Shown here piece by piece: positions 1 through 64,000 of a stretch of 64,000 nucleotides of DNA. The notes under the pieces are model-generated. The model worked only from the letters and a program-made list of their open reading frames with translations. It did not search any database and was not told the DNA's origin. The position numbers were made by a program, and so were the translations under genes. Origin of the DNA: Cyanobacteria bacterium P01_A01_bin.123 (GTDB lineage: Bacteria; Cyanobacteriota; Cyanobacteriia; Phormidesmidales; Phormidesmidaceae); the NCBI GenBank assembly GCA_039815185.1, contig JBCBZT010000005.1, positions 172,721 through 236,720 on the forward strand, given 5' to 3'. Numbering within the stretch: the stretch's first letter is position 1; each line of letters starts with the position of its first letter.

Positions 1-195
1 AAGGCGTCGATCTGTATCTTTACGGCTTTGATCCAGGCGACTAATTTCACGACCTAGCAACCACTTTCCTGCCGCGAACAGCACGCCAAATCCGCCCAGC
101 AACACTGCCTCAAGCGGGATTGTGATGCCAGCACCATCAGTGGCCTGGGCGATCACTGAGTAGGGTTGAAGGGTTTGGGCGGTGTGATGTTGCAC
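1..195 (-). CDS. Partial small membrane/coiled-coil protein (holin- or XhlA-like?), runs off the window
   Basis: Hand translation from GTG at 195: VQHHTAQ...IPLEAVLLGGFGVLFAAGKWLLGREISRLDQSRKDTDRRL; one TM helix then a charged coil, open to position 1. Confidence 0.5.
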   Translation of the reverse strand, partial: MQHHTAQTLQPYSVIAQATDGAGITIPLEAVLLGGFGVLFAAGKWLLGREISRLDQSRKDTDRRL

Positions 196-228
196 GGCGC
201 AGCAGGTGTGGTGTCGCTACGAGGGTTC

Positions 229-1878
229 CTATCTTCTGCCAATCTGTTTCCCTGTCTCTGGATCAATGCGGAGTTCTTCGCAATCGCGGTTTGGATCTAG
301 AGTAATGTAATCAGGCAAGGCAGTACGGCAGAGCTTTGCTTGAGTGAGTTGGGATTGGGTTAAGTTCTGCACCTCTTCTAGATGGGCTTCCCAAAGGTTT
401 GCCCCTTCTAGATGGGTGTTCATAAGTTTTGCCCCATCTAGATGGGCATTCCTAAGTTTTGCCCCATCTAGATGGGCGCCCCTAAGGTCTGCCCCATCTA
501 GATGGGCATACCCAAGGTTTGCTCCTTCTAGATGGGCTCTCCCAAGGTCTGCCCCTTCTAGATGGGCGCCCCCAAGGTCTGCCCCTTCTAGATGGGCGTC
601 AAAAAGGTCTGCCCCTTCTAGATGGGCATGCCCAAGGTTTGCCCCTTCTAGATGGGCATTCCTAAGGTTTGCCCCTTCTAGATGGGCGTCAAAAAGGTCT
701 GCCCCATCTAGATGGGCATTCCTAAGGTTTGCCCTTTCTAGATGGGCATTCCTAAGGTTTGCCCCTTCTAGATGGGCTCTCCCAAGGTTTGCCCCTTCTA
801 GATGGGCTCTCCCAAGGGTTGCCCTTTCTAGATGAGCTTCCTCAAGGTCTGCCTCTTCTAGATGGGCTTCCCAAAGGTTTGCCCATTCTAGATGGGCTTC
901 CCAAAGGTTTGCCCCTTCTAGATGGGTGTTCATAAGTTTTGCCCATTCTAGATGGGCACCCCCAAGGGCTGCCCCTTCTAGATGGGCTCTCCCAAGGGTT
1001 GCCCCATCTAGATGGGCTTCCTCAAGGTCTGCCTCTTCTAGATGGGCTTCCCAAAGGTTTGCCCCTTCTAGATGGGCTCTCCCAAGGGTTGCCCTTTCTA
1101 GATGGGCTCCCCAAAGGATTGCCCCATCTAGATGGGCTCCCCAAAGGGTTGCCCCTTCTAGATGGGCTTCCTCAAGATGTGCCCCTTGCAGATTTGTTCC
1201 AGCTAGGTTTATTCGTTGTTGGTCATCTTTAATGTTGCGACGCCCGATGACAGTTAGCGCACTCTGAATGGCTTGGCTTGGCTTTCTCTCTGCCTTCTCA
1301 CCTGCACCCTGTGACTGCTGAGCTATGAAACTGCTCACGAATGAACCGTGCTGCACATCCTCGGGTTTCCCAGCTCTATCTCGAACAAAAGCAGTCAGAA
1401 CCTCCATGACGACCGGGTGATCCTCTTTTGAGTCCCTCGCGATCCGCTCAAGCGAGTAGATGCCACCCAGCCTCATCTCCAGCTTTTCATCGGCCAGCAT
1501 CTCTACGGCTCTGCTGAAGCGATCTGTCACGTTCTTGTCTTCTGCAAGCTGAGAGTTGCGCCAAGCCAAATAGGCTGTGGCAATGAAACCTAGGCCCGCA
1601 ACCGTTTGAACAACCGTTAAGACATTCCCCCGGTTGCTGTTGATCACATCAGCTCGCCTTTTTTCAGCCTCACTAACAACAGGAGGGACATTCCTTTGCG
1701 GAAGTTGTGTCAATAGAAACCATCCAAGGAGAGGTATAAGCACTATCCCAGCTACACCACCAATCCACGGAGCAGCAGGCTTGAGTCGCTCGGCTAGGAT
1801 TTTTGCTCTATCAGTGAGTGGTTTAGCTCCGCTGAAAAGCTGCCTTATCCGAAATCCCTTGTTCTGCTGCTTTGCCAT
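229..1878 (-). CDS. Pentapeptide repeat protein with N-terminal TM segments
   Basis: Long A(H/N/D)LxG pentapeptide array (30-nt DNA period containing TCTAGATGGG); RLGGIYSLERIA motif typical of this family. Confidence 0.95.
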   Translation of the reverse strand: MAKQQNKGFRIRQLFSGAKPLTDRAKILAERLKPAAPWIGGVAGIVLIPLLGWFLLTQLPQRNVPPVVSEAEKRRADVINSNRGNVLTVVQTVAGLGFIATAYLAWRNSQLAEDKNVTDRFSRAVEMLADEKLEMRLGGIYSLERIARDSKEDHPVVMEVLTAFVRDRAGKPEDVQHGSFVSSFIAQQSQGAGEKAERKPSQAIQSALTVIGRRNIKDDQQRINLAGTNLQGAHLEEAHLEGATLWGAHLDGAILWGAHLERATLGRAHLEGANLWEAHLEEADLEEAHLDGATLGRAHLEGAALGGAHLEWAKLMNTHLEGANLWEAHLEWANLWEAHLEEADLEEAHLERATLGRAHLEGANLGRAHLEGANLRNAHLERANLRNAHLDGADLFDAHLEGANLRNAHLEGANLGHAHLEGADLFDAHLEGADLGGAHLEGADLGRAHLEGANLGYAHLDGADLRGAHLDGAKLRNAHLDGAKLMNTHLEGANLWEAHLEEVQNLTQSQLTQAKLCRTALPDYITLDPNRDCEELRIDPETGKQIGRR

Positions 1879-2060
1879 ATGTCACTAAGCCACTGCATCA
1901 ACGCTGGATTAGCCCTCAGTTAGGTTGTGTTACGGGCTTAATTTCCGTGCTGATTCATGTTACTCCCTGAGAACTCTAACCGCAGTGCTCAGGGGTGCTT
2001 CATCTCTCCAGTGGTCAAAAAGTTTCTGATCGGCGTTGCGATCGGCTTCAGCTTCATCAA

Positions 2061-2205
2061 ATCTGGCTACCATCTGGTCATACATCTGGTCAGCATCTGG
2101 CCACCATCTCGCCAGATCTGGCCATCTCGCCAGATGTAACCCCGCCAGATGGCCAGATGCCTTGCCCTAATTAGAACGAGATGGGTTAGATGGTGGCCAG
2201 ATGGC
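2061..2205. repeat. Cluster of CATCTGG / CCAGATG short repeats that switch orientation mid-cluster
   Basis: About 6 (C)ATCT(G/C)G copies followed by about 5 (CC)AGATG copies within ~145 bp. Confidence 0.7.
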
Positions 2206-2206
2206 C

Positions 2207-3616
2207 TCAGGAAACATCCCCCAGAGAGTACCGAGGGGTGTCTTTGTCTCCGTCATCTCGTATCCGGCCAGAGCTGGTCATTCCGTTCAGGACGAGCTTG
2301 ATCAAGTCCAAGGACTGCGCCTTCAACGTAGAACGCTTTTGACGAATCTCTGACGCCAGCAGTGGAGCATCGGCACTCGCTAACACGTCAAGGATCTCCG
2401 CTTCTATCTCTGCCAGCGATGCACCATTCGGTTTAGTAGTCTTCAGTGAAGCGTCACTAACATCAGACATAGACTCGCCTGCATCACCTGTGCCCAACAG
2501 CTTGGGTGGTGCAGGCAGGCTCTCAATCTTCAGTCCGTCTAACTCCGACTGTGATAGGTAGGGCGACGGGAAGATAACCGGGTCACCGATAAGGTTGGAC
2601 ATCATCAAGGGATGTCGATCGCCTTGCAGCTTGCCGAGCGCTATTTTGTACTCTGCATCGATCCTGTCTTTGTATCTGCGGTTCACAATGCTGCCGTTGT
2701 CTACTGCGGCATCAATAGCCTCAAAACCGCCAAGCTGGGAACCTAGGATGAGATAACGGAAATTGCGGCGGACACCTCCAGAGATGCCAAGGTCGTCAAC
2801 GTTAGGACTTTGGCTAACCAAGACCAGCTGACAACCAGCGCCCCGGCCAACAGCGGCGAAGACGGTAATCAACGACTTGAATTCCTCGGCCAAGGGTTTG
2901 AGTACAGACACCGATTTGAGTGTGGTGTATTGGGCCAGCCATTCTTCCACCACCACAATGACTTGCGGCCCGGTGCCCCCAGTATCCACCCTGGTTTGGG
3001 CCAGCTCCAAAACGCGACCAAGAATCCCCACCATGCGCTGAGCGCTTTCGACGGTGGGACGAAAGGGCAACCGGATCACGTTTTGAGTCGGTACACCCGG
3101 CCATGCCGCCCCCTTGGGTTCAAAGGCAATCAGCACCGTTTCTTTTTGGCTAGCCAACTTCGATAGAAGGTAGGTGAGCATTGAGCTTTTGCCCGTGTCC
3201 GTGGGGCTCAGAACGCCCAAATGAGTACGCCAGGACGACGCGGCCCGGTTCAGGTATTCATCAGGGTCAATGTCGGCAACTTGGGTAACGGTAGCCACCA
3301 ATGCATCAGGCTTCATTTGCTCATAGAGTCGCTGCTGACGACTGGCGGCGCTAATGTCGGCATGGTCTAAGAGAATGCGGGCAGTATCCACTGCGTTCTC
3401 ATGGGCCAATCTACCCAGCAACGCCACCATGAACCCAGCCCCAATTAGCCCAGTACTTATCCAATGGCGACGACCCTTCCCATACTCGTCATTCAGGAAG
3501 GTTGCCAAGGCCAATGCAACAGCTAGCCCGGTGGCCAGCCACACTAAAGCGCCCATCCTAAAGCGCTGGTGCAGATGGTTTTGGAATTCGCTGGGGTGTA
3601 ACTGCTGCAAACTCAT
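2207..3616 (-). CDS. Membrane-anchored FtsK/VirD4/HerA-like P-loop ATPase with C-terminal winged-helix-like domain
   Basis: Two TM helices, Walker A-like SPTDTGKS, Walker B VVVEE, GRGAGCQLVLVSQ (FtsK/HerA Arg-finger/Gln motif). Start placed at ATG 3616 rather than 4045. Confidence 0.75.
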   Translation of the reverse strand: MSLQQLHPSEFQNHLHQRFRMGALVWLATGLAVALALATFLNDEYGKGRRHWISTGLIGAGFMVALLGRLAHENAVDTARILLDHADISAASRQQRLYEQMKPDALVATVTQVADIDPDEYLNRAASSWRTHLGVLSPTDTGKSSMLTYLLSKLASQKETVLIAFEPKGAAWPGVPTQNVIRLPFRPTVESAQRMVGILGRVLELAQTRVDTGGTGPQVIVVVEEWLAQYTTLKSVSVLKPLAEEFKSLITVFAAVGRGAGCQLVLVSQSPNVDDLGISGGVRRNFRYLILGSQLGGFEAIDAAVDNGSIVNRRYKDRIDAEYKIALGKLQGDRHPLMMSNLIGDPVIFPSPYLSQSELDGLKIESLPAPPKLLGTGDAGESMSDVSDASLKTTKPNGASLAEIEAEILDVLASADAPLLASEIRQKRSTLKAQSLDLIKLVLNGMTSSGRIRDDGDKDTPRYSLGDVS

Positions 3617-4045
3617 AGCGGCCACCATTCGTTGAACCAGAAAAACTGAGTTGCTAAGCAAACCCCCGCGTTGATTTGGCAGAACCGAAACAAGCAGTCC
3701 ACCCGCATGTCGGGCACTTGCATGAACACAGACACCAGTGGGAATCCAGACATCAACGCCAGCAGCCCCCATCCGAATACCCAGGGCGGCATAACTTTGG
3801 GTCAGGAAACCAAGAGCAATCGCTAAGCGAATTAGTACGGCAACGCCCAAAACCCACTGCACAGCATCCAGCAAGATTCCTCGTGATGGGATAGCGATAA
3901 AATTGCTAAACCTTTGCAGTGACTCAGTTTTGACCCGTAGGCGGTTGGTGTCCAGTGCGATCTGCTGGACTCTGGTTTCACCTAGCAACCCAGTGGTTTG
4001 CACCTGAACTTTAGGTGCGTCAGTCGGTTGTGTTTTAGTGGCCAT
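3613..4045 (-). pseudogene. Small membrane protein with apparent 1-nt frameshift near 3802
   Basis: Removing one base gives ...ALGFLPKVMPPWVFGWGLLALMSGFPLV...WWPL* whose TGA overlaps the next ATG (ATGA at 3613-3616). Confidence 0.6.
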
Positions 4046-4331
4046 AGTTCTGTACCTCCACGGTGGGGTTCATTGCTTCAAAGACCATCGCTACAGCCGT
4101 GATTGGAAGTGCTAAGCCGATCGCCAGCAGAAACCAAACGATGGCCACCTTGAGCGGGTCATACTCAACCGCTTTGTAATGGGCGACAGGTGGCTGCTGG
4201 GATTGGGGGTAAACGACTGACAGTGATCGCCCATGCTTGTCGCAGTAGGTCATCGCCAATGGCGGCTGCTGAGCTGGCGACGGTAGCTCAATATCGATAG
4301 GGATGCGCTCAATCGCGCTGTGATCGGGCAT
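4035..4331 (-). CDS. Hypothetical membrane protein
   Basis: 98-aa ORF with C-terminal TM helix, overlaps the downstream start. Confidence 0.6.
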   Translation of the reverse strand: MPDHSAIERIPIDIELPSPAQQPPLAMTYCDKHGRSLSVVYPQSQQPPVAHYKAVEYDPLKVAIVWFLLAIGLALPITAVAMVFEAMNPTVEVQNYGH

Positions 4332-4523
4332 GGTGGGAAATCCTTATGGCAACTGGATTGGGGCTAGTTGAAGCTGAGGCCACCACAAGCGATGACTAAA
4401 CAGAAACAGAAGACAAGTGCCGCAGCTATGGGCATGGCTAAAAGGCATACAGCGCCCCAGCCCAGAGTGGTTCTGGGGCTTGGGGTGGCTGTAGCAGTAG
4501 GTGGATTAGTCGTCGTAGCATCG

Positions 4524-4943
4524 TCAGTCTCTGTTCGGCAGCAAGTTCAGACTGGGCGCTGACGGCAATGGCTTTTTTGCCTCCGCGATAATCGCCTCCA
4601 GATCAGACCAGTCGGGATTCTCGAAGCCTTGAAAATGATCGGCGACGCACAGGCGATTTAGCTCTGAGGCAAAGCTCTCTTGCAGGGTTTTGCCGCTTGC
4701 AACGGCATGAGCCTCGTGCGCCAATGCAACGCCCGCATCTTGGGCAAACTTTTGAGCGCCACTAATCTGAAGAGCCAATGTACTGGCCTGATTGGTGACC
4801 ACGTTCGCAATACTCGCAGCTTCACCGCTGGAGTTGGGCCTATGTGAGGACGACTGGGTACAGTCGGTACTGCTGGGTCGTTGGGGCTTCGGTTTCAGGT
4901 CTTGGAATGCTGCTTTCTCTTTATCGGTTAAAGGCATCGTCAT
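4524..4943 (-). CDS. Hypothetical protein
   Basis: 139-aa ORF coupled to the upstream HTH gene. Confidence 0.65.
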   Translation of the reverse strand: MTMPLTDKEKAAFQDLKPKPQRPSSTDCTQSSSHRPNSSGEAASIANVVTNQASTLALQISGAQKFAQDAGVALAHEAHAVASGKTLQESFASELNRLCVADHFQGFENPDWSDLEAIIAEAKKPLPSAPSLNLLPNRD

Positions 4944-5202
4944 TCTCCGAAAGGTATAGAAATAGGGATACTCGGGCTTTTGTCATGTCTCGCTCTTGCT
5001 GAAGCTGCCTGCCAATCCAATGCATTTTGAACAGATCTTTAGCGGTGTAGCACCAACGCCCCTGGTCATAAACCAACGCAACACCTATAAGCTTTCGCCA
5101 GCGCTGCAGTGTGGACTTGGTTAACCGCCGTCCAAGGGACTGCTCCAGCTCTTTTTTGACTTGGTCGGCAGGCGTTAGATACTCAACAAGTTGGGTACTC
5201 AT
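4921..5202 (-). CDS. MerR-like HTH DNA-binding protein
   Basis: TKSTLQRWRKLIG...WCYTAKDL resembles MerR wHTH; GGGGG RBS-like run upstream. Confidence 0.6.
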   Translation of the reverse strand: MSTQLVEYLTPADQVKKELEQSLGRRLTKSTLQRWRKLIGVALVYDQGRWCYTAKDLFKMHWIGRQLQQERDMTKARVSLFLYLSENDDAFNR

Positions 5203-5315
5203 GACGCCCCCCTTGGGTACTCATGGGTACCCTTATAGCACAAAATTAATGCTGATAAGCATAGAATAAGTGCTAATTACTCGCTAATATCACTGAGAAG
5301 CACAAAGAAGCTAAT

Positions 5316-5519
5316 ATGAGCCCAAAATCAGCAGCCCAAAATAGAATGAGCAAGCGCACGACAATCACGCTCCCAGACAGCGTTTATGATGATCTAGAGC
5401 AATGGGCCGCAAATGAGGGTAGGCCAACTGCTAACTTGGCGGCTTACTTGGTTGAGAATTGCGTCAAGCAGCATTTCCCAAGCAAGTACAAGTATCAGCA
5501 GCCACAGTCAGGCAAGTGA
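5316..5519 (+). CDS. Ribbon-helix-helix (CopG-like) protein
   Basis: KRTTITLPDSVYDDLEQWAANEGRPTANLAAYLVE is a typical cyanobacterial RHH. Confidence 0.85.
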   Translation: MSPKSAAQNRMSKRTTITLPDSVYDDLEQWAANEGRPTANLAAYLVENCVKQHFPSKYKYQQPQSGK

Positions 5520-5530
5520 GAGGTTGACCA

Positions 5531-6067
5531 ATGACTGATGACGAATTGAGAGCCCTGGTGGCCAGCAACGCACAGGCGATCTCAGAAACGAGGGCTATCA
5601 CGGACTCAAACGCAAGGGCAATCGCAGCGAATGCCAGCGCGATCGCTGAGCTACGGGTAACCACTGCCCAACAAGGTGAGCAGATGCTGGAGGGCGTCTC
5701 TGAAGTGGTGGCAATGGTTGGTGAGCTGGCCGCACAGCAAGAGGCTCGACAGGCTGAGTCAGACCAGCGCTTCAACAACCTGCTAGCCGATGCTCGGGCT
5801 GATAGGCAGCGGGCAGATCAGAATCATGCCGAGGCAATGCAGCGATTTGACCATCTGCGAGCAGATGCGCAGGCAGATAGAGAACGGGCGGATCAGAACC
5901 ATGCTGAAGCGATGCAGCGCATTGATCAGGCATTGGCCGACGCTCGTGCTGATAGGGAGCGGGGAGACCGCGATCGCGCCATCAATGAGATGGAGCACCG
6001 AGCCTTCAGAGAGACCTTTCAAACCCTGCTCGCAGAAGTGTCCCGTATTTGGCAGCGACTAGCTTGA
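5531..6067 (+). CDS. Cyanobacterial coiled-coil hypothetical protein with 25-aa internal repeats
   Basis: MTDDELRALVASNAQAI start; ADARADR..ADQNHAEAMQR repeated with 75-nt period at 5786/5861/5936; paralog of 8338-8709. Confidence 0.8.
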   Translation: MTDDELRALVASNAQAISETRAITDSNARAIAANASAIAELRVTTAQQGEQMLEGVSEVVAMVGELAAQQEARQAESDQRFNNLLADARADRQRADQNHAEAMQRFDHLRADAQADRERADQNHAEAMQRIDQALADARADRERGDRDRAINEMEHRAFRETFQTLLAEVSRIWQRLA

Positions 6068-6180
6068 TGAGAAGAGCCAATCCCACAGGATCACCTCAAC
6101 CGCCCTGCCTTCCAGTCGTGCCACAGCGCCCAACCAATAACCGCCACGAATACCAGAGCAGCCAGGTCTGAGCGCACGTC

Positions 6181-6336
6181 TTACAGGTATCTGGGGGGTG
6201 GATCAGGTAATCCTGTTGGTGAGCCGGGGCCCCCACTCACTCCCATCAAATCTTCTTCTGAAAGCTCTCTACAGAAACCTTTGGATGCCTCAGGTTGAAT
6301 TGTCTGCAATTTGATTCCTTGAGTTTGTTTCTTCAT
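6181..6336 (-). CDS. Double-glycine leader peptide precursor (bacteriocin/RiPP-like), 51 aa
   Basis: MKKQ...RELSEEDLMGVSGG|PGSPTGLPDPPPRYL; ELSxxxLxxVxGG leader motif. Confidence 0.65.
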   Translation of the reverse strand: MKKQTQGIKLQTIQPEASKGFCRELSEEDLMGVSGGPGSPTGLPDPPPRYL

Positions 6337-6509
6337 TAGAGTTATCCCTTGCAAGGATACGACTGGTGAACTTGCGCCCATACCAGGCACCCTAGAGAGT
6401 GATCGGGAAGAAGTTGGGAAGTGCAGCGCCCAACAAAAAGCCCCCAGCATCGCTGCTAAGGGCATCGTCAATGGGTGCTTCCATCGTTCCCGGATGATTG
6501 AGGCGGATC

Positions 6510-7034
6510 TCACTCCTGAACCCACTCGCTCCAGGACGCGTGCGCTCTAGGCGTAGTAGCCCCTTGGTATTGCGTGTAATACCCTACCCAAATCCTAAAG
6601 TCTTGTCGCTGTTGAGGGGCAAGGCTGTCAAGCTGAGTGACGTTGAAAAAGCTCTCCACTACGTTGCGATCGGAATCCAGCAAATCATAGTCAATCCGCA
6701 CGTATTCGGCTAAAACCTCACCTTGATTGAATGCAGTGCCTGTCAGATAGCCATCTTGAAGTTGTATGCGGCTGAGTCGCACCCACGAGTCACTACTGCT
6801 GTTGATCGAGTCGCGGGTACTGCGTTCGAGATAGTATCCCGCAGATGACGTGGTGGGACGAGCAGTCACTGGCTCCTGAGTGGGCACTCGATCAGGCGAA
6901 CCGCACATGTGGTCAAGGTTGACAGTCTGGCCGTCCATCTCCATATAGCAAAAATCATCGTGAGCCAAGGCTGATGGAGCGACGAGAGCCAATGGCAGCA
7001 CGAGAGCGGCGATTCCAATTATTGAGTTTTTCAT
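6510..7034 (-). CDS. Secreted FxLYD-domain-like protein
   Basis: Signal peptide, CYME...VNLDHMCG motif, GTAFNQG...VRIDYDLLDSD...LAPQQ. Confidence 0.7.
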   Translation of the reverse strand: MKNSIIGIAALVLPLALVAPSALAHDDFCYMEMDGQTVNLDHMCGSPDRVPTQEPVTARPTTSSAGYYLERSTRDSINSSSDSWVRLSRIQLQDGYLTGTAFNQGEVLAEYVRIDYDLLDSDRNVVESFFNVTQLDSLAPQQRQDFRIWVGYYTQYQGATTPRAHASWSEWVQE

Positions 7035-7141
7035 GGGATTGCAGTCCGCGAATGGTTAAGCCCAGTTTTCCTAGGCTGATCATTCATTCGCGGGATATAC
7101 GCAAAGCCATGGAAGGTTTGCCAAAGCTTTATGAATGCTTT

Positions 7142-7882
7142 TCAACCAGTCACCCGCCCGATCCCTGAAAACACCTGCTCAAAAGCTCTCACGTCTGGGC
7201 CAAGGTACAGGAAATCGTTGTAGTGCTGCGGTGACTTCTTGGGTTCGCCGCCTGGGGAAATGAATGAGATCCGCCGTCTAACTTGACATACCGCGTCAAA
7301 TTGTTCCAGTAGATCGACGTACCAAGCTGCTCCGGTGCGGTTGAGCAGGAAGATGCAAGCCGCAACGTCGCCAGCTCTATAGAACTGCAAACCTCGCTCC
7401 AAAAAGAGACGACTGAATTTGCTATATGGAGGATTGCACCATACTCGGCCATGCCAGGGTTGCTTTAGTCCGTCATCGTCCTTGGTATAAAACTGCCCTG
7501 CCTTCACCCACCCCTGAGCCGTTGGGTTGCTCGCTGGATCAAGGTCGATAGCACCCAGCACCGAGCGGGCCATCTCTACAAATTCTGACGGGGTATACCA
7601 CTCAACCGAAGTTTTTTCTTTAGCGAGATTCACAGACTTAAGGGTTTTCAGGGCACGCACGCACTGCTTTAGCTTATTGCGGCGCTCGATCATCTCCTTC
7701 CAGTGCCGATAGCGCGGGTCGTCGGGTAAACCCACGTAGAGAGTGCGGCTGCCTTCAAATAAGTCTTTCCGAAAGTTGACCTTGAACGCATTTTTGCTAG
7801 CGCGGCAGATTGAAGCCCCGTCAGGCGCAAATCCTTCCCGCCTAATTTTGCGAATAATGGCTTCTAATTTCGTCTTACTCAT
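7142..7882 (-). CDS. Phage-type DNA N6-adenine methyltransferase (Dam-like)
   Basis: EWYTP, IDLDPAS, DGLKQPWHGRVWCNPPYS, RRISF motifs; start at ATG 7882 coupled to upstream ORF. Confidence 0.9.
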   Translation of the reverse strand: MSKTKLEAIIRKIRREGFAPDGASICRASKNAFKVNFRKDLFEGSRTLYVGLPDDPRYRHWKEMIERRNKLKQCVRALKTLKSVNLAKEKTSVEWYTPSEFVEMARSVLGAIDLDPASNPTAQGWVKAGQFYTKDDDGLKQPWHGRVWCNPPYSKFSRLFLERGLQFYRAGDVAACIFLLNRTGAAWYVDLLEQFDAVCQVRRRISFISPGGEPKKSPQHYNDFLYLGPDVRAFEQVFSGIGRVTG

Positions 7883-8168
7883 ATGGTACAAAGCCGGGAG
7901 TTTGTACCATATCTGTCTCGGTAGCGAGGTATGGTACATAATCGCCGCTTTGTACCATACCTTCGCAGCCAATTTCGACCGACTCAATCGGAAAACCTTC
8001 GTTATAGTCGCCCTGCCAAATTTCAAGCAGCGCAATCTCGCCTGGTGGTGAATGCAGCCATGTATCCAGCACAGCTTTGGCTTGCGTCAGTGATTCTGCA
8101 TGGAGAATATCAAAGGCTGGCGTGGCGTCAGGGTGATCGAAGGCTAAGGCACTAATGCAATAACTCAT
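7875..8168 (-). CDS. Hypothetical protein
   Basis: 97-aa ORF whose stop overlaps the MTase start. Confidence 0.55.
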   Translation of the reverse strand: MSYCISALAFDHPDATPAFDILHAESLTQAKAVLDTWLHSPPGEIALLEIWQGDYNEGFPIESVEIGCEGMVQSGDYVPYLATETDMVQTPGFVPYE

Positions 8169-8337
8169 GAAGACAACCCCTTACGGTGAGTCCTGTGCCT
8201 CCATTTAGCTACATGAATTGAGAAACGCTGAAATTTTTATATTTGGGTATGTTGCCTCTACCCAGAAATCGAACCCGTATAACCCTTACCCAATAAGCCT
8301 TTGATTGCTTTTAAGCACAAAAAATCGGACGCGCTCA

Positions 8338-8709
8338 TTACCTGTTTTGCTCCAGCAGCGCTCGAATGGCCTGCCGAAATTCTTCATGCTCCTGGCGGTT
8401 GCGCTCATTGGCCTCGCGCATCTCAGCGCGATCGGCTCTCATTTCAGCTAGCATCGTCTCGAACCGCCGATCCGACTCTTGTTGCTGTCGTGTCACCTCA
8501 GCCCGCTCTTGAGCGGCTTCTTCGGACTGCTGAGATAGCATTGCCACCAGGTCTTCGATGGAACTACGCAATTGCAGGCGATCCGCTTCTTGAGCCACTC
8601 GCAGCCCTTCGATCGCTAAAGCGTTGGCCTCGACTAGCTTCTCAATACGGTCTAGGCGGCTGTTGCCGTTATTGCCAGATGAGTCGATCATCGTTTTCGC
8701 CCTCTCCAT
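8338..8709 (-). CDS. Coiled-coil hypothetical protein, paralog of 5531-6067
   Basis: RLDRIEKLVEANALAI...ESDRRFETMLAEMRADR...EHEEFRQ. Confidence 0.8.
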   Translation of the reverse strand: MERAKTMIDSSGNNGNSRLDRIEKLVEANALAIEGLRVAQEADRLQLRSSIEDLVAMLSQQSEEAAQERAEVTRQQQESDRRFETMLAEMRADRAEMREANERNRQEHEEFRQAIRALLEQNR

Positions 8710-8917
8710 ACTTGTCTAATCTACATCCAACGTTAGACAAAGGAGACATGAAGCTTATCTCACATGAGACAGGCGAGGGCTTACGCGGGTTGATCGTCGT
8801 CGGTGTGGCTACTACTGATAGCAGATGGGACTTCTCCCGCTAGGACGTGAGTACGCAGAGCGATCGCCACAGCGTTCACCCCTAGAGTTTCTGTCATAGG
8901 GGTAGCCAAGAGAGGCG

Positions 8918-9133
8918 CTAGTTGTATCCCAAGTCCTCAGAGTAGTCACAATTAACGCATCGATTGACAGAGAAATCAGGCTCCCATATCTCCACTAATT
9001 GAGCACCACAATTAGGACATCCGTAAGGGACTTTTGTTTCAGGCGACTCTATCTCTCCTGAGCCTCCACAACCCTCGCATTTTTGAGCCCCGAAAGTAAA
9101 TCCGGCTCCGTTACAAATACGACAAACAGCCAT
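8918..9133 (-). CDS. Small double zinc-finger protein
   Basis: CRICNGAG..CEGCGGSG (DnaJ-type) plus CPNC..CVNC zinc ribbon; GGAGG RBS upstream. Confidence 0.7.
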   Translation of the reverse strand: MAVCRICNGAGFTFGAQKCEGCGGSGEIESPETKVPYGCPNCGAQLVEIWEPDFSVNRCVNCDYSEDLGYN

Positions 9134-9242
9134 TGCAGCCTCCCTTATTCGTTTCGCGGGTTAGGTATCACCCTCGTCTCCCAAAATACCCTGAACGTCC
9201 GCAATCACTTCAGCATCAGGCTTCTTGAAGTCCCGTACCAAG

Positions 9243-9932
9243 CTAGTCAACCTGCACTACAACGCGATCGCCGTGCACTGTCGCAGACCCAACATAGTCA
9301 CCATTAAGGGAAACAAAGAGGTTGGCGTCCTTCCCAGCCTTCGTCCGCCAAATCCGTCCCAGGTCAGTCACCAGCTTTTCTTGTTGAGCCGAGTTCAAAT
9401 TAGGCCATTGAGTCGTCAAGGGCACCACAACGCCTTCGTCGGTCATTTGGATGCTACCGATTTCGACCAGCAGATCCGAACCCTCGGACTCATTTAATGT
9501 GGCCATAAAGCCTGACACAGGATTGGACGTGGCTGGGGCTGAAGCAACTTCGCCGCCTGCTGCTGCTAAGCGCTGATTTGCTGCGGTTAGGTTCTCTTGA
9601 TATTCATTAATCTTGGCGGGGGCATCTAGGTGATTGGAGTTATCCAGTGTTTCGATCGCGATTTTCCACTTCACCACAACCTCTTGCCATTCGTCGGCAG
9701 TTTGCGCAGTTTGAGCCAGTTCAGCCGCTTCTAGTCCTGACTCCAATGCATCCTCATAAAGAGCTTCGCTGCCAGACCTTGCTACTGGGGTACTAGCAGT
9801 TTCAGGTGGGGGTTCAGCCTGCCTAGTCTCTGGATTAAAAATGCCGCTACGCACAGAGGAGAAAACGCCTACGCCAGCAATAACGGCTATGACGCCAACG
9901 AGCAAGGGCCAGTTCAACTTTGGCTTTGACAT
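9243..9932 (-). CDS. Membrane-anchored hypothetical protein
   Basis: N-terminal TM; AAELAQTAQTADEWQ...AKINEYQENL helical motif common in cyanobacteria. Confidence 0.75.
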   Translation of the reverse strand: MSKPKLNWPLLVGVIAVIAGVGVFSSVRSGIFNPETRQAEPPPETASTPVARSGSEALYEDALESGLEAAELAQTAQTADEWQEVVVKWKIAIETLDNSNHLDAPAKINEYQENLTAANQRLAAAGGEVASAPATSNPVSGFMATLNESEGSDLLVEIGSIQMTDEGVVVPLTTQWPNLNSAQQEKLVTDLGRIWRTKAGKDANLFVSLNGDYVGSATVHGDRVVVQVD

Positions 9933-10025
9933 GGCTTTAGTGAGGTGAATGATTAACCCCAGGTTTCCCCGGTTAATCGCCTATTCGCCACCTCTACGCA
10001 TATTCACCAAAGCTTTGCAAAGGCT

Positions 10026-10607
10026 TCATGAGCGATCGCCAGCCTCACCGCCCTCATCTGGCGGTTGCCAAGGCTCAAGCCCTGCTTGCCGCAGTTGATC
10101 TTCTAGTCGCGCAATATGCTCCCGAGCAACATCAGGCTCTGCGTAGGCATCTGAAAGGGCCGACAGCTCTACTTCAAACTGACTCATGCGCTGGGACAGA
10201 CTTTGGTTATACTCGGCTGCACTGCGAGCGACGCCAAAGGCGTCGTCGAAACGGCGCTCTAGGGACTCGATTGTCATCGCCATAACCAAGGCGATGGCGG
10301 GCCTATTGCCCTGGCTGCACTGGGACACCCAATAAGCAGCAACAACCTCCAGAGGGAGTGCATTGATACGCGTCTGCCCTCTTGATTGATCAGACGGTTC
10401 AACCTCAATACTGTCGGGCGTATAACCTTTGCCCAGTAAGCTTTTTATGCCTTTTGAGCTTAAAAAGCGTCGGGCGTTAATTTCGGGCTTGCCCACTGCC
10501 TCAGCAGCCTGCGTCTGACTCATCCGATAACTGCCATCGGGCATCTGAAAGCCTTCAATCTCAAGGCTCCCAATCGGCACTGTCTCTCGCTTTGCTTTAT
10601 CGGTCAT
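10026..10607 (-). CDS. Cyanobacterial mobile-element DNA-binding (antirepressor-like) protein
   Basis: IEGFQMPDGSYRMSQTQAAEAVG...ESLERRFDDAFG. Confidence 0.7.
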   Translation of the reverse strand: MTDKAKRETVPIGSLEIEGFQMPDGSYRMSQTQAAEAVGKPEINARRFLSSKGIKSLLGKGYTPDSIEVEPSDQSRGQTRINALPLEVVAAYWVSQCSQGNRPAIALVMAMTIESLERRFDDAFGVARSAAEYNQSLSQRMSQFEVELSALSDAYAEPDVAREHIARLEDQLRQAGLEPWQPPDEGGEAGDRS

Positions 10608-10630
10608 ATATTAGCGGGGGTTTCTTTTGG

Positions 10631-11221
10631 CTAGGCGAGTTGGGCGTCGTCGGTGCCCTCATCAACAGGATCTTCGATCGCAAAAAGCTCAGAGATATCG
10701 CACTCTAACACCCCACAAAGCCTTGCAATCTTGACCCACGTCTCAATGCCGCCGCGATCGCGCTCCCAATTCCGGATGGTCGAAGGGTCAACCCCAACCA
10801 GATCCGCAAGCTGCCGTTGCGTAAGGTTTTTGGCTGTTCTCAGCTCAGCAACTTTAGACACGTGTTCACCAGAACCACCAAGAACGTCAAGCCCAGACGC
10901 AGCATTTTCAGGCTTACCCAGAATGTTCAGCGGGGGATCGAACCATTCGATTAAGGCTGTCTCTACCGAAGTCAGTAGATCTGCATCAACAAATAGATAG
11001 GCGATCCTGACACCTGGCATATCGGAAAGCTGTTCATAGCAATGATGCTGAGACCACCTTTGCCTAGGGTCAACGCTTCGCCCTATGTACTGAACAGTTT
11101 CCTCAGGGTCGATCGCAAAGTAGATCGCAGGTTGCCTGGGAAATGCGGATCGGGCTTCGAGGGGTAGCCAGGGGAGGCTTGCGAGGTTGATGGCAGAGGG
11201 GTTAATCATCAGCCTCGCCAT
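10631..11221 (-). CDS. GIY-YIG nuclease domain fused to XRE HTH
   Basis: PAIYFAI...QYIGRSVDPRQRW..H...ETALIEWFDPPLN followed by LTQRQLADLVGVDPSTIRNWE. Confidence 0.85.
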   Translation of the reverse strand: MARLMINPSAINLASLPWLPLEARSAFPRQPAIYFAIDPEETVQYIGRSVDPRQRWSQHHCYEQLSDMPGVRIAYLFVDADLLTSVETALIEWFDPPLNILGKPENAASGLDVLGGSGEHVSKVAELRTAKNLTQRQLADLVGVDPSTIRNWERDRGGIETWVKIARLCGVLECDISELFAIEDPVDEGTDDAQLA

Positions 11222-11477
11222 CCTTGAACTTCACGCCAAAGTCAATCCCCAAAACCTGCTCAATCTTGCGCAAATTTTCCAACGATAAAGCGCCCTTCAA
11301 GGTTTCATTCTCCAAGTCGTACCAGTAGGTACGACTAACTCCCACCTCGCCACACAGCCACTCAAGCGACTTGCCAGATGTTTTGCGAGCCTTCGATATG
11401 CGCTCGCCGAGTCCTTCAACCTCAACCTCTCTAATCTGCCGAACTCTCACTAGTTCTTTGGTCGCTAGCATTTCCAC
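11202..11477 (-). CDS. XRE-family HTH regulator
   Basis: LGERISKARKTSGKSLEWLCGEVGVSRTYWYDLE. Confidence 0.85.
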   Translation of the reverse strand: MEMLATKELVRVRQIREVEVEGLGERISKARKTSGKSLEWLCGEVGVSRTYWYDLENETLKGALSLENLRKIEQVLGIDFGVKFKDGEADD

Positions 11478-11520
11478 CTCCAGTAAACAGTTAGCTGATA
11501 GTTACTACAATAAGCCGTTA

Positions 11521-11557
11521 ACTAGTAGTTGACAACTGTTAACTACTAGTGTACTTT
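11521..11557 (+). promoter_or_regulatory. Sigma70-type promoter overlapped by inverted-repeat operator
   Basis: TTGACA 11529-34, 17-bp spacer, TACTTT 11552-57; ACTAGTAGTT...AACTACTAGT inverted repeat. Confidence 0.65.
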
Positions 11558-11733
11558 AGAAATATAGCAAACAACCCCAACAACCAAACGGGAAGCGCCG
11601 CGCCCTAAAGACGGCCTCCGGTATACCTCAGCCAGGGAATGGGGCCGCTTTTGTTTCAAATCAGGGAGGGTACCAACTTCCTGATTTACTTTTCAGTTCG
11701 AGGTAGCTATACTGCCAATTCAAAGGAAACGAC

Positions 11734-11886
11734 ATGCCTGAAGACAAGGACAAAGATAAAAAACGCTCTAACGTGCCTGAGCCGGGGAAAGAGCCAAAGC
11801 CAACGCACGTCAATGATTGGACGCCCGAAGAATACCTAGAGGACTTGGAGGAAGATCAGGATGACCGCCGCAACAACAATCGATAG
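11734..11886 (+). CDS. Small charged hypothetical protein (50 aa, not in ORF track)
   Basis: AAGGA RBS then MPEDKDKDKKRSNVPEPGKEPKPTHVNDWTPEEYLEDLEEDQDDRRNNNR*; overlaps next ORF. Confidence 0.45.
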   Translation: MPEDKDKDKKRSNVPEPGKEPKPTHVNDWTPEEYLEDLEEDQDDRRNNNR

Positions 11887-12190
11887 GCCGATAGACCTGA
11901 TCGAGCAAGCGCGATCGCTTTCCATAGATGACGTTTGGGCGGCACTGCCTGAAAGGGTTAGAGCCAACGACGCCATCATGAATCGCATCCAGTCCGCTGA
12001 CCCAAAGCTGGCAGCGGTCAGTTTTAGCGATTATCTCTGGGAGGATGATCCCAACGATACAGGCCGCAGACGCCGCAGCTTGCCGCCCGAGAAGCTCATT
12101 CCCTTAGCGCTTTGCCTTTACCTACATCAGGGCGGCAAAGACCCAGAGGATGAGTTGAGATTTTGGAAAAAGCTGGAGCAAATCGCCTAA
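11861..12190 (+). CDS. Hypothetical protein
   Basis: 109-aa ORF with GGAGG RBS, followed by a hairpin at 12215-12244. Confidence 0.65.
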   Translation: MTAATTIDRPIDLIEQARSLSIDDVWAALPERVRANDAIMNRIQSADPKLAAVSFSDYLWEDDPNDTGRRRRSLPPEKLIPLALCLYLHQGGKDPEDELRFWKKLEQIA

Positions 12191-12505
12191 CCAGCTCACA
12201 ACCAAATAGCACTGAAGCCCCTGATCGCTTACGGTTGGGGGCTTCGTCGTCTGGCACAGCGTAAATGTAACAGCCTGTAAAGGTGCAAAGTCCAACAATC
12301 CTACTTTAGTAGGAATGACCCTACTAAAGTAGGATCGCTTTTCAGTTATAGGACAGCATATTGTGATCGGGTTAGGTCTCCCCACACCATTTCATCTTCA
12401 TTTGCATGACCTAAAAATGATGAGTTACGCCAGCATGCACGTGCCCCATACTCTGCATTGCGGGTGATCTCTAGTCGTAAAAAACAAATTGCGAGGCAAA
12501 ATCCC

Positions 12506-15136
12506 ATGGTCTACCAACGGAAGAAGCGCATCCACGAGCAGCAGGAGCAGCTGCCGGTAAACACGCCGCAAAACAATCTCTTCGCCTCGCCAGATCTGGA
12601 GACTGATGAGACCGACAATTCTTTTTCAGTGGATAGTTCTCAGCCCGCTCCCACTCTTGAAATGCGCTGGCAGCAAGCCGACAAGCCATTCTACACGTTT
12701 GACAATCTTGTTGGCAGTAGGCCGGTCTATCCACCCAGTAGCGCTGTCCAGCGACGACCCATGTCGCCGTTGATGCAGGCCAAGATGTCCGTGGGGCCAG
12801 TGGGGGATAAATATGAGCAAGAGGCAGATCATGTGGCAAACAAGGTGGTAGAAATCATCAATCGTCCTGAAGACAATGCCCCCGTGCAAAGGGCTGTAGG
12901 TGAAGGCGAAGAAAATATGATGCAAATGCCGTCCCACATGAACATCCAGCGGAAGGAGATGGGCGAAGAAGAGGATTTGCAAATGAAGCCTCAAAATACT
13001 ACCCAAAAGATTTCGATTGGAGTGGTGTCGCAACTCCAGAAGATGCCGCAAGTAAGTTGGGAAGGAAAAGAAGCGGGCACAGTCGACGAAGGTCTGGAGG
13101 ATACAATACACAGAGCCAAAAGCGGAGGCCAAGCACTCACCCCAGACCTTCAACAAAGTATGGGACAAGCCATGGGGGCTGATTTTAGTGATGTAAAGAT
13201 TCATACCGATGCAGAATCAAATGAGCTAAACAAAACCATTCAGGCAAAGGCTTTTACAACAGGACAAGATCTGTTTTTTAAGCAAGGAGCTTACAACCCT
13301 CATACAAAAACTGGTCAAACATTGATTGCCCATGAACTCACCCACGTAGTACAGCAGACTGGAGGTTCAAAGGTAGGAAAAGCTGAAGAAGGAATTCAGC
13401 GAGGCAAGGATATGCCAAATGTAAAACTTGGAAATAATTTTTTCGAGCCGCCGCAAGTTTTCTCATGGTTGATGCATAAGAATAGGCCACGGCCTTTAAC
13501 GTCAACCCAGGCTCGTCTGTTTATGAATTGGTTCTCAAAACAGGATCACTCACAAACCTATAACATAGGTGACGTATATCAAATGGCCCTCAATAAGGGA
13601 TTTGCACCTTATAGTGGCAAGACTGTTGGGAAAAATACGGGTAAAAAGGATATCAACAAGTTAAAAGAAAATAGCCAATTGGGAGATACGAAGACACATA
13701 AAGGATCCAAGAAAAGCACTCTAAAACAAAAAGGGAACGCGGATCCAATACCAAAAGAATGGCAACCGAATGATGACGAAAAGTTGGGCAACGGGGCAAT
13801 CTACGTAAAGGGAGTTCATGAGATTCAGGAAGTTAAGGCAAAATTGGCTAACTTCGGCATAACTCTTAAAGAAGTCCCAGCCCTTGACGAGATTTTACAG
13901 GGCATGACCAGGATGAAATTTCAGAGTTGGGGGGAAGTAGTTGAGGAGGTAAAACGGCGGGGAATCCAGCGCATTATGCGTGCATTCTATAATCTGGCAC
14001 AAAAAAAAGCCCCTCCCTTTAAGTGGCAAGGTTTTGGTCTTGGTAAAAAGCCAATCAGGGAGTGGGTGAACAACAATCAAAAATCGGAACTAGAGGCGCT
14101 GAATTGCTGGCAGACAGTATGCTATGCAGTAGTAAAAGCGGGCATGAGACCGCTGAAATACCTAAAAATAGGAAATGATCAGCGCAAACACTTGCCCTTC
14201 GAAGAATCTGAAGATACTAAGAAGGGGCAGGCACCAAGCGATGAGTATGTCGAATATATAAGGGATCTTGAAAGGCAACGCGCACCGATGATAGTCAGGG
14301 CGGTATTAAAAAACGACAAGACCAGAGGAATAGTGTGGCCACGATCAACATGGAATAAAGCACCAGAGCATCTTGTGCCAGTCTTCAAAAATTTAGCAAA
14401 CTTCGACATACCAGCAGGATACGTAGTGCTATTCGGAGAGGGTGGCAAGCATGTAGCAATGAGTACGGGCCGCCGCCGCCCTATAACTAAGATCAAGGAA
14501 TGGAAGAAACGTGGAATGCGATCTAAATATGGGCATGAGATATGGGAATGTGACGAACCTGTACCAAAGAACTTTGGCGACAAGGTAGACAATACAAAAA
14601 GTGATGTCCGGCTAACAACTATTGAGGATCAGTTAGTGGCTACCTATGGAGCACTAGTGGATTCTGTAAAATGGGGACCCTTACCCAGCTTTGAAAAATT
14701 GCAAGCCGAGAAAAAGAAGGCAAATAACGAGGATAGTACGCAGAAATTGAAGGGTAACGTGGACGGATGGGACGAGAATCCCCAGTGGAAGAAAAAGCTG
14801 CTTTCACAAAAAAAGTTGTGGGCAGATTCAGCGCAAGATGCATTCAAGTTCTGGGGCAACCCAGAAAAACAGCCTAAAAAATCAAGGAAAAAGCCGAAGA
14901 AAAAGCAGTGGAATAGGAAGAGTGCGATGTCAATCAGTACCGATACAGATTGGCTGACCGGCAAGAAAAATAAAGTGTCCGATAATCCCCAGCACAACGA
15001 TAAGTGGCCAGATGATTTTATAGATGTTAAAGAGGAATTTATAGGTGTTAAAGAGGAATTAAATAATGATGATCAGCATGATGATTGGGGAGATGATTCT
15101 GTAGCTATTAAGGGGGATACAGAATGGAAGGAATAA
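12506..15136 (+). CDS. DUF4157 (eCIS-core) protein with long Lys-rich C-terminal putative effector region
   Basis: MQAKMSVGPVGDKYEQEAD, GADFSDVKIHTD, IQAKAFTTGQDLFF, LIAHELTHVVQQ; start at ATG 12506 supported by the paralogous relic at 51294. Confidence 0.9.
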   Translation: MVYQRKKRIHEQQEQLPVNTPQNNLFASPDLETDETDNSFSVDSSQPAPTLEMRWQQADKPFYTFDNLVGSRPVYPPSSAVQRRPMSPLMQAKMSVGPVGDKYEQEADHVANKVVEIINRPEDNAPVQRAVGEGEENMMQMPSHMNIQRKEMGEEEDLQMKPQNTTQKISIGVVSQLQKMPQVSWEGKEAGTVDEGLEDTIHRAKSGGQALTPDLQQSMGQAMGADFSDVKIHTDAESNELNKTIQAKAFTTGQDLFFKQGAYNPHTKTGQTLIAHELTHVVQQTGGSKVGKAEEGIQRGKDMPNVKLGNNFFEPPQVFSWLMHKNRPRPLTSTQARLFMNWFSKQDHSQTYNIGDVYQMALNKGFAPYSGKTVGKNTGKKDINKLKENSQLGDTKTHKGSKKSTLKQKGNADPIPKEWQPNDDEKLGNGAIYVKGVHEIQEVKAKLANFGITLKEVPALDEILQGMTRMKFQSWGEVVEEVKRRGIQRIMRAFYNLAQKKAPPFKWQGFGLGKKPIREWVNNNQKSELEALNCWQTVCYAVVKAGMRPLKYLKIGNDQRKHLPFEESEDTKKGQAPSDEYVEYIRDLERQRAPMIVRAVLKNDKTRGIVWPRSTWNKAPEHLVPVFKNLANFDIPAGYVVLFGEGGKHVAMSTGRRRPITKIKEWKKRGMRSKYGHEIWECDEPVPKNFGDKVDNTKSDVRLTTIEDQLVATYGALVDSVKWGPLPSFEKLQAEKKKANNEDSTQKLKGNVDGWDENPQWKKKLLSQKKLWADSAQDAFKFWGNPEKQPKKSRKKPKKKQWNRKSAMSISTDTDWLTGKKNKVSDNPQHNDKWPDDFIDVKEEFIGVKEELNNDDQHDDWGDDSVAIKGDTEWKE

Positions 15137-15246
15137 TTTTAGAGATTTTAAGTACGATCGCGACCGATCTTGTAAGGTGCGTTGCATAGTAAACACACAG
15201 AGCTATGGGTACGCTAATTAACCTGAGTTTGGGATAAGTAAAGAAA

Positions 15247-15420
15247 GGGAGCATCCCGAATGTGAAAAAACATCAGATTTCCAGGGAGCCATTGAGATAA
15301 GTACAGCAAAAGGAAAGCATGGCATTGACATTTTTCCACTGAGACCCCGAGATTTTCAACCGACGGTTAATCTGTTTGACAGCAGATACTACTGCCCCAG
15401 ATCAAATGGTGGCCAACTAC
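15247..15420 (-). mobile_element. ISKra4-like transposase 3' remnant with terminal repeat
   Basis: Minus-strand TI*SGAVVSAVKQINRRLKISGSQWKNVNAMLSFCCTYLNGSLEI* matches the GSGAVESAVKQI..RLKISGAQW...AYLNG C-terminus; GGGAGCATCCC end at 15247. Confidence 0.75.
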
Positions 15421-15614
15421 TCAATCCATCGCCATAGGTTGAGTTTCGCGCTTTATTGGTTCTGATAAGAAACTGGCATTTATACCAAAAAGCGAAACCC
15501 AACATCACTCAAAATTAGCCATTCAAAAGTTATCCAGGCCCCCCTAGCCCCTCAATCCTGGGTAGGGCTAATTCATTGTCATTGGAGAAAGGAGCTTATA
15601 TAAAGTCCGGAAGC

Positions 15615-15947
15615 TTACCTGTCATCAGATGTGGAGACGGAAGGCCACCAGTGAAACTGAGTCAGGCCCCGAATTAGGTCAGGGAGCTTCAGCAGTTGCA
15701 GGTAGCAATGACTAGGGCAGTTCAGATAAGCGATTCGACAACTACCTAATCCTGATAGTTGCTCATATCTATGGTGATACTCTCGATTCCATCGGCGCTT
15801 GGGATTCACCGACTGCCCGATGTACTGCACTGTACCTTGACTGTCGATTGCGAAGTAGATGCAGGGTTCCTCGGGAAGGTCTTGTCGATCCTTCAGCGCT
15901 ACCGAAGGGAGAGTGCTGGGGTTGATTTTGGAGGGGTCAAGCGTCAT
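15615..15947 (-). pseudogene. GIY-YIG protein, 3'-truncated or replaced
   Basis: PCIYFAIDSQGTVQYIGQSVNPKRRW aligns to 10631-11221, similarity lost after IAYL; conserved E...PPLN missing. Confidence 0.65.
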
Positions 15948-16173
15948 CTTTAGCCCTTCCTTCTATATCGACGAATTTCACCAAATCATTAGGCGAACAC
16001 TTCAAAGCCTCGCAGAGCTTGGCGACTCTTACAAACCACTCCACTCCACTTCTGTTGTTCTCCCAATTCCGGACAGTTGTTTCAGTGACACCCACCAAAT
16101 CAGCCAATTCGCGCTGAGTGAGATCGCACTGCTTTCGCAGCTCCGCTACATGTGACATTGGTACGCCTTCCAT
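15937..16173 (-). CDS. XRE-family HTH repressor
   Basis: LTQRELADLVGVTETTVRNWE; close paralog of the HTH half of 10631-11221. Confidence 0.9.
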   Translation of the reverse strand: MEGVPMSHVAELRKQCDLTQRELADLVGVTETTVRNWENNRSGVEWFVRVAKLCEALKCSPNDLVKFVDIEGRAKDDA

Positions 16174-16197
16174 AAGACTGCTTATAGCAGTATGTTA

Positions 16198-16251
16198 GCG
16201 TAAAGTTCTTTGCGTCAAACTATTGACACCGCAAAGAACTTTACGCATAAT
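16198..16251 (+). promoter_or_regulatory. Promoter flanked by perfect 17-bp inverted-repeat operators
   Basis: GCGTAAAGTTCTTTGCG (16198-16214) / CGCAAAGAACTTTACGC (16230-16246); TTGACA 16223-28, 17 bp, CATAAT 16246-51. Confidence 0.75.
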
Positions 16252-16559
16252 GGACTCAAGCGAGGGGTCAGGCAGTCAGCACCCGGTACGCAGCCACCCA
16301 CCAGGGGTTAGGCGATCGGTCACACAGTACGGCCAAGCACCCCTCGCCAACCCAATAGCCCGGTGACCGGGGCACCCAATCTCGCTATCGCTATCGAACG
16401 GCACCCAGAGGCAACATAGGTGTGCACCCTCCTCTTTTCATCGCCCGGTAAGGCGTAAAACTGCCCAGGGTGCATCAATATGCAAAGCAAAACCCCCGGC
16501 TGCGAGGCTTTCTCAGGGCATCGCGCAGCACGGGGGTAACTACCTATTAAGGAAGTAAT

Positions 16560-16841
16560 ATGACCACGACATTAACACAGACATCCCAAAAGCGCACAAT
16601 TTCTGAGCGCATTGATACCGACTTCTTGCCGCAATACATCTACGGCACCCATCCGCAAGCGATCGGAGCCAAATACACGCAGCGGGTCTATGTGGACATC
16701 CCGAATGTTAGCCACATTGTTGACCTGCTAATGCCGCGAGACGGCAAGCCGCTAGGACAGCGAATTTCAGAGTGGTGCGTTTACCACTTTGAAGTTGCAC
16801 ACAGTGACTGGTGGATTGCTGAGCCTGTAGACGAGTTCTAG
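16560..16841 (+). CDS. Hypothetical protein
   Basis: AAGGA RBS; followed by hairpin TAGGGGCG-GCAA-CGCCCCTA. Confidence 0.7.
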   Translation: MTTTLTQTSQKRTISERIDTDFLPQYIYGTHPQAIGAKYTQRVYVDIPNVSHIVDLLMPRDGKPLGQRISEWCVYHFEVAHSDWWIAEPVDEF

Positions 16842-16899
16842 AAACCAAGTACCACCTAGGGGCGGCAACGCCCCTATTGCCCTCTACCTAAAAACCAAC

Positions 16900-17181
16900 A
16901 TGCAAGTCTTATCACAAGCCCCAGCGCTTCCTGGGCCAGCCAAATACAGAATCTTTGAGCGCATTCGATTTAGTGACGGCACCAAATCCATAACAGGCAT
17001 CATCACGGGCCTCGAATACCTTTCGCCTACGGCTGCCAGCGTCGAAGCCTCTGACACTGATGGCTACATGTACGTTGTTCGCCGTGAGATAGGCGATGGC
17101 TTGCAAGCTTGGTGGGTACCTGAGGACGACATCATCTCAAACCACCACAAAAGGGATAGTCATGGGAGAAACAATAGTTAA
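16900..17181 (+). CDS. Hypothetical SH3-like phage protein
   Basis: KYRIFERIRF...GIITGLEY...YMYVV pattern. Confidence 0.6.
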   Translation: MQVLSQAPALPGPAKYRIFERIRFSDGTKSITGIITGLEYLSPTAASVEASDTDGYMYVVRREIGDGLQAWWVPEDDIISNHHKRDSHGRNNS

Positions 17182-17446
17182 TCAGATTCAGGCTGGGAGA
17201 CGATACGCTGCTGTCGCCTCCCAATTCGGGCTAGAGCCCAACGAGGGCAGCCTAAACGCATTGATTGCGGCTGCGACTGAGTTCAAGGCTGCAAATGAGG
17301 CTACAGGCAGCAAGGAAAAGAGCCAGCAAACACTAAGAAGTAGCGACGAAAGACAGACCTTACAGGCGATCGCAGACGAGTTTCAGCAACGCTGGGGCCA
17401 TGTTGTTGAGGAATTGCTAGTGGAGGCATCTGTATGCCAGGACTAG
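17162..17446 (+). CDS. Hypothetical protein
   Basis: Overlap-coupled ORF, start at ATG 17162. Confidence 0.55.
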   Translation: MGETIVNQIQAGRRYAAVASQFGLEPNEGSLNALIAAATEFKAANEATGSKEKSQQTLRSSDERQTLQAIADEFQQRWGHVVEELLVEASVCQD

Positions 17447-18516
17447 CGCGACTTACCTCCAACCAAATCCAACAGGTCAATGCCGCCGTTGACCACTACA
17501 ACACGCTGGTTTGGTTTATTCGACACACCTTAAGAGATGGACTTGATTATGGGACTATTCCAGGATGCGGGAATAAACCCATCCTATTCAAGCCAGGTGC
17601 CGAGAAAATTTGCACCCTGTTCGGCTATTGGCAGCAAATCGAAAGGCTAGAAGCTGTCAAGGACTGGACTGGCAACGAGCATGGAGAGCCGTTTTTCAGT
17701 TTTGAGTACCTCGTGACACTCAAAAGTCGCAGTGGAGACACGGTCGCTCAATGTGTCGGGAGCTGCAATAGCTGGGAAGAAAAATACCGATTCAGAACAA
17801 CTCAGCGCACCTGCCCAGAGTGCAATACATCCACCATAATGACCAGCAAGTATGGGGCTGGTGGCTTCTACTGCAACAAAAAAGCGGGAGGCTGTGGGGC
17901 AAAATTTGCCGCAGACGATCGGCGAATCACTGACCAAGCAATGGGCAAGGTGCGCAACGATCGGGTATTCGACCAGATCAATACCATTGACAAGATGGCT
18001 CAGAAACGCGGATTTGTTGGTGCCGTCATTGTTGCAGCCAACGCCTCTAACTTCTTCAGTGTTGAGCATTCAGAGATTGAATCTCTAGACCCTGATTGGG
18101 AGCCAGTCGAAAGCATCCAAAACGCCCAGCCCATGAGCAGGGCCGACGACATTGAAGTGACTCCCGACAGTCCTGACTTAGGGGCGATCAACCGCGATCG
18201 CATTCGGGAGATTACCTCAGTCACAGGCCATACCCGAGAGCAAATTCGAGCGCTATCCGGGGTTGAGTCGTCAGAGCGACTAAGTCAAGAAGAGTGCACA
18301 ACGCTGATTGAAAGACTGCTGCTTGATTACGCCAGCACTCGAAACGTTGGGCCTGCTCTGGCCGCAGACTTAATCGTCGCCATCAAGAAGCAACAGCCCA
18401 ACGTGACTGACGCTCATCTACGCGATCGATTCCTAGTCAGGCTGGATGAGATCAAGGCTGAGCTGCCTGCGACGAGACCAGTAGCGGAAACATACGCAGG
18501 GGTAAGCATCGAATAA
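17434..18516 (+). CDS. Phage recombination-type protein (putative single-strand annealing) with zinc ribbon
   Basis: DYGTIPGCGNKPILFKPGAEKI...GSCNSWEEKY, CPEC...C..GGC, NTIDKMAQKRGFVGAV; function inferred. Confidence 0.55.
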   Translation: MPGLARLTSNQIQQVNAAVDHYNTLVWFIRHTLRDGLDYGTIPGCGNKPILFKPGAEKICTLFGYWQQIERLEAVKDWTGNEHGEPFFSFEYLVTLKSRSGDTVAQCVGSCNSWEEKYRFRTTQRTCPECNTSTIMTSKYGAGGFYCNKKAGGCGAKFAADDRRITDQAMGKVRNDRVFDQINTIDKMAQKRGFVGAVIVAANASNFFSVEHSEIESLDPDWEPVESIQNAQPMSRADDIEVTPDSPDLGAINRDRIREITSVTGHTREQIRALSGVESSERLSQEECTTLIERLLLDYASTRNVGPALAADLIVAIKKQQPNVTDAHLRDRFLVRLDEIKAELPATRPVAETYAGVSIE

Positions 18517-18832
18517 AGAACGAGCGCGATCGCCAGCAGGCTGCCGCTGGCGATCGATGTGGAGCACCGCTTAACCTAAGCCAAATTGCCTATGTAGTGA
18601 GATGGAATTGCAGTAATACTCTTTACATGCCCAAGGATTTTATAAACCCTTGGCTAAATGGCTTGTGTTTTCACTCAAGCTTGACGTAATGGGTGACTCA
18701 GATCACCAAGTGAATCCTGCGGCGCAGGGACACTCAGGTACAGTCTCAAAAGCATCATAGATCCGCATCTCTGCAAACCATAGGAACCTTAATCTATCAA
18801 GATTCCTGCTCGTCACACTTCCGTTTCCGTCT

Positions 18833-19111
18833 ATGGCCACTCCACTACACCTGCAAGTCGGCACTACAGCAATACCACTCTCGATAGAGCACGATCAAAA
18901 CACACTAATCGTTCAATGCAGCCAGAAGCAGCAGGGGGAAACAGCCCTACTGAGGACGGCAGAACTAGCTTCTCTTGCTTTGCAAATGGGATGCAGCATG
19001 ATCGGTATCAAGATCGGAGCACGTCTGACATACTCAATCCCATGTGGACATATCCAAGAGGTTGAGAAACTGATTATGCCGGAAAGCCTTGGTGCTATTG
19101 AGCCTCAATAG
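18833..19111 (+). CDS. Hypothetical protein
   Basis: 92-aa ORF convergent with 19095-19829. Confidence 0.4.
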   Translation: MATPLHLQVGTTAIPLSIEHDQNTLIVQCSQKQQGETALLRTAELASLALQMGCSMIGIKIGARLTYSIPCGHIQEVEKLIMPESLGAIEPQ

Positions 19112-19829
19112 TCTTTCCGTTGTCTTCCCGCTGCGGTGCAGGCTTTTTGGATTCCTGGGCACCCAACGCCCTGGTTAATTTCTCTACGTCTCCGTACCAA
19201 GTCCCGAGGCGGATTATTTCTGCGTAGATCTCCGGCGACCAACTAGACCATCCACCAAGGGCCAGGATGCGATTTAGCCTATCCATTGGAATGCCTGATT
19301 CATTGGAAATGCCCTCAATCGTCACATCCAAGGCCTCTGCCTGAGCCAAAATTGTTCGAGTGAATAAGGATGCTTGGTCTTCTGGCTCTACACGAGGGGA
19401 AAGCAGTTCCCTGGCCACCCCTAGGAGTTCATCTGGGGAAAATGCCTGATAGCCATTGGGCACAAAATCTCGTGAGTCCCCCAGGAATGGGACTTCTATG
19501 AATGGGGCCATCTGTTCAAGCGTTTCAGATGACGGCAATTTTGATGGCCACTCCTCGATGTAGTCATACCTCGTGATATCTGACAAAGCCATTACCCCTT
19601 TCAGTGTCCCGTGGTGCAATCCAGTGCGACGCATAAATTCGCTCTGGTTGCTTCTGTAGTGCATTTGAAACGAGCGCTTAACAAGTCGTCCGACCCTGGC
19701 CAAACCTTTTTTAGTCCAAAGCATTGAAAATTCGAGGTAAATTCCCCGATATCTTAACTCGCACCAAGAATCGAGGCACGGATTCTTCAAAATCACTTGC
19801 CGCTTTTTGGAGATTGGATCTATGATCAC
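19095..19829 (-). CDS. Putative repressor-like protein (true start possibly ATG 19724)
   Basis: Divergent from a Cro-like ORF; HTH-like segments SNQSEFMRRTGLHHGTL and TIEGISNESGIPMDRL. Confidence 0.5.
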   Translation of the reverse strand: MIIDPISKKRQVILKNPCLDSWCELRYRGIYLEFSMLWTKKGLARVGRLVKRSFQMHYRSNQSEFMRRTGLHHGTLKGVMALSDITRYDYIEEWPSKLPSSETLEQMAPFIEVPFLGDSRDFVPNGYQAFSPDELLGVARELLSPRVEPEDQASLFTRTILAQAEALDVTIEGISNESGIPMDRLNRILALGGWSSWSPEIYAEIIRLGTWYGDVEKLTRALGAQESKKPAPQREDNGKTIEAQ

Positions 19830-19868
19830 GGTGCGAGATGCATTAGTACATACGTTAAGGAGTTTGAG

Positions 19869-20072
19869 ATGAGCTTACTTACGAACCAGCTAAAGCCCAA
19901 GGTCATAGCTGAATTCATAAAGGGCAGAACACCTATAGAGCTGTTTCACAGCAAAGAGTTTTGCTTGGCCAGAAGGACTTTTTACAAGTGGTTCTACGAG
20001 TGGAGAGATCAGCAAGAGGCGGAGCTAGAAGCTTCCCCAAACGAAAGCGGCCCCACACAGGAAGCCGCTTAG
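19869..20072 (+). CDS. Small Cro/HTH-like protein, first gene of the replication operon
   Basis: AAGGAG RBS; LARRTFYKWFYEW. Confidence 0.6.
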   Translation: MSLLTNQLKPKVIAEFIKGRTPIELFHSKEFCLARRTFYKWFYEWRDQQEAELEASPNESGPTQEAA

Positions 20073-20103
20073 CCATTCATTACCTACCAAGGAGGTAGTT
20101 GAA

Positions 20104-20319
20104 ATGACGATAGCAAACGAATTGAAAGTCGGGCCATTGGTTATGGCCCGCATAAGAGTCAAGCATCGAGAGATCACAACCGTAATCGCTGCGTCCAAAT
20201 TCGTGCAGGATTGCCATCGAGAAACCGCTCAATGCCGTGCGGACAGATGGGAAGGGACACTGCTTCAGGTGTTTGCTCAGACTCCGTCGAGCATTACTGG
20301 CGAGGAGGGTGCAGCATGA
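20104..20319 (+). CDS. Hypothetical protein
   Basis: AAGGAGGT RBS; ATGA overlap with next gene. Confidence 0.65.
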   Translation: MTIANELKVGPLVMARIRVKHREITTVIAASKFVQDCHRETAQCRADRWEGTLLQVFAQTPSSITGEEGAA

Positions 20320-20786
20320 CTCTCGCCAAAGACCTCAAAATGTGGGACGAGATTCTCACATTCCATAACGCCAGGCTAAAGCGGTGTCGAATCACTACTG
20401 TGCCGACAACTGAAGGCGATCGCACTTCTTTCAAAATAGCCCCGAAAAGCAATCGCAATAAGGCAGATGTAGTTCCAGTCACCTATACAGCCACCGCCGA
20501 GGTGCATGTCTTTGGCCAGGATGAGCTAACGCAAGCCGAGTCTGGATTCCAGGTCGCCATGAATGCAGTGCTAATTACCTTGCAGACCAACCGCAAGGCA
20601 ACAGCCATCACCGAACTACTGAAGCTCATGCGGCCCCGGTACGGTGAATTTGCCCGCTCAGTGATCGTAAGGGCCTGCAAGCAGCTCGTTGAGGATGGGT
20701 TGCTGGAATTCTCCGCCAGAAAGAGAAATGGGCGTGCGATCCATTTCTACCGGGCCATAGCTGAGCAAGAGGAGGGTGCGGCGTGA
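20316..20786 (+). CDS. Hypothetical protein with C-terminal winged-helix-like region
   Basis: Start at ATGA overlap 20316; RACKQLVEDGLLEF. Confidence 0.65.
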   Translation: MTLAKDLKMWDEILTFHNARLKRCRITTVPTTEGDRTSFKIAPKSNRNKADVVPVTYTATAEVHVFGQDELTQAESGFQVAMNAVLITLQTNRKATAITELLKLMRPRYGEFARSVIVRACKQLVEDGLLEFSARKRNGRAIHFYRAIAEQEEGAA

Positions 20787-21517
20787 TAAAACACCTCGAT
20801 CTGTTCTCAGGGATTGGCGGTTTTACCCTTGCAGCCCAGATGGTGGGGGGAATCAAAACCACTCAGTTCGTAGAGATTGACCCATTTTGCCAGAAAGTTC
20901 TAGAGATTCGATTCCCATCTGTCCAAATCCATGACGACATCCAGACCTTCAACGCAGCAGCGGGAGAGTTTGACCTTATCACCGGTGGTTTTCCCTGTCA
21001 GGACATCAGCGCCGCAAACAGCAAAGGCAGGGGACTTGAAGGCGATCGCAGTGGACTCTTCTTTGAAATCGTTCGACTGGTTCGCCAAATTAGACCCCGA
21101 TACCTCGTACTGGAGAACACATCAGCCCTGCTTACCCATCGAGGGGGCAGGGATATGGGAGCAGTTCTCTGGGAGCTTTCCCAGATCGGGCTTGATGCGG
21201 AGTGGAGCGTTGTTTCGTGCTGTGCCTTGGGTGCGCCACACACACGGGAAAGGGTGTTCATTGTGGCCTACCCCGACGGCAAGCATGGCGCGGGCCGGAT
21301 GGCCGTTTCGAGAGCACACAGCCAACACCTACAACAAGGCCACTCGCACCAGGGCACTAGCTGTTGGCAAGGGGCCATACCCAGCCCTCCAGGAGTGGCT
21401 AATGGGCTTCCCGATCGGGTGGACAGACTTAGAAGCCTCGGAAATTCAGTGTCCCCTCAGGCTGCCGCAGTAGCGCTAGGACGGGTCAAAGCCTTGAGCG
21501 AAAGAGGTGCAGCATGA
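20783..21517 (+). CDS. DNA cytosine-5 methyltransferase (alpha chain)
   Basis: DLFSGIGGF (I), GGFPCQ (IV), LEN (VI), PHTRERVF (VIII), LGNSV (X). Confidence 0.93.
   Translation: MIKHLDLFSGIGGFTLAAQMVGGIKTTQFVEIDPFCQKVLEIRFPSVQIHDDIQTFNAAAGEFDLITGGFPCQDISAANSKGRGLEGDRSGLFFEIVRLVRQIRPRYLVLENTSALLTHRGGRDMGAVLWELSQIGLDAEWSVVSCCALGAPHTRERVFIVAYPDGKHGAGRMAVSRAHSQHLQQGHSHQGTSCWQGAIPSPPGVANGLPDRVDRLRSLGNSVSPQAAAVALGRVKALSERGAA
20931..21473 (+). CDS. Nested alternative-frame ORF, probable beta chain of the C5-MTase carrying motif IX
   Basis: 180 aa open in +1 frame inside the MTase; LWPTPTAS...PALQEWLMGFPIGWTD. Confidence 0.7.
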   Translation: MTTSRPSTQQRESLTLSPVVFPVRTSAPQTAKAGDLKAIAVDSSLKSFDWFAKLDPDTSYWRTHQPCLPIEGAGIWEQFSGSFPRSGLMRSGALFRAVPWVRHTHGKGCSLWPTPTASMARAGWPFREHTANTYNKATRTRALAVGKGPYPALQEWLMGFPIGWTDLEASEIQCPLRLPQ

Positions 21518-21861
21518 CTTACCTCGAACTCCTAAAGCGCTGGGAAAAGCTGGAACCAGGACTCGTTGTCAGTGGCGATCGCGGCTCCATCTGGTTCCAC
21601 TGGCCGGAACTGACTCCAGTCTGGTTCAAGACCGAGAACGAGCCATATCCCCTATCCCTGGCCATCCTGAGTCACTACATCCTCACCCATGCCAGGGAAG
21701 GAAAACTCGACTTGGCGCTAACTATCAACAGCATGAATCAGGGATGCATCGCCGCGATCGTACAGGACACCAAGGCGTCAGCGGGTGAAGACGCTGACCA
21801 CACGCTAGCGCTGATGGAGGCGTGGGTGAACCACCTAGAACGCATCGCTAATCAAAGTTAA
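21514..21861 (+). CDS. Hypothetical protein
   Basis: ATGA-coupled to the MTase. Confidence 0.65.
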   Translation: MTYLELLKRWEKLEPGLVVSGDRGSIWFHWPELTPVWFKTENEPYPLSLAILSHYILTHAREGKLDLALTINSMNQGCIAAIVQDTKASAGEDADHTLALMEAWVNHLERIANQS

Positions 21862-21931
21862 TCCGAGCTTTGCCCCGGACTCCACACCTTACTCACGGTC
21901 GGGGCTTTTCTATTCATTGTTGAGGTTTCGT

Positions 21932-24900
21932 ATGCCTGTTACTACACCTTGCCCATCCCACATCAAGCCAGAGCATTGGAAAGAGTGGGTTGATGAGAGT
22001 GGCGTCTCGCCCCACCTAACGACGCTCAACCTAGGCTACTACGAAGGCCAAGAAGTCATTGAAGCGCTGGCAGGGAATTTGCTGGAGTCTATGAGCAGTC
22101 ATGCTCAGCAATACGCCACCCGCAGTGTTCAAAACGTTCTTAGGCGCTACGAAGGCCCAGCGCGAGGGGGATGGGGCGTATTTAGCTTAGCCCCCGAGAG
22201 CAATTGGGAGAGGGATGGGCATTTTCGCTTCAAGCCCGATCATCCCTACTACGACCAAAACAGACAGCGCCCTGTCAAATACGAGGGCGTTGCCAAAGCC
22301 GAGGCACGGCCAGTTTTTTTGAGAACCAGCCTTGCTGAATCACTTTTGACCGCACAACGCATAAAGGAGACTCATGAAACAGCATACGTCCTGCTCAGGG
22401 AAAGGTTTCTCAAGGATTTCTTTAAGGCGAGGCCAGAGACAAAAACGCAGGAAGAGCAGCCTAAAAGTGCACAACAGTCCGCTCCTGGAGGTGATAGCGA
22501 TCGACAGATACAGGGCTGTGATCTCGCATTTGCCCTTGCCAGAGGTCGATTATCGGAAGTTTGTAAAAAGCTAAAAACGCTACCTCCCATCGAAGATCCG
22601 CATTATTGGCCCTGGGTAGAACGCCACAACCTACCCATTGCCATTACTGAGGGGGAAAAGAAGGCGGGATTTTTGCTCAGTCAGGGTATTAGCGCGATCG
22701 CGCTCCCCGGTGTCCACAACGCCATCCGTACTCGTGATGCGGATGGGTGCAAACTATTCGAGCCTTATCTGGTGCCAGACCTCAAGCGGTTTGCCACCAA
22801 AGATCGAGAAATTACGGTGTGTTTTGACCACGAAACCAGAGTCAAGCAACGCCGTGCGCTTGACTCTGAGATCGAGAAAATCAAACAGCACTTTGGCTAT
22901 GAGAAGGCCAAGACCCGAGTCCTAGAGCTACCAGGGCCAGAAAAGGGCGTTGATGATTTTGGGGTTGCCCATGGTGCAGATGCCTTTGTGGAGCTATACG
23001 ACGCTGCCCCTAACTTTGAATTGTGGACGGTGCAGCGTTACAGCCGCCTCAGTTATCCTGTCGCCCAAAGTCTTAACCAGCGATACTTAGGCGACCTCAA
23101 CATCCCAAAAACAGCCAATCTGATAGCCCTTAAGTCGCCCAAAGGCACTGGTAAAACCGAGAGCTTTAAACACCTTGTCGAGCAAGCCACCGACCAAGGC
23201 CAACGAACCTTACTCATTACTCACCGGGTGCAGTTGGGGCAGGCGATCTGCGATCGCGTTGCGCTGCCGTATGTTACTGAGTTGAGGACTACGGCTGAAG
23301 GTGATCTACTTGGCTATGGTGTTTGCGTCGATTCATTGCACCCAAACTCCCAAGCTCACTTCAATGCCGAAGACTGGAAAGACGCGCTTATCATCATTGA
23401 CGAATGCGAACAGGTGATTTGGCACCTGCTTGAAGGCCGCACAGAGATCAGGCAGCACCGCCTAGAAGTGCTCAATCAGCTTCAGGTGTTGTTCGACGGG
23501 GTACTCAACTCAGATCGAGGACGCATCGTCCTCAGTGATGCCGACCTATCCGATCAGTCCATTCGATTTATTGGAGACTTGGTCGATCGGCAGACCGAAG
23601 TTCAGCCTTACGTCGTAGTCAATAGCTGGCAACCGAGTGAGCCTTGGCAGGTTTACAACTATACCCAGAGCAAGCCCGAACAGTGGGGGGCAGCAATGCT
23701 CAGAGCGCTTGACGAGGGGCAGCGGATTATGATCTGCACCCAGTCTCAAAAGACCAAGTCTCGCTGGAGCACTACTACACTTGAAGCCCTCATTGCAAAG
23801 CGGTACCCAGACCGAAAGGTACTGCGCATTGACAGTCAGAGCGTCTCAGATCCCCAGCACCCTGCTTACCTTTGCACTGCCCACCTCAATGAAATCTTGC
23901 CTAACTATGACGTGGTGATTTGTTCACCCACCATTGAGACTGGGGTGAGTATTGATATCCGGGGCCACTTCCATAGCCTATGGGCTTGCGGTCAGGGGGT
24001 ATTGAGCGAAAACAGCACTCGTCAATTCCTGGCGCGACTACGAGATCCTGTACCCCGACACATTTGGTGTCAATCCTTTGGTGTCGGTCGGATTGCGAAC
24101 GGAGCTACCTCTATCAAGGGGCTATTGGCGTGTCAGTACAAGTTAGCCAAGCAAAACGCCAACCTACTGCGCTATGCGGCTTTTGGCGAAGACATGCTGA
24201 AAAGCTTTAGCGGCACTCTGTACATTTGGGCCGTGATGGGTTGCCGGATCAACTCCGGCGCTATCCACTACAGACAGGCTGTGATGGCGGCACTACGGCG
24301 GGAAGGTCACCATATCCACACTGTTGAAGTGGTGGGATGCAGCATAACCAAGGCACTGCGCATGCCGACGGCAGATGGCGATCATCAGTACCTTGATACT
24401 GAGCTTGAGGTGCTAGATCTCAAAGAAGAGCTAGACGAGATCAAGACTGTCAACCACAAAGCTGAATGCGAAGCAATTGCAGGCGCGGAAGAGATTACGC
24501 CCAAGCAGTATGAGCGGCTCAAAGCCCAGAAGGCCAAGACCCAGCAACAGTGGCACACTCAGCGCAAGCATGAAGTAGGCGATCGCTACCAAGTCGAAGT
24601 TACGCCCGATTTAGTCTCCAAAGACAGCGACGGATGGTATCCCAAGCTTAAACTGTTCTACTACCTTACGATTGGCCGTCCGTATCTTAAGCAACGAGAC
24701 CAAGGCAACTTTGAATCCGAAGTTAAAAGTGGTGGGGCATGGCTCCCTACCCTCAACGGTTCTCAAATGGGCCTCAAAGTTCATCTGCTCAGACATTTAG
24801 GTGTTCAGCAGCTTCGCAGCCCAGAACTGCTCTTGCACGGTGGCAACCGCGCTAGCGACGGAGAGATTGAAGCAGGTTCTAGACAGCACTACGACAATTG

Positions 24901-25216
24901 CCACCCCTTACTCTGGAAAATCACCCAAAAAGCGCGGCGATACGCATGGGAGGTGAAGGCCATTTTGGGTGTCACCATCTCAGAGAAGATGTCGCCCATC
25001 CAAATCGTTCAGTCATTACTGCGAAAACTCGATCTAAAGCTGGAGTTTGTTCATCAAGAAGGTGGCCGAGGCGATCGGCAGCGCTACTACTGCTATTCAG
25101 AGCCAAAGGACGGCAGAGATCCCATACTGGCTCGCTGGGCAATGGCAGACTCGGCTCGCGCCGACGCCGTGCACACCCCTGGTAATAAAGATCTATACAG
25201 CCAGGAGGCCGCATGA
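21932..25216 (+). CDS. DUF3854 primase-helicase / CyRepA1-type replication initiator
   Basis: ITEGEKKAG, CFD, KGVDDF (Toprim-like); KSPKGTGKT Walker A, IIIDECEQ Walker B, SPTIETGVSID. Confidence 0.9.
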   Translation: MPVTTPCPSHIKPEHWKEWVDESGVSPHLTTLNLGYYEGQEVIEALAGNLLESMSSHAQQYATRSVQNVLRRYEGPARGGWGVFSLAPESNWERDGHFRFKPDHPYYDQNRQRPVKYEGVAKAEARPVFLRTSLAESLLTAQRIKETHETAYVLLRERFLKDFFKARPETKTQEEQPKSAQQSAPGGDSDRQIQGCDLAFALARGRLSEVCKKLKTLPPIEDPHYWPWVERHNLPIAITEGEKKAGFLLSQGISAIALPGVHNAIRTRDADGCKLFEPYLVPDLKRFATKDREITVCFDHETRVKQRRALDSEIEKIKQHFGYEKAKTRVLELPGPEKGVDDFGVAHGADAFVELYDAAPNFELWTVQRYSRLSYPVAQSLNQRYLGDLNIPKTANLIALKSPKGTGKTESFKHLVEQATDQGQRTLLITHRVQLGQAICDRVALPYVTELRTTAEGDLLGYGVCVDSLHPNSQAHFNAEDWKDALIIIDECEQVIWHLLEGRTEIRQHRLEVLNQLQVLFDGVLNSDRGRIVLSDADLSDQSIRFIGDLVDRQTEVQPYVVVNSWQPSEPWQVYNYTQSKPEQWGAAMLRALDEGQRIMICTQSQKTKSRWSTTTLEALIAKRYPDRKVLRIDSQSVSDPQHPAYLCTAHLNEILPNYDVVICSPTIETGVSIDIRGHFHSLWACGQGVLSENSTRQFLARLRDPVPRHIWCQSFGVGRIANGATSIKGLLACQYKLAKQNANLLRYAAFGEDMLKSFSGTLYIWAVMGCRINSGAIHYRQAVMAALRREGHHIHTVEVVGCSITKALRMPTADGDHQYLDTELEVLDLKEELDEIKTVNHKAECEAIAGAEEITPKQYERLKAQKAKTQQQWHTQRKHEVGDRYQVEVTPDLVSKDSDGWYPKLKLFYYLTIGRPYLKQRDQGNFESEVKSGGAWLPTLNGSQMGLKVHLLRHLGVQQLRSPELLLHGGNRASDGEIEAGSRQHYDNCHPLLWKITQKARRYAWEVKAILGVTISEKMSPIQIVQSLLRKLDLKLEFVHQEGGRGDRQRYYCYSEPKDGRDPILARWAMADSARADAVHTPGNKDLYSQEAA

Positions 25217-25596
25217 CAGATCTCCCCACCTGGCTAAAACCCGGCGTCCTTGCTGTATCCGGATCGGCCATATTCGCCGTATCCAAGGTACGCAAAACAA
25301 AGCCGCCCCAGACACCTAGCGTTCATTTGGTGGCAGCAAACGACACCGATTACCCCTTGGCGCAATGCAGGATAGCCACCCTGACCGACCTCTCCAACTG
25401 CACTCGCTACATTGGCGAAGACGGAACCTGCTGGCTGCTAAGCCTGCAAGGCAACATCGTCACCCTTGCTCGGGGTGAGCAGATTTATCGGGTGAAGCTG
25501 CCAAGTGAGGGCATGGAGTTTGCTCAATCTGTTGCCAGCTTTGCCAATGCCTTTGACGGTGAAGTCGTGAGCGATTGGGAGGTGCCCGGTGAATAG
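25213..25596 (+). CDS. Hypothetical protein
   Basis: ATGA-coupled, AGGAGG RBS. Confidence 0.65.
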   Translation: MTDLPTWLKPGVLAVSGSAIFAVSKVRKTKPPQTPSVHLVAANDTDYPLAQCRIATLTDLSNCTRYIGEDGTCWLLSLQGNIVTLARGEQIYRVKLPSEGMEFAQSVASFANAFDGEVVSDWEVPGE

Positions 25597-26401
25597 CGAC
25601 CCAACGTCCTACCCCCCCCCGACTACCCAGCAGCCGAAGCCGCCATCAGGCGAGCATTGCGGCCCCTCAGCGTTGCCCAACAGCAGCTTCTACTCGCTCA
25701 AATTACAAGGGAGGTCAGTCATGGTTGAGCAACTCAGCCTCCTAGATGTACCTCCAGTTGAGCCGCCTAAGCGCGTTCATCATTGCCACGCAATTGGCTG
25801 TGAAAAAGAGGTTTTGCGGATCCTCCTGATGTGCCGAAAGCACTGGAGAATGGTGCCCAAAGACTTGCGGGATGAGGTTAATCGCACCTACAAGTTTGGC
25901 CAAGAGGTAGACAAAGTCCCGTCCCCTGAATACATGGCCGCTGCAAAGGCCGCGATCGAAGCAGTTCACCTCGCTGAAAACCCACCGCCTAAATCTGTTG
26001 TCCCAGAACTTCCCACACCCGAAGCGCCTATATCAGTCCGCTTCTCAGCAGGCGATCGCGTCTCAATCAAGCCCATCACCTGCCAAGGCCGCACAATCCA
26101 CCCATGGAAGAGCAAAGCAGGCACCCTCAAAGGCTTAGAAGGCGACACAGCCTTGGTCGATTTCGGTGTTCCCGGCCATCCCTATCCATGTCGTTCTGAT
26201 CGCCTCTGTGAGCCTACAGAAGCTATGGAGGTACCCAGTGAACCAGCCCCAATCAAAGTCTTCAGTGAGTGGCGCTGGTGGGAATCTACGCAGCGCTGGA
26301 CGTACACCGGACGGATGGGGTTAAGCATCAAACCCAGTCATCCCAATAGCAAAGTTTTTCCCTACGGAGTAGACCCAAACGAGGAGATGAGCCAATGCTA
26401 G
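25589..26401 (+). CDS. Hypothetical protein with Cys/His zinc motif and SH3-like segment (alternative start 25721)
   Basis: HHCHAIGCEK...LMCRKHWRMVP phage zinc motif. Confidence 0.65.
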   Translation: MNSDPTSYPPPTTQQPKPPSGEHCGPSALPNSSFYSLKLQGRSVMVEQLSLLDVPPVEPPKRVHHCHAIGCEKEVLRILLMCRKHWRMVPKDLRDEVNRTYKFGQEVDKVPSPEYMAAAKAAIEAVHLAENPPPKSVVPELPTPEAPISVRFSAGDRVSIKPITCQGRTIHPWKSKAGTLKGLEGDTALVDFGVPGHPYPCRSDRLCEPTEAMEVPSEPAPIKVFSEWRWWESTQRWTYTGRMGLSIKPSHPNSKVFPYGVDPNEEMSQC

Positions 26402-26607
26402 GCATATTGCTAACAGAGCCATACTCAAAGAACATCCAGGATGATGCTTGGCAGTGCCTGAAGGACGCCCAGAGCCAGCTAGAACAGATGGGCATCTCCG
26501 TCATGATTGATCAGTTTGAGTCAGAGGCTGAGATGCGAGGTTTTCTGGCAAGGCACGCCCAGGGAGTCGAGCCTTTTGGTGAGGAGGTAAATGATGAAGC
26601 GCATTAA
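26395..26607 (+). CDS. Hypothetical protein
   Basis: Coupled ORF with GAGGAG RBS. Confidence 0.6.
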   Translation: MLGILLTEPYSKNIQDDAWQCLKDAQSQLEQMGISVMIDQFESEAEMRGFLARHAQGVEPFGEEVNDEAH

Positions 26608-26860
26608 GGTCGGGCGACTATCAGCCACTCTGTTGCCCCCTCGGCTATGGGCACTCCGTTGCCGCTTCAAGCCTTGCCGCAAAAAGGTCTCGCCGGAGGA
26701 GCGCCAGCTATTTGAACTACTCCTCGCAAACTACACCGTCGAAATACCGGAATACAGACCATTCGGATGGTCTCTACGTCTGCCATTTGCGTGTGTCAGG
26801 GTTTTTGGGATGCCTGGAATGCCTGACATGACTATCGGAGTGGAGGAGGGCGAACAATGA
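26591..26860 (+). CDS. Hypothetical protein
   Basis: Coupled ORF; similar to 26857-27072 (LW.L..RF, PFGWSLRLP / PYGWVLSLP). Confidence 0.6.
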   Translation: MMKRIKVGRLSATLLPPRLWALRCRFKPCRKKVSPEERQLFELLLANYTVEIPEYRPFGWSLRLPFACVRVFGMPGMPDMTIGVEEGEQ

Positions 26861-27072
26861 TTTTCACAACGCGTCGAGAAACCTTTGACGAGTGGGCAAT
26901 TGGGCGCTATCGAGTGCAGTTTTTCGAGTCGCACTTATGGCGGTTGGGTGTTCGTTTTCGGTGGCTCACTAGGCAGGTAATTGATATGCCTAGGGTGAGC
27001 GTCATCGAAAAGCCTTATGGGTGGGTGCTGTCTCTGCCAACGATGGCCATCAGAGTGGAGAGGAATGGGTAA
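26857..27072 (+). CDS. Hypothetical protein, paralog of preceding ORF
   Basis: ATGA overlap; shared motifs with 26591-26860. Confidence 0.6.
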   Translation: MIFTTRRETFDEWAIGRYRVQFFESHLWRLGVRFRWLTRQVIDMPRVSVIEKPYGWVLSLPTMAIRVERNG

Positions 27073-27395
27073 TGACAACTGACGAAACCGTGGCTTTGCT
27101 GCTTGAGGCAGCAGCGGCCACTAGGCAGCTTACTGAGGCTGCTTTGGGAATGGCTCAAGACTTGCAGCGCAACCGCAAAGAACACGAGTGGGTAAAGCCT
27201 TCGGAGGCGGCATCAATGCTAGGTACTGCCTTTACCCCCACCAAAATAGTTGACGACATCAATGCTGGCTTTTTTAAGTATGGCCGCGACTACATCAATA
27301 CCAGTAACGGCAGTAGGCCAAACTACGCTGTAAAGGCTGCTCAGCTCCGCAAGGTTTACAGCACCCCACCCGAGAAGCGTCAGACCTATTCTTGA
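27072..27395 (+). CDS. Excisionase-like HTH protein
   Basis: EWVKPSEAASMLG...FKYGRDY...RPNYAV; convergent on the integrase. Confidence 0.65.
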   Translation: MTTDETVALLLEAAAATRQLTEAALGMAQDLQRNRKEHEWVKPSEAASMLGTAFTPTKIVDDINAGFFKYGRDYINTSNGSRPNYAVKAAQLRKVYSTPPEKRQTYS

Positions 27396-27397
27396 TC

Positions 27398-28483
27398 TTA
27401 CTGAAGCTGCTCCCAGGCTTGCTGGAATTGGTTCTCATTGATGAACTGCTGATAAGTTCGATAGTGTTCCGTGAGAGAGTGGCCCATCATCTTCGCTGCG
27501 ATCACTGGGTCAAGCCCCTTCACTGCCGAGCGAACAGCCCAGCAATGCCGGAGGTCGTACAAGACAAATGGCATTCCTTGTCGCTTGAAATACTGCGCCG
27601 ACCGCAGCCCATAATCGCTGTTGCGTCGCACAGTGAGCTGGGGCAGCTCAACATCATACAATCGAAAACGCTCCCACCACTTGCCTGGAATGGGCCACAC
27701 TCTACGCTGTCCAGTTTTCCCGCCCTCAACGATCGCCACTCCTGGCGGTTTTTTTAATGCCTCCAAGTCAAGATAGAAGCATTCGTGGTTTCTCAGGCCA
27801 TAAGTCGCCATTAGAGCATAGACACATTGCCATGAGCGCAACGGAATCTGTTCGTAGAAGGCAAGGATCTGGTCGTCACTAGGCAAGTCCCTAGGATTGA
27901 TCTCACCTGCTCTGTATTTGCCTCTGTAGGGGCCAAGGTCGATCTCTATGTGAGCAAATCTAGCAAGTGCTTTATATGCTGTCACTGCTCGCTGCCGTGC
28001 CCTCGTGTCTGGCTTTGTGCTGCTAAGTAAAACCTGCTGTAATACCTCTCCGTCTAACTCTGAATTAGATGGTAGTCGCCGAAACGGCACAGCGTAATCT
28101 TTATCCCAGGTCGTTTCAGTTTTGGCGGTTCGCTCTCGCTGCTGGAAATACTGAGCCTCAAATGCTTCTACCCAATCTCTACAGGTTCTTGTTCTTAACT
28201 CAGGCTCGATCCAATTAACCCAATTAAATTTCTCCATTGCCAAGTCGGACGACAATCGCAGCGCCTCAGCCTTAGCCCGCTTCACTCCCGCCGGATTGCC
28301 ATATATGCCCAACGATATCCGTTGAGAATAGGGCTTGGTTTTACTACTTTCTGGCTTGGGTGGTAGGGTACCTCTAAGACGAAGCTTGGCCCCTTGCAAT
28401 TCGACAGTGACACCAGCTTTGCTGCGCTTTAGTCCACGATTAATTTCAGTGATTGCCAACTTAGCATCAAACGCCTTTGACAT
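27398..28483 (-). CDS. Tyrosine recombinase / integrase
   Basis: LRLRGTLPPKP arm-binding N-terminus; YGLRNHE, KTG, YDLRHCWAVR, MMGHS...HYRTY catalytic residues. Confidence 0.95.
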   Translation of the reverse strand: MSKAFDAKLAITEINRGLKRSKAGVTVELQGAKLRLRGTLPPKPESSKTKPYSQRISLGIYGNPAGVKRAKAEALRLSSDLAMEKFNWVNWIEPELRTRTCRDWVEAFEAQYFQQRERTAKTETTWDKDYAVPFRRLPSNSELDGEVLQQVLLSSTKPDTRARQRAVTAYKALARFAHIEIDLGPYRGKYRAGEINPRDLPSDDQILAFYEQIPLRSWQCVYALMATYGLRNHECFYLDLEALKKPPGVAIVEGGKTGQRRVWPIPGKWWERFRLYDVELPQLTVRRNSDYGLRSAQYFKRQGMPFVLYDLRHCWAVRSAVKGLDPVIAAKMMGHSLTEHYRTYQQFINENQFQQAWEQLQ

Positions 28484-28618
28484 TTGCCAAAATCCTGCCA
28501 ACTTTTTTAACAGAATAGAAGCATTTGACTCGAATTACTCTAATAAAGTGAACGGTATATCAAGGCTTTACAGGCTTTCTACTGTACATTTACCTATTAC
28601 AAAGGCACTGGCAGTAGT

Positions 28619-28661
28619 TTGTGATTCCACCATTCGCGGGTTCGACCCCCGTCGTTCGCCC
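28619..28661 (+). other. att core: 3' half of tRNA-His(GTG)
   Basis: TTGTGAT TCCAC CATTC GCGGGTTCGACCCCCGT CGTTCGCCC = anticodon loop, T-arm, 3' acceptor strand; no 5' half upstream. Confidence 0.85.
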
Positions 28662-28742
28662 TTATTACAGCGATTGATGCTTGAAGATTGGCAAAAATCT
28701 GCCAAAAAATGACGGATTAAACTTGCGCGATCGCCTGCTGAA

Positions 28743-29168
28743 TCAACAGCACGGAAACTCCTTCTGGATTAGCGGCACACTCAAATCTTCGCCATAGGCT
28801 TCGATGCGCACCAGGTTTTGATCATCCAAGGGAACTAGGACAACTTGCCACGGTGCGTTGGGTTGATGCAGCACATACTCAACCGGGTCAGGCAAAGAGC
28901 GATCATACTCCTCGTAATCTTCTGGCATGGGGATTTGAGCCGCATTCAGAGACATCATCGTTTCTTCGACAGAGGTGGAGGGTGTCCATTGGATGTAACC
29001 ACTCTCTCCCAAGCTGCTGAGAGTAGCTTCGGCAGACCAGACTGCGTTTTCGAGGGAGATTTCTTTGCCCTTATTAGCCATTTGGACGGCAGGTTGGCTC
29101 AACTGAGCGATCAAGAAACATCCGCCCAAGATCGCAATGGAATATAGGGCAATTTGCAGCGGTTTCAT
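28743..29168 (-). CDS. Secreted/membrane-anchored hypothetical protein
   Basis: N-terminal hydrophobic helix, 141 aa. Confidence 0.65.
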   Translation of the reverse strand: MKPLQIALYSIAILGGCFLIAQLSQPAVQMANKGKEISLENAVWSAEATLSSLGESGYIQWTPSTSVEETMMSLNAAQIPMPEDYEEYDRSLPDPVEYVLHQPNAPWQVVLVPLDDQNLVRIEAYGEDLSVPLIQKEFPCC

Positions 29169-29553
29169 CTCACTAGACTTGAGTTCGATACCGCTAGAGT
29201 GCCCACATAACTAAAGCACCTCTGATCTCTGATCTTAAGGGAAACGAATAAGCTTCCCTAATACAAATGCCGGAAGGAAAAGGGGCCAGAGTAAAATTAC
29301 CAACTGCTTAGGAAAGATAGCACCTAGTCTATAGGGGATCGACAAGGAAATGATCACGACTCCGTAAACCCACACATAAAGAAAAATCATTTGGTCACAC
29401 CATTCCATCCTGCACAGAGGGCAACGATTAGGTTTTACCTATGTGTCGTATTCTAAGGAGCGATCGGGAAGAAGTTGGGAAGCACTGCGCCCAACAAAAC
29501 CCCCAGCATTAAAGCTGGAGGCTAGTCCTCGACCATGCACTTTAGTCCAGGGA

Positions 29554-30234
29554 TTACGCTGCAACTAGCGCGTCAATCAACTTAGCCTTAGACATCTTGG
29601 TAATTCCCGTCAATTTGCGCTTCTTCGCCATAGCCTTTAACTGTGTGGTGTTGAACGATTCCAAAAGACTGCGATCGCGAATCACCTCAGGCATAGGCTC
29701 AGGTGTTAGATAGAAGATCTGCTCTAGAGCCTTCAGTTTCTTGCCCGCCGTGATTTTGCATCCGAGCTTTGTGATCGGTTTTAGGCTATCCCAGTATTGC
29801 CTAGGGGCTTCATCAATGCGAGTTGTTGCAGTAACCAAGCTAACACCCTTGAGGGGACTACTCGGCTGGTTGATGAGGTAGTCCAGGGCCGAAGAAATTT
29901 CGTCTCGACTAGCCTTGGAGAGATTGGTCTTAGGTACCATCTCTCCAGCCAGGGCTCTCGCGATGGATTGAGTTTCCTCCGAATCATCCGCGATGATGCA
30001 CCAGACCTCCTTAAGCCCAGCCTCGTCTGCTACCGCATAGATGAACGAATTGCCAACTACCAAATATTCATCTTGCCCTGTCTCCTTGACGATGAGGGGA
30101 ATCCAGTTGCGCCCCTCTGGGCCAAGCAACTTTGCTGAAGCTTGAATCAAATATTCTGGTGCATCTGTGGGTTCTCCAGGCTCAATTTCATCAAATGGGA
30201 GGCACATCAGATTGCCAACGTCTGAAAAACTCAT
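29554..30234 (-). CDS. ParB-like N-terminus / Rho-N-terminal domain protein
   Basis: NWIPLIVKE...YLVVGN; C-terminal TTQLKAMAKKRKLTGITKMSKAKLIDAL; overlaps upstream stop. Confidence 0.75.
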   Translation of the reverse strand: MSFSDVGNLMCLPFDEIEPGEPTDAPEYLIQASAKLLGPEGRNWIPLIVKETGQDEYLVVGNSFIYAVADEAGLKEVWCIIADDSEETQSIARALAGEMVPKTNLSKASRDEISSALDYLINQPSSPLKGVSLVTATTRIDEAPRQYWDSLKPITKLGCKITAGKKLKALEQIFYLTPEPMPEVIRDRSLLESFNTTQLKAMAKKRKLTGITKMSKAKLIDALVAA

Positions 30235-31565
30235 TGAACAAAATACTCCTTTGCTAGGGTCAAATACTGGTCACGAGCGTTTTTAAAGGCAAAGGCCGCA
30301 GGAACATGCAGGAAGTCAGCCTTAGAGATATAGGCCATGTAGGGGATACTGATCATTCTTCCGGTGCCCCGCTGTCCTTTCCGTTGTTTTGGATAAAAGT
30401 ACGGTGTCAGATCAAAACCTTCTTTCTTCGCGTCTTTGATAATTCGCTCAATTGCACTATGCATGAGCTGCAACTGAGGGGCTGACGTCTTAAAGGCGTT
30501 GTTCATGAATATTGGCAGTGCTACTGGGCCAGCATCGCCAGACTTATTGCGCTCTTGCTGAACCTCTGGGATGAACTTGGTGATTGCCATTGCAGCATTC
30601 TGGAGAGAATGTAGATTATCGTGCCTGGCGGGAATCAAGACAACATCAGCAGCATAGATGGCGCGTTGAGAAAAAATTCGCCAATTAGGGGGAGCGTCTA
30701 TCAGGATGTAGTCGTATTCAGTCTTTATGGTCTCCAGTGCCCTGAGTAGCGCGTGAGGTTTAACTCTCTGCCGTAACTCAACTTCATCGACCTTGCTGAC
30801 CAATTCTTCATCAGCAAGAATGACATCGAATCCTCGTGGTGACTTTAGTTTGGGGTGCTCAAATTTGTAGGGCTTAATCACCTCTCTAACGTCAGCGTTC
30901 TTGTCCTCCAAAACACTTCGCATTCCTCCCTGGATCGGAGGGAGATTTAGTGCATCCCCCAAGTCGCTTTGGTTCGGATCGAAGTCAATAACTAATACCC
31001 GATTCTTGAGCATTGATAGTGTTGCTGCAAGATTCAGGGTTGTTGTGGTCTTCCCTACGCCGCCTTTGTTGTTATAAACAGCGATGACCAGAGATTTTCT
31101 GGGGGCTTCGATGCGCCCTTTAAACTCTTTGACCAGTTGCTTGACATTGTCAAAGGATAAACAAGGGGTTACTGGATGCACTACCTTGCCGTGCTTACAG
31201 AAGAGTTGAGCATTGATCGAATTCATGACTATGCCCCATTGAACAGATTTTGAGGCGGGGTCTAAAAGGTATTGCTTCAGTTGCAGAACAGCCTTGTTGT
31301 AGTGTGGGTGACCTTCTGTCAGGTTTTTAGTTCTGCCCTTAACCTCCATGTAAAGATATGGGTCTTTTTTCGTTTCCAAGAAGATGTCTTCAGGGGTGTT
31401 TTTTCGTGCGGCCCAATCCACAGCACCTTTGCTAACTGGGAATTGAGGGTAAATCCCTAGGCCTTCATAGCCTAGAGCCTCTAAGAATTTTTTAGAGAAC
31501 TGATGCTCAACAACAGCTTCATCAGCATCAGAAGGAATGCTTTGCAGGATGCTTTCCAAATCCAT
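30231..31565 (-). CDS. HsdR-N/PD-(D/E)xK-like domain fused to ParA/MinD ATPase
   Basis: VD...YMEVK...QLKQYL...WGIVMN; NNKGGVGKTT, DFDPNQ, YDYILIDAPP. Confidence 0.85.
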   Translation of the reverse strand: MDLESILQSIPSDADEAVVEHQFSKKFLEALGYEGLGIYPQFPVSKGAVDWAARKNTPEDIFLETKKDPYLYMEVKGRTKNLTEGHPHYNKAVLQLKQYLLDPASKSVQWGIVMNSINAQLFCKHGKVVHPVTPCLSFDNVKQLVKEFKGRIEAPRKSLVIAVYNNKGGVGKTTTTLNLAATLSMLKNRVLVIDFDPNQSDLGDALNLPPIQGGMRSVLEDKNADVREVIKPYKFEHPKLKSPRGFDVILADEELVSKVDEVELRQRVKPHALLRALETIKTEYDYILIDAPPNWRIFSQRAIYAADVVLIPARHDNLHSLQNAAMAITKFIPEVQQERNKSGDAGPVALPIFMNNAFKTSAPQLQLMHSAIERIIKDAKKEGFDLTPYFYPKQRKGQRGTGRMISIPYMAYISKADFLHVPAAFAFKNARDQYLTLAKEYFVQ

Positions 31566-32091
31566 AGGATATACGGGAGTGAGGACTATCTCTATAACTC
31601 CCAGTGGAACTACGAAGGTATCAGGAACTTTATGAATTTACAGCCAAGATGCTGAGGTATTTCTTGGGTTAATTATTGACATCAACCTATGGCAATTTTG
31701 CTATCACTAGAGAGACATAATCCTATGTTCAGAGAATAGGGTATGGAAGGCAGGGTTTATCCCCTATTCTCCAAAGCCACTGATAGGAGTCCTTGGGGTT
31801 AAGGTCACGCGGGTTGAGCATCGACCTCTAATTAATAACCCCCGATGCACTGGGCATCGGGGGCGATTTAGTTATAAAGAGCTTTATAGTGAGCTTTATA
31901 TTGGTCGCAAGTGTTCAGCGCACTTGATGTTTCCAGGATGGCTCAGATGCAAAGACAGAGAAAGCGGTTCTCGGATAAGTTTACAGAAAATAGGTAAAAT
32001 CCCGGATAACGTGAATTTTAAGCTAAGTGTAATCGCTAGTACCTAACTCATGTTGTCCTACCCTTCCCATCCTGGCATGAAACCGCTTTGG

Positions 32092-32200
32092 CTATTGGGC
32101 AGTGCCCTCACCGTCGATCGCAAAATAGATTGTGGGTTGCCTAGGGAATTCTGAGCAGGCTTTTGGGGAAGTCAAAGGAGAGGATCGAGTTGGATTACGG
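32092..32200 (-). pseudogene. Degenerate GIY-YIG 5' remnant
   Basis: SEFPRQPTIYFAIDGEGTAQ* matches SAFPRQPAIYFAIDPEETVQY of 10631-11221. Confidence 0.7.
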
Positions 32201-32215
32201 ATAGAAGCGACTTGC

Positions 32216-32569
32216 TTAGCCAAAGGTGCGACTGTTCCAGCCCCACATTGCCCCTTGGGCATCAGCAAATTCAATGTAGGTGCGGTTTTCGGCAACGCCG
32301 AGGGCCTGGTTCACTTTTTGGCAAAAGTCTTGGCTCATGGCTTGAGTTTTGGCTGACCCCATAGTGCCTACACTTTTGATTTCGATGAAGCACGTGGGGT
32401 CAGTAGTGCCGCCGAAGGTCATGGGCACATCAGCCTCAAAAGCAGTCATCACGTAGGATTCAGGCTTGCCAAGGTGCTTGGCTAAACTGGCGGATAGGGT
32501 TTTGAGCATCGCCTCAACCTGGGGCTTCTCGGGAGCGGCAACGGAAGTTTGGACTTTGATTAGGGGCAT
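32216..32569 (-). CDS. MIF / phenylpyruvate tautomerase family protein
   Basis: (M)PLIKVQTS, LGKPESYVM, IKSVG, WGWNSRTFG. Confidence 0.93.
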   Translation of the reverse strand: MPLIKVQTSVAAPEKPQVEAMLKTLSASLAKHLGKPESYVMTAFEADVPMTFGGTTDPTCFIEIKSVGTMGSAKTQAMSQDFCQKVNQALGVAENRTYIEFADAQGAMWGWNSRTFG

Positions 32570-32812
32570 CGTGAAACAAAACCATAGCAGGGCAGATTGA
32601 TTTTAAACTCAGGCTTATCCCTTGTCCAAGTCCAAACCTGGAGTTTTGTCTGTAGGGAAACTTTAGATCCCGAGCTGAGCTTGGTTTAGCTTATTTCGAT
32701 AACATCGCAAATCCCTATCGATCAGGTCGATTGAAGACTTTGTTAAACTGACGATCACAATAGTAATCAAATTAGTCTTTCACTTGATTTACTGTCACTG
32801 CTGCAATCCCCT

Positions 32813-34162
32813 ATGACTGCTTCTTCAACTGCCTCTTCTGCGGCGTCAGCCACCGCCCAATCGGATACTGAACTAGATAACTTGACGGCGATCGCCCAAC
32901 GCACCCAACAAGCGGCTCGTCATCTAGCTACCCTATCCAGTGCGGCCAAAAATATCGCGATCGCGGCCATTGCCGAATCTCTAGAGGCGGCTACCCCCGA
33001 CATCTTGGCGGCCAATCAAGCAGACTGTGAGGCGGCTCTGGCAGATAACCTAGCCAAGCCCCTGTATGGGCGGTTAAAGCTGGATGCAGTCAAGCTCAAG
33101 GGGGCGATCGCTGGGGTTCAAGACGTGGCCCAACTACCCGACCCGGCAGGCACCGTGCAGATTCATCGAGAGCTCGATACTGGCTTAGAACTCAAACGCA
33201 TTGCCTGTCCGCTAGGAGTATTGGGGGTAATTTTTGAATCTCGCCCTGATGCCGTCATGCAGATTTCTGCGTTGGCCGTAAAGTCAGGTAACGGCGTCAT
33301 CCTTAAAGGCGGTAAAGAAGCCGTGCGTTCTTGTCAGGCGTTGGTGACTGCGATTAAACAGGGGTTGAACAATGCTGGGGTTAACCCAGACGTGGTGCAG
33401 CTACTGACCACGCGAGAAGAAACGCGGGCACTGCTAGCGCTAGAGACCTATGTGGATTTGATTATTCCCCGGGGCTCTAATGCCTTCGTACGGTACGTCC
33501 AAGAAAACACCACCATTCCCGTGCTGGGCCATGCCGACGGTGTTTGTCATCTTTACATCGATCAGGCTGCTGATGTCGAAAAGGCCGTGGCCATTGCCCT
33601 CGATGCTAAAACCGACTATCCCTCGGCCTGCAATACGATTGAAACCCTGCTGGTTCACCGGGCGATCGCGGCTCAGGTCTTACCCCGAGTTACCTTTGTC
33701 TTACAGTCTCATGGGGTTGAATTGCGTGGAGACGCAGCAACACGCCAAATTTTGCCTGAGATTGACGCCGCTACCATCACCGATTGGTCAACGGAATACA
33801 GCGACTTGATCTTGTCTATTCGCGTGGTGGACAACTTGGAGCAAGCCATCGACCACATCAACACCTACGGGTCGCGCCACACTGACGCCATTGTCACTGA
33901 AGATGACGCTGCTGCAACCACGTTTATTGCCCAGGTAGATGCGGCTGGAGTGTTCCACAATTGCTCTACTCGCTTTGCCGACGGCTTCCGCTATGGCTTT
34001 GGTGCCGAAGTCGGCATCAGCACCCAAAAAATGCCGCCCCGTGGCCCAGTCGGCTTAGAAGGATTGGTCACTTACAAGTATCAACTGGTGGGTAACGGCC
34101 ACATCGCGGCTACCTATTCAGGGCAAGACGCCAAACCCTTTACCCACCGTGATTTAATCTAG
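32813..34162 (+). CDS. proA: Gamma-glutamyl phosphate reductase
   Basis: [53 protein letters not shown]. Confidence 0.97.
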
Positions 34163-34201
34163 GGATAGGTTCCTAAGTTTTCTCCCACCAATCCAATCTC
34201 T

Positions 34202-34717
34202 ATGTCATTTATCATTGCTGGTCTGCTTGCAATCGCGCTGTTGATTATGCCAGGACTTACACCTGCTGCGATCGCATCTCCTGCCCCCAACCTCGTAGCC
34301 GTTTTACCCGGCCTTAAAGGGGTCTTTACCGGCACCTCCCCAGGTCTAGGGATTACCGATGGTAAGCTATCTGCCTGTCCTGCAACGCCTAATTGTGTTG
34401 TTAGCCAGGGGGCTGATGCCGATCATGCAATTGAACCGATTACTTACGAGGGCGATCGCGACGAAGTTCGCGAATTATTGCTCAAAGTGCTCAGCGTCGT
34501 CCCCCGCACTGAAATCGTCACCGAAACCGACGACTATATTCGTGTTATCTCTACCAGCCGTCTGATGGGATTTGTCGACGACACCGAGTTTTACCTGCCT
34601 GAAGATGAATCCGTCATTCATCTCAGAGCCGCTGCCCGCTTAGGCGAATCCGACCTCGGCGTTAATCGTCGTCGCCTAGAGCAAATTCGCTTTGCACTCA
34701 AAGATCTAGGGGTTTAA
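34202..34717 (+). CDS. DUF1499 family protein
   Basis: LSACPATPNCVVSQ, GFVDDTEF, RLGESDLGVNRRR. Confidence 0.92.
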   Translation: MSFIIAGLLAIALLIMPGLTPAAIASPAPNLVAVLPGLKGVFTGTSPGLGITDGKLSACPATPNCVVSQGADADHAIEPITYEGDRDEVRELLLKVLSVVPRTEIVTETDDYIRVISTSRLMGFVDDTEFYLPEDESVIHLRAAARLGESDLGVNRRRLEQIRFALKDLGV

Positions 34718-34777
34718 TCGAGATAGTTCAAAGGCTTTGGCATAGTCTCTCTAACAGGATGAATGAGATACCATTGA

Positions 34778-36229
34778 TCAAAGGTCTTGACCAATCATAA
34801 TCTTGGCGCGCAATTCACCCTTGATGCGGTTCAAAATTGAGTCTTCATCGAGGGAATCTAGCACCTGGTTCACCACTGCTTTTGGCCCTTCTGGCCCCCA
34901 GGTTGCCCCTTGAGCTAAATAGGTTTTAGTCACTTGGCCAATGGCATAGGTCGCTACCCCTGCAACAGCTGCCTGGGTAATCGCCACTGACACATAAGAC
35001 GGTAATGCTAGTCCTCCTGTGGCCACTGTGGTGCCGCCGAGTAGGCCTTTGAGCGAACTCAGCCCAAAACTAACGAGCAGATCACTGGCAGTGAGCCCTC
35101 CCATACCCAAAGCAATGGTTTTAAGCAGGTTTATGGCTCCTGGTTGGGTCATTTCGATGCCGTATAACCGCGATAGGGTGACAATCAGCGTGACATCTAC
35201 TGCTGCGCCACCCAGCAAATCCAGGGCGGTAATCGGATTAAGGGCTACCGCGATCGCTTTGGCCATTACTCCCGTCCAGAGGGCATCATCGGCGGCGCGA
35301 TCGCGAATTTGTAGCTTTCTCGCGACGATTTGCTCGTTGATCTCATCGGCATAGAGCAGGGTATTCAGTAGCACCAATGCTTTGCCTTCCCGGTGTAGTA
35401 CCTCCAAAATCTTGAGTTTTAGCTTGGCAACTTGAGGTTGCCCCCGATTGACCTGGCGCATGAGGGAGCCATTAACGTGCTTTTTGGCTTGCACAACCAG
35501 GGGCGCTGCCGCCGTCATGACAATCTCATCTGGGGAAATCAAATCCTTTAACCGATCGTCCTGTAGCTTTTGATAGATCGCCTGACGATCGGTTTCAGGG
35601 TATTGATCGATTTTGTTGAGTACGAGTAGTATCGGTTTACTGGCTTGGCGCAACTGTTGTAGAGCTTCATACTCAACCTGGGTCATATCCCCAGCGATGA
35701 TGAACAAAATTAAATCCACCTGTTGGGCAATGCGCTTGGCCAAAATTTCTCGAGCTTCGCCCCCCACTTCATCAATCCCAGGGGTGTCTATCAGTTCTAT
35801 TTGCGAGTTGCCTAAGCCACCGAGAGAAACCCGCAAAACGTCTTGCTCTGGTTCTGTGTTTGCGGTTAAGGTTTCGCGACTCACTTCCCAGGGCACACTT
35901 TCGATCTGTTGCGTGACGCCATGAATTGCCCCAGTTTCAAATACGGGATAACCGACTAGGGCATTTAATAGTGACGATTTGCCCCGCCCCACCAGTCCAA
36001 AGGCCGCAATGTGAATGACCGACTGCTCTAGTTTTTGCAATAAGCCGCTGAGACTCTGCAATTCTTGTTCTAGGCCTGTTCGTTCGCGATCGCTCAAATC
36101 TAGCCGTTCAATTAGACGACGCAGCGTTGTTTGGGCTTGCTGATACTGAACCTCACGCTGAATATCGTCAAATTCTCCGATCGCGTTGGTCAGGTCTTGT
36201 TGAAAATCCACATTGGCCCCTTGTTCCAC
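34778..36229 (-). CDS. Era-like GTP-binding protein with DUF697-type C-terminus
   Basis: GLVGRGKSS, DTPG, NKID; hydrophobic C-terminal domain. Confidence 0.9.
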   Translation of the reverse strand: MEQGANVDFQQDLTNAIGEFDDIQREVQYQQAQTTLRRLIERLDLSDRERTGLEQELQSLSGLLQKLEQSVIHIAAFGLVGRGKSSLLNALVGYPVFETGAIHGVTQQIESVPWEVSRETLTANTEPEQDVLRVSLGGLGNSQIELIDTPGIDEVGGEAREILAKRIAQQVDLILFIIAGDMTQVEYEALQQLRQASKPILLVLNKIDQYPETDRQAIYQKLQDDRLKDLISPDEIVMTAAAPLVVQAKKHVNGSLMRQVNRGQPQVAKLKLKILEVLHREGKALVLLNTLLYADEINEQIVARKLQIRDRAADDALWTGVMAKAIAVALNPITALDLLGGAAVDVTLIVTLSRLYGIEMTQPGAINLLKTIALGMGGLTASDLLVSFGLSSLKGLLGGTTVATGGLALPSYVSVAITQAAVAGVATYAIGQVTKTYLAQGATWGPEGPKAVVNQVLDSLDEDSILNRIKGELRAKIMIGQDL

Positions 36230-37465
36230 TGCTCTATCAGTAGCGCTCTACATCAGATATCAGTTTGCTGATCGCCAATAACGACCCCAGCGCCTAATTC
36301 TAAGGTACTCAAAAAACTGAGCTTTGCTGATTTCTTAGAGCTTATCTATATTGTCTATGAGACCTTGCGGGACTGAAGCAGTACCGAGTCTAAAAAGCTA
36401 CGCCAGCAACAATGCGCCTCTAGGAGAGACTAAGCCTTTCAATCTCTAAGGCATTGCTAACTATTCGACACGTATCATTTCCTACCTGTGGCTTTCGACT
36501 GCTATCACCATCAGTCGTTGATGAGTTACCTTCCCCAAACATACCGACTAAAGCACCTAAAAAAGCCAACACTATTAGTGTGAATATAATATCTTTGAAA
36601 GCCACAATCTCTTCAAACCTTTAGAAATTCCTGTTGGAACTGATCTAACTCTTCTTATTGCTAGAGGCAATAAAAATAGATGCTTGAAACCCCAGAAACA
36701 ATATTCAAAAGCTATAGGATTGTTACACTATCGATTTAATCCCGCACATTAAAAAGTCGAAATCAGCTCTATTCCTTAGAAAAGCTTTGAATTAAGTTAA
36801 CCCTATAAATTTCAAAAAGCTTTTTGAAATTTTCAGATAACCAATTAAATTTAACCTGTGATCGGCATTTTTATTGACTGAAATTGCCATTGACAAAGAA
36901 CACAAACGCTGTCAAAATATTATGAATAGTGATTGAAAATCCTGTTCATGATGCTAAGGCTAAGGTAACTTCCGACTCATGCGATTAGAGAATTCCGCTT
37001 AGTCTTACAATCATAGATAGTGGTTCTCCGGGAAATCTACTTCCTGTTGTGGAGAAAAGAATGGGATCTAAGTATTTTTGCTTACTTCACTTGGTATAAA
37101 AAATTAATATCCCTGGTATTGAGCCCGCTGTCAGCCTTTTGACCTCGGGAGGGAAAATTGACTGCGTCTTATTCCTTTGACGCCATGAGGAGTGTGGGAC
37201 AAAAAACTTTTGCCTCTGGTTCAGATCTTTGTCTCCGCACCCATAGGGGTGAAAGCGACTGCAGGCATAAAACCAATATCAAAGGTACGGGATTATCTCC
37301 AAGCTGGTGGGGGGTAATCCGTTATATGGGACGGTCAAGAAACGGTTTAATCTAAATGCAAGCAAGTTGATGTCACCTTAGCCATTTGTCTGAAATAGGC
37401 CTGCCCAAAGGTGTAGCGACAACAGCAGAATGAGACAATATTTCTGATGCCTGGAGTGGGTCTAG

Positions 37466-37912
37466 ATGGAGTTTAAGACAAAGACACAGCAAATCTGCTA
37501 CGACCGTATTACGCCTTGGATGCATGATTTGTTCGGGGGAGCTGTGGTGACCTTTGAAGATGAGCCGCTGTTTATCGTCAATTTCGGCTCAGCAGTGGCG
37601 TCGACCCGTGTAGTGGCTTGGAGTGAAGACGAAGCACTGATTACCACCCGTTCCTATGTGGTGACTGATGTTGAGATTACGCCAGACCTTACTTATTACA
37701 TGCTGCGAGAAAATAACGGTATTTATTTCGGACGGTTCGCCCTTGATAGCGAAAACGATATTGTGTTCGAGCATAGTCTAGTGGGGTCAACCTGCGATCA
37801 GATTGAGCTAAAGCACTCCGTGATGACCGTGATTCAGTTGGCTGATGACTATGATGACGAAATTGTGGCTCGCTGGGGCGGTAAACGCGCGCTCGATCGC
37901 TGGTCATCTTAA
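37466..37912 (+). CDS. YbjN / T3SS-chaperone-like protein
   Basis: LRENNGIYFGRFALD...ADDYDDEIVARWGGKRA. Confidence 0.85.
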   Translation: MEFKTKTQQICYDRITPWMHDLFGGAVVTFEDEPLFIVNFGSAVASTRVVAWSEDEALITTRSYVVTDVEITPDLTYYMLRENNGIYFGRFALDSENDIVFEHSLVGSTCDQIELKHSVMTVIQLADDYDDEIVARWGGKRALDRWSS

Positions 37913-38043
37913 GCTCAAAGCATTAAGTCTAGATGGCATTGATTCAGTGTATTTGCATTGATCAATCTATCTGCGTAGAAAATTGATCGTTTAACTTTGT
38001 AAACCTGAGCTAAATTTCTAAAAGCAGCAAAATTAGGTGGTCT

Positions 38044-38895
38044 ATGGGACGGCAATTGTGGATATGGGTCAGCAGCATCCTTGTCTTTTGTATGGTGGCC
38101 TTTGGTATTGTTCAATCCCCTGGGTTTAATCGACTCAAACCTGTTGAAAGTGTCACTGGATTACCACTGCTGGAGCAATCTACAGAAGCTGCCCTTGTCC
38201 CCGCAGCAGCTAATGATACGGAGTCAACCCAAGATTTGATTCCGGCAACGGCACCGACGTTGGCCCAGAGTGCTCCTAACTATCAGCCCCTAGAAGAAAT
38301 TGCCTTGGCCCATCCGACTAACTACGGCGATCGCTACGCCACAGACATCAATGGCCGCCCCGTTTTTAACCGCTTCATTGTCGTTATCCATGAAACCGTG
38401 GGGTCTGCCCGCAGCGCCATTAATCTGTTTCAAACCCCCCATCCGAATGATGCCGATCAGGTGAGTTATCACACCCTAATTGCACAGGACGGTACTGTGA
38501 TTTACATCGTGCCGCCAGAGAATCGAGCCTATGGTGCCGGTAATTCTGTCTTCGACGGCCCAGATGGCTTAGAGACTGTCGCCACCCATCCCACCCTGCC
38601 CCCCTCGGTCAATAATTTTGCTTATCACGTGTCTTTAGAGTCACCTGCCGATGGTCGGGGTCGGGGTAGCACTCACAGTGGCTACACCCAGGCCCAGTAC
38701 GAATCCTTGGCCTGGCTGCTGGCCCGTACTGATATTCCCGATAATCGGATCACGACCCATCGATCGGTCGATCGCTCCGGTTCTCGTATCGATCCGCGCA
38801 GCTTTGATCCTAATCGCTTTTTAAGTCTGCTCCATCGCTATCCCATGCGGACGGCAGCAACAGATGCGATTGCGATGGAGGAAGTCAGAAGTTAA
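38044..38895 (+). CDS. N-acetylmuramoyl-L-alanine amidase (Amidase_2)
   Basis: VIHET, SYHTLI, RAYGAG, ITTHRSVD...DP. Confidence 0.9.
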   Translation: MGRQLWIWVSSILVFCMVAFGIVQSPGFNRLKPVESVTGLPLLEQSTEAALVPAAANDTESTQDLIPATAPTLAQSAPNYQPLEEIALAHPTNYGDRYATDINGRPVFNRFIVVIHETVGSARSAINLFQTPHPNDADQVSYHTLIAQDGTVIYIVPPENRAYGAGNSVFDGPDGLETVATHPTLPPSVNNFAYHVSLESPADGRGRGSTHSGYTQAQYESLAWLLARTDIPDNRITTHRSVDRSGSRIDPRSFDPNRFLSLLHRYPMRTAATDAIAMEEVRS

Positions 38896-38913
38896 GGCGA
38901 GCTCTCTAACAAA

Positions 38914-39309
38914 CTATTTCCTGAGCCAAATCAGCAGTGCAAAAATAGCAAGTAGGACTGCTTCTGTGCCCAGTAAACTGTTCAAAGTTTGAGCATCTCT
39001 GGGTTGAAGGACAAACTGCGATCGCAGCAAGGTGTAGGGCATAAATTGGAGTAGTGCAATTCCACTAAAGACAGCCCACACTGACCACGCTAAGCCGCGC
39101 CATAACGCGATCGCGGCCACAACATCAAATATCAGCAGCAACACGTCCATGGCCTGCCAAAGCAATGGGGTTGATAACCAAGGCGTTCCGGTTAACCCCG
39201 CTATATTGCCGATATGGACGGTAGCCCCATATAAGAGAACGACTGCCATCAATTTGGCGTAAATTGCTGTCCACGGTTGTTGGAGTGCGGAACCAATAAG
39301 GTTGTTCAT
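38914..39309 (-). CDS. Four-TM membrane protein
   Basis: Hydrophobic 131 aa, downstream of the oxidoreductase. Confidence 0.75.
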   Translation of the reverse strand: MNNLIGSALQQPWTAIYAKLMAVVLLYGATVHIGNIAGLTGTPWLSTPLLWQAMDVLLLIFDVVAAIALWRGLAWSVWAVFSGIALLQFMPYTLLRSQFVLQPRDAQTLNSLLGTEAVLLAIFALLIWLRK

Positions 39310-39393
39310 GGGTTTCTGTCCGTTTAGGCAGTTGTACTTGAGAGTACCTGTTGCAGCCGCACCGGATTATCCGTGATGAAATAGATGGCTCAA

Positions 39394-41052
39394 TCATACC
39401 CCGTCAACCTTGAGCAGCGTATGTTCTGGCGTGACCTGGGATTTGGCCCTGGCAGCTGCTGTAAAGCCTTGGGGAATCGAAACCCCATTAGGTAGTTGGC
39501 TGGTGGTTAATAGCGCTCCCATTATGGCGCCCGCAATACCCGGCATGTAGACATCACTGCCGGTCATATAGAGCCCCGGCATCGGTGTTTTGACTTGTGT
39601 CCAAGCGCGATTCTCAGGAGCAAATCGGGCCGATATCATGGGTAGTCCGTAGATGCTGCCTTTGGGATGGGCTGTAAAGTTCTCATTTGTCAGAGGAGTT
39701 GATACTTCGCAATAATCCACCAGATCAGAAAAACCTGGATACTCTCGTTCAACCATCGCCAACAGGACTGATTGGATACGTTGTTTCAGGGCCTTGTATT
39801 GGTGATCTCGGTGCAGCCAGGGCTGATCGCGCCATGGGGCAAAGCTGTCATAGTCGGCAAAGGCGATAATTTCAGCCGTGTGCTTTTTAGCATCAGGATC
39901 TTTAAGCGACGGGAAGGAGAGATAAACCTGGAGGGGTTCGCCATCTTGAATCCAATTCCGCTTCTGGTGATCGACAGCTTGGTGATCAAAGGTGTTGTAG
40001 ATCCAGTGATTTTCGCCTTTAAACCCTAACTGGCGCGGATCGCCTGAGAAGCCAATGTATAGACCGACATTGGTCGCTAAAGATTGATGCTGGACAAACT
40101 GTTCTAAAGCCTCCCGGAAAGGAATTGGGTAGCGAGATGGAATAAATTTCAGATAGGTGTTGTAGGCGCCAGCATTGGACACCACAATGGGGGCGTAGTA
40201 TTCCTCATACTTTTGATCTTTTGCTTTCAAGTTGCGCACTCGTACCCCAGCAGCTTGCCCACCATCTAGCAAAATCTCGGACACTTCCCGATTGATCAAG
40301 ACGTTGCCCCCCTGGGCTTCCACAATTTGCTGAACACTCTGAGCAATCTTGCCGGAGCCCCCGACAGGATAATAGCCGCCTTGTAAGTAGTGGCTAGCAA
40401 TGGTGGCATGGAGGGCAAAGGGACTTTTCTCGGGTGGCAGTCCATAGTCTAGCCATTGGGATACCAGCAGTGCCTTGAGCTGAGGATCTTGAAAGTGCTG
40501 ATCTAGATAGGTTTGGGTGGTCAGGCTTAAATTGATGCCGTGCCAGAGCTTAGCGATCGCACCCAACCCTTTAAACAAAAACGATCCGTTGCGTTTGGCA
40601 GCATCGAGAAACAACGCCGCTGCTCCTTTATCAAGATCTTTGAAGTATTGGCGAATGGCATCGGCTTCAGCAGGGAATCGTTCGAGCAAATCAGCCTGGA
40701 AGCGTTGGGGGTCGCCATAGAGATCAAAGGTCAACCCCGGATAGACAAACTTTTCAAAGGGTTCTGGCATCTTGTGCCATTGCACTTGGTGGTTCGTGAT
40801 CAGATCAAATAGGTTGCGAATGCTAGACCCTTCATTCATTTGCCCCACATAGTGCAGCCCTGGATCCCAATGAAAGCCTTTGCGCTGAAAGGAATGGGTA
40901 AATCCACCCGCAACAAAGTGGCGTTCCAATATAAGCACTCGCTGCCCGCGCAGCTGAGCCATGAGGCTAGCGACGGTCAATGCGCCAATACCAGAGCCGA
41001 TCAAGATCAAGTCATAGTCTTTTCGAACGATAGATTCCATGGTGACCTCCAC
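39394..41052 (-). CDS. Phytoene dehydrogenase / retinol saturase-like FAD oxidoreductase
   Basis: IGSGIGAL, LERHFVAGGFTHSF, STPLT, GSIYG, GLYMTGSD. Confidence 0.9.
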   Translation of the reverse strand: MEVTMESIVRKDYDLILIGSGIGALTVASLMAQLRGQRVLILERHFVAGGFTHSFQRKGFHWDPGLHYVGQMNEGSSIRNLFDLITNHQVQWHKMPEPFEKFVYPGLTFDLYGDPQRFQADLLERFPAEADAIRQYFKDLDKGAAALFLDAAKRNGSFLFKGLGAIAKLWHGINLSLTTQTYLDQHFQDPQLKALLVSQWLDYGLPPEKSPFALHATIASHYLQGGYYPVGGSGKIAQSVQQIVEAQGGNVLINREVSEILLDGGQAAGVRVRNLKAKDQKYEEYYAPIVVSNAGAYNTYLKFIPSRYPIPFREALEQFVQHQSLATNVGLYIGFSGDPRQLGFKGENHWIYNTFDHQAVDHQKRNWIQDGEPLQVYLSFPSLKDPDAKKHTAEIIAFADYDSFAPWRDQPWLHRDHQYKALKQRIQSVLLAMVEREYPGFSDLVDYCEVSTPLTNENFTAHPKGSIYGLPMISARFAPENRAWTQVKTPMPGLYMTGSDVYMPGIAGAIMGALLTTSQLPNGVSIPQGFTAAARAKSQVTPEHTLLKVDGV

Positions 41053-41180
41053 AAATTGAAACGAATTTCTAAAACTTCTCCAGCCGCCAGATCATGGGCT
41101 GGGAACAGGCGTTGTTCAGGTGATGAATCGTCAGCATTAGATGAGTCTCCTAGCTAAACCTCTAATCGCTAAACACCAGC

Positions 41181-41232
41181 ATGTTTACGCCGACAACATT
41201 AATTTAGCCCAGTATGTTGCTGGCGTAAACAT
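41181..41232. promoter_or_regulatory. Paired TetR operator sites
   Basis: ATGTTTACGCCGACAACAT / ATGTTGCTGGCGTAAACAT, 19-bp inverted repeat with 2 mismatches between divergent genes. Confidence 0.75.
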
Positions 41233-41277
41233 GAGCGTCTAAAATCTTCACCAAGTCCTTTTGGAGTTACTCTGCTG

Positions 41278-41931
41278 ATGGCTAAATCCTCCGGTGAGAA
41301 TCCCTACCATCACGGCGATCTGCGTCAATCATTGATCGATGCTGCATTAGCGTTGATTGCAGAGAAGCGGGATGCAAGCACGTTGTCGTTGCGGGAAGTA
41401 GCCCGTCGAGTTGGGGTATCCCATGCAGCGCCCTATCGCCACTTTCCTGATAAGGACACTCTGTTAGCGGCTGTCGCGGAAGAGGGGTTTCACATCCTCA
41501 CGCGCTGTTTACAAGGCGGTGTGGACAAGACGCCTGACGATCCGTTGCGTGAGTTGCAAGCAAGTGGGGTCGCGTATATCAAATTTGCACGTTCGCATCC
41601 TTCGCACTATCGCGTCATGTTTAGTGCGTTTCAGCCCAGTAATAATTCTGCTTATCCCTCGCTGAATACGGCTGCGCAGGCAGCATTTGCGGTGTTGTTG
41701 GATGCGATCGCAAATGGCCAGGCGATTGGCAAGATTAAGGGGGGCGACGCTCACCACTTGGCTTGGGTTACCTGGTCGTTAGTTCATGGGTTGGCTATGC
41801 TGTTGATTGAGCAACAGTTACCGATTGTCGATGAGCAGGATGTCGTTGCTTTGTCGGAGTTGGCAACACGATCTTTAATTCATGGCATACGCCCCGACGA
41901 GAAGAGCGCACCCACAATTCCAAACTTATAG
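41278..41931 (+). CDS. TetR/AcrR family regulator (WHG type)
   Basis: YHHGDLRQSLI...LSLREVARRVGVSHAAPYRHF...WSLVHG. Confidence 0.95.
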   Translation: MAKSSGENPYHHGDLRQSLIDAALALIAEKRDASTLSLREVARRVGVSHAAPYRHFPDKDTLLAAVAEEGFHILTRCLQGGVDKTPDDPLRELQASGVAYIKFARSHPSHYRVMFSAFQPSNNSAYPSLNTAAQAAFAVLLDAIANGQAIGKIKGGDAHHLAWVTWSLVHGLAMLLIEQQLPIVDEQDVVALSELATRSLIHGIRPDEKSAPTIPNL

Positions 41932-42102
41932 AATAGAGCCACTTACAACGTTTGCTTGCCATGGCGATGATTTCTACCCAAGTTAGTAAGCTTGACTTAG
42001 ACAATTTTGACGAGCAGACGAAAATCACAATATGTGTTTCGTTCTGTAAATATGATTGGCTCGCAGAAAAGAGTGTATATACATTTATCTTAGATGAGTT
42101 GA

Positions 42103-42576
42103 ATGCTAAAACGCTTACAGTTGAGTACCGAAACACTTCCAGCTGAATCAGCTTTGGTGGCGCGAGACTATTGCCTATGCAATCACTTGCGCAAGGCAGA
42201 TCGGGTCATCAGGCAGATTTATGATGAGGCCCTACGACCCTATGGGCTCAAGGCTACCCAGTTCACCCTCTTAAACGCAATTCGGCTACGGGAACCGATT
42301 AAGCAGACCGACCTAGCAGAAAGGATGGTGACTGATCGAACCACGCTAACCCGTAACCTGTCCTCCCTAGAGCGACAGGGCTTGGTTCAATTCCAGTCTG
42401 GAGCTGACCGTCGGGTGAAGGAAATCTCCCTGACTGCTCAGGGACATCAACGCTTGGCTGAAGCCTATCCCCACTGGAAACAGGCGCAGACAAAAACGGA
42501 GGAATTACTCGGTAAACACCAAGTCAGCAAACTGTTGACAGAACTAAGCGAAATTACCCGCAAGCTGGGAGCTTAA
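42103..42576 (+). CDS. MarR family regulator
   Basis: CLCNHLRKADR, DRTTLTRNL, DRRVKEISLTAQG; GTGTATAT(A/G)CA palindromes upstream (42073) and downstream (42593). Confidence 0.93.
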   Translation: MLKRLQLSTETLPAESALVARDYCLCNHLRKADRVIRQIYDEALRPYGLKATQFTLLNAIRLREPIKQTDLAERMVTDRTTLTRNLSSLERQGLVQFQSGADRRVKEISLTAQGHQRLAEAYPHWKQAQTKTEELLGKHQVSKLLTELSEITRKLGA

Positions 42577-43069
42577 TTTTCCTCTTGAATACGTGTATAT
42601 GCACTCTGTTTTTAGGAGCTAAATCATGACTAAACCACTCATATCGAACCTTAGCATCAGGCCCTGGGGCACTGGACTGTTAGCGAGTGATGAAATCCGA
42701 AAAGCCTTATCAGACAAGATTTTTAGGAGATTTTTCCGAAAACAGCTCAAATCCTTGCAAGCGGCGGCTTTTGACCACTTGTTACCTCTTTAGAGACCAG
42801 TGCCGACCAGCGCTATAAATGCAGTTTAAGCTTGGCAAAGCTGCAGAAAACTTGATAGATACGCAACAAAAATCAAGACAAGTATTGCGAAGTCCCCCGA
42901 AGAAAAATCATCCTCTGCCAGAAGAATTAAGGCCCGATTTGATGTACTATTTGGGTGGAAAAACCGAGAGGTTATCAGGCCATTTAGCGAGTGTTAAATG
43001 GCCTGATCTTAGAAGGTTGTGAGGACAGCAGAACCAATTTTTTTAGCTATCAATACACTGGGAAAAATA

Positions 43070-43231
43070 TTAGAATTCAATTGAGTTTAGTGTTACCGTC
43101 GAACGAAATTTTTGAGCTAGAGCGTATTCGCCATAGTCGGCTAGATTATCGAGCCCAACCAGGGTCAAGAAAATTTCAGCTATCAGCCAAAGGCCAAAGT
43201 GGGCAGTGAGTTTTGTCCAATTGACGATCAT
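43070..43231 (-). CDS. Small conserved cyanobacterial membrane protein
   Basis: WLIAEIFLTLVGLDNLADYGEY motif. Confidence 0.6.
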   Translation of the reverse strand: MIVNWTKLTAHFGLWLIAEIFLTLVGLDNLADYGEYALAQKFRSTVTLNSIEF

Positions 43232-43586
43232 CGCTAGCTCCTGGGTTGAGTTTGAGGGAGTTGGGGTAACCAAACGTAGATTTTGTCAGCAAGTCGCTGG
43301 GGTGACTGTTTCATTACCCATACCTCTCCACAGTTAGAACACCCAGGCGCTAACCAGAAGACACTTGTGGGAAATGCGGATATTTGGGCAGGGGTATCAT
43401 TTCGCACTCAGGAAAAACCGACAATGACACGCAGGTTTCAATTGGCCCGCCGGGCACTAACACGCTTAGCAAAATCGCAGGCAATAGCAAAAGTCCAGAA
43501 ACAAAACCAGAAACAAAATATTTGATGACGGTTTTTATGAGGATTAACGCTTTGTTGAAATGGTTGGGAAATAATGATGAGACAGT

Positions 43587-44192
43587 TTAGAGTGCATCTC
43601 GGGTGGCCCCAGGCCGATAGGGCATTTCATACAGCAAATGGCTGACCAAGAGCTTTAGAAAAAACAGCGGCAGAAACCATTCCAACCCTGGCGTCGGGAC
43701 AAATAGATAGCGATCGCCCACCAATGCTAACCCGTATAACCCAAGCGCTACTGGACGTTGTAGATAGAGGGGAGACTGCAAAATTAGAATAGATGCCCCC
43801 AGCAGATAACCAGACACACTCCAAAAGAACCCCCAATCTGCCCCCCGAAAAAGCAGCACGACCAGCAAAATATGGATCAAGTGGATCGAAATGAATCCTA
43901 AATGCTGACGCCACCCTTGCCCTGGTCGGTGATACCAACGTTTGGCGCTGGCGGTGGCATTGGTCAGAATACCGCCGACTAGATCAAATCCAAACAGTGC
44001 CATTAGCCCTAATTGCAGTGATGACCACTGCACTGGCAGGGTTAGTGCGTAGGCTGGGGCGGCAACCCCAGCAATTAAAGACGGCGCAACCTGCACGAGC
44101 AATTCTGAGGGGGTTGCCCCTGGGCCGACGAAGCGGTCGAGCCAACCTTTCCAGCCAGAACGAGGCGAGGGGTGAGTCCAATTCGCGTTCAT
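43587..44192 (-). CDS. Integral membrane hypothetical protein
   Basis: Several TM helices; DLVGGILTNATASAKRWYH. Confidence 0.8.
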   Translation of the reverse strand: MNANWTHPSPRSGWKGWLDRFVGPGATPSELLVQVAPSLIAGVAAPAYALTLPVQWSSLQLGLMALFGFDLVGGILTNATASAKRWYHRPGQGWRQHLGFISIHLIHILLVVLLFRGADWGFFWSVSGYLLGASILILQSPLYLQRPVALGLYGLALVGDRYLFVPTPGLEWFLPLFFLKLLVSHLLYEMPYRPGATRDAL

Positions 44193-44201
44193 ACCATTAC
44201 C

Positions 44202-44242
44202 TCACAACAGTTGTTATGCAAAATATATAACAACTGTTGTGA
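44202..44242. promoter_or_regulatory. TetR operator, perfect 16-bp inverted repeat
   Basis: TCACAACAGTTGTTAT (44202-17) / ATAACAACTGTTGTGA (44227-42). Confidence 0.8.
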
Positions 44243-44305
44243 TAATGTGTCAACAGGCCGTCTAGCTTGAGTCAAAGGCTGCTCCCCATTTATTGTTTTG
44301 CTGAT

Positions 44306-44914
44306 ATGTCGATGCCCCAACGCGATCGCCGCCTTGAAGTGTCTGAAGCCGCCTGGCGTGTCATTGTCCGCGAGGGGTTAGATCGCACCAGTATGCGCGC
44401 GATCGCTCAAGAAATGAACTGTACTACAGGGGTTGTCACTCACTACTTCCGCGATAAGCAGGAAGTGATTCGATTTGCGCTAAATCAGGTGACGGAGCGG
44501 TTGCAAGTCCTGATGCAAACTGCTTTAGAGGATGTTTCGGGAACAGATCGACTGGTCAAACTATTGACTGTGTTTTTACCGTTCGATGCAGAACGACAGG
44601 ATATTCTCAAAGTCTGGGTTGCTTTCTTGGGGTATGCCATTGGGCGTGATTCCCTAATGTCTGAGCATCAACAAAGTGCAGCTCAACTTCGAGAGGTGAT
44701 TATTCAAGAGTTGAAGGCGTTACAGTCTGCCAACCTGATTCGAGCAGATGTAGCACCTGAGATTGAAGCCAATGCCCTGTTAGCGCTGGCGAATGGTGTC
44801 AGCCTCGATTCACTGATTCAGGCTAAACGTCTGAGCCCTGACCAGCAGCAGCTTGTGATTCAACGTTATGTCAATGAGTTGCTGACTAACCCTGCTGTTG
44901 TTGATCTTCGCTGA
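44306..44914 (+). CDS. TetR family regulator (BetI-like)
   Basis: GLDRTSMRAIAQEMNCTTGVVTHYFRDKQE. Confidence 0.93.
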   Translation: MSMPQRDRRLEVSEAAWRVIVREGLDRTSMRAIAQEMNCTTGVVTHYFRDKQEVIRFALNQVTERLQVLMQTALEDVSGTDRLVKLLTVFLPFDAERQDILKVWVAFLGYAIGRDSLMSEHQQSAAQLREVIIQELKALQSANLIRADVAPEIEANALLALANGVSLDSLIQAKRLSPDQQQLVIQRYVNELLTNPAVVDLR

Positions 44915-45169
44915 TAAATCTCGCCAACATCAGTGCGACAGATGTCCAGTAGCCCCGTTCAACGAACGCGATCCACGAAGTACCCCCCCCAAGCAAATAC
45001 AACGCTGCTTGCTGCCGCTGGCCTGACTCAAGTTGGATTAGCTGCTGATCCGCCTTGTCCTCCCAAGTCTGTATAAGTTTGTTAAGCCTACGCCAAGTGA
45101 GGTAGCCGCGCACGGGCTCTACACCTTACACTGCAAAGCTAGCAGCATTGATTGAAGACGAGTGACCAC

Positions 45170-46987
45170 ATGGCGCTGATTGTCCAAAAGTATGGGGGAA
45201 CCTCGGTCGGTACCGTAGAGCGCATTCAAGCCGTGGCTAAACGCGTACTCAAAACGGTACAGGCGGGTAATGCAGTGGTGGTGGTGGTCTCAGCCATGGG
45301 CAAAACCACCGATGGCTTAGTCAAACTGGCTAACGAGATTACCCGCAACCCCAGCCGCCGCGAGATGGACATGCTGTTGTCCACTGGGGAGCAAGTTTCG
45401 ATCGCACTACTGAGTATGGCCCTGCAAGCTCTGGATCAGTCGGCCACCTCCCTCACAGGGGCACAGGTGGGCATCGTCACCGAAGCCGATCACACCCGCG
45501 CCCGTATTCTCAACATCAAAACCGACCGGATTGAACGCCACTTGCAAGATGGGGATGTGGTCGTCGTCGCTGGCTTTCAAGGCATTGCCCAATCAAACCA
45601 GCTAGAAATTACTACCCTGGGTCGGGGAGGTTCCGATACGTCAGCCGTGGCCTTGGCCGCAGCGCTGCAAGCAGACTGCTGTGAAATTTACACCGATGTA
45701 CCGGGCATTCTAACGACCGATCCGCGCTTGGTGCCCGAAGCCCAGTTGATGCCGGAGATTACCTCCGATGAGATGCTGGAGTTAGCGAGTTTAGGAGCGA
45801 AAGTGCTGCATCCTCGGGCGGTGGAGATTGCTCGCAACTATGGGGTGCAATTGGTAGTACGCTCAAGCTGGACTGATGAACCCGGTACGAAAGTTGTGTC
45901 TCCTATTCCCCACCCGCGCCCGTTGGATGGTTTGGAAATTGCCCATCCGGTAGATGCCGTGGAGTTTGATACTGACCAGGCAAAAGTAGCGCTACTGCGC
46001 ATCCCCGATCGACCCGGGATAGCGGCGCGACTGTTTGGCGAAATTGCCCAGCAGACCCTAAATGTAGATTTAATTATTCAATCCATTCACGATGGCAATA
46101 GCAACGATATTGCTTTTACGGTTACCCACGGTAATCTGACCCGGGCAGAGGCGGTAGCCACCGCGATCGCGCCTGTCTTACGCAATACCCCAGACGCCAT
46201 CGATGAAGCCGAGGTGATGATCGATCGGCGCGTGGCTAAGGTTAGCATTGCAGGTGCGGGGATGATTGGTCGTCCGGGGGTCGCTGCGCAAATGTTTTCA
46301 ACCTTGGCGGCTGCTGGTATCAATATTCAGATGATCTCGACCTCTGAAGTCAAAGTTAGTTGCACAGTCGAAAATACAGACTGCGATCGCGCTATTGTTG
46401 CCCTTTGCGAAGCCTTTAGCATTACTTCTTCACCCGTCAAACCTGAAGCGAAAGGTGCCCCGATTAATCCAGAAGATTTACCCCCCGTTCGCGGTGCTGC
46501 CCTCGATCGCGACCAGGCTCGCCTTGCCATTCGCCAAGTGCCCGATCAACCGGGGATGGCAGCTCAGATTTTTCAGCTCCTGGCCGACTCCAATGTCAGC
46601 GTTGATATGATCATTCAGTCTCAGCGCAGCCGTCCTTTAGATGGCTACACCACCCGAGATATCGCCTTCACCGTGGCGCTAGGCGATGCTGAAAACGCCA
46701 AACAGGTGCTCGATCAGGTCAGGGCTGATATTGGCTATCGGGAGGTCGTACTTGACACTCAAATTGCTAAAGTCAGCGTGGTGGGCGTGGGCATGATCTA
46801 CCGTCCTGGGGTGGCGGCAAAGATGTTTCGGGCGCTAGCCGATTTAGACATCAACATTCAAATGATTGCGACTTCTGAAATCAAAATTAGTTGCGTGGTG
46901 GATGAAGTGGCAGGCGTCAATGCACTAAAAGCTATCCATAACGCCTTCGGTTTGTCTGGAACCCAGGCAGTCGTAGTGCCGGCGTGA
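45170..46987 (+). CDS. lysC: Aspartate kinase (cyanobacterial four-ACT form)
   Basis: VQKYGGTSV, LGRGGSDTSAV, YTDVPG, duplicated ACT pairs. Confidence 0.96.
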   Translation: MALIVQKYGGTSVGTVERIQAVAKRVLKTVQAGNAVVVVVSAMGKTTDGLVKLANEITRNPSRREMDMLLSTGEQVSIALLSMALQALDQSATSLTGAQVGIVTEADHTRARILNIKTDRIERHLQDGDVVVVAGFQGIAQSNQLEITTLGRGGSDTSAVALAAALQADCCEIYTDVPGILTTDPRLVPEAQLMPEITSDEMLELASLGAKVLHPRAVEIARNYGVQLVVRSSWTDEPGTKVVSPIPHPRPLDGLEIAHPVDAVEFDTDQAKVALLRIPDRPGIAARLFGEIAQQTLNVDLIIQSIHDGNSNDIAFTVTHGNLTRAEAVATAIAPVLRNTPDAIDEAEVMIDRRVAKVSIAGAGMIGRPGVAAQMFSTLAAAGINIQMISTSEVKVSCTVENTDCDRAIVALCEAFSITSSPVKPEAKGAPINPEDLPPVRGAALDRDQARLAIRQVPDQPGMAAQIFQLLADSNVSVDMIIQSQRSRPLDGYTTRDIAFTVALGDAENAKQVLDQVRADIGYREVVLDTQIAKVSVVGVGMIYRPGVAAKMFRALADLDINIQMIATSEIKISCVVDEVAGVNALKAIHNAFGLSGTQAVVVPA

Positions 46988-47373
46988 GCCTTTGATGAAC
47001 CCTATATTGGACGGTTGTTTCGACTATTAAAGCGGGGTTATCGCGATCGCCCGCTTTTCTAAGCTTGATTCATGATCAAGGTATGGAATAAAAGCTTGCG
47101 TGGGAGGTCACACGATGAAGTCGATTAGGCCAAGGGGATTAATCTGTGAGAGTCAGATTGTGATCCGAGGAAAATACTGAGTTGTGTTTTTTACAAAACT
47201 ACAAGCTTCGTCACTGCATATCTCTAAACTGATTGCGCCCTAACAAGTGGCTCGAAGCTTGAGAAAATGAGCCAACTGCGATCGCAGATTGAAGCTAAAT
47301 CCCATCTAGGGGCAGGTTAGAAAAACGACGGTCTGGGGAATAGTTAAGTATCGAGCGAAATTATCCTGGATGG

Positions 47374-47402
47374 GGAGCAGTCAAAAGATTGCTCCTTTTT
47401 TT
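47374..47402 (+). terminator. Rho-independent terminator
   Basis: GGAGCAGTC-AAAA-GATTGCTCC followed by T7. Confidence 0.65.
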
Positions 47403-47618
47403 CTACATTTTGAACACTTTTCAATAGCGCTTTTCTAAACCTTCTCAACGGCCACTGGTAATCCGCGTAAATTGTGCTCTGTTCACATTTATATCGACAT
47501 GTGAATCAGAAAACTGATCGTGAATCGAGTCGTTAGCCCTCAAAATACTGAGTGTCTGTTTAAACCCAGCCTTTAACGGGATAGTCAAATCCTGGGTGAA
47601 CTGATTACCAATACAGCG

Positions 47619-48041
47619 CTAATCTTGAACGTAATCTTCACCAGTGACCAAGGCCACTTCTGCGCGTACAAACTCCCGTCCCAGATAGGCTGCATGATCT
47701 AAATAAGAGAGCGGGCAGGGGTGATCTGGATTTTCAAAGATGGCAATGCACAACTCTTTTGCTGTGTGGCCTGTGTAAATCCGGGTGTGGCTGCGCACTG
47801 GTTTTCCACGTGTGGGCAGGGGCTTGCCAGTGGCTGGGTCACAGGCTAGGCCTTTGTCATTGATCACATTCGTAAAATGCTTGGCGCAAATCAATTGTTG
47901 TTCGCGATCAAGGTAAATCAAAAAGTAGCCAGCGGGATCTAGCTCAATAAAGCGCTTGGATAACTTATCGTCTAAAGCCGCTAATGCTTCAGCGCTAGGT
48001 AATGCTGCATCGGGTTGAGGAGCTGTGATGGGGTCAGTCAT
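47619..48041 (-). CDS. DUF4346 domain protein
   Basis: LDPAGYFLIY, DHAAYLGRE, YVQD end. Confidence 0.88.
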   Translation of the reverse strand: MTDPITAPQPDAALPSAEALAALDDKLSKRFIELDPAGYFLIYLDREQQLICAKHFTNVINDKGLACDPATGKPLPTRGKPVRSHTRIYTGHTAKELCIAIFENPDHPCPLSYLDHAAYLGREFVRAEVALVTGEDYVQD

Positions 48042-48432
48042 AGATCACTATGCCGTTTCTACGCGGCCTTCTATTGTAGCTTCTAGGAATTCCGCTATGC
48101 TGCCCTGCTTCAAAGTACTTTCCTGCTGATAGTCTCCATCTACAAGCTCTCGCAGTAGCGTTATAGAAAGTTACGGTGTCGCTTGCAAAGCTTTTTCTGC
48201 AAGGGGTAGTGCAAGCCCACTTGATTAGATCCCAGATATGAGGCTCTTTGTATTGCCCGTTCGGCACTTTTAAGTAGGGGAAGAATGAACGCAGTTGACA
48301 TTAGGGCCTTTTTTTAGAGGCTTCAATTCGCCACAATAATTGATATTTGTTAGCTAATAGAGCGCTCAGGGAAAAATAAGGTAGTCTACACCGTCTCATC
48401 AAAATTAAGCAGAGCGAGAACCCAGGCTGACT

Positions 48433-50529
48433 ATGTTGCTAAAGAAATTCTCAGCACGACATCGCTCTGCTTCCCCAAAACGCTTTGAATTGCTCCGTAA
48501 CTTTTCAATCGTTAGCTTGAGTGCATTCATCCTGGCAACGGGGCTGCTGTCGTTGTTGTATCGTCAACGGGCAGTGCGTGACCTCGCAACCCTGACAGAA
48601 AGGAATAACGATATCCTGGCACAGGTGCTGTCCAACAAACTCTGGCCGCAATATGGGCCGTTTCTGTCCAGAACCCAAGCACTCAGTGATGAAGACTTAG
48701 CAGCGCACCCCAGGAGCCAGCAGCTTTATGAAGATGTGATTACTCAGCTAGAAGGGTCACCCGTTGCTAAGGTTAAAATCTTTGACTTGCAGGGACGTAC
48801 TATCTTTTCAACGGATGTTTCACAACTGGGCGATGACAAAAGTCAATCAACAGGCTTTTTAGTAGCTAGGTCTGGTCAAATCGTCAGCCAACTAGGACAC
48901 CGCGACACGTTCAAAGCCTTGCAGAGCACACTAGAAGATCATCACCTACTCTCTAGCTATATTCCGATTCGCACCAATGGGTCAGGTGATGTTGTCGGTG
49001 TGTTTGAACTCTACACTGATGTCACCCCCTCACTGGAGCTGATCAATCGATCTCAGCGAGAAACGATCCTGATTAGTTTGCTGATCCTGGCATTGCTTTA
49101 TAGCATCCTCTTCCTCTTTGTTCGCAGAGCAGAGAATTTGCTAAAGCAACAATACCAACAACTGGAAGATTCTGAAGGTCGCTACCGACAGCAAGCTCGT
49201 GAATTAGAGCAAACTTTGGATAAATTACAGCAAACCCAAATGCAAATGCTCCAAAGTGAGAAAATGTCGAGCTTAGGACAACTGGTGGCCGGGATTGCCC
49301 ATGAAGTTAACAACCCAGTCAACTTCATTCGCGGCAACTTATTCCACGTTCAAGAATATACTCAAAACCTATTGAAGTTGCTGCAACTGTATCAGCAACG
49401 TTACCCGAATCCAACTGCTGAAATCCAAGCCGAAACTGAAGCAATCGAGTTGGGCTATATTCGCGAAGATTTACCCAAAACCTTATCTTCAATGGAAATG
49501 GGTAGCAATCGTATCCGCGAGATCGTACAGTCTCTCCGTAATTTCTCTCGCCTGGATGAAGCGAAGGTCAAGGCGGTCGATATCCACGAAGGGCTTGAGA
49601 GCACCCTTATCATCTTGAATCATCGTCTCAAAGCTCAGTCAGACCGAGCAGAGATTCAGGTAATCAGAGACTATGCTAATCTCCCAAAGATTGAATGCTA
49701 TCCAGGGCTGCTGAACCAAGTATTTATGAATGTCATTGCCAATGGCGTCGATGCCTTGGAAGAAGCAATGAAGACGCAAACACACCAGAATGGTCGAGAT
49801 AATCCCAGTCAGATTACGCTGCGAACCTCGTTAACAAACGATCAATGGTTGCAGGTTGTGATTTCTGATAATGGCCCCGGTATCCCGTCAGAAACCCAAC
49901 AACGCATTTTTGATCCCTTCTTCACGACTAAGCCCGTTGGCAAAGGAACAGGCATGGGGATGGCTATCAGCTATCAGATTGTGACCGAAAAACATGGGGG
50001 TAAGTTGGAGTGTTTTTCTACCTTAGGTATGGGGACAGAATTCGTCATTCAAATTCCGGTTCGACAGATGATGAGTAGCTCAAGCTCGTCAGTCAATCAC
50101 AGTAGCCACCATGATGCTGTGCAAAGTACTGAATGTTTAGAAGCGCAGACACGATTTGTTCCAAGGGATAATGGTGTGGATATACTCCCAATTTCGAACT
50201 TATCTAATGAAGGGTTGATTGAAGTTTGTATGGCGGCTGAAGTCATTGCCTGTGAATGCCCAGGGTACTTAGCTCGGCTCTTGAAGCAGGTGCGTGCGTT
50301 TCGTGATTATACGACTTCCTGTATTGAAAAATTCCCAGAGGACAAAGAGACGCATCTTTGGCTTGCTGAACAGGCAAAGAAAGCGGAAGATACCATCTAT
50401 CAGACAATGATTGAGCTGATGAGGAAGGAGAATCTAATTGATGAATCCTCGGATAGCATTCTCCTTGATAAAATTTCGGAAAGAGCCCGGAGAATTATTG
50501 CACAGCAGTTGGGTAACGAGAAACTATGA
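48433..50529 (+). CDS. Membrane sensor histidine kinase with extra C-terminal CECP domain
   Basis: Two TM + periplasmic sensor; [11 protein letters not shown]-box, [19 protein letters not shown]. Confidence 0.93.
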
Positions 50530-50850
50530 CGAAACCGTAAATTTCTGTTCAAATGCCCCCGCTAGTCCTTAGATATACAAAGATCAATTGTTTCAACGTG
50601 CATTTTTAGAAAACATCAGGCTATAGCCTGATTGCCTGTGTGTTGCGCATCCCAGCGATACTAGGTGCATTAAGCAATCTGGCCATCGCTATATGTAGCA
50701 GAGTGCGTGACAGTTGGCGGTTTTGGTCTGTTAGGCTCGCCGATCGTCCTGGCATAGATAGCCCGATAGGTTGCCTTATCAATCCAACCGCTGCTGATAG
50801 GGTGTGTTTCTGGTTGGGGGTAGCGTTACCCTCAAGTACAGCATAAATAA

Positions 50851-50896
50851 AGGCGGCACCCAGATTCGAACTGGGGATAAAGGATTTGCAATCCTC
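50851..50896 (-). other. att core: 3' part of tRNA-Cys(GCA)
   Basis: Reverse complement GAGGATTGCAAATCCTTTATCCCCAGTTCGAATCTGGGTGCCGCCT; D-arm and 5' acceptor strand absent. Confidence 0.85.
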
Positions 50897-51293
50897 ATTG
50901 CCAGAACCTGAAAGCCTTGCTGATAGGGCTCTTCAAGCTTAATAAAAAAAATCCTGCCTTAAATATGGCCTTATTAATCGTAGTTTTCAGATCTCTGGGA
51001 GCAGAGGATTTTCAGTCCCCAATCAGCAAATGAATCAATCGGATTGAGCGGGGTTGAGGCATCTCATCTTTACCTGTAACCGGCTGTCAAAGGGCAAAAT
51101 GCCCACAATCATACGAACAGAGGATTGCCACAAAAGTGGGGGATGCGAGAGCCTAGTGAATCTAGGGATGACTCAACCATTGCTCGTCATCGCCAAGATT
51201 TGAAACTGCTGGGTCATGCGGATGTTCGCGTGACCCAACTGTCTTTTGAGGAGCTTAGTCGCAGGAACCCACTCGCAGGCAAGAGAAAAATCC

Positions 51294-51480
51294 ATGGTCT
51301 ATCAACGGAAGAAGCGCTCTTACGAACCGGAGCCCCAGCAGCAAGTGCCGTAGGTGCAAACCGATCTGTTCGCCTCACCCGATTTAGAGACCGAGGACGC
51401 CGACAATCTCTATTCCGTGGCTGAGGCGACAGCCGTCCCCAGCTTAGAGACCCTACAGCGACGGGTCAGTAACCCAGGCT
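51294..51480 (+). pseudogene. N-terminal relic of a paralog of the DUF4157 protein at 12506
   Basis: MVYQRKKRSYEPEPQQQVP*VQTDLFASPDLETEDADNLYSV; TAG at 51351. Confidence 0.8.
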
Positions 51481-52606
51481 ATGAGGACGCGTTGGGACGT
51501 TGGGCATCGATCTCATCGATGCGAACCTGTAAAGCTGCCACCGACTCCGTATCCCCTAACGTCTTATACAGTTCCTGGGCCGCCTGCAGATGCGACATGG
51601 CTTCGCCATATGCGGTCTGTCGGATCGCCACATTAGCCAGGCCAACATGACTTTGAGCCTGCAGCTCCTGCTGATTCGCGGCCTCAGCCAGGGTTAAGGC
51701 CTGCTGGAAGCCCGCCTGGGCCAACAGGGGGAGACTCATAATCTGGTATGCCTCTCCCTGCAAGAGATAGATCTGGGGGTTTTCGGTTCCTGCCTCAATT
51801 CGGGCTTCTACAACATCCAATGCCGCTTGGTTCAGGGCATAGCTGTCCCAATCAGGATCGCTGTGCTCAAACTCTAAGTACGCTAATGCTAGGGCGATCG
51901 CCTCTACGTCAGGCTCTAAAGTCTGGGCTTGAATAGCTGCCACCTGACTTTGAACCCGCTCAGCTTCAGCTACCGGCAGCACTGCAAATTGAACCGGCAG
52001 ATCACCTGCCGAGGAGAGACCCGTATCTGCCGAGACGATGACGCTATAGGTATAGTTTGGGCGAAACGTTACGGTCTCGGGTAGGATAACTGCGGTTTCG
52101 CTCACGGTCGTCGTCCAGTCCACACCTGGGCCTTGCAGGCTGACGGTATAGGTCATCGCGCCTTCAACTGGATGCCATTGCAGTATCATCTCCTCTGCAG
52201 TCAGAAGCACTGTATTGCGAGGACTGATCAGATAGGGCAGGGTCGGATTGAAGGGATCTCGCGTGGGATTGTTGATCGCTCCCGAGCGTCTGCTGGCCTC
52301 CCGTGGACAGTAATCAGCGACTCGGTAAGTGTCTGAACTCGTGAAAGTATGCCGACTGCCATTACTGCAGTTGAGGGTGACTCGACTATTGGTATCGACC
52401 CGAATTTGGTGGCCGTTCGAGACCAATAGGCCGTTGAAGGCGCGGTCAGGAGTAATGAGATATCGACCCACCTCGACAGTGCCTTGAACATCGCTGAGGT
52501 AATGGCTGCTGCGAGATTGACTCCAAGCAGGTGATGCGATCGCAGCGATCGCGCTCAGGGCTAGGGCGATTGGGGTGATTAGAGTGGGGGGGCGGTAGGT
52601 CGGCAT
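51479..52606 (-). CDS. Secreted protein with beta-rich N-terminus and C-terminal TPRs
   Basis: Signal peptide, PYLISPRNT, LQWHPVEGA.Y, TPR-like helices. Confidence 0.8.
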   Translation of the reverse strand: MPTYRPPTLITPIALALSAIAAIASPAWSQSRSSHYLSDVQGTVEVGRYLITPDRAFNGLLVSNGHQIRVDTNSRVTLNCSNGSRHTFTSSDTYRVADYCPREASRRSGAINNPTRDPFNPTLPYLISPRNTVLLTAEEMILQWHPVEGAMTYTVSLQGPGVDWTTTVSETAVILPETVTFRPNYTYSVIVSADTGLSSAGDLPVQFAVLPVAEAERVQSQVAAIQAQTLEPDVEAIALALAYLEFEHSDPDWDSYALNQAALDVVEARIEAGTENPQIYLLQGEAYQIMSLPLLAQAGFQQALTLAEAANQQELQAQSHVGLANVAIRQTAYGEAMSHLQAAQELYKTLGDTESVAALQVRIDEIDAQRPNASS

Positions 52607-53853
52607 GATTCGTCGTAGTCGAGGTTGGCAGTTTCCAAACGGTTCCGAGCCAGTAGCAGCCAGGTGCTTTCTTCAGGGTTGGTAATCTGTCCTAATTGGC
52701 AACAGCGCTGCCACTGGGGTATGGTCTCGGTTTGGTCTTGAGCCTCCAGGGTCTGGGCCAGTAGGCAGTAGGCGGAACCTGGATTATTGACATAGTCCTG
52801 AGCCGTTGGTTCTTGGCTAATGTCAATTGCCGTCTCCAGGGCAGACTGGGCGACCGCATGCTGTCCCTGTTCCAAGAGCGCCCACCCTAAGTTTTTGTAG
52901 AGGCTATAGCGCGTTTCCGGATAACTCTGCTGCTGATTCGCCAATATTAGGCCTTGGTATAAGAGCGCTATGGCCCTATTCACATCGGCGGCAGGCGATT
53001 GCAGATAAAGTCGGGCCAGATTGTTATAGGCTTCTGGGAAATCGCCTCGAATCGCAATTAAATATTGGGTCTGGGCCTGCTCTAAGTCCTGGATATCTTC
53101 GTAGAGGGTGCCGAGGTTATAGTGGGCATTAACGTTGTCTGGATTCAGCGAAATCGCCAGGTTGTAACTCTGCTCGGCAGAACCCAACTTGCCAGCAGCT
53201 TGCTGGTTCTGGCCGCGTTGGCTGTACTGCTTGGACAGGGTGGGGAGTGCCAGCCAAAAGGCTACGAGCACGCTCGTCAGCAGGGCAGTGGAGCCAAACT
53301 GAGCGCGCACCCGCCAGGTTTGAGGCACCTGAGCGCGATCTAAAAGTTTCTGCAAGCCCTGATGACCCGCCTCGGTCAAGTCACTGCGGGCCTTTAAAAG
53401 GGTCAGCAAGTTAGAGAGGGCCACGGCTGAAAGTCCGACCACGCCAGCCCCACCCAGCAGAAAACGGCTACTAATGGTCACTAACAGGCCAAGGCTGGTT
53501 GCCCAGGCGAGAGTTGTCAGGCCCTTAAAGAACCAGTCACTGGGTGACTTCACCGTTTCATCCAGCCACCACCACCACTGCTCTCGGGATTTTGGAAAGC
53601 TTCGTCGATAGGTGCTGAAATCCAATTGCCTCACTAGGACTACCGCCTGTTTACGCAGCTGCTGATCCAGGTCATAAATTGCCTGCAGTTGATGGGCTCC
53701 GGGCGCGGTCTCCTCCCCCAAGGCCAGGTGTAAGGTATCCCGGGCATTCAAGACTTGCAAGACTTTCTGTGTCTGGGGCGTTGGCTCACTGAGGCAGGCC
53801 ACTAGGGCAGCACGATAAGCGGTGAGGGCAGCACCAACAGCACTCAAGGACAT
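52579..53853 (-). CDS. Membrane TPR protein
   Basis: WWWWLD, about 3 TM, AHYNLGTLYE / AYNNLARLY TPRs. Confidence 0.85.
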   Translation of the reverse strand: MSLSAVGAALTAYRAALVACLSEPTPQTQKVLQVLNARDTLHLALGEETAPGAHQLQAIYDLDQQLRKQAVVLVRQLDFSTYRRSFPKSREQWWWWLDETVKSPSDWFFKGLTTLAWATSLGLLVTISSRFLLGGAGVVGLSAVALSNLLTLLKARSDLTEAGHQGLQKLLDRAQVPQTWRVRAQFGSTALLTSVLVAFWLALPTLSKQYSQRGQNQQAAGKLGSAEQSYNLAISLNPDNVNAHYNLGTLYEDIQDLEQAQTQYLIAIRGDFPEAYNNLARLYLQSPAADVNRAIALLYQGLILANQQQSYPETRYSLYKNLGWALLEQGQHAVAQSALETAIDISQEPTAQDYVNNPGSAYCLLAQTLEAQDQTETIPQWQRCCQLGQITNPEESTWLLLARNRLETANLDYDESCRPTAPPL

Positions 53854-53887
53854 GACTCGACACCGGGAACAGTGGACTCATTCTAAA

Positions 53888-56800
53888 TCAGGGGGTGAAA
53901 CCTGCTGAGGGTGGCAACGGACGCCAATTGCCAGAGGCAATAAATGCTGCCCAGTAATAGGGATGCCGATATTCCGACGATTGTAGAAAGGCTAACTGCG
54001 TCTCTCGCAGGGCGGCATCTCGATGTCTACCCGTGAGTAAGCGCTCGTAATAAGCCACCATCAATTCCTGGGTGGCGGTGTCATCCACCTTCCAGAGGCT
54101 GATCACCTGGCTCTGAGAGCCCGCTAACACCAACGCCCGTCGCAAGCCATAGACCCCTTCCCCAGCGGCTAGAGTACCGACCCCAGTTTCACAGGCCGAG
54201 AGAACCACCAGTTGGGTGCCACGCAGATTTAATCCCGTCACTTCTAACGCCGTGAGAATGCCATCCTGCTCTGGCCCACTTTGACCCCCAACTGCAGCCC
54301 CCGCCAGAATCAACCCGGACTGCAGCAGCGGGTTGAGGGTTTCTGTGGCGGGTTCAAAGAAGCCATGGGTAGCAATGTGCAAAATGCTAGGCTGCGGTGT
54401 TTGTTTAATCACCGCTTCGGTGGCGTTGGTGGTGGTATAGGGGTCAGCTCCCAACAAGGTAGCAATCTGCTCCACTTCCACCTGGGTACCCGGTAGGGCG
54501 GGAAAGATCCGGTTAGCAAAATCAATGGTGCGGGTATCAGCCTGGGCCGCGAGTGCACCCGGACGACCATAGGTGGGGTTGCCGACCAGTAGCGCGGAGC
54601 TGGGGCTGGCGGGGGTGATATCCAAGCGCATCAGGTCACGGCCTGAGGTGAGGTAGCGGAACTGATACTGCTCCACCAGGTAGTTGCCAGAGTCATTAAC
54701 GAGGGCTTCAAAGGGAATCAGGTTGAGGACGCCATTCGGGGCAATGAAGACAGTGGTGGTATCCCCCAGCACTTCGTGCACTGGGGCCATGACTAAGGTA
54801 TCAAGTGCCTGAGCGCTGGCTTTGACCTGACCAATGGGGCTCCCTGCAGTGGCTAGGTCTCTGGAGAACGTTTCGACAGCAGTTTCAATGGCGGCAGCAG
54901 GGCCGAGGTCGATGCCCTGGAGCGTGCCATCGGGCTGCAGCACATAGGCGGCGTAGCGATACTCCCCAACGCGAGATTGTTCAGGGGCCGTGGGGTTTAA
55001 GGGCCGGTAGCGAATGAACTCCACTAGGGCGGTGGCGGGGGGCAAGGTCGCTTGGATGTCCATCACCGTGGGAGAAGCCGCCAGTGCAGCAAAGTCAGGG
55101 CTAAGCCGACTGAGCTGGTCCGTTAAGTCGCGACTGCGCTGTTGCAGCTCACGCAGTTGAGTTTCATAGGCAGCCAGGGCCGATGGGTCATTGGGTGGAT
55201 TATTGTTGAGGGCGGAGAGTTGGCTGTTGACGGCATTTAAGTCATCGAATAGCACCAGTGCCGCCGGGTCATCATCCAGTTGATTGCGCAGGTTGGTGAA
55301 GATGTCGAGGATGCGGCCTTTGCGCTGCAGCAGCGTCGAGAATGCCAGTTGGGCGGCCTCTTCATCCGTCGGTAGGTCATTCAGATGAAGGCTAATGGCC
55401 GTATCAGTTGTACCTGAGACTGTAGCCAGATAGTCCCGTTTATTGGCATCATCCCCCCCCACTAGATTACGACTGAGGACAGTTTCTTCCACCGCTATCC
55501 CCCGACTTAGGTAGCTGAGGGCAGACTGAAGTTGGCCTTGGATATGATACTGCAAGGACAATTGATTCAGACTCTGAGCGGTAGCGGGATGGTCTGGGCC
55601 TAAGGCGGATTCTCGAATCTCCAGGACCCTCTGAAAGAGGGGTTCTGCTTCCCCATAGCGGCCCTGAGAACGATATAGCGCAGCCAGATTATTCAGGCCA
55701 GTGGCGGTATAGTGATGGTCTGGGCCTAAGGCGGATTCTCGAATCTCCAGGGAACGCTGATAGAGGGGTTCTGCTTCCTCATAGCGACCCTGTGAGTCGT
55801 ACAGCGCGGCCAGATTATTCAGGCTGCTGGCAGTTAGGGGATGGTCTGGGCCTAAGGCGGATTCTCGAATCTCCAGGACCCTCTGAAAGAGGGGTTCTGC
55901 TTCCCCATAGCGGCCCTGAGCCTCGTACAGCGCGGCCAGATTATTCAGACTGTTAGCAGTATCGGGATGGGCCGGATCTAAGACGGACTCCTGAATTGAC
56001 AGGGTCCGTAGATAAAGGGGTTCTGCTTCCTCATAGCGGCCCTGTAAGTGGTACAGCGCGGCCAAATTATTCAGGGTGAGGGCGGTATTAGGATGGGTCG
56101 GGCCTAAGGTGGATTCAAGAATCTCCAGGGAACGCTGATAGAGCGGTTCTGCTTCCCCATAGCGGCCCTGTGCATCGTACAGCAAGGCCAGGCCATTGAG
56201 GGTGGTAGCGGTATAGGGATGGTCTGAGCCTAAGGCGGATTCTCGAATCTCCAGGGCCCGCTGAAAGAGGGGCTCTGCTTCCCTATAACGACCTTGAAAC
56301 TCGTACATCAAGGCCAGATTATTCAGGCTGACGGCAGTATCGGGATGGTTAGGGCCTAAGACGGATTCTCGAATCTCTAGGGCCTGTAGATAAAGGGGTT
56401 CTGCTTCCTCATAGCGACCCTGTGAGTCGTACAGCAAGGCCAGATTATTCAGGCTGACGACGGTATCGGGATGGTTAGGGCCTAAGGCGGCCTCATTAAT
56501 CGCCAGGGCTTCCTCGGCGAGGGGTATCGCCTCGCTGTAATGACCAGCTTGGTAGAGGCTATTGACTTGCTGATTGAGTTGATTCATCTGCGCCAGGGTT
56601 GGCTCAGGTGCCGTGGCAGGGCGGGTATGTAGCTGATAGCTGCCAGTATCTCCCACCCCATCACTGTTCGCTATTAAGGTGTAAGTGTCCTTAGTCGGCA
56701 AGGTTAGAGTGAGGTGGAAATTCGTGCCCTCACCACCATCATCATCCTCAGCAATAGGCTCTCCGGTCAGGCTGAGCAGGATGAGATAGGCATCGAAGTT

Positions 56801-56998
56801 GTCACTACTTAGCTCGAAGGTGAGGGGTTCGCCAGATGTGTCCGTGACGTTCTTAATCGTGGGGCTGGCGGTTTGGGCAATAGCTATTTTGGAGGGCAAG
56901 CTACCGAGGCTGGCGCTGCTAAGCAAGACGGTGAATAGTCCCGTAATAGTTACAGAACGACAGCGTCTGAGACTAGTACTAGAGAGGGAAATAAACAT
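53888..56998 (-). CDS. PPC-TPR-CHAT (caspase-like) protein
   Basis: Signal-like N-terminus, DAYL..DDDGGEG PPC domain, about 9 42-aa TPRs, LHIATHGF and VVLSACETG catalytic His/Cys, HPYYWAAF. Confidence 0.95.
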   Translation of the reverse strand: MFISLSSTSLRRCRSVTITGLFTVLLSSASLGSLPSKIAIAQTASPTIKNVTDTSGEPLTFELSSDNFDAYLILLSLTGEPIAEDDDGGEGTNFHLTLTLPTKDTYTLIANSDGVGDTGSYQLHTRPATAPEPTLAQMNQLNQQVNSLYQAGHYSEAIPLAEEALAINEAALGPNHPDTVVSLNNLALLYDSQGRYEEAEPLYLQALEIRESVLGPNHPDTAVSLNNLALMYEFQGRYREAEPLFQRALEIRESALGSDHPYTATTLNGLALLYDAQGRYGEAEPLYQRSLEILESTLGPTHPNTALTLNNLAALYHLQGRYEEAEPLYLRTLSIQESVLDPAHPDTANSLNNLAALYEAQGRYGEAEPLFQRVLEIRESALGPDHPLTASSLNNLAALYDSQGRYEEAEPLYQRSLEIRESALGPDHHYTATGLNNLAALYRSQGRYGEAEPLFQRVLEIRESALGPDHPATAQSLNQLSLQYHIQGQLQSALSYLSRGIAVEETVLSRNLVGGDDANKRDYLATVSGTTDTAISLHLNDLPTDEEAAQLAFSTLLQRKGRILDIFTNLRNQLDDDPAALVLFDDLNAVNSQLSALNNNPPNDPSALAAYETQLRELQQRSRDLTDQLSRLSPDFAALAASPTVMDIQATLPPATALVEFIRYRPLNPTAPEQSRVGEYRYAAYVLQPDGTLQGIDLGPAAAIETAVETFSRDLATAGSPIGQVKASAQALDTLVMAPVHEVLGDTTTVFIAPNGVLNLIPFEALVNDSGNYLVEQYQFRYLTSGRDLMRLDITPASPSSALLVGNPTYGRPGALAAQADTRTIDFANRIFPALPGTQVEVEQIATLLGADPYTTTNATEAVIKQTPQPSILHIATHGFFEPATETLNPLLQSGLILAGAAVGGQSGPEQDGILTALEVTGLNLRGTQLVVLSACETGVGTLAAGEGVYGLRRALVLAGSQSQVISLWKVDDTATQELMVAYYERLLTGRHRDAALRETQLAFLQSSEYRHPYYWAAFIASGNWRPLPPSAGFTP

Positions 56999-57453
56999 TG
57001 GGAGGCACCAATAGAAAAGAGTTGATGGAGCCGACCACACCTACAGGGTTTACTCTCGATATATGGTCTTTTCTGACTATGGCAGTCTGTAATAGTTCCT
57101 TTGGGATATCGCTGCGAGTCATCACGGAGAAGATGTAAAGAAATCAGCGACTATCCAACCTCTTGAGACTAGCTGTAAAGAAATTGACAACCAATCAATC
57201 GCATGAGACTAGCTGCTCGGCGACGCAAATACTCAACCTTGCGAGACTTGCTTCAATCCCTTTGACTGCGCGAATTTAAGTCAGTTTTAAGTTTTTGTGG
57301 TGTCTCACGAGAAAATCAGGATCTTAATGGGTAATGTAGTGTGACAGTTTACTCTTTTAGGCCAAATCTAGGCCAGTACCTCCACCTTCAGATTTATATC
57401 AGTGGGACTCAGACTAAATCTGCTCACGGGCATTCTCAACTGCGTGTGGTAAT

Positions 57454-58860
57454 TCACCAGTAAAGGTCATGTTCTTGACGTACTGCTGCGGCAAACTGTT
57501 GTCGGAGTGAGCAGGGCAACAACACTTCAACCCTGGGTCGCCAGGCCCGCAATCGCTGATGTACGTTTGGATCATGTTCGCGATAAATCGCGCTGTAGTA
57601 AGCATCTTCAGGCGATCGCTGGTCTAAAATTCGCAATAGTTCTTCCCGCGCTTTACCTGTCAGATGCTGTCGAATCAGCTTTTGGGCTTGGGTATAAGAG
57701 ACTTGCTCGAACGTGTCGTGGCGTTTGGTATCTCGAATGTAGCGATCATTCCACTCTTTATCAAACCGTAACAGCAGCAGCTGGGCAGGCTGGTAGTAGT
57801 CAAATCCCCAGGCTTCTGCCATGCGGGTAGCAATTTCGTCAGGGTGAGGCAGGGTTTGGGTGGTTTGCCGGTCGGCTAAAGTCTTGGGAATGGTCGGGTC
57901 TGTCCAGGCAAGGGGGGTGATTTCCAAAATCCGATCGAGGCGATAATTGCGCCAATCGAGACTGTCAGGAGAGGCATTAGGGACTTGGCCAAACCCGCAG
58001 AGGTAAGGCCCCCGGCGAAAGTAGTAAATACAGACGGGATACACCACGATCTCAATAGCTTGAGTGTGTCCTGCACCTTGATAGCGCAGCCGAACGGGGG
58101 GAGTGGGGGTTTGCTGCCATAGGTCAGAGAGCGCGGCTTGCCAATCATCAACACGATCGAGTTTGTGTTGTGGCACCACGTAGTCTACGTGGACAAAAAA
58201 GCGGCGATCGCCCTGGATTTCTCGCGACAGATTTTCGGCGATCGCGGCCAGGTCAGGCTGGGTGAGAAAGGCACTGGCGTTGGGTGCACCTAGATTTTGC
58301 TGAGATTCGGCTTGGGGGATAATCGGCCAGGTGGTCACTCGATAAAAGCTCTGCCCTTGTTGGGTTAACCAGCTAATACTGGTGAGGATGCGCAGGTCAT
58401 TGTAGAGAGTCCGCCGGGTCATGCTAAACAGGCAGGTATTGAGCAGGGTATCCAGGTTAGAGGGGAGTTGGTCATGGGTTTTGAGGGACTGGGCAAATTG
58501 ACGGATCTGGGTCTGAATTTCAGCTGAGTGGGTTTGGGCGTGGCCCTCCCAATCGGATTGGGTATAGCTGAAAGCGGGGGCAAATAACCAGGCGGCAGTG
58601 ACCTTATTGCAGGGACAGTTTGGATCAAGATGGTTTGGCTTTTTCTCTTCGGTGGGATGGGTGGTTGAGAAAAAGCAATCGCGCCAGTCGGCATAGGTAA
58701 ATGGGTTTGTTAGCCCTAGGGTTTGCCCAGCTTCGCCATAGAGCAGATGTAGCCAAACCCAAAGGCGAATGGATTGCAATAGGTTTTGTTTCAGGGCTCC
58801 CCTGGCCAGCCATTGCAGTAGGGGAACGGTGGGGAGTGCTTGCCAAAGCGGTTCAACCAT
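57454..58860 (-). CDS. CRISPR-associated WYL-domain regulator (TIGR03985-like)
   Basis: RLWVWLHLLYG, VYPVCIYYFRRGPYLCGFG, WRNYRLDRI, AWGFDYY, RLRAWRPRVEVLLP. Confidence 0.85.
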   Translation of the reverse strand: MVEPLWQALPTVPLLQWLARGALKQNLLQSIRLWVWLHLLYGEAGQTLGLTNPFTYADWRDCFFSTTHPTEEKKPNHLDPNCPCNKVTAAWLFAPAFSYTQSDWEGHAQTHSAEIQTQIRQFAQSLKTHDQLPSNLDTLLNTCLFSMTRRTLYNDLRILTSISWLTQQGQSFYRVTTWPIIPQAESQQNLGAPNASAFLTQPDLAAIAENLSREIQGDRRFFVHVDYVVPQHKLDRVDDWQAALSDLWQQTPTPPVRLRYQGAGHTQAIEIVVYPVCIYYFRRGPYLCGFGQVPNASPDSLDWRNYRLDRILEITPLAWTDPTIPKTLADRQTTQTLPHPDEIATRMAEAWGFDYYQPAQLLLLRFDKEWNDRYIRDTKRHDTFEQVSYTQAQKLIRQHLTGKAREELLRILDQRSPEDAYYSAIYREHDPNVHQRLRAWRPRVEVLLPCSLRQQFAAAVRQEHDLYW

Positions 58861-58875
58861 TTGGGATATGAGGGC

Positions 58876-59808
58876 CTATGGGGATTGCTGAATTGCGTTC
58901 AAAATATGCTTGAGCAAAATGTCGGGGATGGTTTGGGTTGCTCCCATCAGCCAGGGGCCAGCCTTGATTTCTAGCCAGGGTGTGGTTTGGAGAACTTCAA
59001 ATTCGTCGGACAAGACGCTATGAATTACGGCTATGGGTTTCAAATGGGGCTGGCAGAATTGGTGCCACACATCGACGGCCTCAGGTAGGCGGCTGATAAT
59101 CATGTAATGGGAGCATTGCTCTACCAGGGGCACTTTTTCGCGTTGGGGTAGCCCCCCGACATCTACCAGTAAGCAATCGACTAAGTTACGCAGATTGGCA
59201 ACTGCGTCGGCATGGGATTGAAAGAAGCCGGGAATGAGTTTGGCGGTTTCGGGGTCTTCATGAATCCGATACTCGTGGTTGCGCACCAAGGCTTCAACAA
59301 AGCTGGGCTGCGCCGTCTCGTAGGTCCAGTTGCCTTCACCGTCCCAGCTGGCCCGATGCAGGTAGATGGTGTCATTCGGTAGCTGAGCCGTCAGGCTGAG
59401 TCGGGTGGCGTTGGACAACACGCTTTTGCCGCTGTTAGGCGGTCCCCCAATTAGGATCGCCGGGCAGGGTTGACGGTTGAGGGTGACGGGGAGCCTGTCG
59501 CCAATGGCGGGTGACTCGACACGGCTGTGGATAACGATGACAGCTTGGCTGCGGGCATCGTAACAGCCGAGCCAGGGAGCCGCTTGGCATTTGTGGATCA
59601 ATGCCCCATAGAGCCAGGTGGGCGATCGCCCGTATAACACCACTTCCCGCGTCAGGTTAATCTCGGGTGGCAATTTGAGGGTAGGCAAACAATCGGGGTG
59701 AACAACTGGGCTATTGAGGGTGATCGCAAGGGTTTGGAGACTGCCGCTGTGGGAGGACAGTAGGGTTAGGTTGAGCTGGACTGGGTGCAAAGCGTTAGAG
59801 GACAGCAT
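58876..59808 (-). CDS. Csx3-like domain fused to P-loop ATPase
   Basis: VVLYGRSPTWLYG...YDAR..V + IGGPPNSGKS, WDGEGNW, LVDVGG; start at ATG 59808 overlapping csx3 stop. Confidence 0.85.
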   Translation of the reverse strand: MLSSNALHPVQLNLTLLSSHSGSLQTLAITLNSPVVHPDCLPTLKLPPEINLTREVVLYGRSPTWLYGALIHKCQAAPWLGCYDARSQAVIVIHSRVESPAIGDRLPVTLNRQPCPAILIGGPPNSGKSVLSNATRLSLTAQLPNDTIYLHRASWDGEGNWTYETAQPSFVEALVRNHEYRIHEDPETAKLIPGFFQSHADAVANLRNLVDCLLVDVGGLPQREKVPLVEQCSHYMIISRLPEAVDVWHQFCQPHLKPIAVIHSVLSDEFEVLQTTPWLEIKAGPWLMGATQTIPDILLKHILNAIQQSP

Positions 59809-60154
59809 CGGGAATTGTGACAATGAGGACTTCACCTTCTGCAACCTGAGGGGAGTGGGTGGCGACGACGACGGCACCGCCAGAATGGGGCACATCGTTG
59901 CCGAAGCGGGGGTCAAAGCAGGCGACCCAAGCGGCGGCATGGCAAGCGTGTACGAGGTAGCCGGAGAGCCAGAGGGGAATTTTGCCTTCAATCACAATCC
60001 CTTGACTCCAAAGGATCGGATCTGGCATTTTCACAGTTTTGAGGGCGTCGGGGGTGAGGATGCCGGTGGGGGTATTGATATGCACATGGAGGTGTTGGTA
60101 GGGCAGACCCGCCTGGGTTTGGTGGGTTGCCAGTCGGAGTTCAACAGCAGTCAT
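59795..60154 (-). CDS. csx3: Csx3/Crn3 ring nuclease
   Basis: GIVIEGKIPLWLSGYLVHACHAAAWVACFDPR...GAVVVATH. Confidence 0.9.
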   Translation of the reverse strand: MTAVELRLATHQTQAGLPYQHLHVHINTPTGILTPDALKTVKMPDPILWSQGIVIEGKIPLWLSGYLVHACHAAAWVACFDPRFGNDVPHSGGAVVVATHSPQVAEGEVLIVTIPDAVL

Positions 60155-60195
60155 GATGGTTATTCAAAGGTTACGGGTAGTGTATCCGGTTATAG

Positions 60196-60236
60196 GAAGT
60201 GGGTGCTTCCAATTTGGGGATGAAGTGGGTGCTTCC
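60196..60236. promoter_or_regulatory. 15-bp direct repeat operator between divergent csx3 and HD genes
   Basis: GAAGTGGGTGCTTCC at 60196-60210 and 60222-60236, each GAAG-N6-CTTC palindromic. Confidence 0.65.
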
Positions 60237-60278
60237 TATTAAGGCTTAGGGTGTAGCAGCTAATGTTTACAGGATGAG

Positions 60279-60875
60279 TTGATGATGCAGCGACTGGTAT
60301 TGACCCACACCTTTGAAAAGGCGCTTGAATATGCGGTGCAGCTGCACAGGCATCAGTGGCGTAAGGTCAATGAAGCGCCCTATGTGTCGCATCTGTTGGC
60401 GGTGGCGGCGCTGGTTTTAGAGGATGGCGGGAGTGAAAGTGAGGCGATCGCGGCTCTGTTTCACGACGCGGTGGAAGACCAGGGGGGTGATTCAACCTTG
60501 GCTCAGATTCGAGTCCGGTTTGGAGAGGCGGTGGCGGAGATTGTACAGGGATGTACTGAACCGCCAAGGGCGCAGTATCCGTCTTGGTATGACCATAAGC
60601 GGGCCTATTTTGAACAGGTCCGCTCGGCTTTGCCTGCGGTGCAGCGGGTGTTATTGGCCGATAAGTTGCACAATGGGCGATCGCTGTTGCGAAATTGGGC
60701 AGAGTTTGGGGAGGCAATGTGGGGGGCGTTTAAGGGCGATCGCGCCCAGGTGCTTTGGTTTTATCAGCAGGCAGCGACGTGTTTTGGGGAGGTAAAGTCG
60801 GGGTGGATGGCGGATGAGTTGGCGCGGGTGGCTGAGCGGTTGGCTCAAATGGACAAGGCTCACGATGCTGTATGA
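60279..60875 (+). CDS. HD-domain phosphohydrolase (RelA/SpoT-HD/Mesh1-like)
   Basis: H..Q.RK...PYVSHL, AALFHDAVED, LADKLHN. Confidence 0.9.
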   Translation: MMMQRLVLTHTFEKALEYAVQLHRHQWRKVNEAPYVSHLLAVAALVLEDGGSESEAIAALFHDAVEDQGGDSTLAQIRVRFGEAVAEIVQGCTEPPRAQYPSWYDHKRAYFEQVRSALPAVQRVLLADKLHNGRSLLRNWAEFGEAMWGAFKGDRAQVLWFYQQAATCFGEVKSGWMADELARVAERLAQMDKAHDAV

Positions 60876-60943
60876 CAGTTTTGGCTTAGTCTAAACTGGA
60901 ACAATATTGAGCGTTGCCTCAACAGACGCGAGGAGATGGGCGG

Positions 60944-61582
60944 ATGTCAGTCAGCTTAACCCGAGCCGATCGAGTGGTGTTACACAACATCAGCTGGCAG
61001 CAGTTTGAAAATCTACTCAATGACTTGGGAGAGCATCGTACCGCTCGTATTGCTTATGACCAGGGCGCTTTAGAGATTATGACGCCGCTACCCGAGCATG
61101 AGTATTTTAAGGAGACGATTGGTGATGCGATCAAAGATATGGCCGAGGTGCTGAATCTAGATTACGAAAGCTATGGGTCTACCACCTGGCGGCGGGAGGT
61201 GAGACAAGCGGGGCTTGAACCAGACAATTGTTTTTACTTTCAGAACGAGGCTTTGGTTCGTGGCAAACTTGACTTTGATCTCGATCGCGATCCGCCCCCT
61301 GATTTAGCCCTCGAAATTGATGTAACGAGTAAGTCATTGGATCGCTTTCCAATTTATGCCCGTTTAGGCATTCCTGAACTTTGGTGCTACGACGATGGCT
61401 TGTTGAAGATTTATCGCCTCCAGCAGGAGCAGTACGTGCAAGCTGAGGAGAGCGATATCTTTCCGTCGTTGGCAATTCAAGGGTTGCCCCGCCTGATTGA
61501 GGCATATCGCAATCAAGGGAGATTGGCTTTGCGGCGTGCTGTGCGGCAGTGGGCCACTGAACAGATCACCCCAAAGGGCTAA
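60944..61582 (+). CDS. Uma2 family endonuclease
   Basis: ISWQQFE, EPDNCFY, PPPDLALEIDVTS, YARLGIPELW. Confidence 0.93.
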   Translation: MSVSLTRADRVVLHNISWQQFENLLNDLGEHRTARIAYDQGALEIMTPLPEHEYFKETIGDAIKDMAEVLNLDYESYGSTTWRREVRQAGLEPDNCFYFQNEALVRGKLDFDLDRDPPPDLALEIDVTSKSLDRFPIYARLGIPELWCYDDGLLKIYRLQQEQYVQAEESDIFPSLAIQGLPRLIEAYRNQGRLALRRAVRQWATEQITPKG

Positions 61583-61630
61583 CGGCTGCGCTCTAATACA
61601 CTCCGATGGTTGTCTTTGGCGGAGGCAAGG

Positions 61631-62380
61631 TTAGACCGTGTCTGGATCAACACCAAGCTGTCTGAGGCGTTCGGCGAGGCGTTCGGCTTTAGTGGGTAGC
61701 CAGTTGTCTGCTGTGTCGTACCAGCGTAGCCAGGTGCGGGGGATGTCGCGATAGTCGCCCTGCCAAAGCCCGATGCCGATGGCGAGTTTGGGTAACCAAA
61801 GGCGGGATGTTTCGAGAGACAGTTCTTCGTATTCGCCAGAGACTAGGGTAAAGCCCCGCAGTTGGTTGCTGTAGCGGTTGTAGGTGATGTAGTAGGGGAC
61901 CCGCAAAAGATTTTGGTAAACCTGCCATTTAGTGGGCGGTTGGTCGGGAGCGGGGACGGTTTGGCCGAGGTCTTCGGCTTCGGTGCCGGGTGAGAGCAAT
62001 TCGACGATGATGGCGGGGCTGATCCCTTCTTGCCATAGGACGTAGCTGAGGCGCAGGTCGGTTTCTTCGTATAGGCGGGGAACGCCTGGGACGGCAAACC
62101 AATCGGGGCGTTTATACCAGCGGGGATGGCGGACGTCGTAATACAGGTTGAGGTCACCGGCGGTGAAGATTTGGTTGGTGGCGTAGTCTGCTAGGCGAAA
62201 GGTTTCGCTCAGCAGTTGGGGTTGGAGGTAATGAAATAAGTCTCGCGACAGGCTAGCGCCAACGTCTGGCAACCCAGGCTCCTCTAGCTGTTCGCTGGGC
62301 AGATCATACATGGTTGGCAGTGTTTCTTTGGGGGGGAGCGGCGGGTCGGCCTGGGTGATGTGGATGGGCTGGGAAACCAT
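61631..62380 (-). CDS. Uma2 family endonuclease with in-frame 8-aa insertion
   Basis: LPTMYDLPSE..EPGLPD, RPDWFAV, VELLSPGT. Confidence 0.9.
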   Translation of the reverse strand: MVSQPIHITQADPPLPPKETLPTMYDLPSEQLEEPGLPDVGASLSRDLFHYLQPQLLSETFRLADYATNQIFTAGDLNLYYDVRHPRWYKRPDWFAVPGVPRLYEETDLRLSYVLWQEGISPAIIVELLSPGTEAEDLGQTVPAPDQPPTKWQVYQNLLRVPYYITYNRYSNQLRGFTLVSGEYEELSLETSRLWLPKLAIGIGLWQGDYRDIPRTWLRWYDTADNWLPTKAERLAERLRQLGVDPDTV

Positions 62381-62439
62381 GGGGATGATCGGTGGGGAGG
62401 TTAGTTCAATTGTAGTCAGGCGTTATTCAGAGTGAACCT

Positions 62440-62760
62440 TTGGTTCGGGGTCGAGAGAGTCTTGATTTGAATGCGGGGGATCCGCCGCCTGATTTGGTAA
62501 TTGAGATTGACATCAGTACGAATTCGCTGGATAAGCGTCGTTTGTATGCCAATTTGGCGGTTAGGGAGTTTTGGCGGTTTGATGGTAGCGCTATTTCTTT
62601 TTTTGAACTTGAAGGGTCTGGTTATGCGCTTGTAGATCGCAGTTCTACGTTTCCGTGGTTTCCGGCTGATAAGCTTTCTGAGTTGTTGGAGGCGCGTTTG
62701 AGGTTGGGTGAAACGCAGACGCTTAGGCAGTTTCGGGATTGGGTTAGGGAGCAGATTTAA
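62440..62760 (+). pseudogene. 5'-truncated Uma2 family gene
   Basis: DPPPDLVIEIDIST...YANLAVREFW corresponds to only the C-terminal half of 60944-61582. Confidence 0.75.
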
Positions 62761-62785
62761 GAGCACGAAGGATGTTTCGTTGAGT

Positions 62786-62818
62786 AGAACCCAGAGTTTT
62801 TGAAAAACTCTGGGTTCT
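62786..62818. terminator. Palindromic REP-like hairpin / probable bidirectional terminator at the array trailer
   Basis: AGAACCCAGAGTTTTT-G-AAAAACTCTGGGTTCT, perfect 16-bp arms. Confidence 0.65.
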
Positions 62819-62881
62819 TTTGTAGTGGCAGCTAGAATTTAGCTCTTGTTTGATGGTTTGAGTAGATGTTATTGATTCAGT

Positions 62882-64000
62882 GTTTCCAACTATTTCAAAT
62901 TGAGCCCTTTGTTGGGCAAATCCCAGAATCTACTTATGCTTCACATAGCCTATTTCGAGTTTCCAACTATTCCGAAATTAACCCTTCGGTAGGCTGCGAA
63001 ATTCCCGGCTGGCAGATCTTTCCTCTGTGCAAGTTTCCAACTATTCCGAAATTAACCCTTCGGTAGGCGTATACAGCCTTCGCAATGGTGCCCACCAACG
63101 AAGCCAAGTTTCCAACTATTCCGAAATTAACCCTTCGGTAGGTTTCTTTTTTTGCTTACTCGGGAGGCTACCAAGGGTCGCGTTTCCAACTATTCCGAAA
63201 TTAACCCTTCGGTAGGACAATCCTTGCCCGCTTGCCGTCCCTTAATTACGGGAAGTTTCCAACTATTCCGAAATTAACCCTTCGGTAGGAACTTCATGGG
63301 CAACCCCAGCGGCTCGGGACTGGAAAAGCAGGTTTCCAACTATTCCGAAATTAACCCTTCGGTAGGTTTATTTATTTTGATTTGTGGCGCGATCGCTTGG
63401 CCAGGAATGCAGGTTTCCAACTATTCCGAAATTAACCCTTCGGTAGGTTGTCTAATGAAATTCAGAATCTTGCCGAATCAGGTCGTGTTTCCAACTATTC
63501 CGAAGTCATTACCTCCGGCAAAGCCGGAGGCTTGAAAAAAGCCGCTCAAAGCGGCAAGTGGGATGAGAAGCAAACATCCCGATCTGTCCGAACCTAAGAG
63601 CTTCTATCCTGTGAGACTTTTAGACGTCGTAACTCCGAACCTTGTGGAATTGTCAAACTTGACTAGTCCCCCAGCAGAGCTGGGGGTTTACGACGATTAA
63701 TTAACCCTTCGGTAGGCGCGATCGCGACATAGGGACAAACGGGTACTACGAGGGGTTTCCAACTATTCCGAAATTAACCCTTCGGTAGGACTTTTTTTCG
63801 CTCTCCAATATAGACGCGGAGTGCGATCAAGTTTCCAACTATTCCGAAATTAACCCTTCGGTAGGATTGAATCTGGGCCAAATCCTAAGCTTTTCTGGAG
63901 GGAAAGTTTCCAACTATTCCGAAATTAACCCTTCGGTAGGCACTTCGACCTGAGATAAAACTTTGGTAAACTGCTTCAATAGTTTCCAACTATTCCGAAA
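62882..64000 (-). CRISPR. CRISPR array, 35-bp repeat (transcribed sense probably CCTACCGAAGGGTTAATTTCGGAATAGTTGGAAAC), type III-like, continues beyond window
   Basis: Repeats GTTTCCAACTATTCCGAAATTAACCCTTCGGTAGG at 62882 (degenerate), 62959, 63033, 63108, 63182, 63255, 63332, 63413, 63487 (split), 63755, 63831, 63906, 63982 (partial); 12 spacers of 38-46 bp; degenerate left copy and GAAAC end imply minus-strand transcription. Confidence 0.97.
63505..63699 (-). mobile_element. 195-bp non-autonomous IS200/IS605-type element inserted in a CRISPR repeat
   Basis: Subterminal hairpins CCTCCGGC-AAA-GCCGGAGG and CCCCCAGC-AGA-GCTGGGGG; no target duplication; flanks rejoin to an exact repeat. Confidence 0.85.

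Follow-up and report, generated by a model that had tools for sequence, protein, structure and literature searches.

Fusions of a Csx3 domain with a P-loop domain are known from cyanobacterial type III loci. The Csx3-AAA and AAA-Csx3 clusters were described by Shah et al. in 2018 together with the proposal that cOA may act as an allosteric activator of the ATPase (PMC6546367), Csx3′ was presented as a kinase/transferase fusion (PMC7371418), and the Synechocystis protein Slr7080 was reported to co-fractionate with the Cmr complex (PMC8136920), plasmid interference being not impaired by the slr7080 deletion. As far as the relevant sections of these three papers go, Csx3-AAA/Csx3′ is treated as one family, combining a putative ring nuclease with an AAA or kinase/transferase domain. 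Reviews call the Csx3-NTPase fusion uncharacterised (PMC8284326, PMC12409355, PMC9676260), and it has been listed under “unknown function” from 2018 up to a 2025 ring-nuclease survey, which would miss a 310-aa fusion because of its 250-aa length cut-off for ring nucleases. Csx3 has also been noted in a VMAP system (PMC7159879).

Two characterised proteins serve as references. In A. fulgidus Csx3 (AfCsx3), the residues H57, H60, D69, R71 and H80 are conserved, H60 and D69 are essential, cA4-induced stacking and a shared active site were demonstrated, and the turnover-limiting step is either the formation of the complex or the release of product (PMC7371418). In the TIR-CARF protein Cat1 (PDB 9MUD), a Csx3-like domain devoid of the catalytic His sandwiches cA4 between dimers and leaves it uncleaved, the stacking activating the fused enzyme (PMC12162218). 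Both the domain fusion and a possible control by cOA have thus been published, while sequence analysis and modelling add here an apparent paired/solo logic of the family, a predicted SIMIBI fold, selection on the degenerate domain with a predicted heterodimer, and a candidate link to a hydrolase.

The window, i.e., the whole stretch of 64,000 nucleotides analysed in this work, carries on its minus strand a gene for a standalone Csx3/Crn3 ring nuclease (59795..60154; 119 aa, assigned by Pfam and NCBIfam profiles and by alignment) followed by a Csx3′-NTPase fusion gene (58876..59808; 310 aa from the ATG at 59808). If the first in-frame start of the fusion, the TTG at 59991, were used, the product would have 371 aa; this longer frame crosses the upstream gene, and the added residues match no domain. 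Since the Csx3 homology begins near residue 10 of the 310-aa frame and most fusion homologs have about 300–320 aa, the ATG is favoured, so that the fusion starts within the last 14 nt of the standalone gene. The order standalone–fusion recurs in 56 of the 80 related loci (the best 80 of 167 GTDB loci). Both genes lie within the limits given in the original prediction, and its motifs were confirmed, H69-A-C-H72-x8-D81-P-R83 in the standalone protein and H72-K-C-Q75-x8-D84-A-R86, G121-GPPNSGKS129 and L214-VDVGG in the fusion. The two genes represent a Csx3 duplication whose products have likely divided the tasks between them.

The standalone protein scored over the curated Csx3 cut-offs (PF09620, 86.7 bits vs. 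21; TIGR02579, 77.4 vs. 55.4), and the Csx3 domain of the fusion (59485..59781, minus strand; residues about 10–108) also exceeded both, with 74.4 bits for PF09620. The fold of AfCsx3 (PDB 6YUD, 3WZI) is common to the two, the model of the fused domain matching it with a Z of 12.8 and an rmsd of 1.7 over 93. When aligned to AfCsx3, the standalone protein retains all five residues in question, H69, H72, D81, R83 and H100 (AfCsx3 H57, H60, D69, R71 and H80), and has K58 at the R46 position; cyanobacterial standalones differ from AfCsx3 in a Glu at S44 (58/58) and an 8-residue loop insert. When the fusion is aligned to the A. fulgidus protein, with the H60A structure 6YUD among the references, Q75 (codon CAA, 59584..59586, minus strand) falls on H60 and D84 on D69, the pair which the original prediction had correctly named as the catalytic one. 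The Gln codon reads the same in a public contig covering this region, but that contig may be the source of the window and is then no independent confirmation. Profile–profile alignment revealed a second loss that the prediction overlooked, R96 (codon CGT, 59521..59523, minus strand) falling on standalone H100, i.e., on H80. The fused domain retains R61, W65, H72, D84 and R86, thus keeping the equivalents of AfCsx3 R46, H57, D69 and R71, and lacks H60 and H80; AfCsx3, for its part, lacks an NTPase partner. The “IHS” of the fusion, taken as a candidate H80 motif, was ruled out by the family register and by hhalign. As a whole, the fusion matches the PADLOC Csx3-AAA model PDLC01045 over residues 19–305 (E 1e-65) in a type III locus, and hence belongs to the published cyanobacterial Csx3-“AAA” (Csx3′) family (Shah cluster 35), with which it shares the N-terminal Csx3, the C-terminal P-loop domain, the length of about 310 aa and the cyanobacterial type III setting.

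The P-loop domain (58885..59469, minus strand; residues about 114–308) was modelled with a pLDDT of 91 when taken alone, the whole fusion having a pLDDT of 89 and a pTM of 0.80. Its motifs are a Walker A GPPNSGKS, the strand-2 Asp156 in RASWDGEGNW, D216-V-G-G, and the invariant C232 and S264; among the best 120 of 385 homologs, G122, S126-G-K-S129, D156, D216, G218 and G219 are present in 120/120. Walker A, an acidic residue after strand 2 and DxxG are features of SIMIBI NTPases, AAA+ proteins have a Walker B hhhhDE and a C-terminal helical lid subdomain, NKxD is the guanine-specificity motif, and MinD/ParA proteins carry a signature lysine in a deviant Walker A. In our protein, the strand ends in D216-x-G-G rather than in a Walker B, Pfam AAA_16 reached 16 bits vs. 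a cut-off of 32.6, and its predicted C-terminal end (pLDDT above 90) consists of three strands plus a helix instead of the helical lid. The strand expected to bear NKxD ends in V-I-H263-S264, and the Walker A, GGPPNSGKS, has no MinD lysine. Given DxGG instead of a DE Walker B and no helical lid, MinD lysine or NKxD, “AAA” looks like a misnomer.

Structure searches point in the same direction. The best matches were MinD (Z 13.8, rmsd 4.2 over 172) and ApbC (Z 13.6, rmsd 3.8 over 171), followed by a DUF1611-like protein (13.0), ParA (12.7), CTP synthase (12.2), dethiobiotin synthetase (11.8) and a GPN GTPase (11.7); Foldseek returned CTP synthase, GPN and SRP at E about 1e-4. In the structure atlas, MeaB reached a TM of 0.64, below the bar for naming a family, and the nearest named entries were of the G3E/GPN type, with scores at the level of a lead. 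The match lists were filled by SIMIBI-type entries, with no Clp1-family or AAA+ protein among the fold matches listed, though families off the list may still match. A 5′-OH polynucleotide kinase of the Clp1/Grc3/NOL9 type, suggested by weak PDB profile matches (E 0.09–0.19), was set aside, as these matches span the P-loop only. The “AAA” domain is thus predicted to fold like the SIMIBI NTPases (MinD/Mrp/ParA, GPN-loop, SRP GTPases, G3E, CTP synthase, dethiobiotin synthetase), sharing with them the core fold, the strand-2 Asp and DxxG, and differing in the absence of the MinD lysine and NKxD and in an identity of about 10–15%, at which no subfamily stands out. It may be better viewed as a dimer-activated SIMIBI NTPase or kinase than as an AAA+ motor. 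We found no SIMIBI assignment for Csx3 fusions in the literature, of which Makarova 2020 and Brown 2020 may note the P-loop class.

The pair is flanked by a TIGR03985 WYL-domain CRISPR-associated gene (57454..58860, minus strand), which follows the fusion after 15 nt; members of this family occur in 65 of the 80 related loci. On the other side lies a divergent HD gene (60279..60875, plus strand) which matches PDB 7QOE (E 2e-38) and, judging by the neighbouring hits as well, appears to encode a small-alarmone-hydrolase-like protein. A CRISPR array (62882..64000, plus strand) runs off the contig end, and three Uma2 genes lie between the HD gene and the array. The terminal 47 nt are identical to the end of another contig of the genome (C130). 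On this contig, the array continues with another 60 matches to the repeat, and there are cas2, RT and cas1 fragments, a gene for a 307-aa TM-CARF protein and the run cas10-cmr3-cmr4-cmr5-Uma2-cmr6, with a Cas10 of 635 aa and an intact GGDD. The Csx3 pair is therefore linked to a type III-B system with a cyclase motif and a TM-CARF effector. The genome comprises 133 contigs and is 99.99% complete; our queries detected in it no second Cas10, Csx3 or type III system and no effector of the Csx1/Csm6/Can type, and a scan for promoters and terminators gave signals near or below shuffle levels. With a cyclase-motif Cas10 and a TM-CARF protein in the genome, the obvious job of the standalone protein would be to switch TM-CARF off, in agreement with the role of off switch proposed for it originally.

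To place the residue losses, we surveyed the best 80 of 167 GTDB loci plus the window, a sample biased to close relatives. It comprised 58 standalones, 57 fusions directly preceded by a standalone (paired fusions), 17 fusions without a standalone, four tandem Csx3-Csx3-NTPase proteins and three loci with an NTPase fragment only; three of the 17 (L003, L018, L053) were dropped as their contigs end upstream, leaving 14 solo fusions. All five residues (H57, H60, D69, R71, H80) were found in 55/58 standalones and 12/14 solo fusions vs. 0/57 paired fusions and 0/8 tandem domains, and the cA4-binding triad (R/K46, D69, R71) in 57/58, 13/14, 4/57 and 0/8, respectively. Neither domain of the tandem proteins keeps H57 together with H60 (0/4). 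Judged by these residues, the standalones look intact, whereas fused copies preceded by a standalone gene appear to have lost their catalytic residues throughout the family, in support of the original description of the fused domain as catalytically disabled. Compared with the published Csx3-AAA family, the fusions here split into intact solo and degenerate paired forms, which should behave differently. This dichotomy is absent from the Csx3/Crn3 fusion literature that we found; Makarova 2020, Brown 2020 and the alignment supplement of PMC7371418 may bear on the inactivation.

The route of inactivation is not uniform. Among the best 120 of 385 homologs, none has the complete set of five; H57 was found in 18, H60 in 15, H80 in none and the triad in 17. 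The H60 column is mixed (R 44, Q 19, H 15), and a specific, conserved His-to-Gln switch was rejected on this ground, while few columns of the fused domain vary as much as that of H57 (3.45 bits). In the paired fusions of the locus survey, H60 is retained in 8/57, its position is Arg or Lys in 27/57, and that of D69 is Asn in 18/57.

A sample of 401 genomes, 50 of which gave an NTPase match, showed the same division: its 24 strongest loci were 19 solo fusions, four paired and one tandem, with H60 present in 19/19 solo and 0/4 paired fusions and all five residues, read by eye, in 14/19 solo ones. The original prediction expected the His to be lost across homologous fusions and named its general retention as evidence to the contrary; the loss holds for most paired fusions, whereas the solo fusions do retain the residue, which partly counts against the prediction. 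In a distant Csx3 subfamily, where catalytic positions were assigned by alignment only, an intact standalone again accompanies a His-lacking fusion (L118, L119, L137), and these paired fusions keep G-R and D-P-K; two solo fusions of this subfamily (L120, L129) are devoid of H60, and no standalone was detected in their vicinity. A tree of 41 selected domains rejected one common clade for the paired degenerate domains (AU p 2e-36), and we conclude that this paired state had at least two origins. Related loci are not independent: on the NTPase tree (71 rows, without the three contig-end loci and without L032, a duplicate from the same MAG as L031), the solo state requires only two changes, and on these two the paired/solo contrast within the subfamily of the window rests.

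The domains are also combined in other ways. Among 150 representatives of 678 NTPase hits there were 54 Csx3-NTPase, 12 NTPase-Csx3, at least 35 NTPase-Csx3-Csx3 and 10 Csx3-Csx3-NTPase proteins (the last also in 4 of the 80 related loci), 32 NTPases alone or as fragments, and one chain (P0148) consisting of a degenerate Csx3, the NTPase and an intact Csx3. Split gene pairs occur too. The NTPase-Csx3-Csx3 form corresponds to the “AAA-Csx3” cluster 67 of Shah et al. (C3a67), in which the NTPase family is likewise joined to Csx3, here seen as two tandem domains; it differs from our pair in the reverse domain order, in being a single chain and in the first Csx3 domain, whose consensus keeps R46, D69 and R71 and lacks H57 and H60. 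A Csx3 domain was fused to or near the NTPase in 68 of 79 metagenome loci.

The degenerate domain is maintained. Its fold residues are nearly constant in paired fusions (W50 in 57/57, G45 and P48 in 56/57 each), and over 14 locus pairs, two of them partly saturated, its pooled dN/dS was 0.23, the standalone giving 0.11 and the NTPase 0.17, which indicates purifying selection. When the standalone protein and the fusion were modelled together, the complex scored 0.85 (best control, 0.00), a mark reached by 116/157 solved complexes and 2/215 mismatched pairs, although a solved Csx3 homodimer exists and was possibly remembered, so that this score shows likeness and does not tell a hetero- from a homodimer. 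The runs agreed in at least 98% of contacts, with a partner pLDDT of at least 89, and the predicted interface involves the two Csx3 domains only. The degenerate domain is thus predicted to heterodimerise with the standalone protein.

Taken together, the data lead us to favour, tentatively, a split and asymmetric Crn3–NTPase complex, in which the standalone protein would be catalytic and the fused copy would tether the SIMIBI NTPase to cA4 degradation. We count for it the 14-nt overlap, the recurrent gene order, the contrast in the five residues and its recurrence in the distant subfamily, the single-chain equivalents, the conserved fold residues, the dN/dS, the complex score and the association of NTPase with Csx3. 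The Csx3 dimer would be asymmetric, presumably with one NTPase per dimer, and head-to-tail stacks of such dimers would form on the cA4 that Cas10 produces, as with AfCsx3, thereby bringing NTPase domains together. Activation by dimerisation is known for many SIMIBI NTPases. The histidines of the standalone protein would then cleave cA4 and end the signal, sensing and erasing being thus united in one self-limiting complex. Most probably, the NTPase would tune signal decay or handle a small nucleotide, the TM-CARF protein being the likelier killing effector of the locus. Several observations count against such a complex: in two cases (L040, P0124) the NTPase is joined directly to a domain of the standalone type, showing that the degenerate domain can be dropped; standalone Csx3 is also found where the NTPase is lacking, as in one genus (g5) with Csx3 in 18/19 genomes and an NTPase match in 0/19; and a genome with a tandem protein (G029) gave no other Csx3 match. 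The latter, the tandems with two degenerate domains, and L120 and L129 mean that a degenerate domain need not always have an active partner.

It is possible, though doubtful, that the fused domain is instead a separate, non-catalytic cA4 sensor of the Cat1 kind, whose stacked homodimers activate the NTPase as an output, the standalone protein being an eraser only. This is in essence the original prediction of a sensor–eraser module of a type III system. The paired-fusion profile hits the CARF domain of Cat1 (E 6.8e-5), which also resembles the fusion model (Z 11.2, rmsd 2.5 over 100), and, as judged from residue numbers, the spacing of Cat1 W215/K225/N234 would equal that of Csx3 W50/H60/D69; Arg/Lys and Asn are found at the last two positions in part of the paired fusions. 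The uncleaved cA4 of Cat1 and the allosteric proposal of Shah et al. are precedents, and binding residues persist in part in the distant subfamily and in the NTPase-Csx3-Csx3 consensus. R46, D69 and R71 are kept by the fusion of the window and its seven nearest homologs (64–69% identity), which makes cA4 binding plausible in this sub-lineage. However, with the triad in only 4/57 paired fusions (and 17/120 homologs) and the H57 column so variable, a sensor role does not appear to be family-wide. Here, unlike in Cat1, where TIR NADase activity was shown, a putative NTPase is fused, an intact paralog adjoins and binding residues are poorly conserved. Moreover, a TM-CARF effector is already present at the locus, and plasmid interference survived the deletion of slr7080, whose product is a family member of either class. 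The type III context of the proposed module is confirmed, whereas both the modelling and the single-chain fusions speak for a single hetero-complex and not for two modules acting apart. Should either the hetero-complex or the sensor be real, an NTPase output would be added to cA4 signalling, and a ring nuclease would have repeatedly given rise to pseudo-enzyme subunits.

We consider it unlikely that the NTPase belongs to the off switch itself, a ligand-blind Csx3′ adaptor docking it on the ring nuclease so as to speed the turnover of the stack or to phosphorylate linear A2, with the alarmone hydrolase possibly completing the clean-up. The step limiting AfCsx3 turnover, the eroded binding residues of most paired fusions and the phosphotransfer enzymes among the SIMIBI neighbours (CTP synthase, dethiobiotin synthetase) would agree with such a helper, as would the presence of the hydrolase gene in 32/56 paired and 4/4 tandem loci (1/14 solo; the contig-end locus L003 not counted). 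On the other hand, this gene was near only 1/79 metagenome loci, where the flanks were shorter (4 kb), and tandem proteins with two degenerate domains offer no catalytic site to assist. A 167-kb IMG/VR contig, on which an NTPase-Csx3-Csx3 gene has phage-like neighbours and 10.5 kb revealed no cas gene, also speaks for a helper; it is, however, the one viral case among the two loci returned by the distant profile, the other (L133) being weak with no Csx3 domain noticed. The near profile found no match in IMG/VR, two queries found none in 50,697 GenBank phage records, and PHROGs gave a weak ATPase match for 1/10 proteins only.

That the fused Csx3 is a decaying leftover of the duplication, serving only as a folding or dimerising tag for an NTPase independent of cA4, would suit its mean column identity of 34% vs. 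64% for standalones and its absence in L040 and in split loci such as L121–L123, but is quite improbable in view of the dN/dS, the at least two origins and the retention of the domain in 57 paired cases over many cyanobacterial lineages.

The hydrolase remains a lead as a candidate partner of the module. Its family is represented in 38 of the 80 related loci, in varying positions and orientations, and we found no link between Csx3 and an alarmone hydrolase in the literature on Csx3. A cA4 relay, in which Crn3:Csx3′ stacks would activate a SIMIBI-fold phosphotransferase and the hydrolase would remove its product, an alarmone-like phosphorylated nucleotide, is very unlikely on the present evidence; if true, cA4 would be followed by a second tier of messenger, equipped with a timer and an eraser of its own. 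In the 401-genome sample, some HD hydrolase homolog was found in 104 genomes, and in 16 of the 46 genomes with a clear NTPase match (the 50 positive genomes minus the four weakest), including two with solo fusions, the HD gene and the NTPase were no more than 11 kb apart.

Among the paired fusions, in which the Csx3'-NTPase gene has a standalone Csx3 just upstream, the HxxH and DxR motifs are present in scattered cases (loci L002, L005, L039 and L044) nested among degenerate relatives, and may have been either retained or acquired by gene conversion from the adjacent standalone gene. In L044 (2786-3739) and L049 (10278-12526), the fusion gene is interrupted inside the NTPase domain, and the standalone gene is intact. 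In Leptolyngbya PCC 7375 (L025:8075-11150), the standalone-type Csx3 forms the C-terminus of a 729-aa protein, possibly the VMAP-system fusion of PMC7159879; the Csx3'-NTPase gene still follows it. In L040 (9932-10912), a standalone-type Csx3 with Glu44, Lys46 and all catalytic residues (AfCsx3 numbering) is joined directly to the NTPase; this fusion sits nested among paired fusions and likely arose by deletion of the dead Csx3 domain.

A C3a67-like NTPase-Csx3-Csx3 gene (387 aa, L132:5001-6164) lies on a 167-kb IMG/VR contig near thymidylate- and thymidine-kinase-like genes. Its catalytic residues are divided between the domains, the first Csx3 bearing H57/H60/D69/R71 and the second H60/H80, and the protein is a possible viral cA4 eraser.

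On the adjoining contig (G000 C130), which carries the type III-B genes, RT-Cas1 is apparently reduced to two fragments (L001:12921-13582; C130:48920-49581), an RT N-terminal one of 101 aa and a Cas1 C-terminal one of 128 aa, next to an intact cas2; the adaptation module of this locus therefore looks broken. Further cas1 matches are found in the same genome on contigs C2, C8, C129 and C131. Divergent from cas10 is a gene for a 307-aa TM-CARF protein (L001:11993-12916; C130:47992-48915; PADLOC CARF_2M, E 2.5e-24), a candidate Cam1/Csx13-like effector.

The CRISPR array (window 62882-64000 and the end of C130) changes its repeat variant part-way, from AATTAACC..GTAGG to ATTTAGCC..GTTGG, and contains a break of about 270 nt near window 63500-63700. 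Three Uma2 putative-endonuclease genes or fragments (window 60914-62760) separate the HD gene from the array; many related cas operons also contain Uma2 genes.

Directly downstream of the WYL gene, three minus-strand genes (window 51479-57040) resemble a TPR/CHAT protease cluster, the domains being named by eye; one encodes a 1050-aa protein with 126-nt repeats (window 55534-56589). A tandem repeat, with about 25-28 copies of a 30-nt unit (window 282-1301), is consistent with a pentapeptide-repeat coding region.

Follow-up and report, generated by a model that had tools for sequence, protein, structure and literature searches.

A transposase-less IS200-type insert (PATE) divides a repeat near the trailer end of a cyanobacterial type III-B CRISPR array

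Insertions of IS elements and MITEs that split CRISPR arrays are already published. In Anabaena sp. PCC 7120 a 134-nt MITE separates CR_6 and CR_7 (bioRxiv 10.1101/2020.04.14.041012, citing Hou et al. 2019), in Mycobacterium tuberculosis IS6110 cuts a direct repeat into two halves (PMC7708916), and a review describes such insertions in the arrays of Sulfolobales as rare (PMC4390879). The insert described here, which is a further PATE, lies in a 64,000-nucleotide stretch of DNA from Cyanobacteria bacterium P01_A01_bin.123 (hereafter the window). Like the Anabaena MITE, it is a miniature non-autonomous element that divides a cyanobacterial CRISPR array; however, that MITE is described as one of the inverted-repeat type, the arrays of that strain are discussed as Cas6 substrates, and the account of it leaves unstated whether it lies in a repeat or a spacer (10.1101/2020.04.14.041012). 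With IS6110 it shares the division of a repeat into two halves, but IS6110 is autonomous, recurs in its host (we find a single case here), and makes a 3-5-bp target duplication, so that it leaves no exact repeat (PMC7708916). A literature search of titles and abstract openings found no prior description of a PATE in a CRISPR repeat.

The insert comprises 195 bp (63505-63699) and divides a 35-nt CRISPR repeat into 18 and 17 nt. This repeat is the ninth from the degenerate end of the array and the 64th of 72 from the leader. Its 5′ (upstream) half, ATTAACCCTTCGGTAGG, occupies 63700-63716 and its 3′ (downstream) half, GTTTCCAACTATTCCGAA, 63487-63504; like all features of the array and element given below, they are read on the minus strand. 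Joined, the two halves give the exact 35-nt repeat with no duplicated base, so there is no target duplication. An earlier reading of the window, made from the sequence only, had described a 195-bp insert in the ninth repeat with two subterminal hairpins, no target duplication, no transposase, and a break at the stem/loop border of the CCGAA..TTCGG hairpin, and in all these points, including the coordinates, it was exact. There is an 8-bp subterminal hairpin at each end, and the single-stranded DNA fold of the insert has z = −5.84 (none of 200 shuffles is equally stable). Between the hairpins the element strand has no ATG-to-stop ORF; a 45-codon frame on the opposite strand is open in only two of five aligned copies. 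The break falls at the border of the loop and the 3′ arm of the stem. From the sequence of the locus alone, the right junction is ambiguous by one base, but relatives fix it and thereby set the end of the element at TGAC.

The contig ends 284 bases away, within a repeat, and contamination of the assembly is estimated at 6%; both would favor an assembly artefact at the contig end. However, a separately assembled 342-nt Logan contig from run X1 covers 63420-63761 with no differences and bridges both junctions and both flanking spacers. This contig is unbranched and has a depth of 30, compared with 38-41 for its neighbors; since X1 may be the source sample, it is a guard against mis-assembly rather than independent confirmation. 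The junction also falls exactly at the target and end motifs of the element family, and we regard an artefact as very improbable.

Cleavage sites in IS608 base-pair with a guide tetranucleotide located at the 5′ foot of each hairpin: base one of the guide pairs with base two of the site and base two with base one, and base three stays unpaired (PMC5934647, PMC3201880); from the pairs TTAC/AAAG and TCAA/GAAT given in these papers, we infer that the fourth base pairs with the fourth. Both ends of the insert fit this code. On the left, the guide TAAA (63687-63690), at the 5′ foot of an 8-bp hairpin with a 3-nt loop (63668-63686) that is a predicted TnpA binding site, is predicted to pair with the target and left cleavage site TAAT (63700-63703), which is kept in the upstream half of the repeat. 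On the right, the guide CAAG (63531-63534), next to the right hairpin (63512-63530), is predicted to pair with the right cleavage site TGAC (63505-63508), the last four bases of the element.

The same rule is apparent across the relatives. Among 29 distinct right ends, 27 obey it, against a mean of 9.7 and a maximum of 17 in 2000 shuffles of the guides, a difference inflated by kin that are not independent. Guide and site covary in three classes (CAAG/TGnC in 13 ends, AAAG/TTnC in eight, and TAAG/TAnC in five); one further end has the guide AAAA, and two are misses. A tabulation of the 5′ flanks, suggested by the sequence-only reading as a check, shows TAAT in place at 14 of 21 left ends and agreement with the rule at 16 of 21, including a switch to TAAG/TAAC. 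Five left ends depart from it, among them the copy on contig C31 described below. Insertion 3′ of an AT-rich motif had been proposed, and the insert does lie directly 3′ of TAAT; the motif itself had been given as TTAAT. In runs X2 and X3, the sibling contigs for the most part match only as far as 63703, so the target, read by the guide TAAA, is corrected to the four bases TAAT.

In the host assembly (133 contigs) the element is single-copy: BLAST of the insert returns one copy and, on C31, two matches to its ends that delimit a 636-bp element (C31:130442-131077) encoding a 144-aa Y1 transposase, which matches the IS200/IS605 transposase family (NF033573, E 1e-42) and the IS608 TnpA structures (E 2.5e-17), with the HVH motif and the Tyr aligned. 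The right hairpin of the C31 element is identical to that of the insert, and its left hairpin is off by one base. Its left guide (G000:C31:130451-130454) reads TAAC where the family has TAAA. Since TAAC mismatches its own TAAT target, the C31 element may be a decaying copy, and it may supply transposase yet excise poorly. The middle ∼90 nt of the insert have no other match in the host genome, the C31 element included, so its direct parent was not found and the TnpA that mobilizes it may be another. Within the insert, the central core (63555-63645) is 70-81% conserved across genera (loci L006, L007, L008, and L010), with nothing alike in the C31 element. Thus the search for siblings and for a tnpA parent, also suggested beforehand, returned siblings and a tnpA relative but no direct parent in the host genome.

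Matches to the element occur in 11 of 61 genomes and in 28 of 401 genomes (the host counted in each, and two candidates scored per genome in the set of 401). Both ends are seen at 15 loci among L001-L050: two minis of 175-176 nt and 13 elements of 531-617 nt, 10 of which carry a full-length tnpA-type ORF of 143-145 aa. None of the 15 has room for tnpB. Full- or near-full-length minis with 70-81% identity and a common central core are present in four of 60 relatives, and none of their loci has a CRISPR array. One family member of ∼1 kb (L033:537-1554, G299:C22) lacks tnpA and carries on the opposite strand a passenger ORF of 252 codons for which neither Pfam nor PADLOC gave a match; it is a candidate transporter IS. 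The Latescibacterota MAG OZ240241.1 (L053 and others) holds dozens of near-identical element copies with the same right hairpin, the CAAG guide, and the TGAC end.

The insert has a subterminal palindrome at either end; it lacks terminal inverted repeats, a target duplication, and a transposase gene; and its ends are related to Y1 tnpA elements (C31 and nine loci with a full-length tnpA-type ORF). On sequence grounds it is a PATE, derived from a tnpA-only IS200-type family and devoid of genes. Its ends, its guide code, and its tnpA relatives bear out the original assignment to an IS200/IS605-type miniature on the minus strand. A classical MITE was rejected, as the insert has neither terminal inverted repeats nor a target duplication. 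In run X3, 63504-63703 is present in other flanks with a single difference, at 63604, and run X2 has a partial copy with three differences, which indicates recent mobility of the element. Searches with the mini-core patterns in metagenome contigs and viral contigs found none, and a plasmid search gave left-end matches only, in four Leptolyngbya records.

The geometry of the right end, which abuts 18 nt of repeat, and the presence of two TnpB-family matches in the genome would be compatible with an omega-RNA cassette in which the flanking half-repeat guides TnpB or IscB against CRISPR repeats. This has hardly any probability in our view: An Rfam search at E ≤ 1 gave one chance match (E 0.74); the family members that could be sized are 0.6-kb tnpA-only elements, minis, and the single 1-kb element, whose passenger ORF is unrelated; and neither TnpB locus has a family hairpin close by or matches the insert by BLAST. 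An OMEGA element was rejected, as neither a scaffold nor a cognate nuclease family could be tied to the insert.

The last base of the window is the end of contig C82, and the end of contig C130 overlaps it by 47 nt. C130 carries 60 further repeats together with the leader and the cas genes, and their position there implies that pre-crRNA is transcribed on the minus strand of the window, which is the element strand. The array totals 72 repeats, and split repeat 64 lies ∼4.9 kb from the first. Upstream of the insert, the window part of the array (63717-64000) continues on C130; downstream, the trailer block (62882-63486) consists of eight spacers, seven intact repeats, and a degenerate terminal repeat, in agreement with the eight trailer-side spacers counted in the sequence-only reading. 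Against the host genome, no spacer matches over a long stretch (21 of 46 nt at best), so there is no autoimmunity to silence. No phage match was found for the trailer spacers.

That reading had also seen the array as a row of targets, with the motif in every intact repeat. A 36-nt variant lacking TAAT makes up repeats 1-55; after a hybrid at position 56, repeats 57-71 belong to the 35-nt variant of the window, and the degenerate terminal repeat (72) resembles the leader-side variant and again lacks TAAT. TAAT occurs in only 16 of the 72 repeats because the array runs on into C130 with a different variant; it is missing from the 55 leader-side repeats and the terminal one, so the description as a row of targets does not apply to the whole array. 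The genome holds 50,131 TAAT sites on its two strands. The array (window 62882-64000 and G000:C130:50077-54698) is a mosaic of leader-side block, hybrid, 35-nt block, and leader-like terminal repeat, which suggests that the 35-nt block was brought in by recombination between related arrays.

Our preferred reading, to which we assign a probability of roughly 85%, is that a PATE of a tnpA-only IS200-type family, mobilized in single-stranded form by a trans-acting Y1 transposase, inserted 3′ of TAAT in repeat 64, in a nearly neutral trailer. TnpA would bind the two hairpins of the mini, the guides TAAA and CAAG would select TAAT and TGAC, and the excised circle would integrate and leave no duplication. 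That the old trailer end is nearly neutral is the likely reason why the insert persists.

The cas module beside the array is of type III-B, with Cas10/Cmr2 bearing GGDD, Cmr3, Cmr4, Cmr5, and Cmr6. Adjacent to cas10, C130 also has a gene for a transmembrane CARF protein. A search of the host genome with the profiles PF10040 and TIGR01877 found no Cas6; judged by its gene content, the system is a type III-B variant without Cas6. The neighboring RT-cas1 gene (G000:C130:48920-49581; L025:14222-14883) appears internally deleted: what remains is a 101-aa frame from the RT N terminus that continues into the last 97 aa of Cas1, so spacer acquisition in cis has probably been lost. C129 carries another Cas1 gene, which is intact and encodes a 553-aa protein with an N-terminal extension (likely Cas4). 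Beyond the trailer, the window holds a perfect 16-bp inverted repeat (62786-62818), terminator-like and possibly the terminator of the array; three Uma2 (PF05685) genes or fragments (60914-62760); and, at 57454-60875, a TIGR03985 gene, two genes for Csx3/Crn3 ring nucleases (one of which has an additional domain at its C terminus), and a gene with an HD domain.

The closest described counterpart of this locus is the type III-Bv system CRISPR3 of Synechocystis PCC 6803 (pSYSA). As described there, the two share the order cas10, cmr3, cmr4, small subunit, and large RAMP, a divergent cas1-cas2 followed by the array, the lack of cas6, nearby TIGR03985 and HD genes, and a repeat ending in GGAAAC (PMC12464536). 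However, the proteins are only 20-33% identical over long alignments, the repeat differs, and the Cas10 of the host is shorter (631 aa compared with 979 aa).

On the pre-crRNA strand, the insert carries a site resembling an intrinsic terminator (63535-63555), a hairpin of 6 bp (five G-C, −8.7 kcal/mol) followed by U6. This agrees with the earlier suggestion that the insert may terminate transcription. The site is a consensus match only: The number of such sites, four compared with 2.0 on average in shuffles (SD 1.7), is not beyond chance. The tract following the hairpin has six T in 8 nt, the most among the 24 right ends listed. In Salmonella, the terminator-bearing IS200 was found as a polar insertion (PMC4513863). 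It was also suggested that a TTGACA in the insert allows re-initiation; the hexamer is present (63656-63651; common to the family, with no matching −10 box here), but a promoter scan of 62700-64000 found no promoter-like sites and so leaves it without a partner, and re-initiation is not supported. We consider polar termination a likelier effect than blocked processing. The hairpin and U6 would partly stop transcription ∼4.9 kb from the first repeat, and the chance that partial termination lowers the crRNAs of the last eight spacers seems to us slightly better than even. Such damping of the last eight guides is likely a chance side effect.

Blocked processing at repeat 64 is uncertain because no Cas6 was found and the 13-nt handle is preserved. 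In the III-Bv system of Synechocystis, AU-rich single-stranded RNA downstream of the stem is cut by RNase E, which yields 13-14-nt handles (PMC12464536). Here, 13 nt follow the stem of the repeat, and this tail is intact downstream of the insert. Folded without spacers, the split repeat keeps its helix at long range; folded with both spacers, its native stem has a probability of 0.0, although intact repeats themselves range from 0.0 to 0.98.

These data bear on the possibility that the PATE has no measurable effect, either because trailer crRNAs are already scarce or because readthrough occurs and the repeat is still cut, 13-14 nt from its end, by an RNase of the host. The distance of the insert from the first repeat, the intact tail in a host where no Cas6 was found, and the downstream cut by RNase E in Synechocystis (PMC12464536) argue for such an inert insert, and the right hairpin of the element or the long-range helix could replace the stem. 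On the other hand, the hairpin and U6 lie in sense, the native stem is lost in the split repeat when spacers are included, and RNase E enters here by analogy with a system whose Cmr proteins and repeat are as divergent as given above. We hold this account tentatively, at somewhat under an even chance.

The sequence-only reading had gone further and proposed a reversible switch, in which the element is kept or toggled and precise excision restores repeat 64 and re-activates the eight spacers. Several features are in keeping with this. The genome has an intact tnpA gene, Y1 excision precisely reseals the donor (PMC5934647), and the element lies in sense, with its terminator-like site and the T-richest tract among the right ends listed. 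With the guide/cleavage codes intact at both ends, the chemistry would allow exact excision; we predict it to be rare and unregulated. However, the X3 copy at an unrelated site, which differs only at 63604, has the same U tract, so the tract is not an adaptation to the array. The search for an empty repeat found no joint that skips the insert in the contigs of runs X1, X2, X3, and X5 (four of the five runs listed), although contigs drop rare variants. IS200 is reported to transpose at very low frequency (PMC4513863), and the spacers, as noted, provide no autoimmunity to silence.

Recurrence in other arrays is also lacking. The pattern of the right hairpin followed by TKGAAAC occurs in the host genome only (one of 401 genomes; same orientation and repeats ending in TKGAAAC), and, among the matches listed, none of 119 loci lies in a CRISPR array (k-mer test on loci from a scan likewise confined to one orientation and to repeats ending in TKGAAAC; 39 loci with shorter flanks). 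In the pattern scan of genome contigs, one MAG dominates the listed matches. The sequence TTGGAAAC near the sibling in genome G011 lies outside any array. A 1.9-kb gap in the TAAT-bearing array of genome G413 was ruled out as an IS: It holds two unrelated genes after a degenerate repeat. A gene resembling Uma2 (PF05685) is present in this gap. Taken with the single copy, the terminator-like site shared with the unrelated-site copy, and the failure to find an empty-site contig, the reversible switch has no positive evidence, and we judge it highly unlikely. Equally doubtful is its specific form, in which stress-induced C31 TnpA would remove the mini in a subpopulation, restore repeat 64, and re-activate the eight spacers of the oldest block. 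Frequent, regulated excision would, if true, amount to a novel means of gating CRISPR memory; nothing we found points there.

The interest of the locus lies elsewhere. The insert is a clean natural PATE, with target and end motifs that the base-pairing code of IS608 makes legible, and, as a CRISPR-repeat insertion of the Y1 type, it could in principle revert scarlessly. The locus is suited to tests of trans-mobilization and of whether the repeat of a Cas6-less type III-B system needs its stem or only its 3′ tail.

Among described elements, those of the IS608/IS200 group share with the insert the subterminal hairpins, the 4-nt guides at the 5′ foot that select the cleavage sites, a target kept at the left flank, and a terminator-like structure, and the Y1 HUH transposase is common to this group and the autonomous relative of the insert (PMC5934647, PMC3201880, PMC4513863). 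The insert differs from IS608 in its TAAT target and TGAC end (TTAC and TCAA in IS608) and in carrying neither tnpA nor tnpB (PMC5934647, PMC3201880), and its terminator-like site is near the right end, whereas that of the Salmonella IS200 is at the left end (PMC4513863). As characterized in Haloquadratum walsbyi, PATEs likewise have near-terminal palindromes, no terminal inverted repeats, no target duplication, IS605-type-related ends, and a short targeting oligonucleotide, and are too short for a transposase (PMC3119063). Unlike those PATEs, which number dozens per genome, the insert is cyanobacterial, has tnpA-only kin, and is present in one copy, within a CRISPR repeat.
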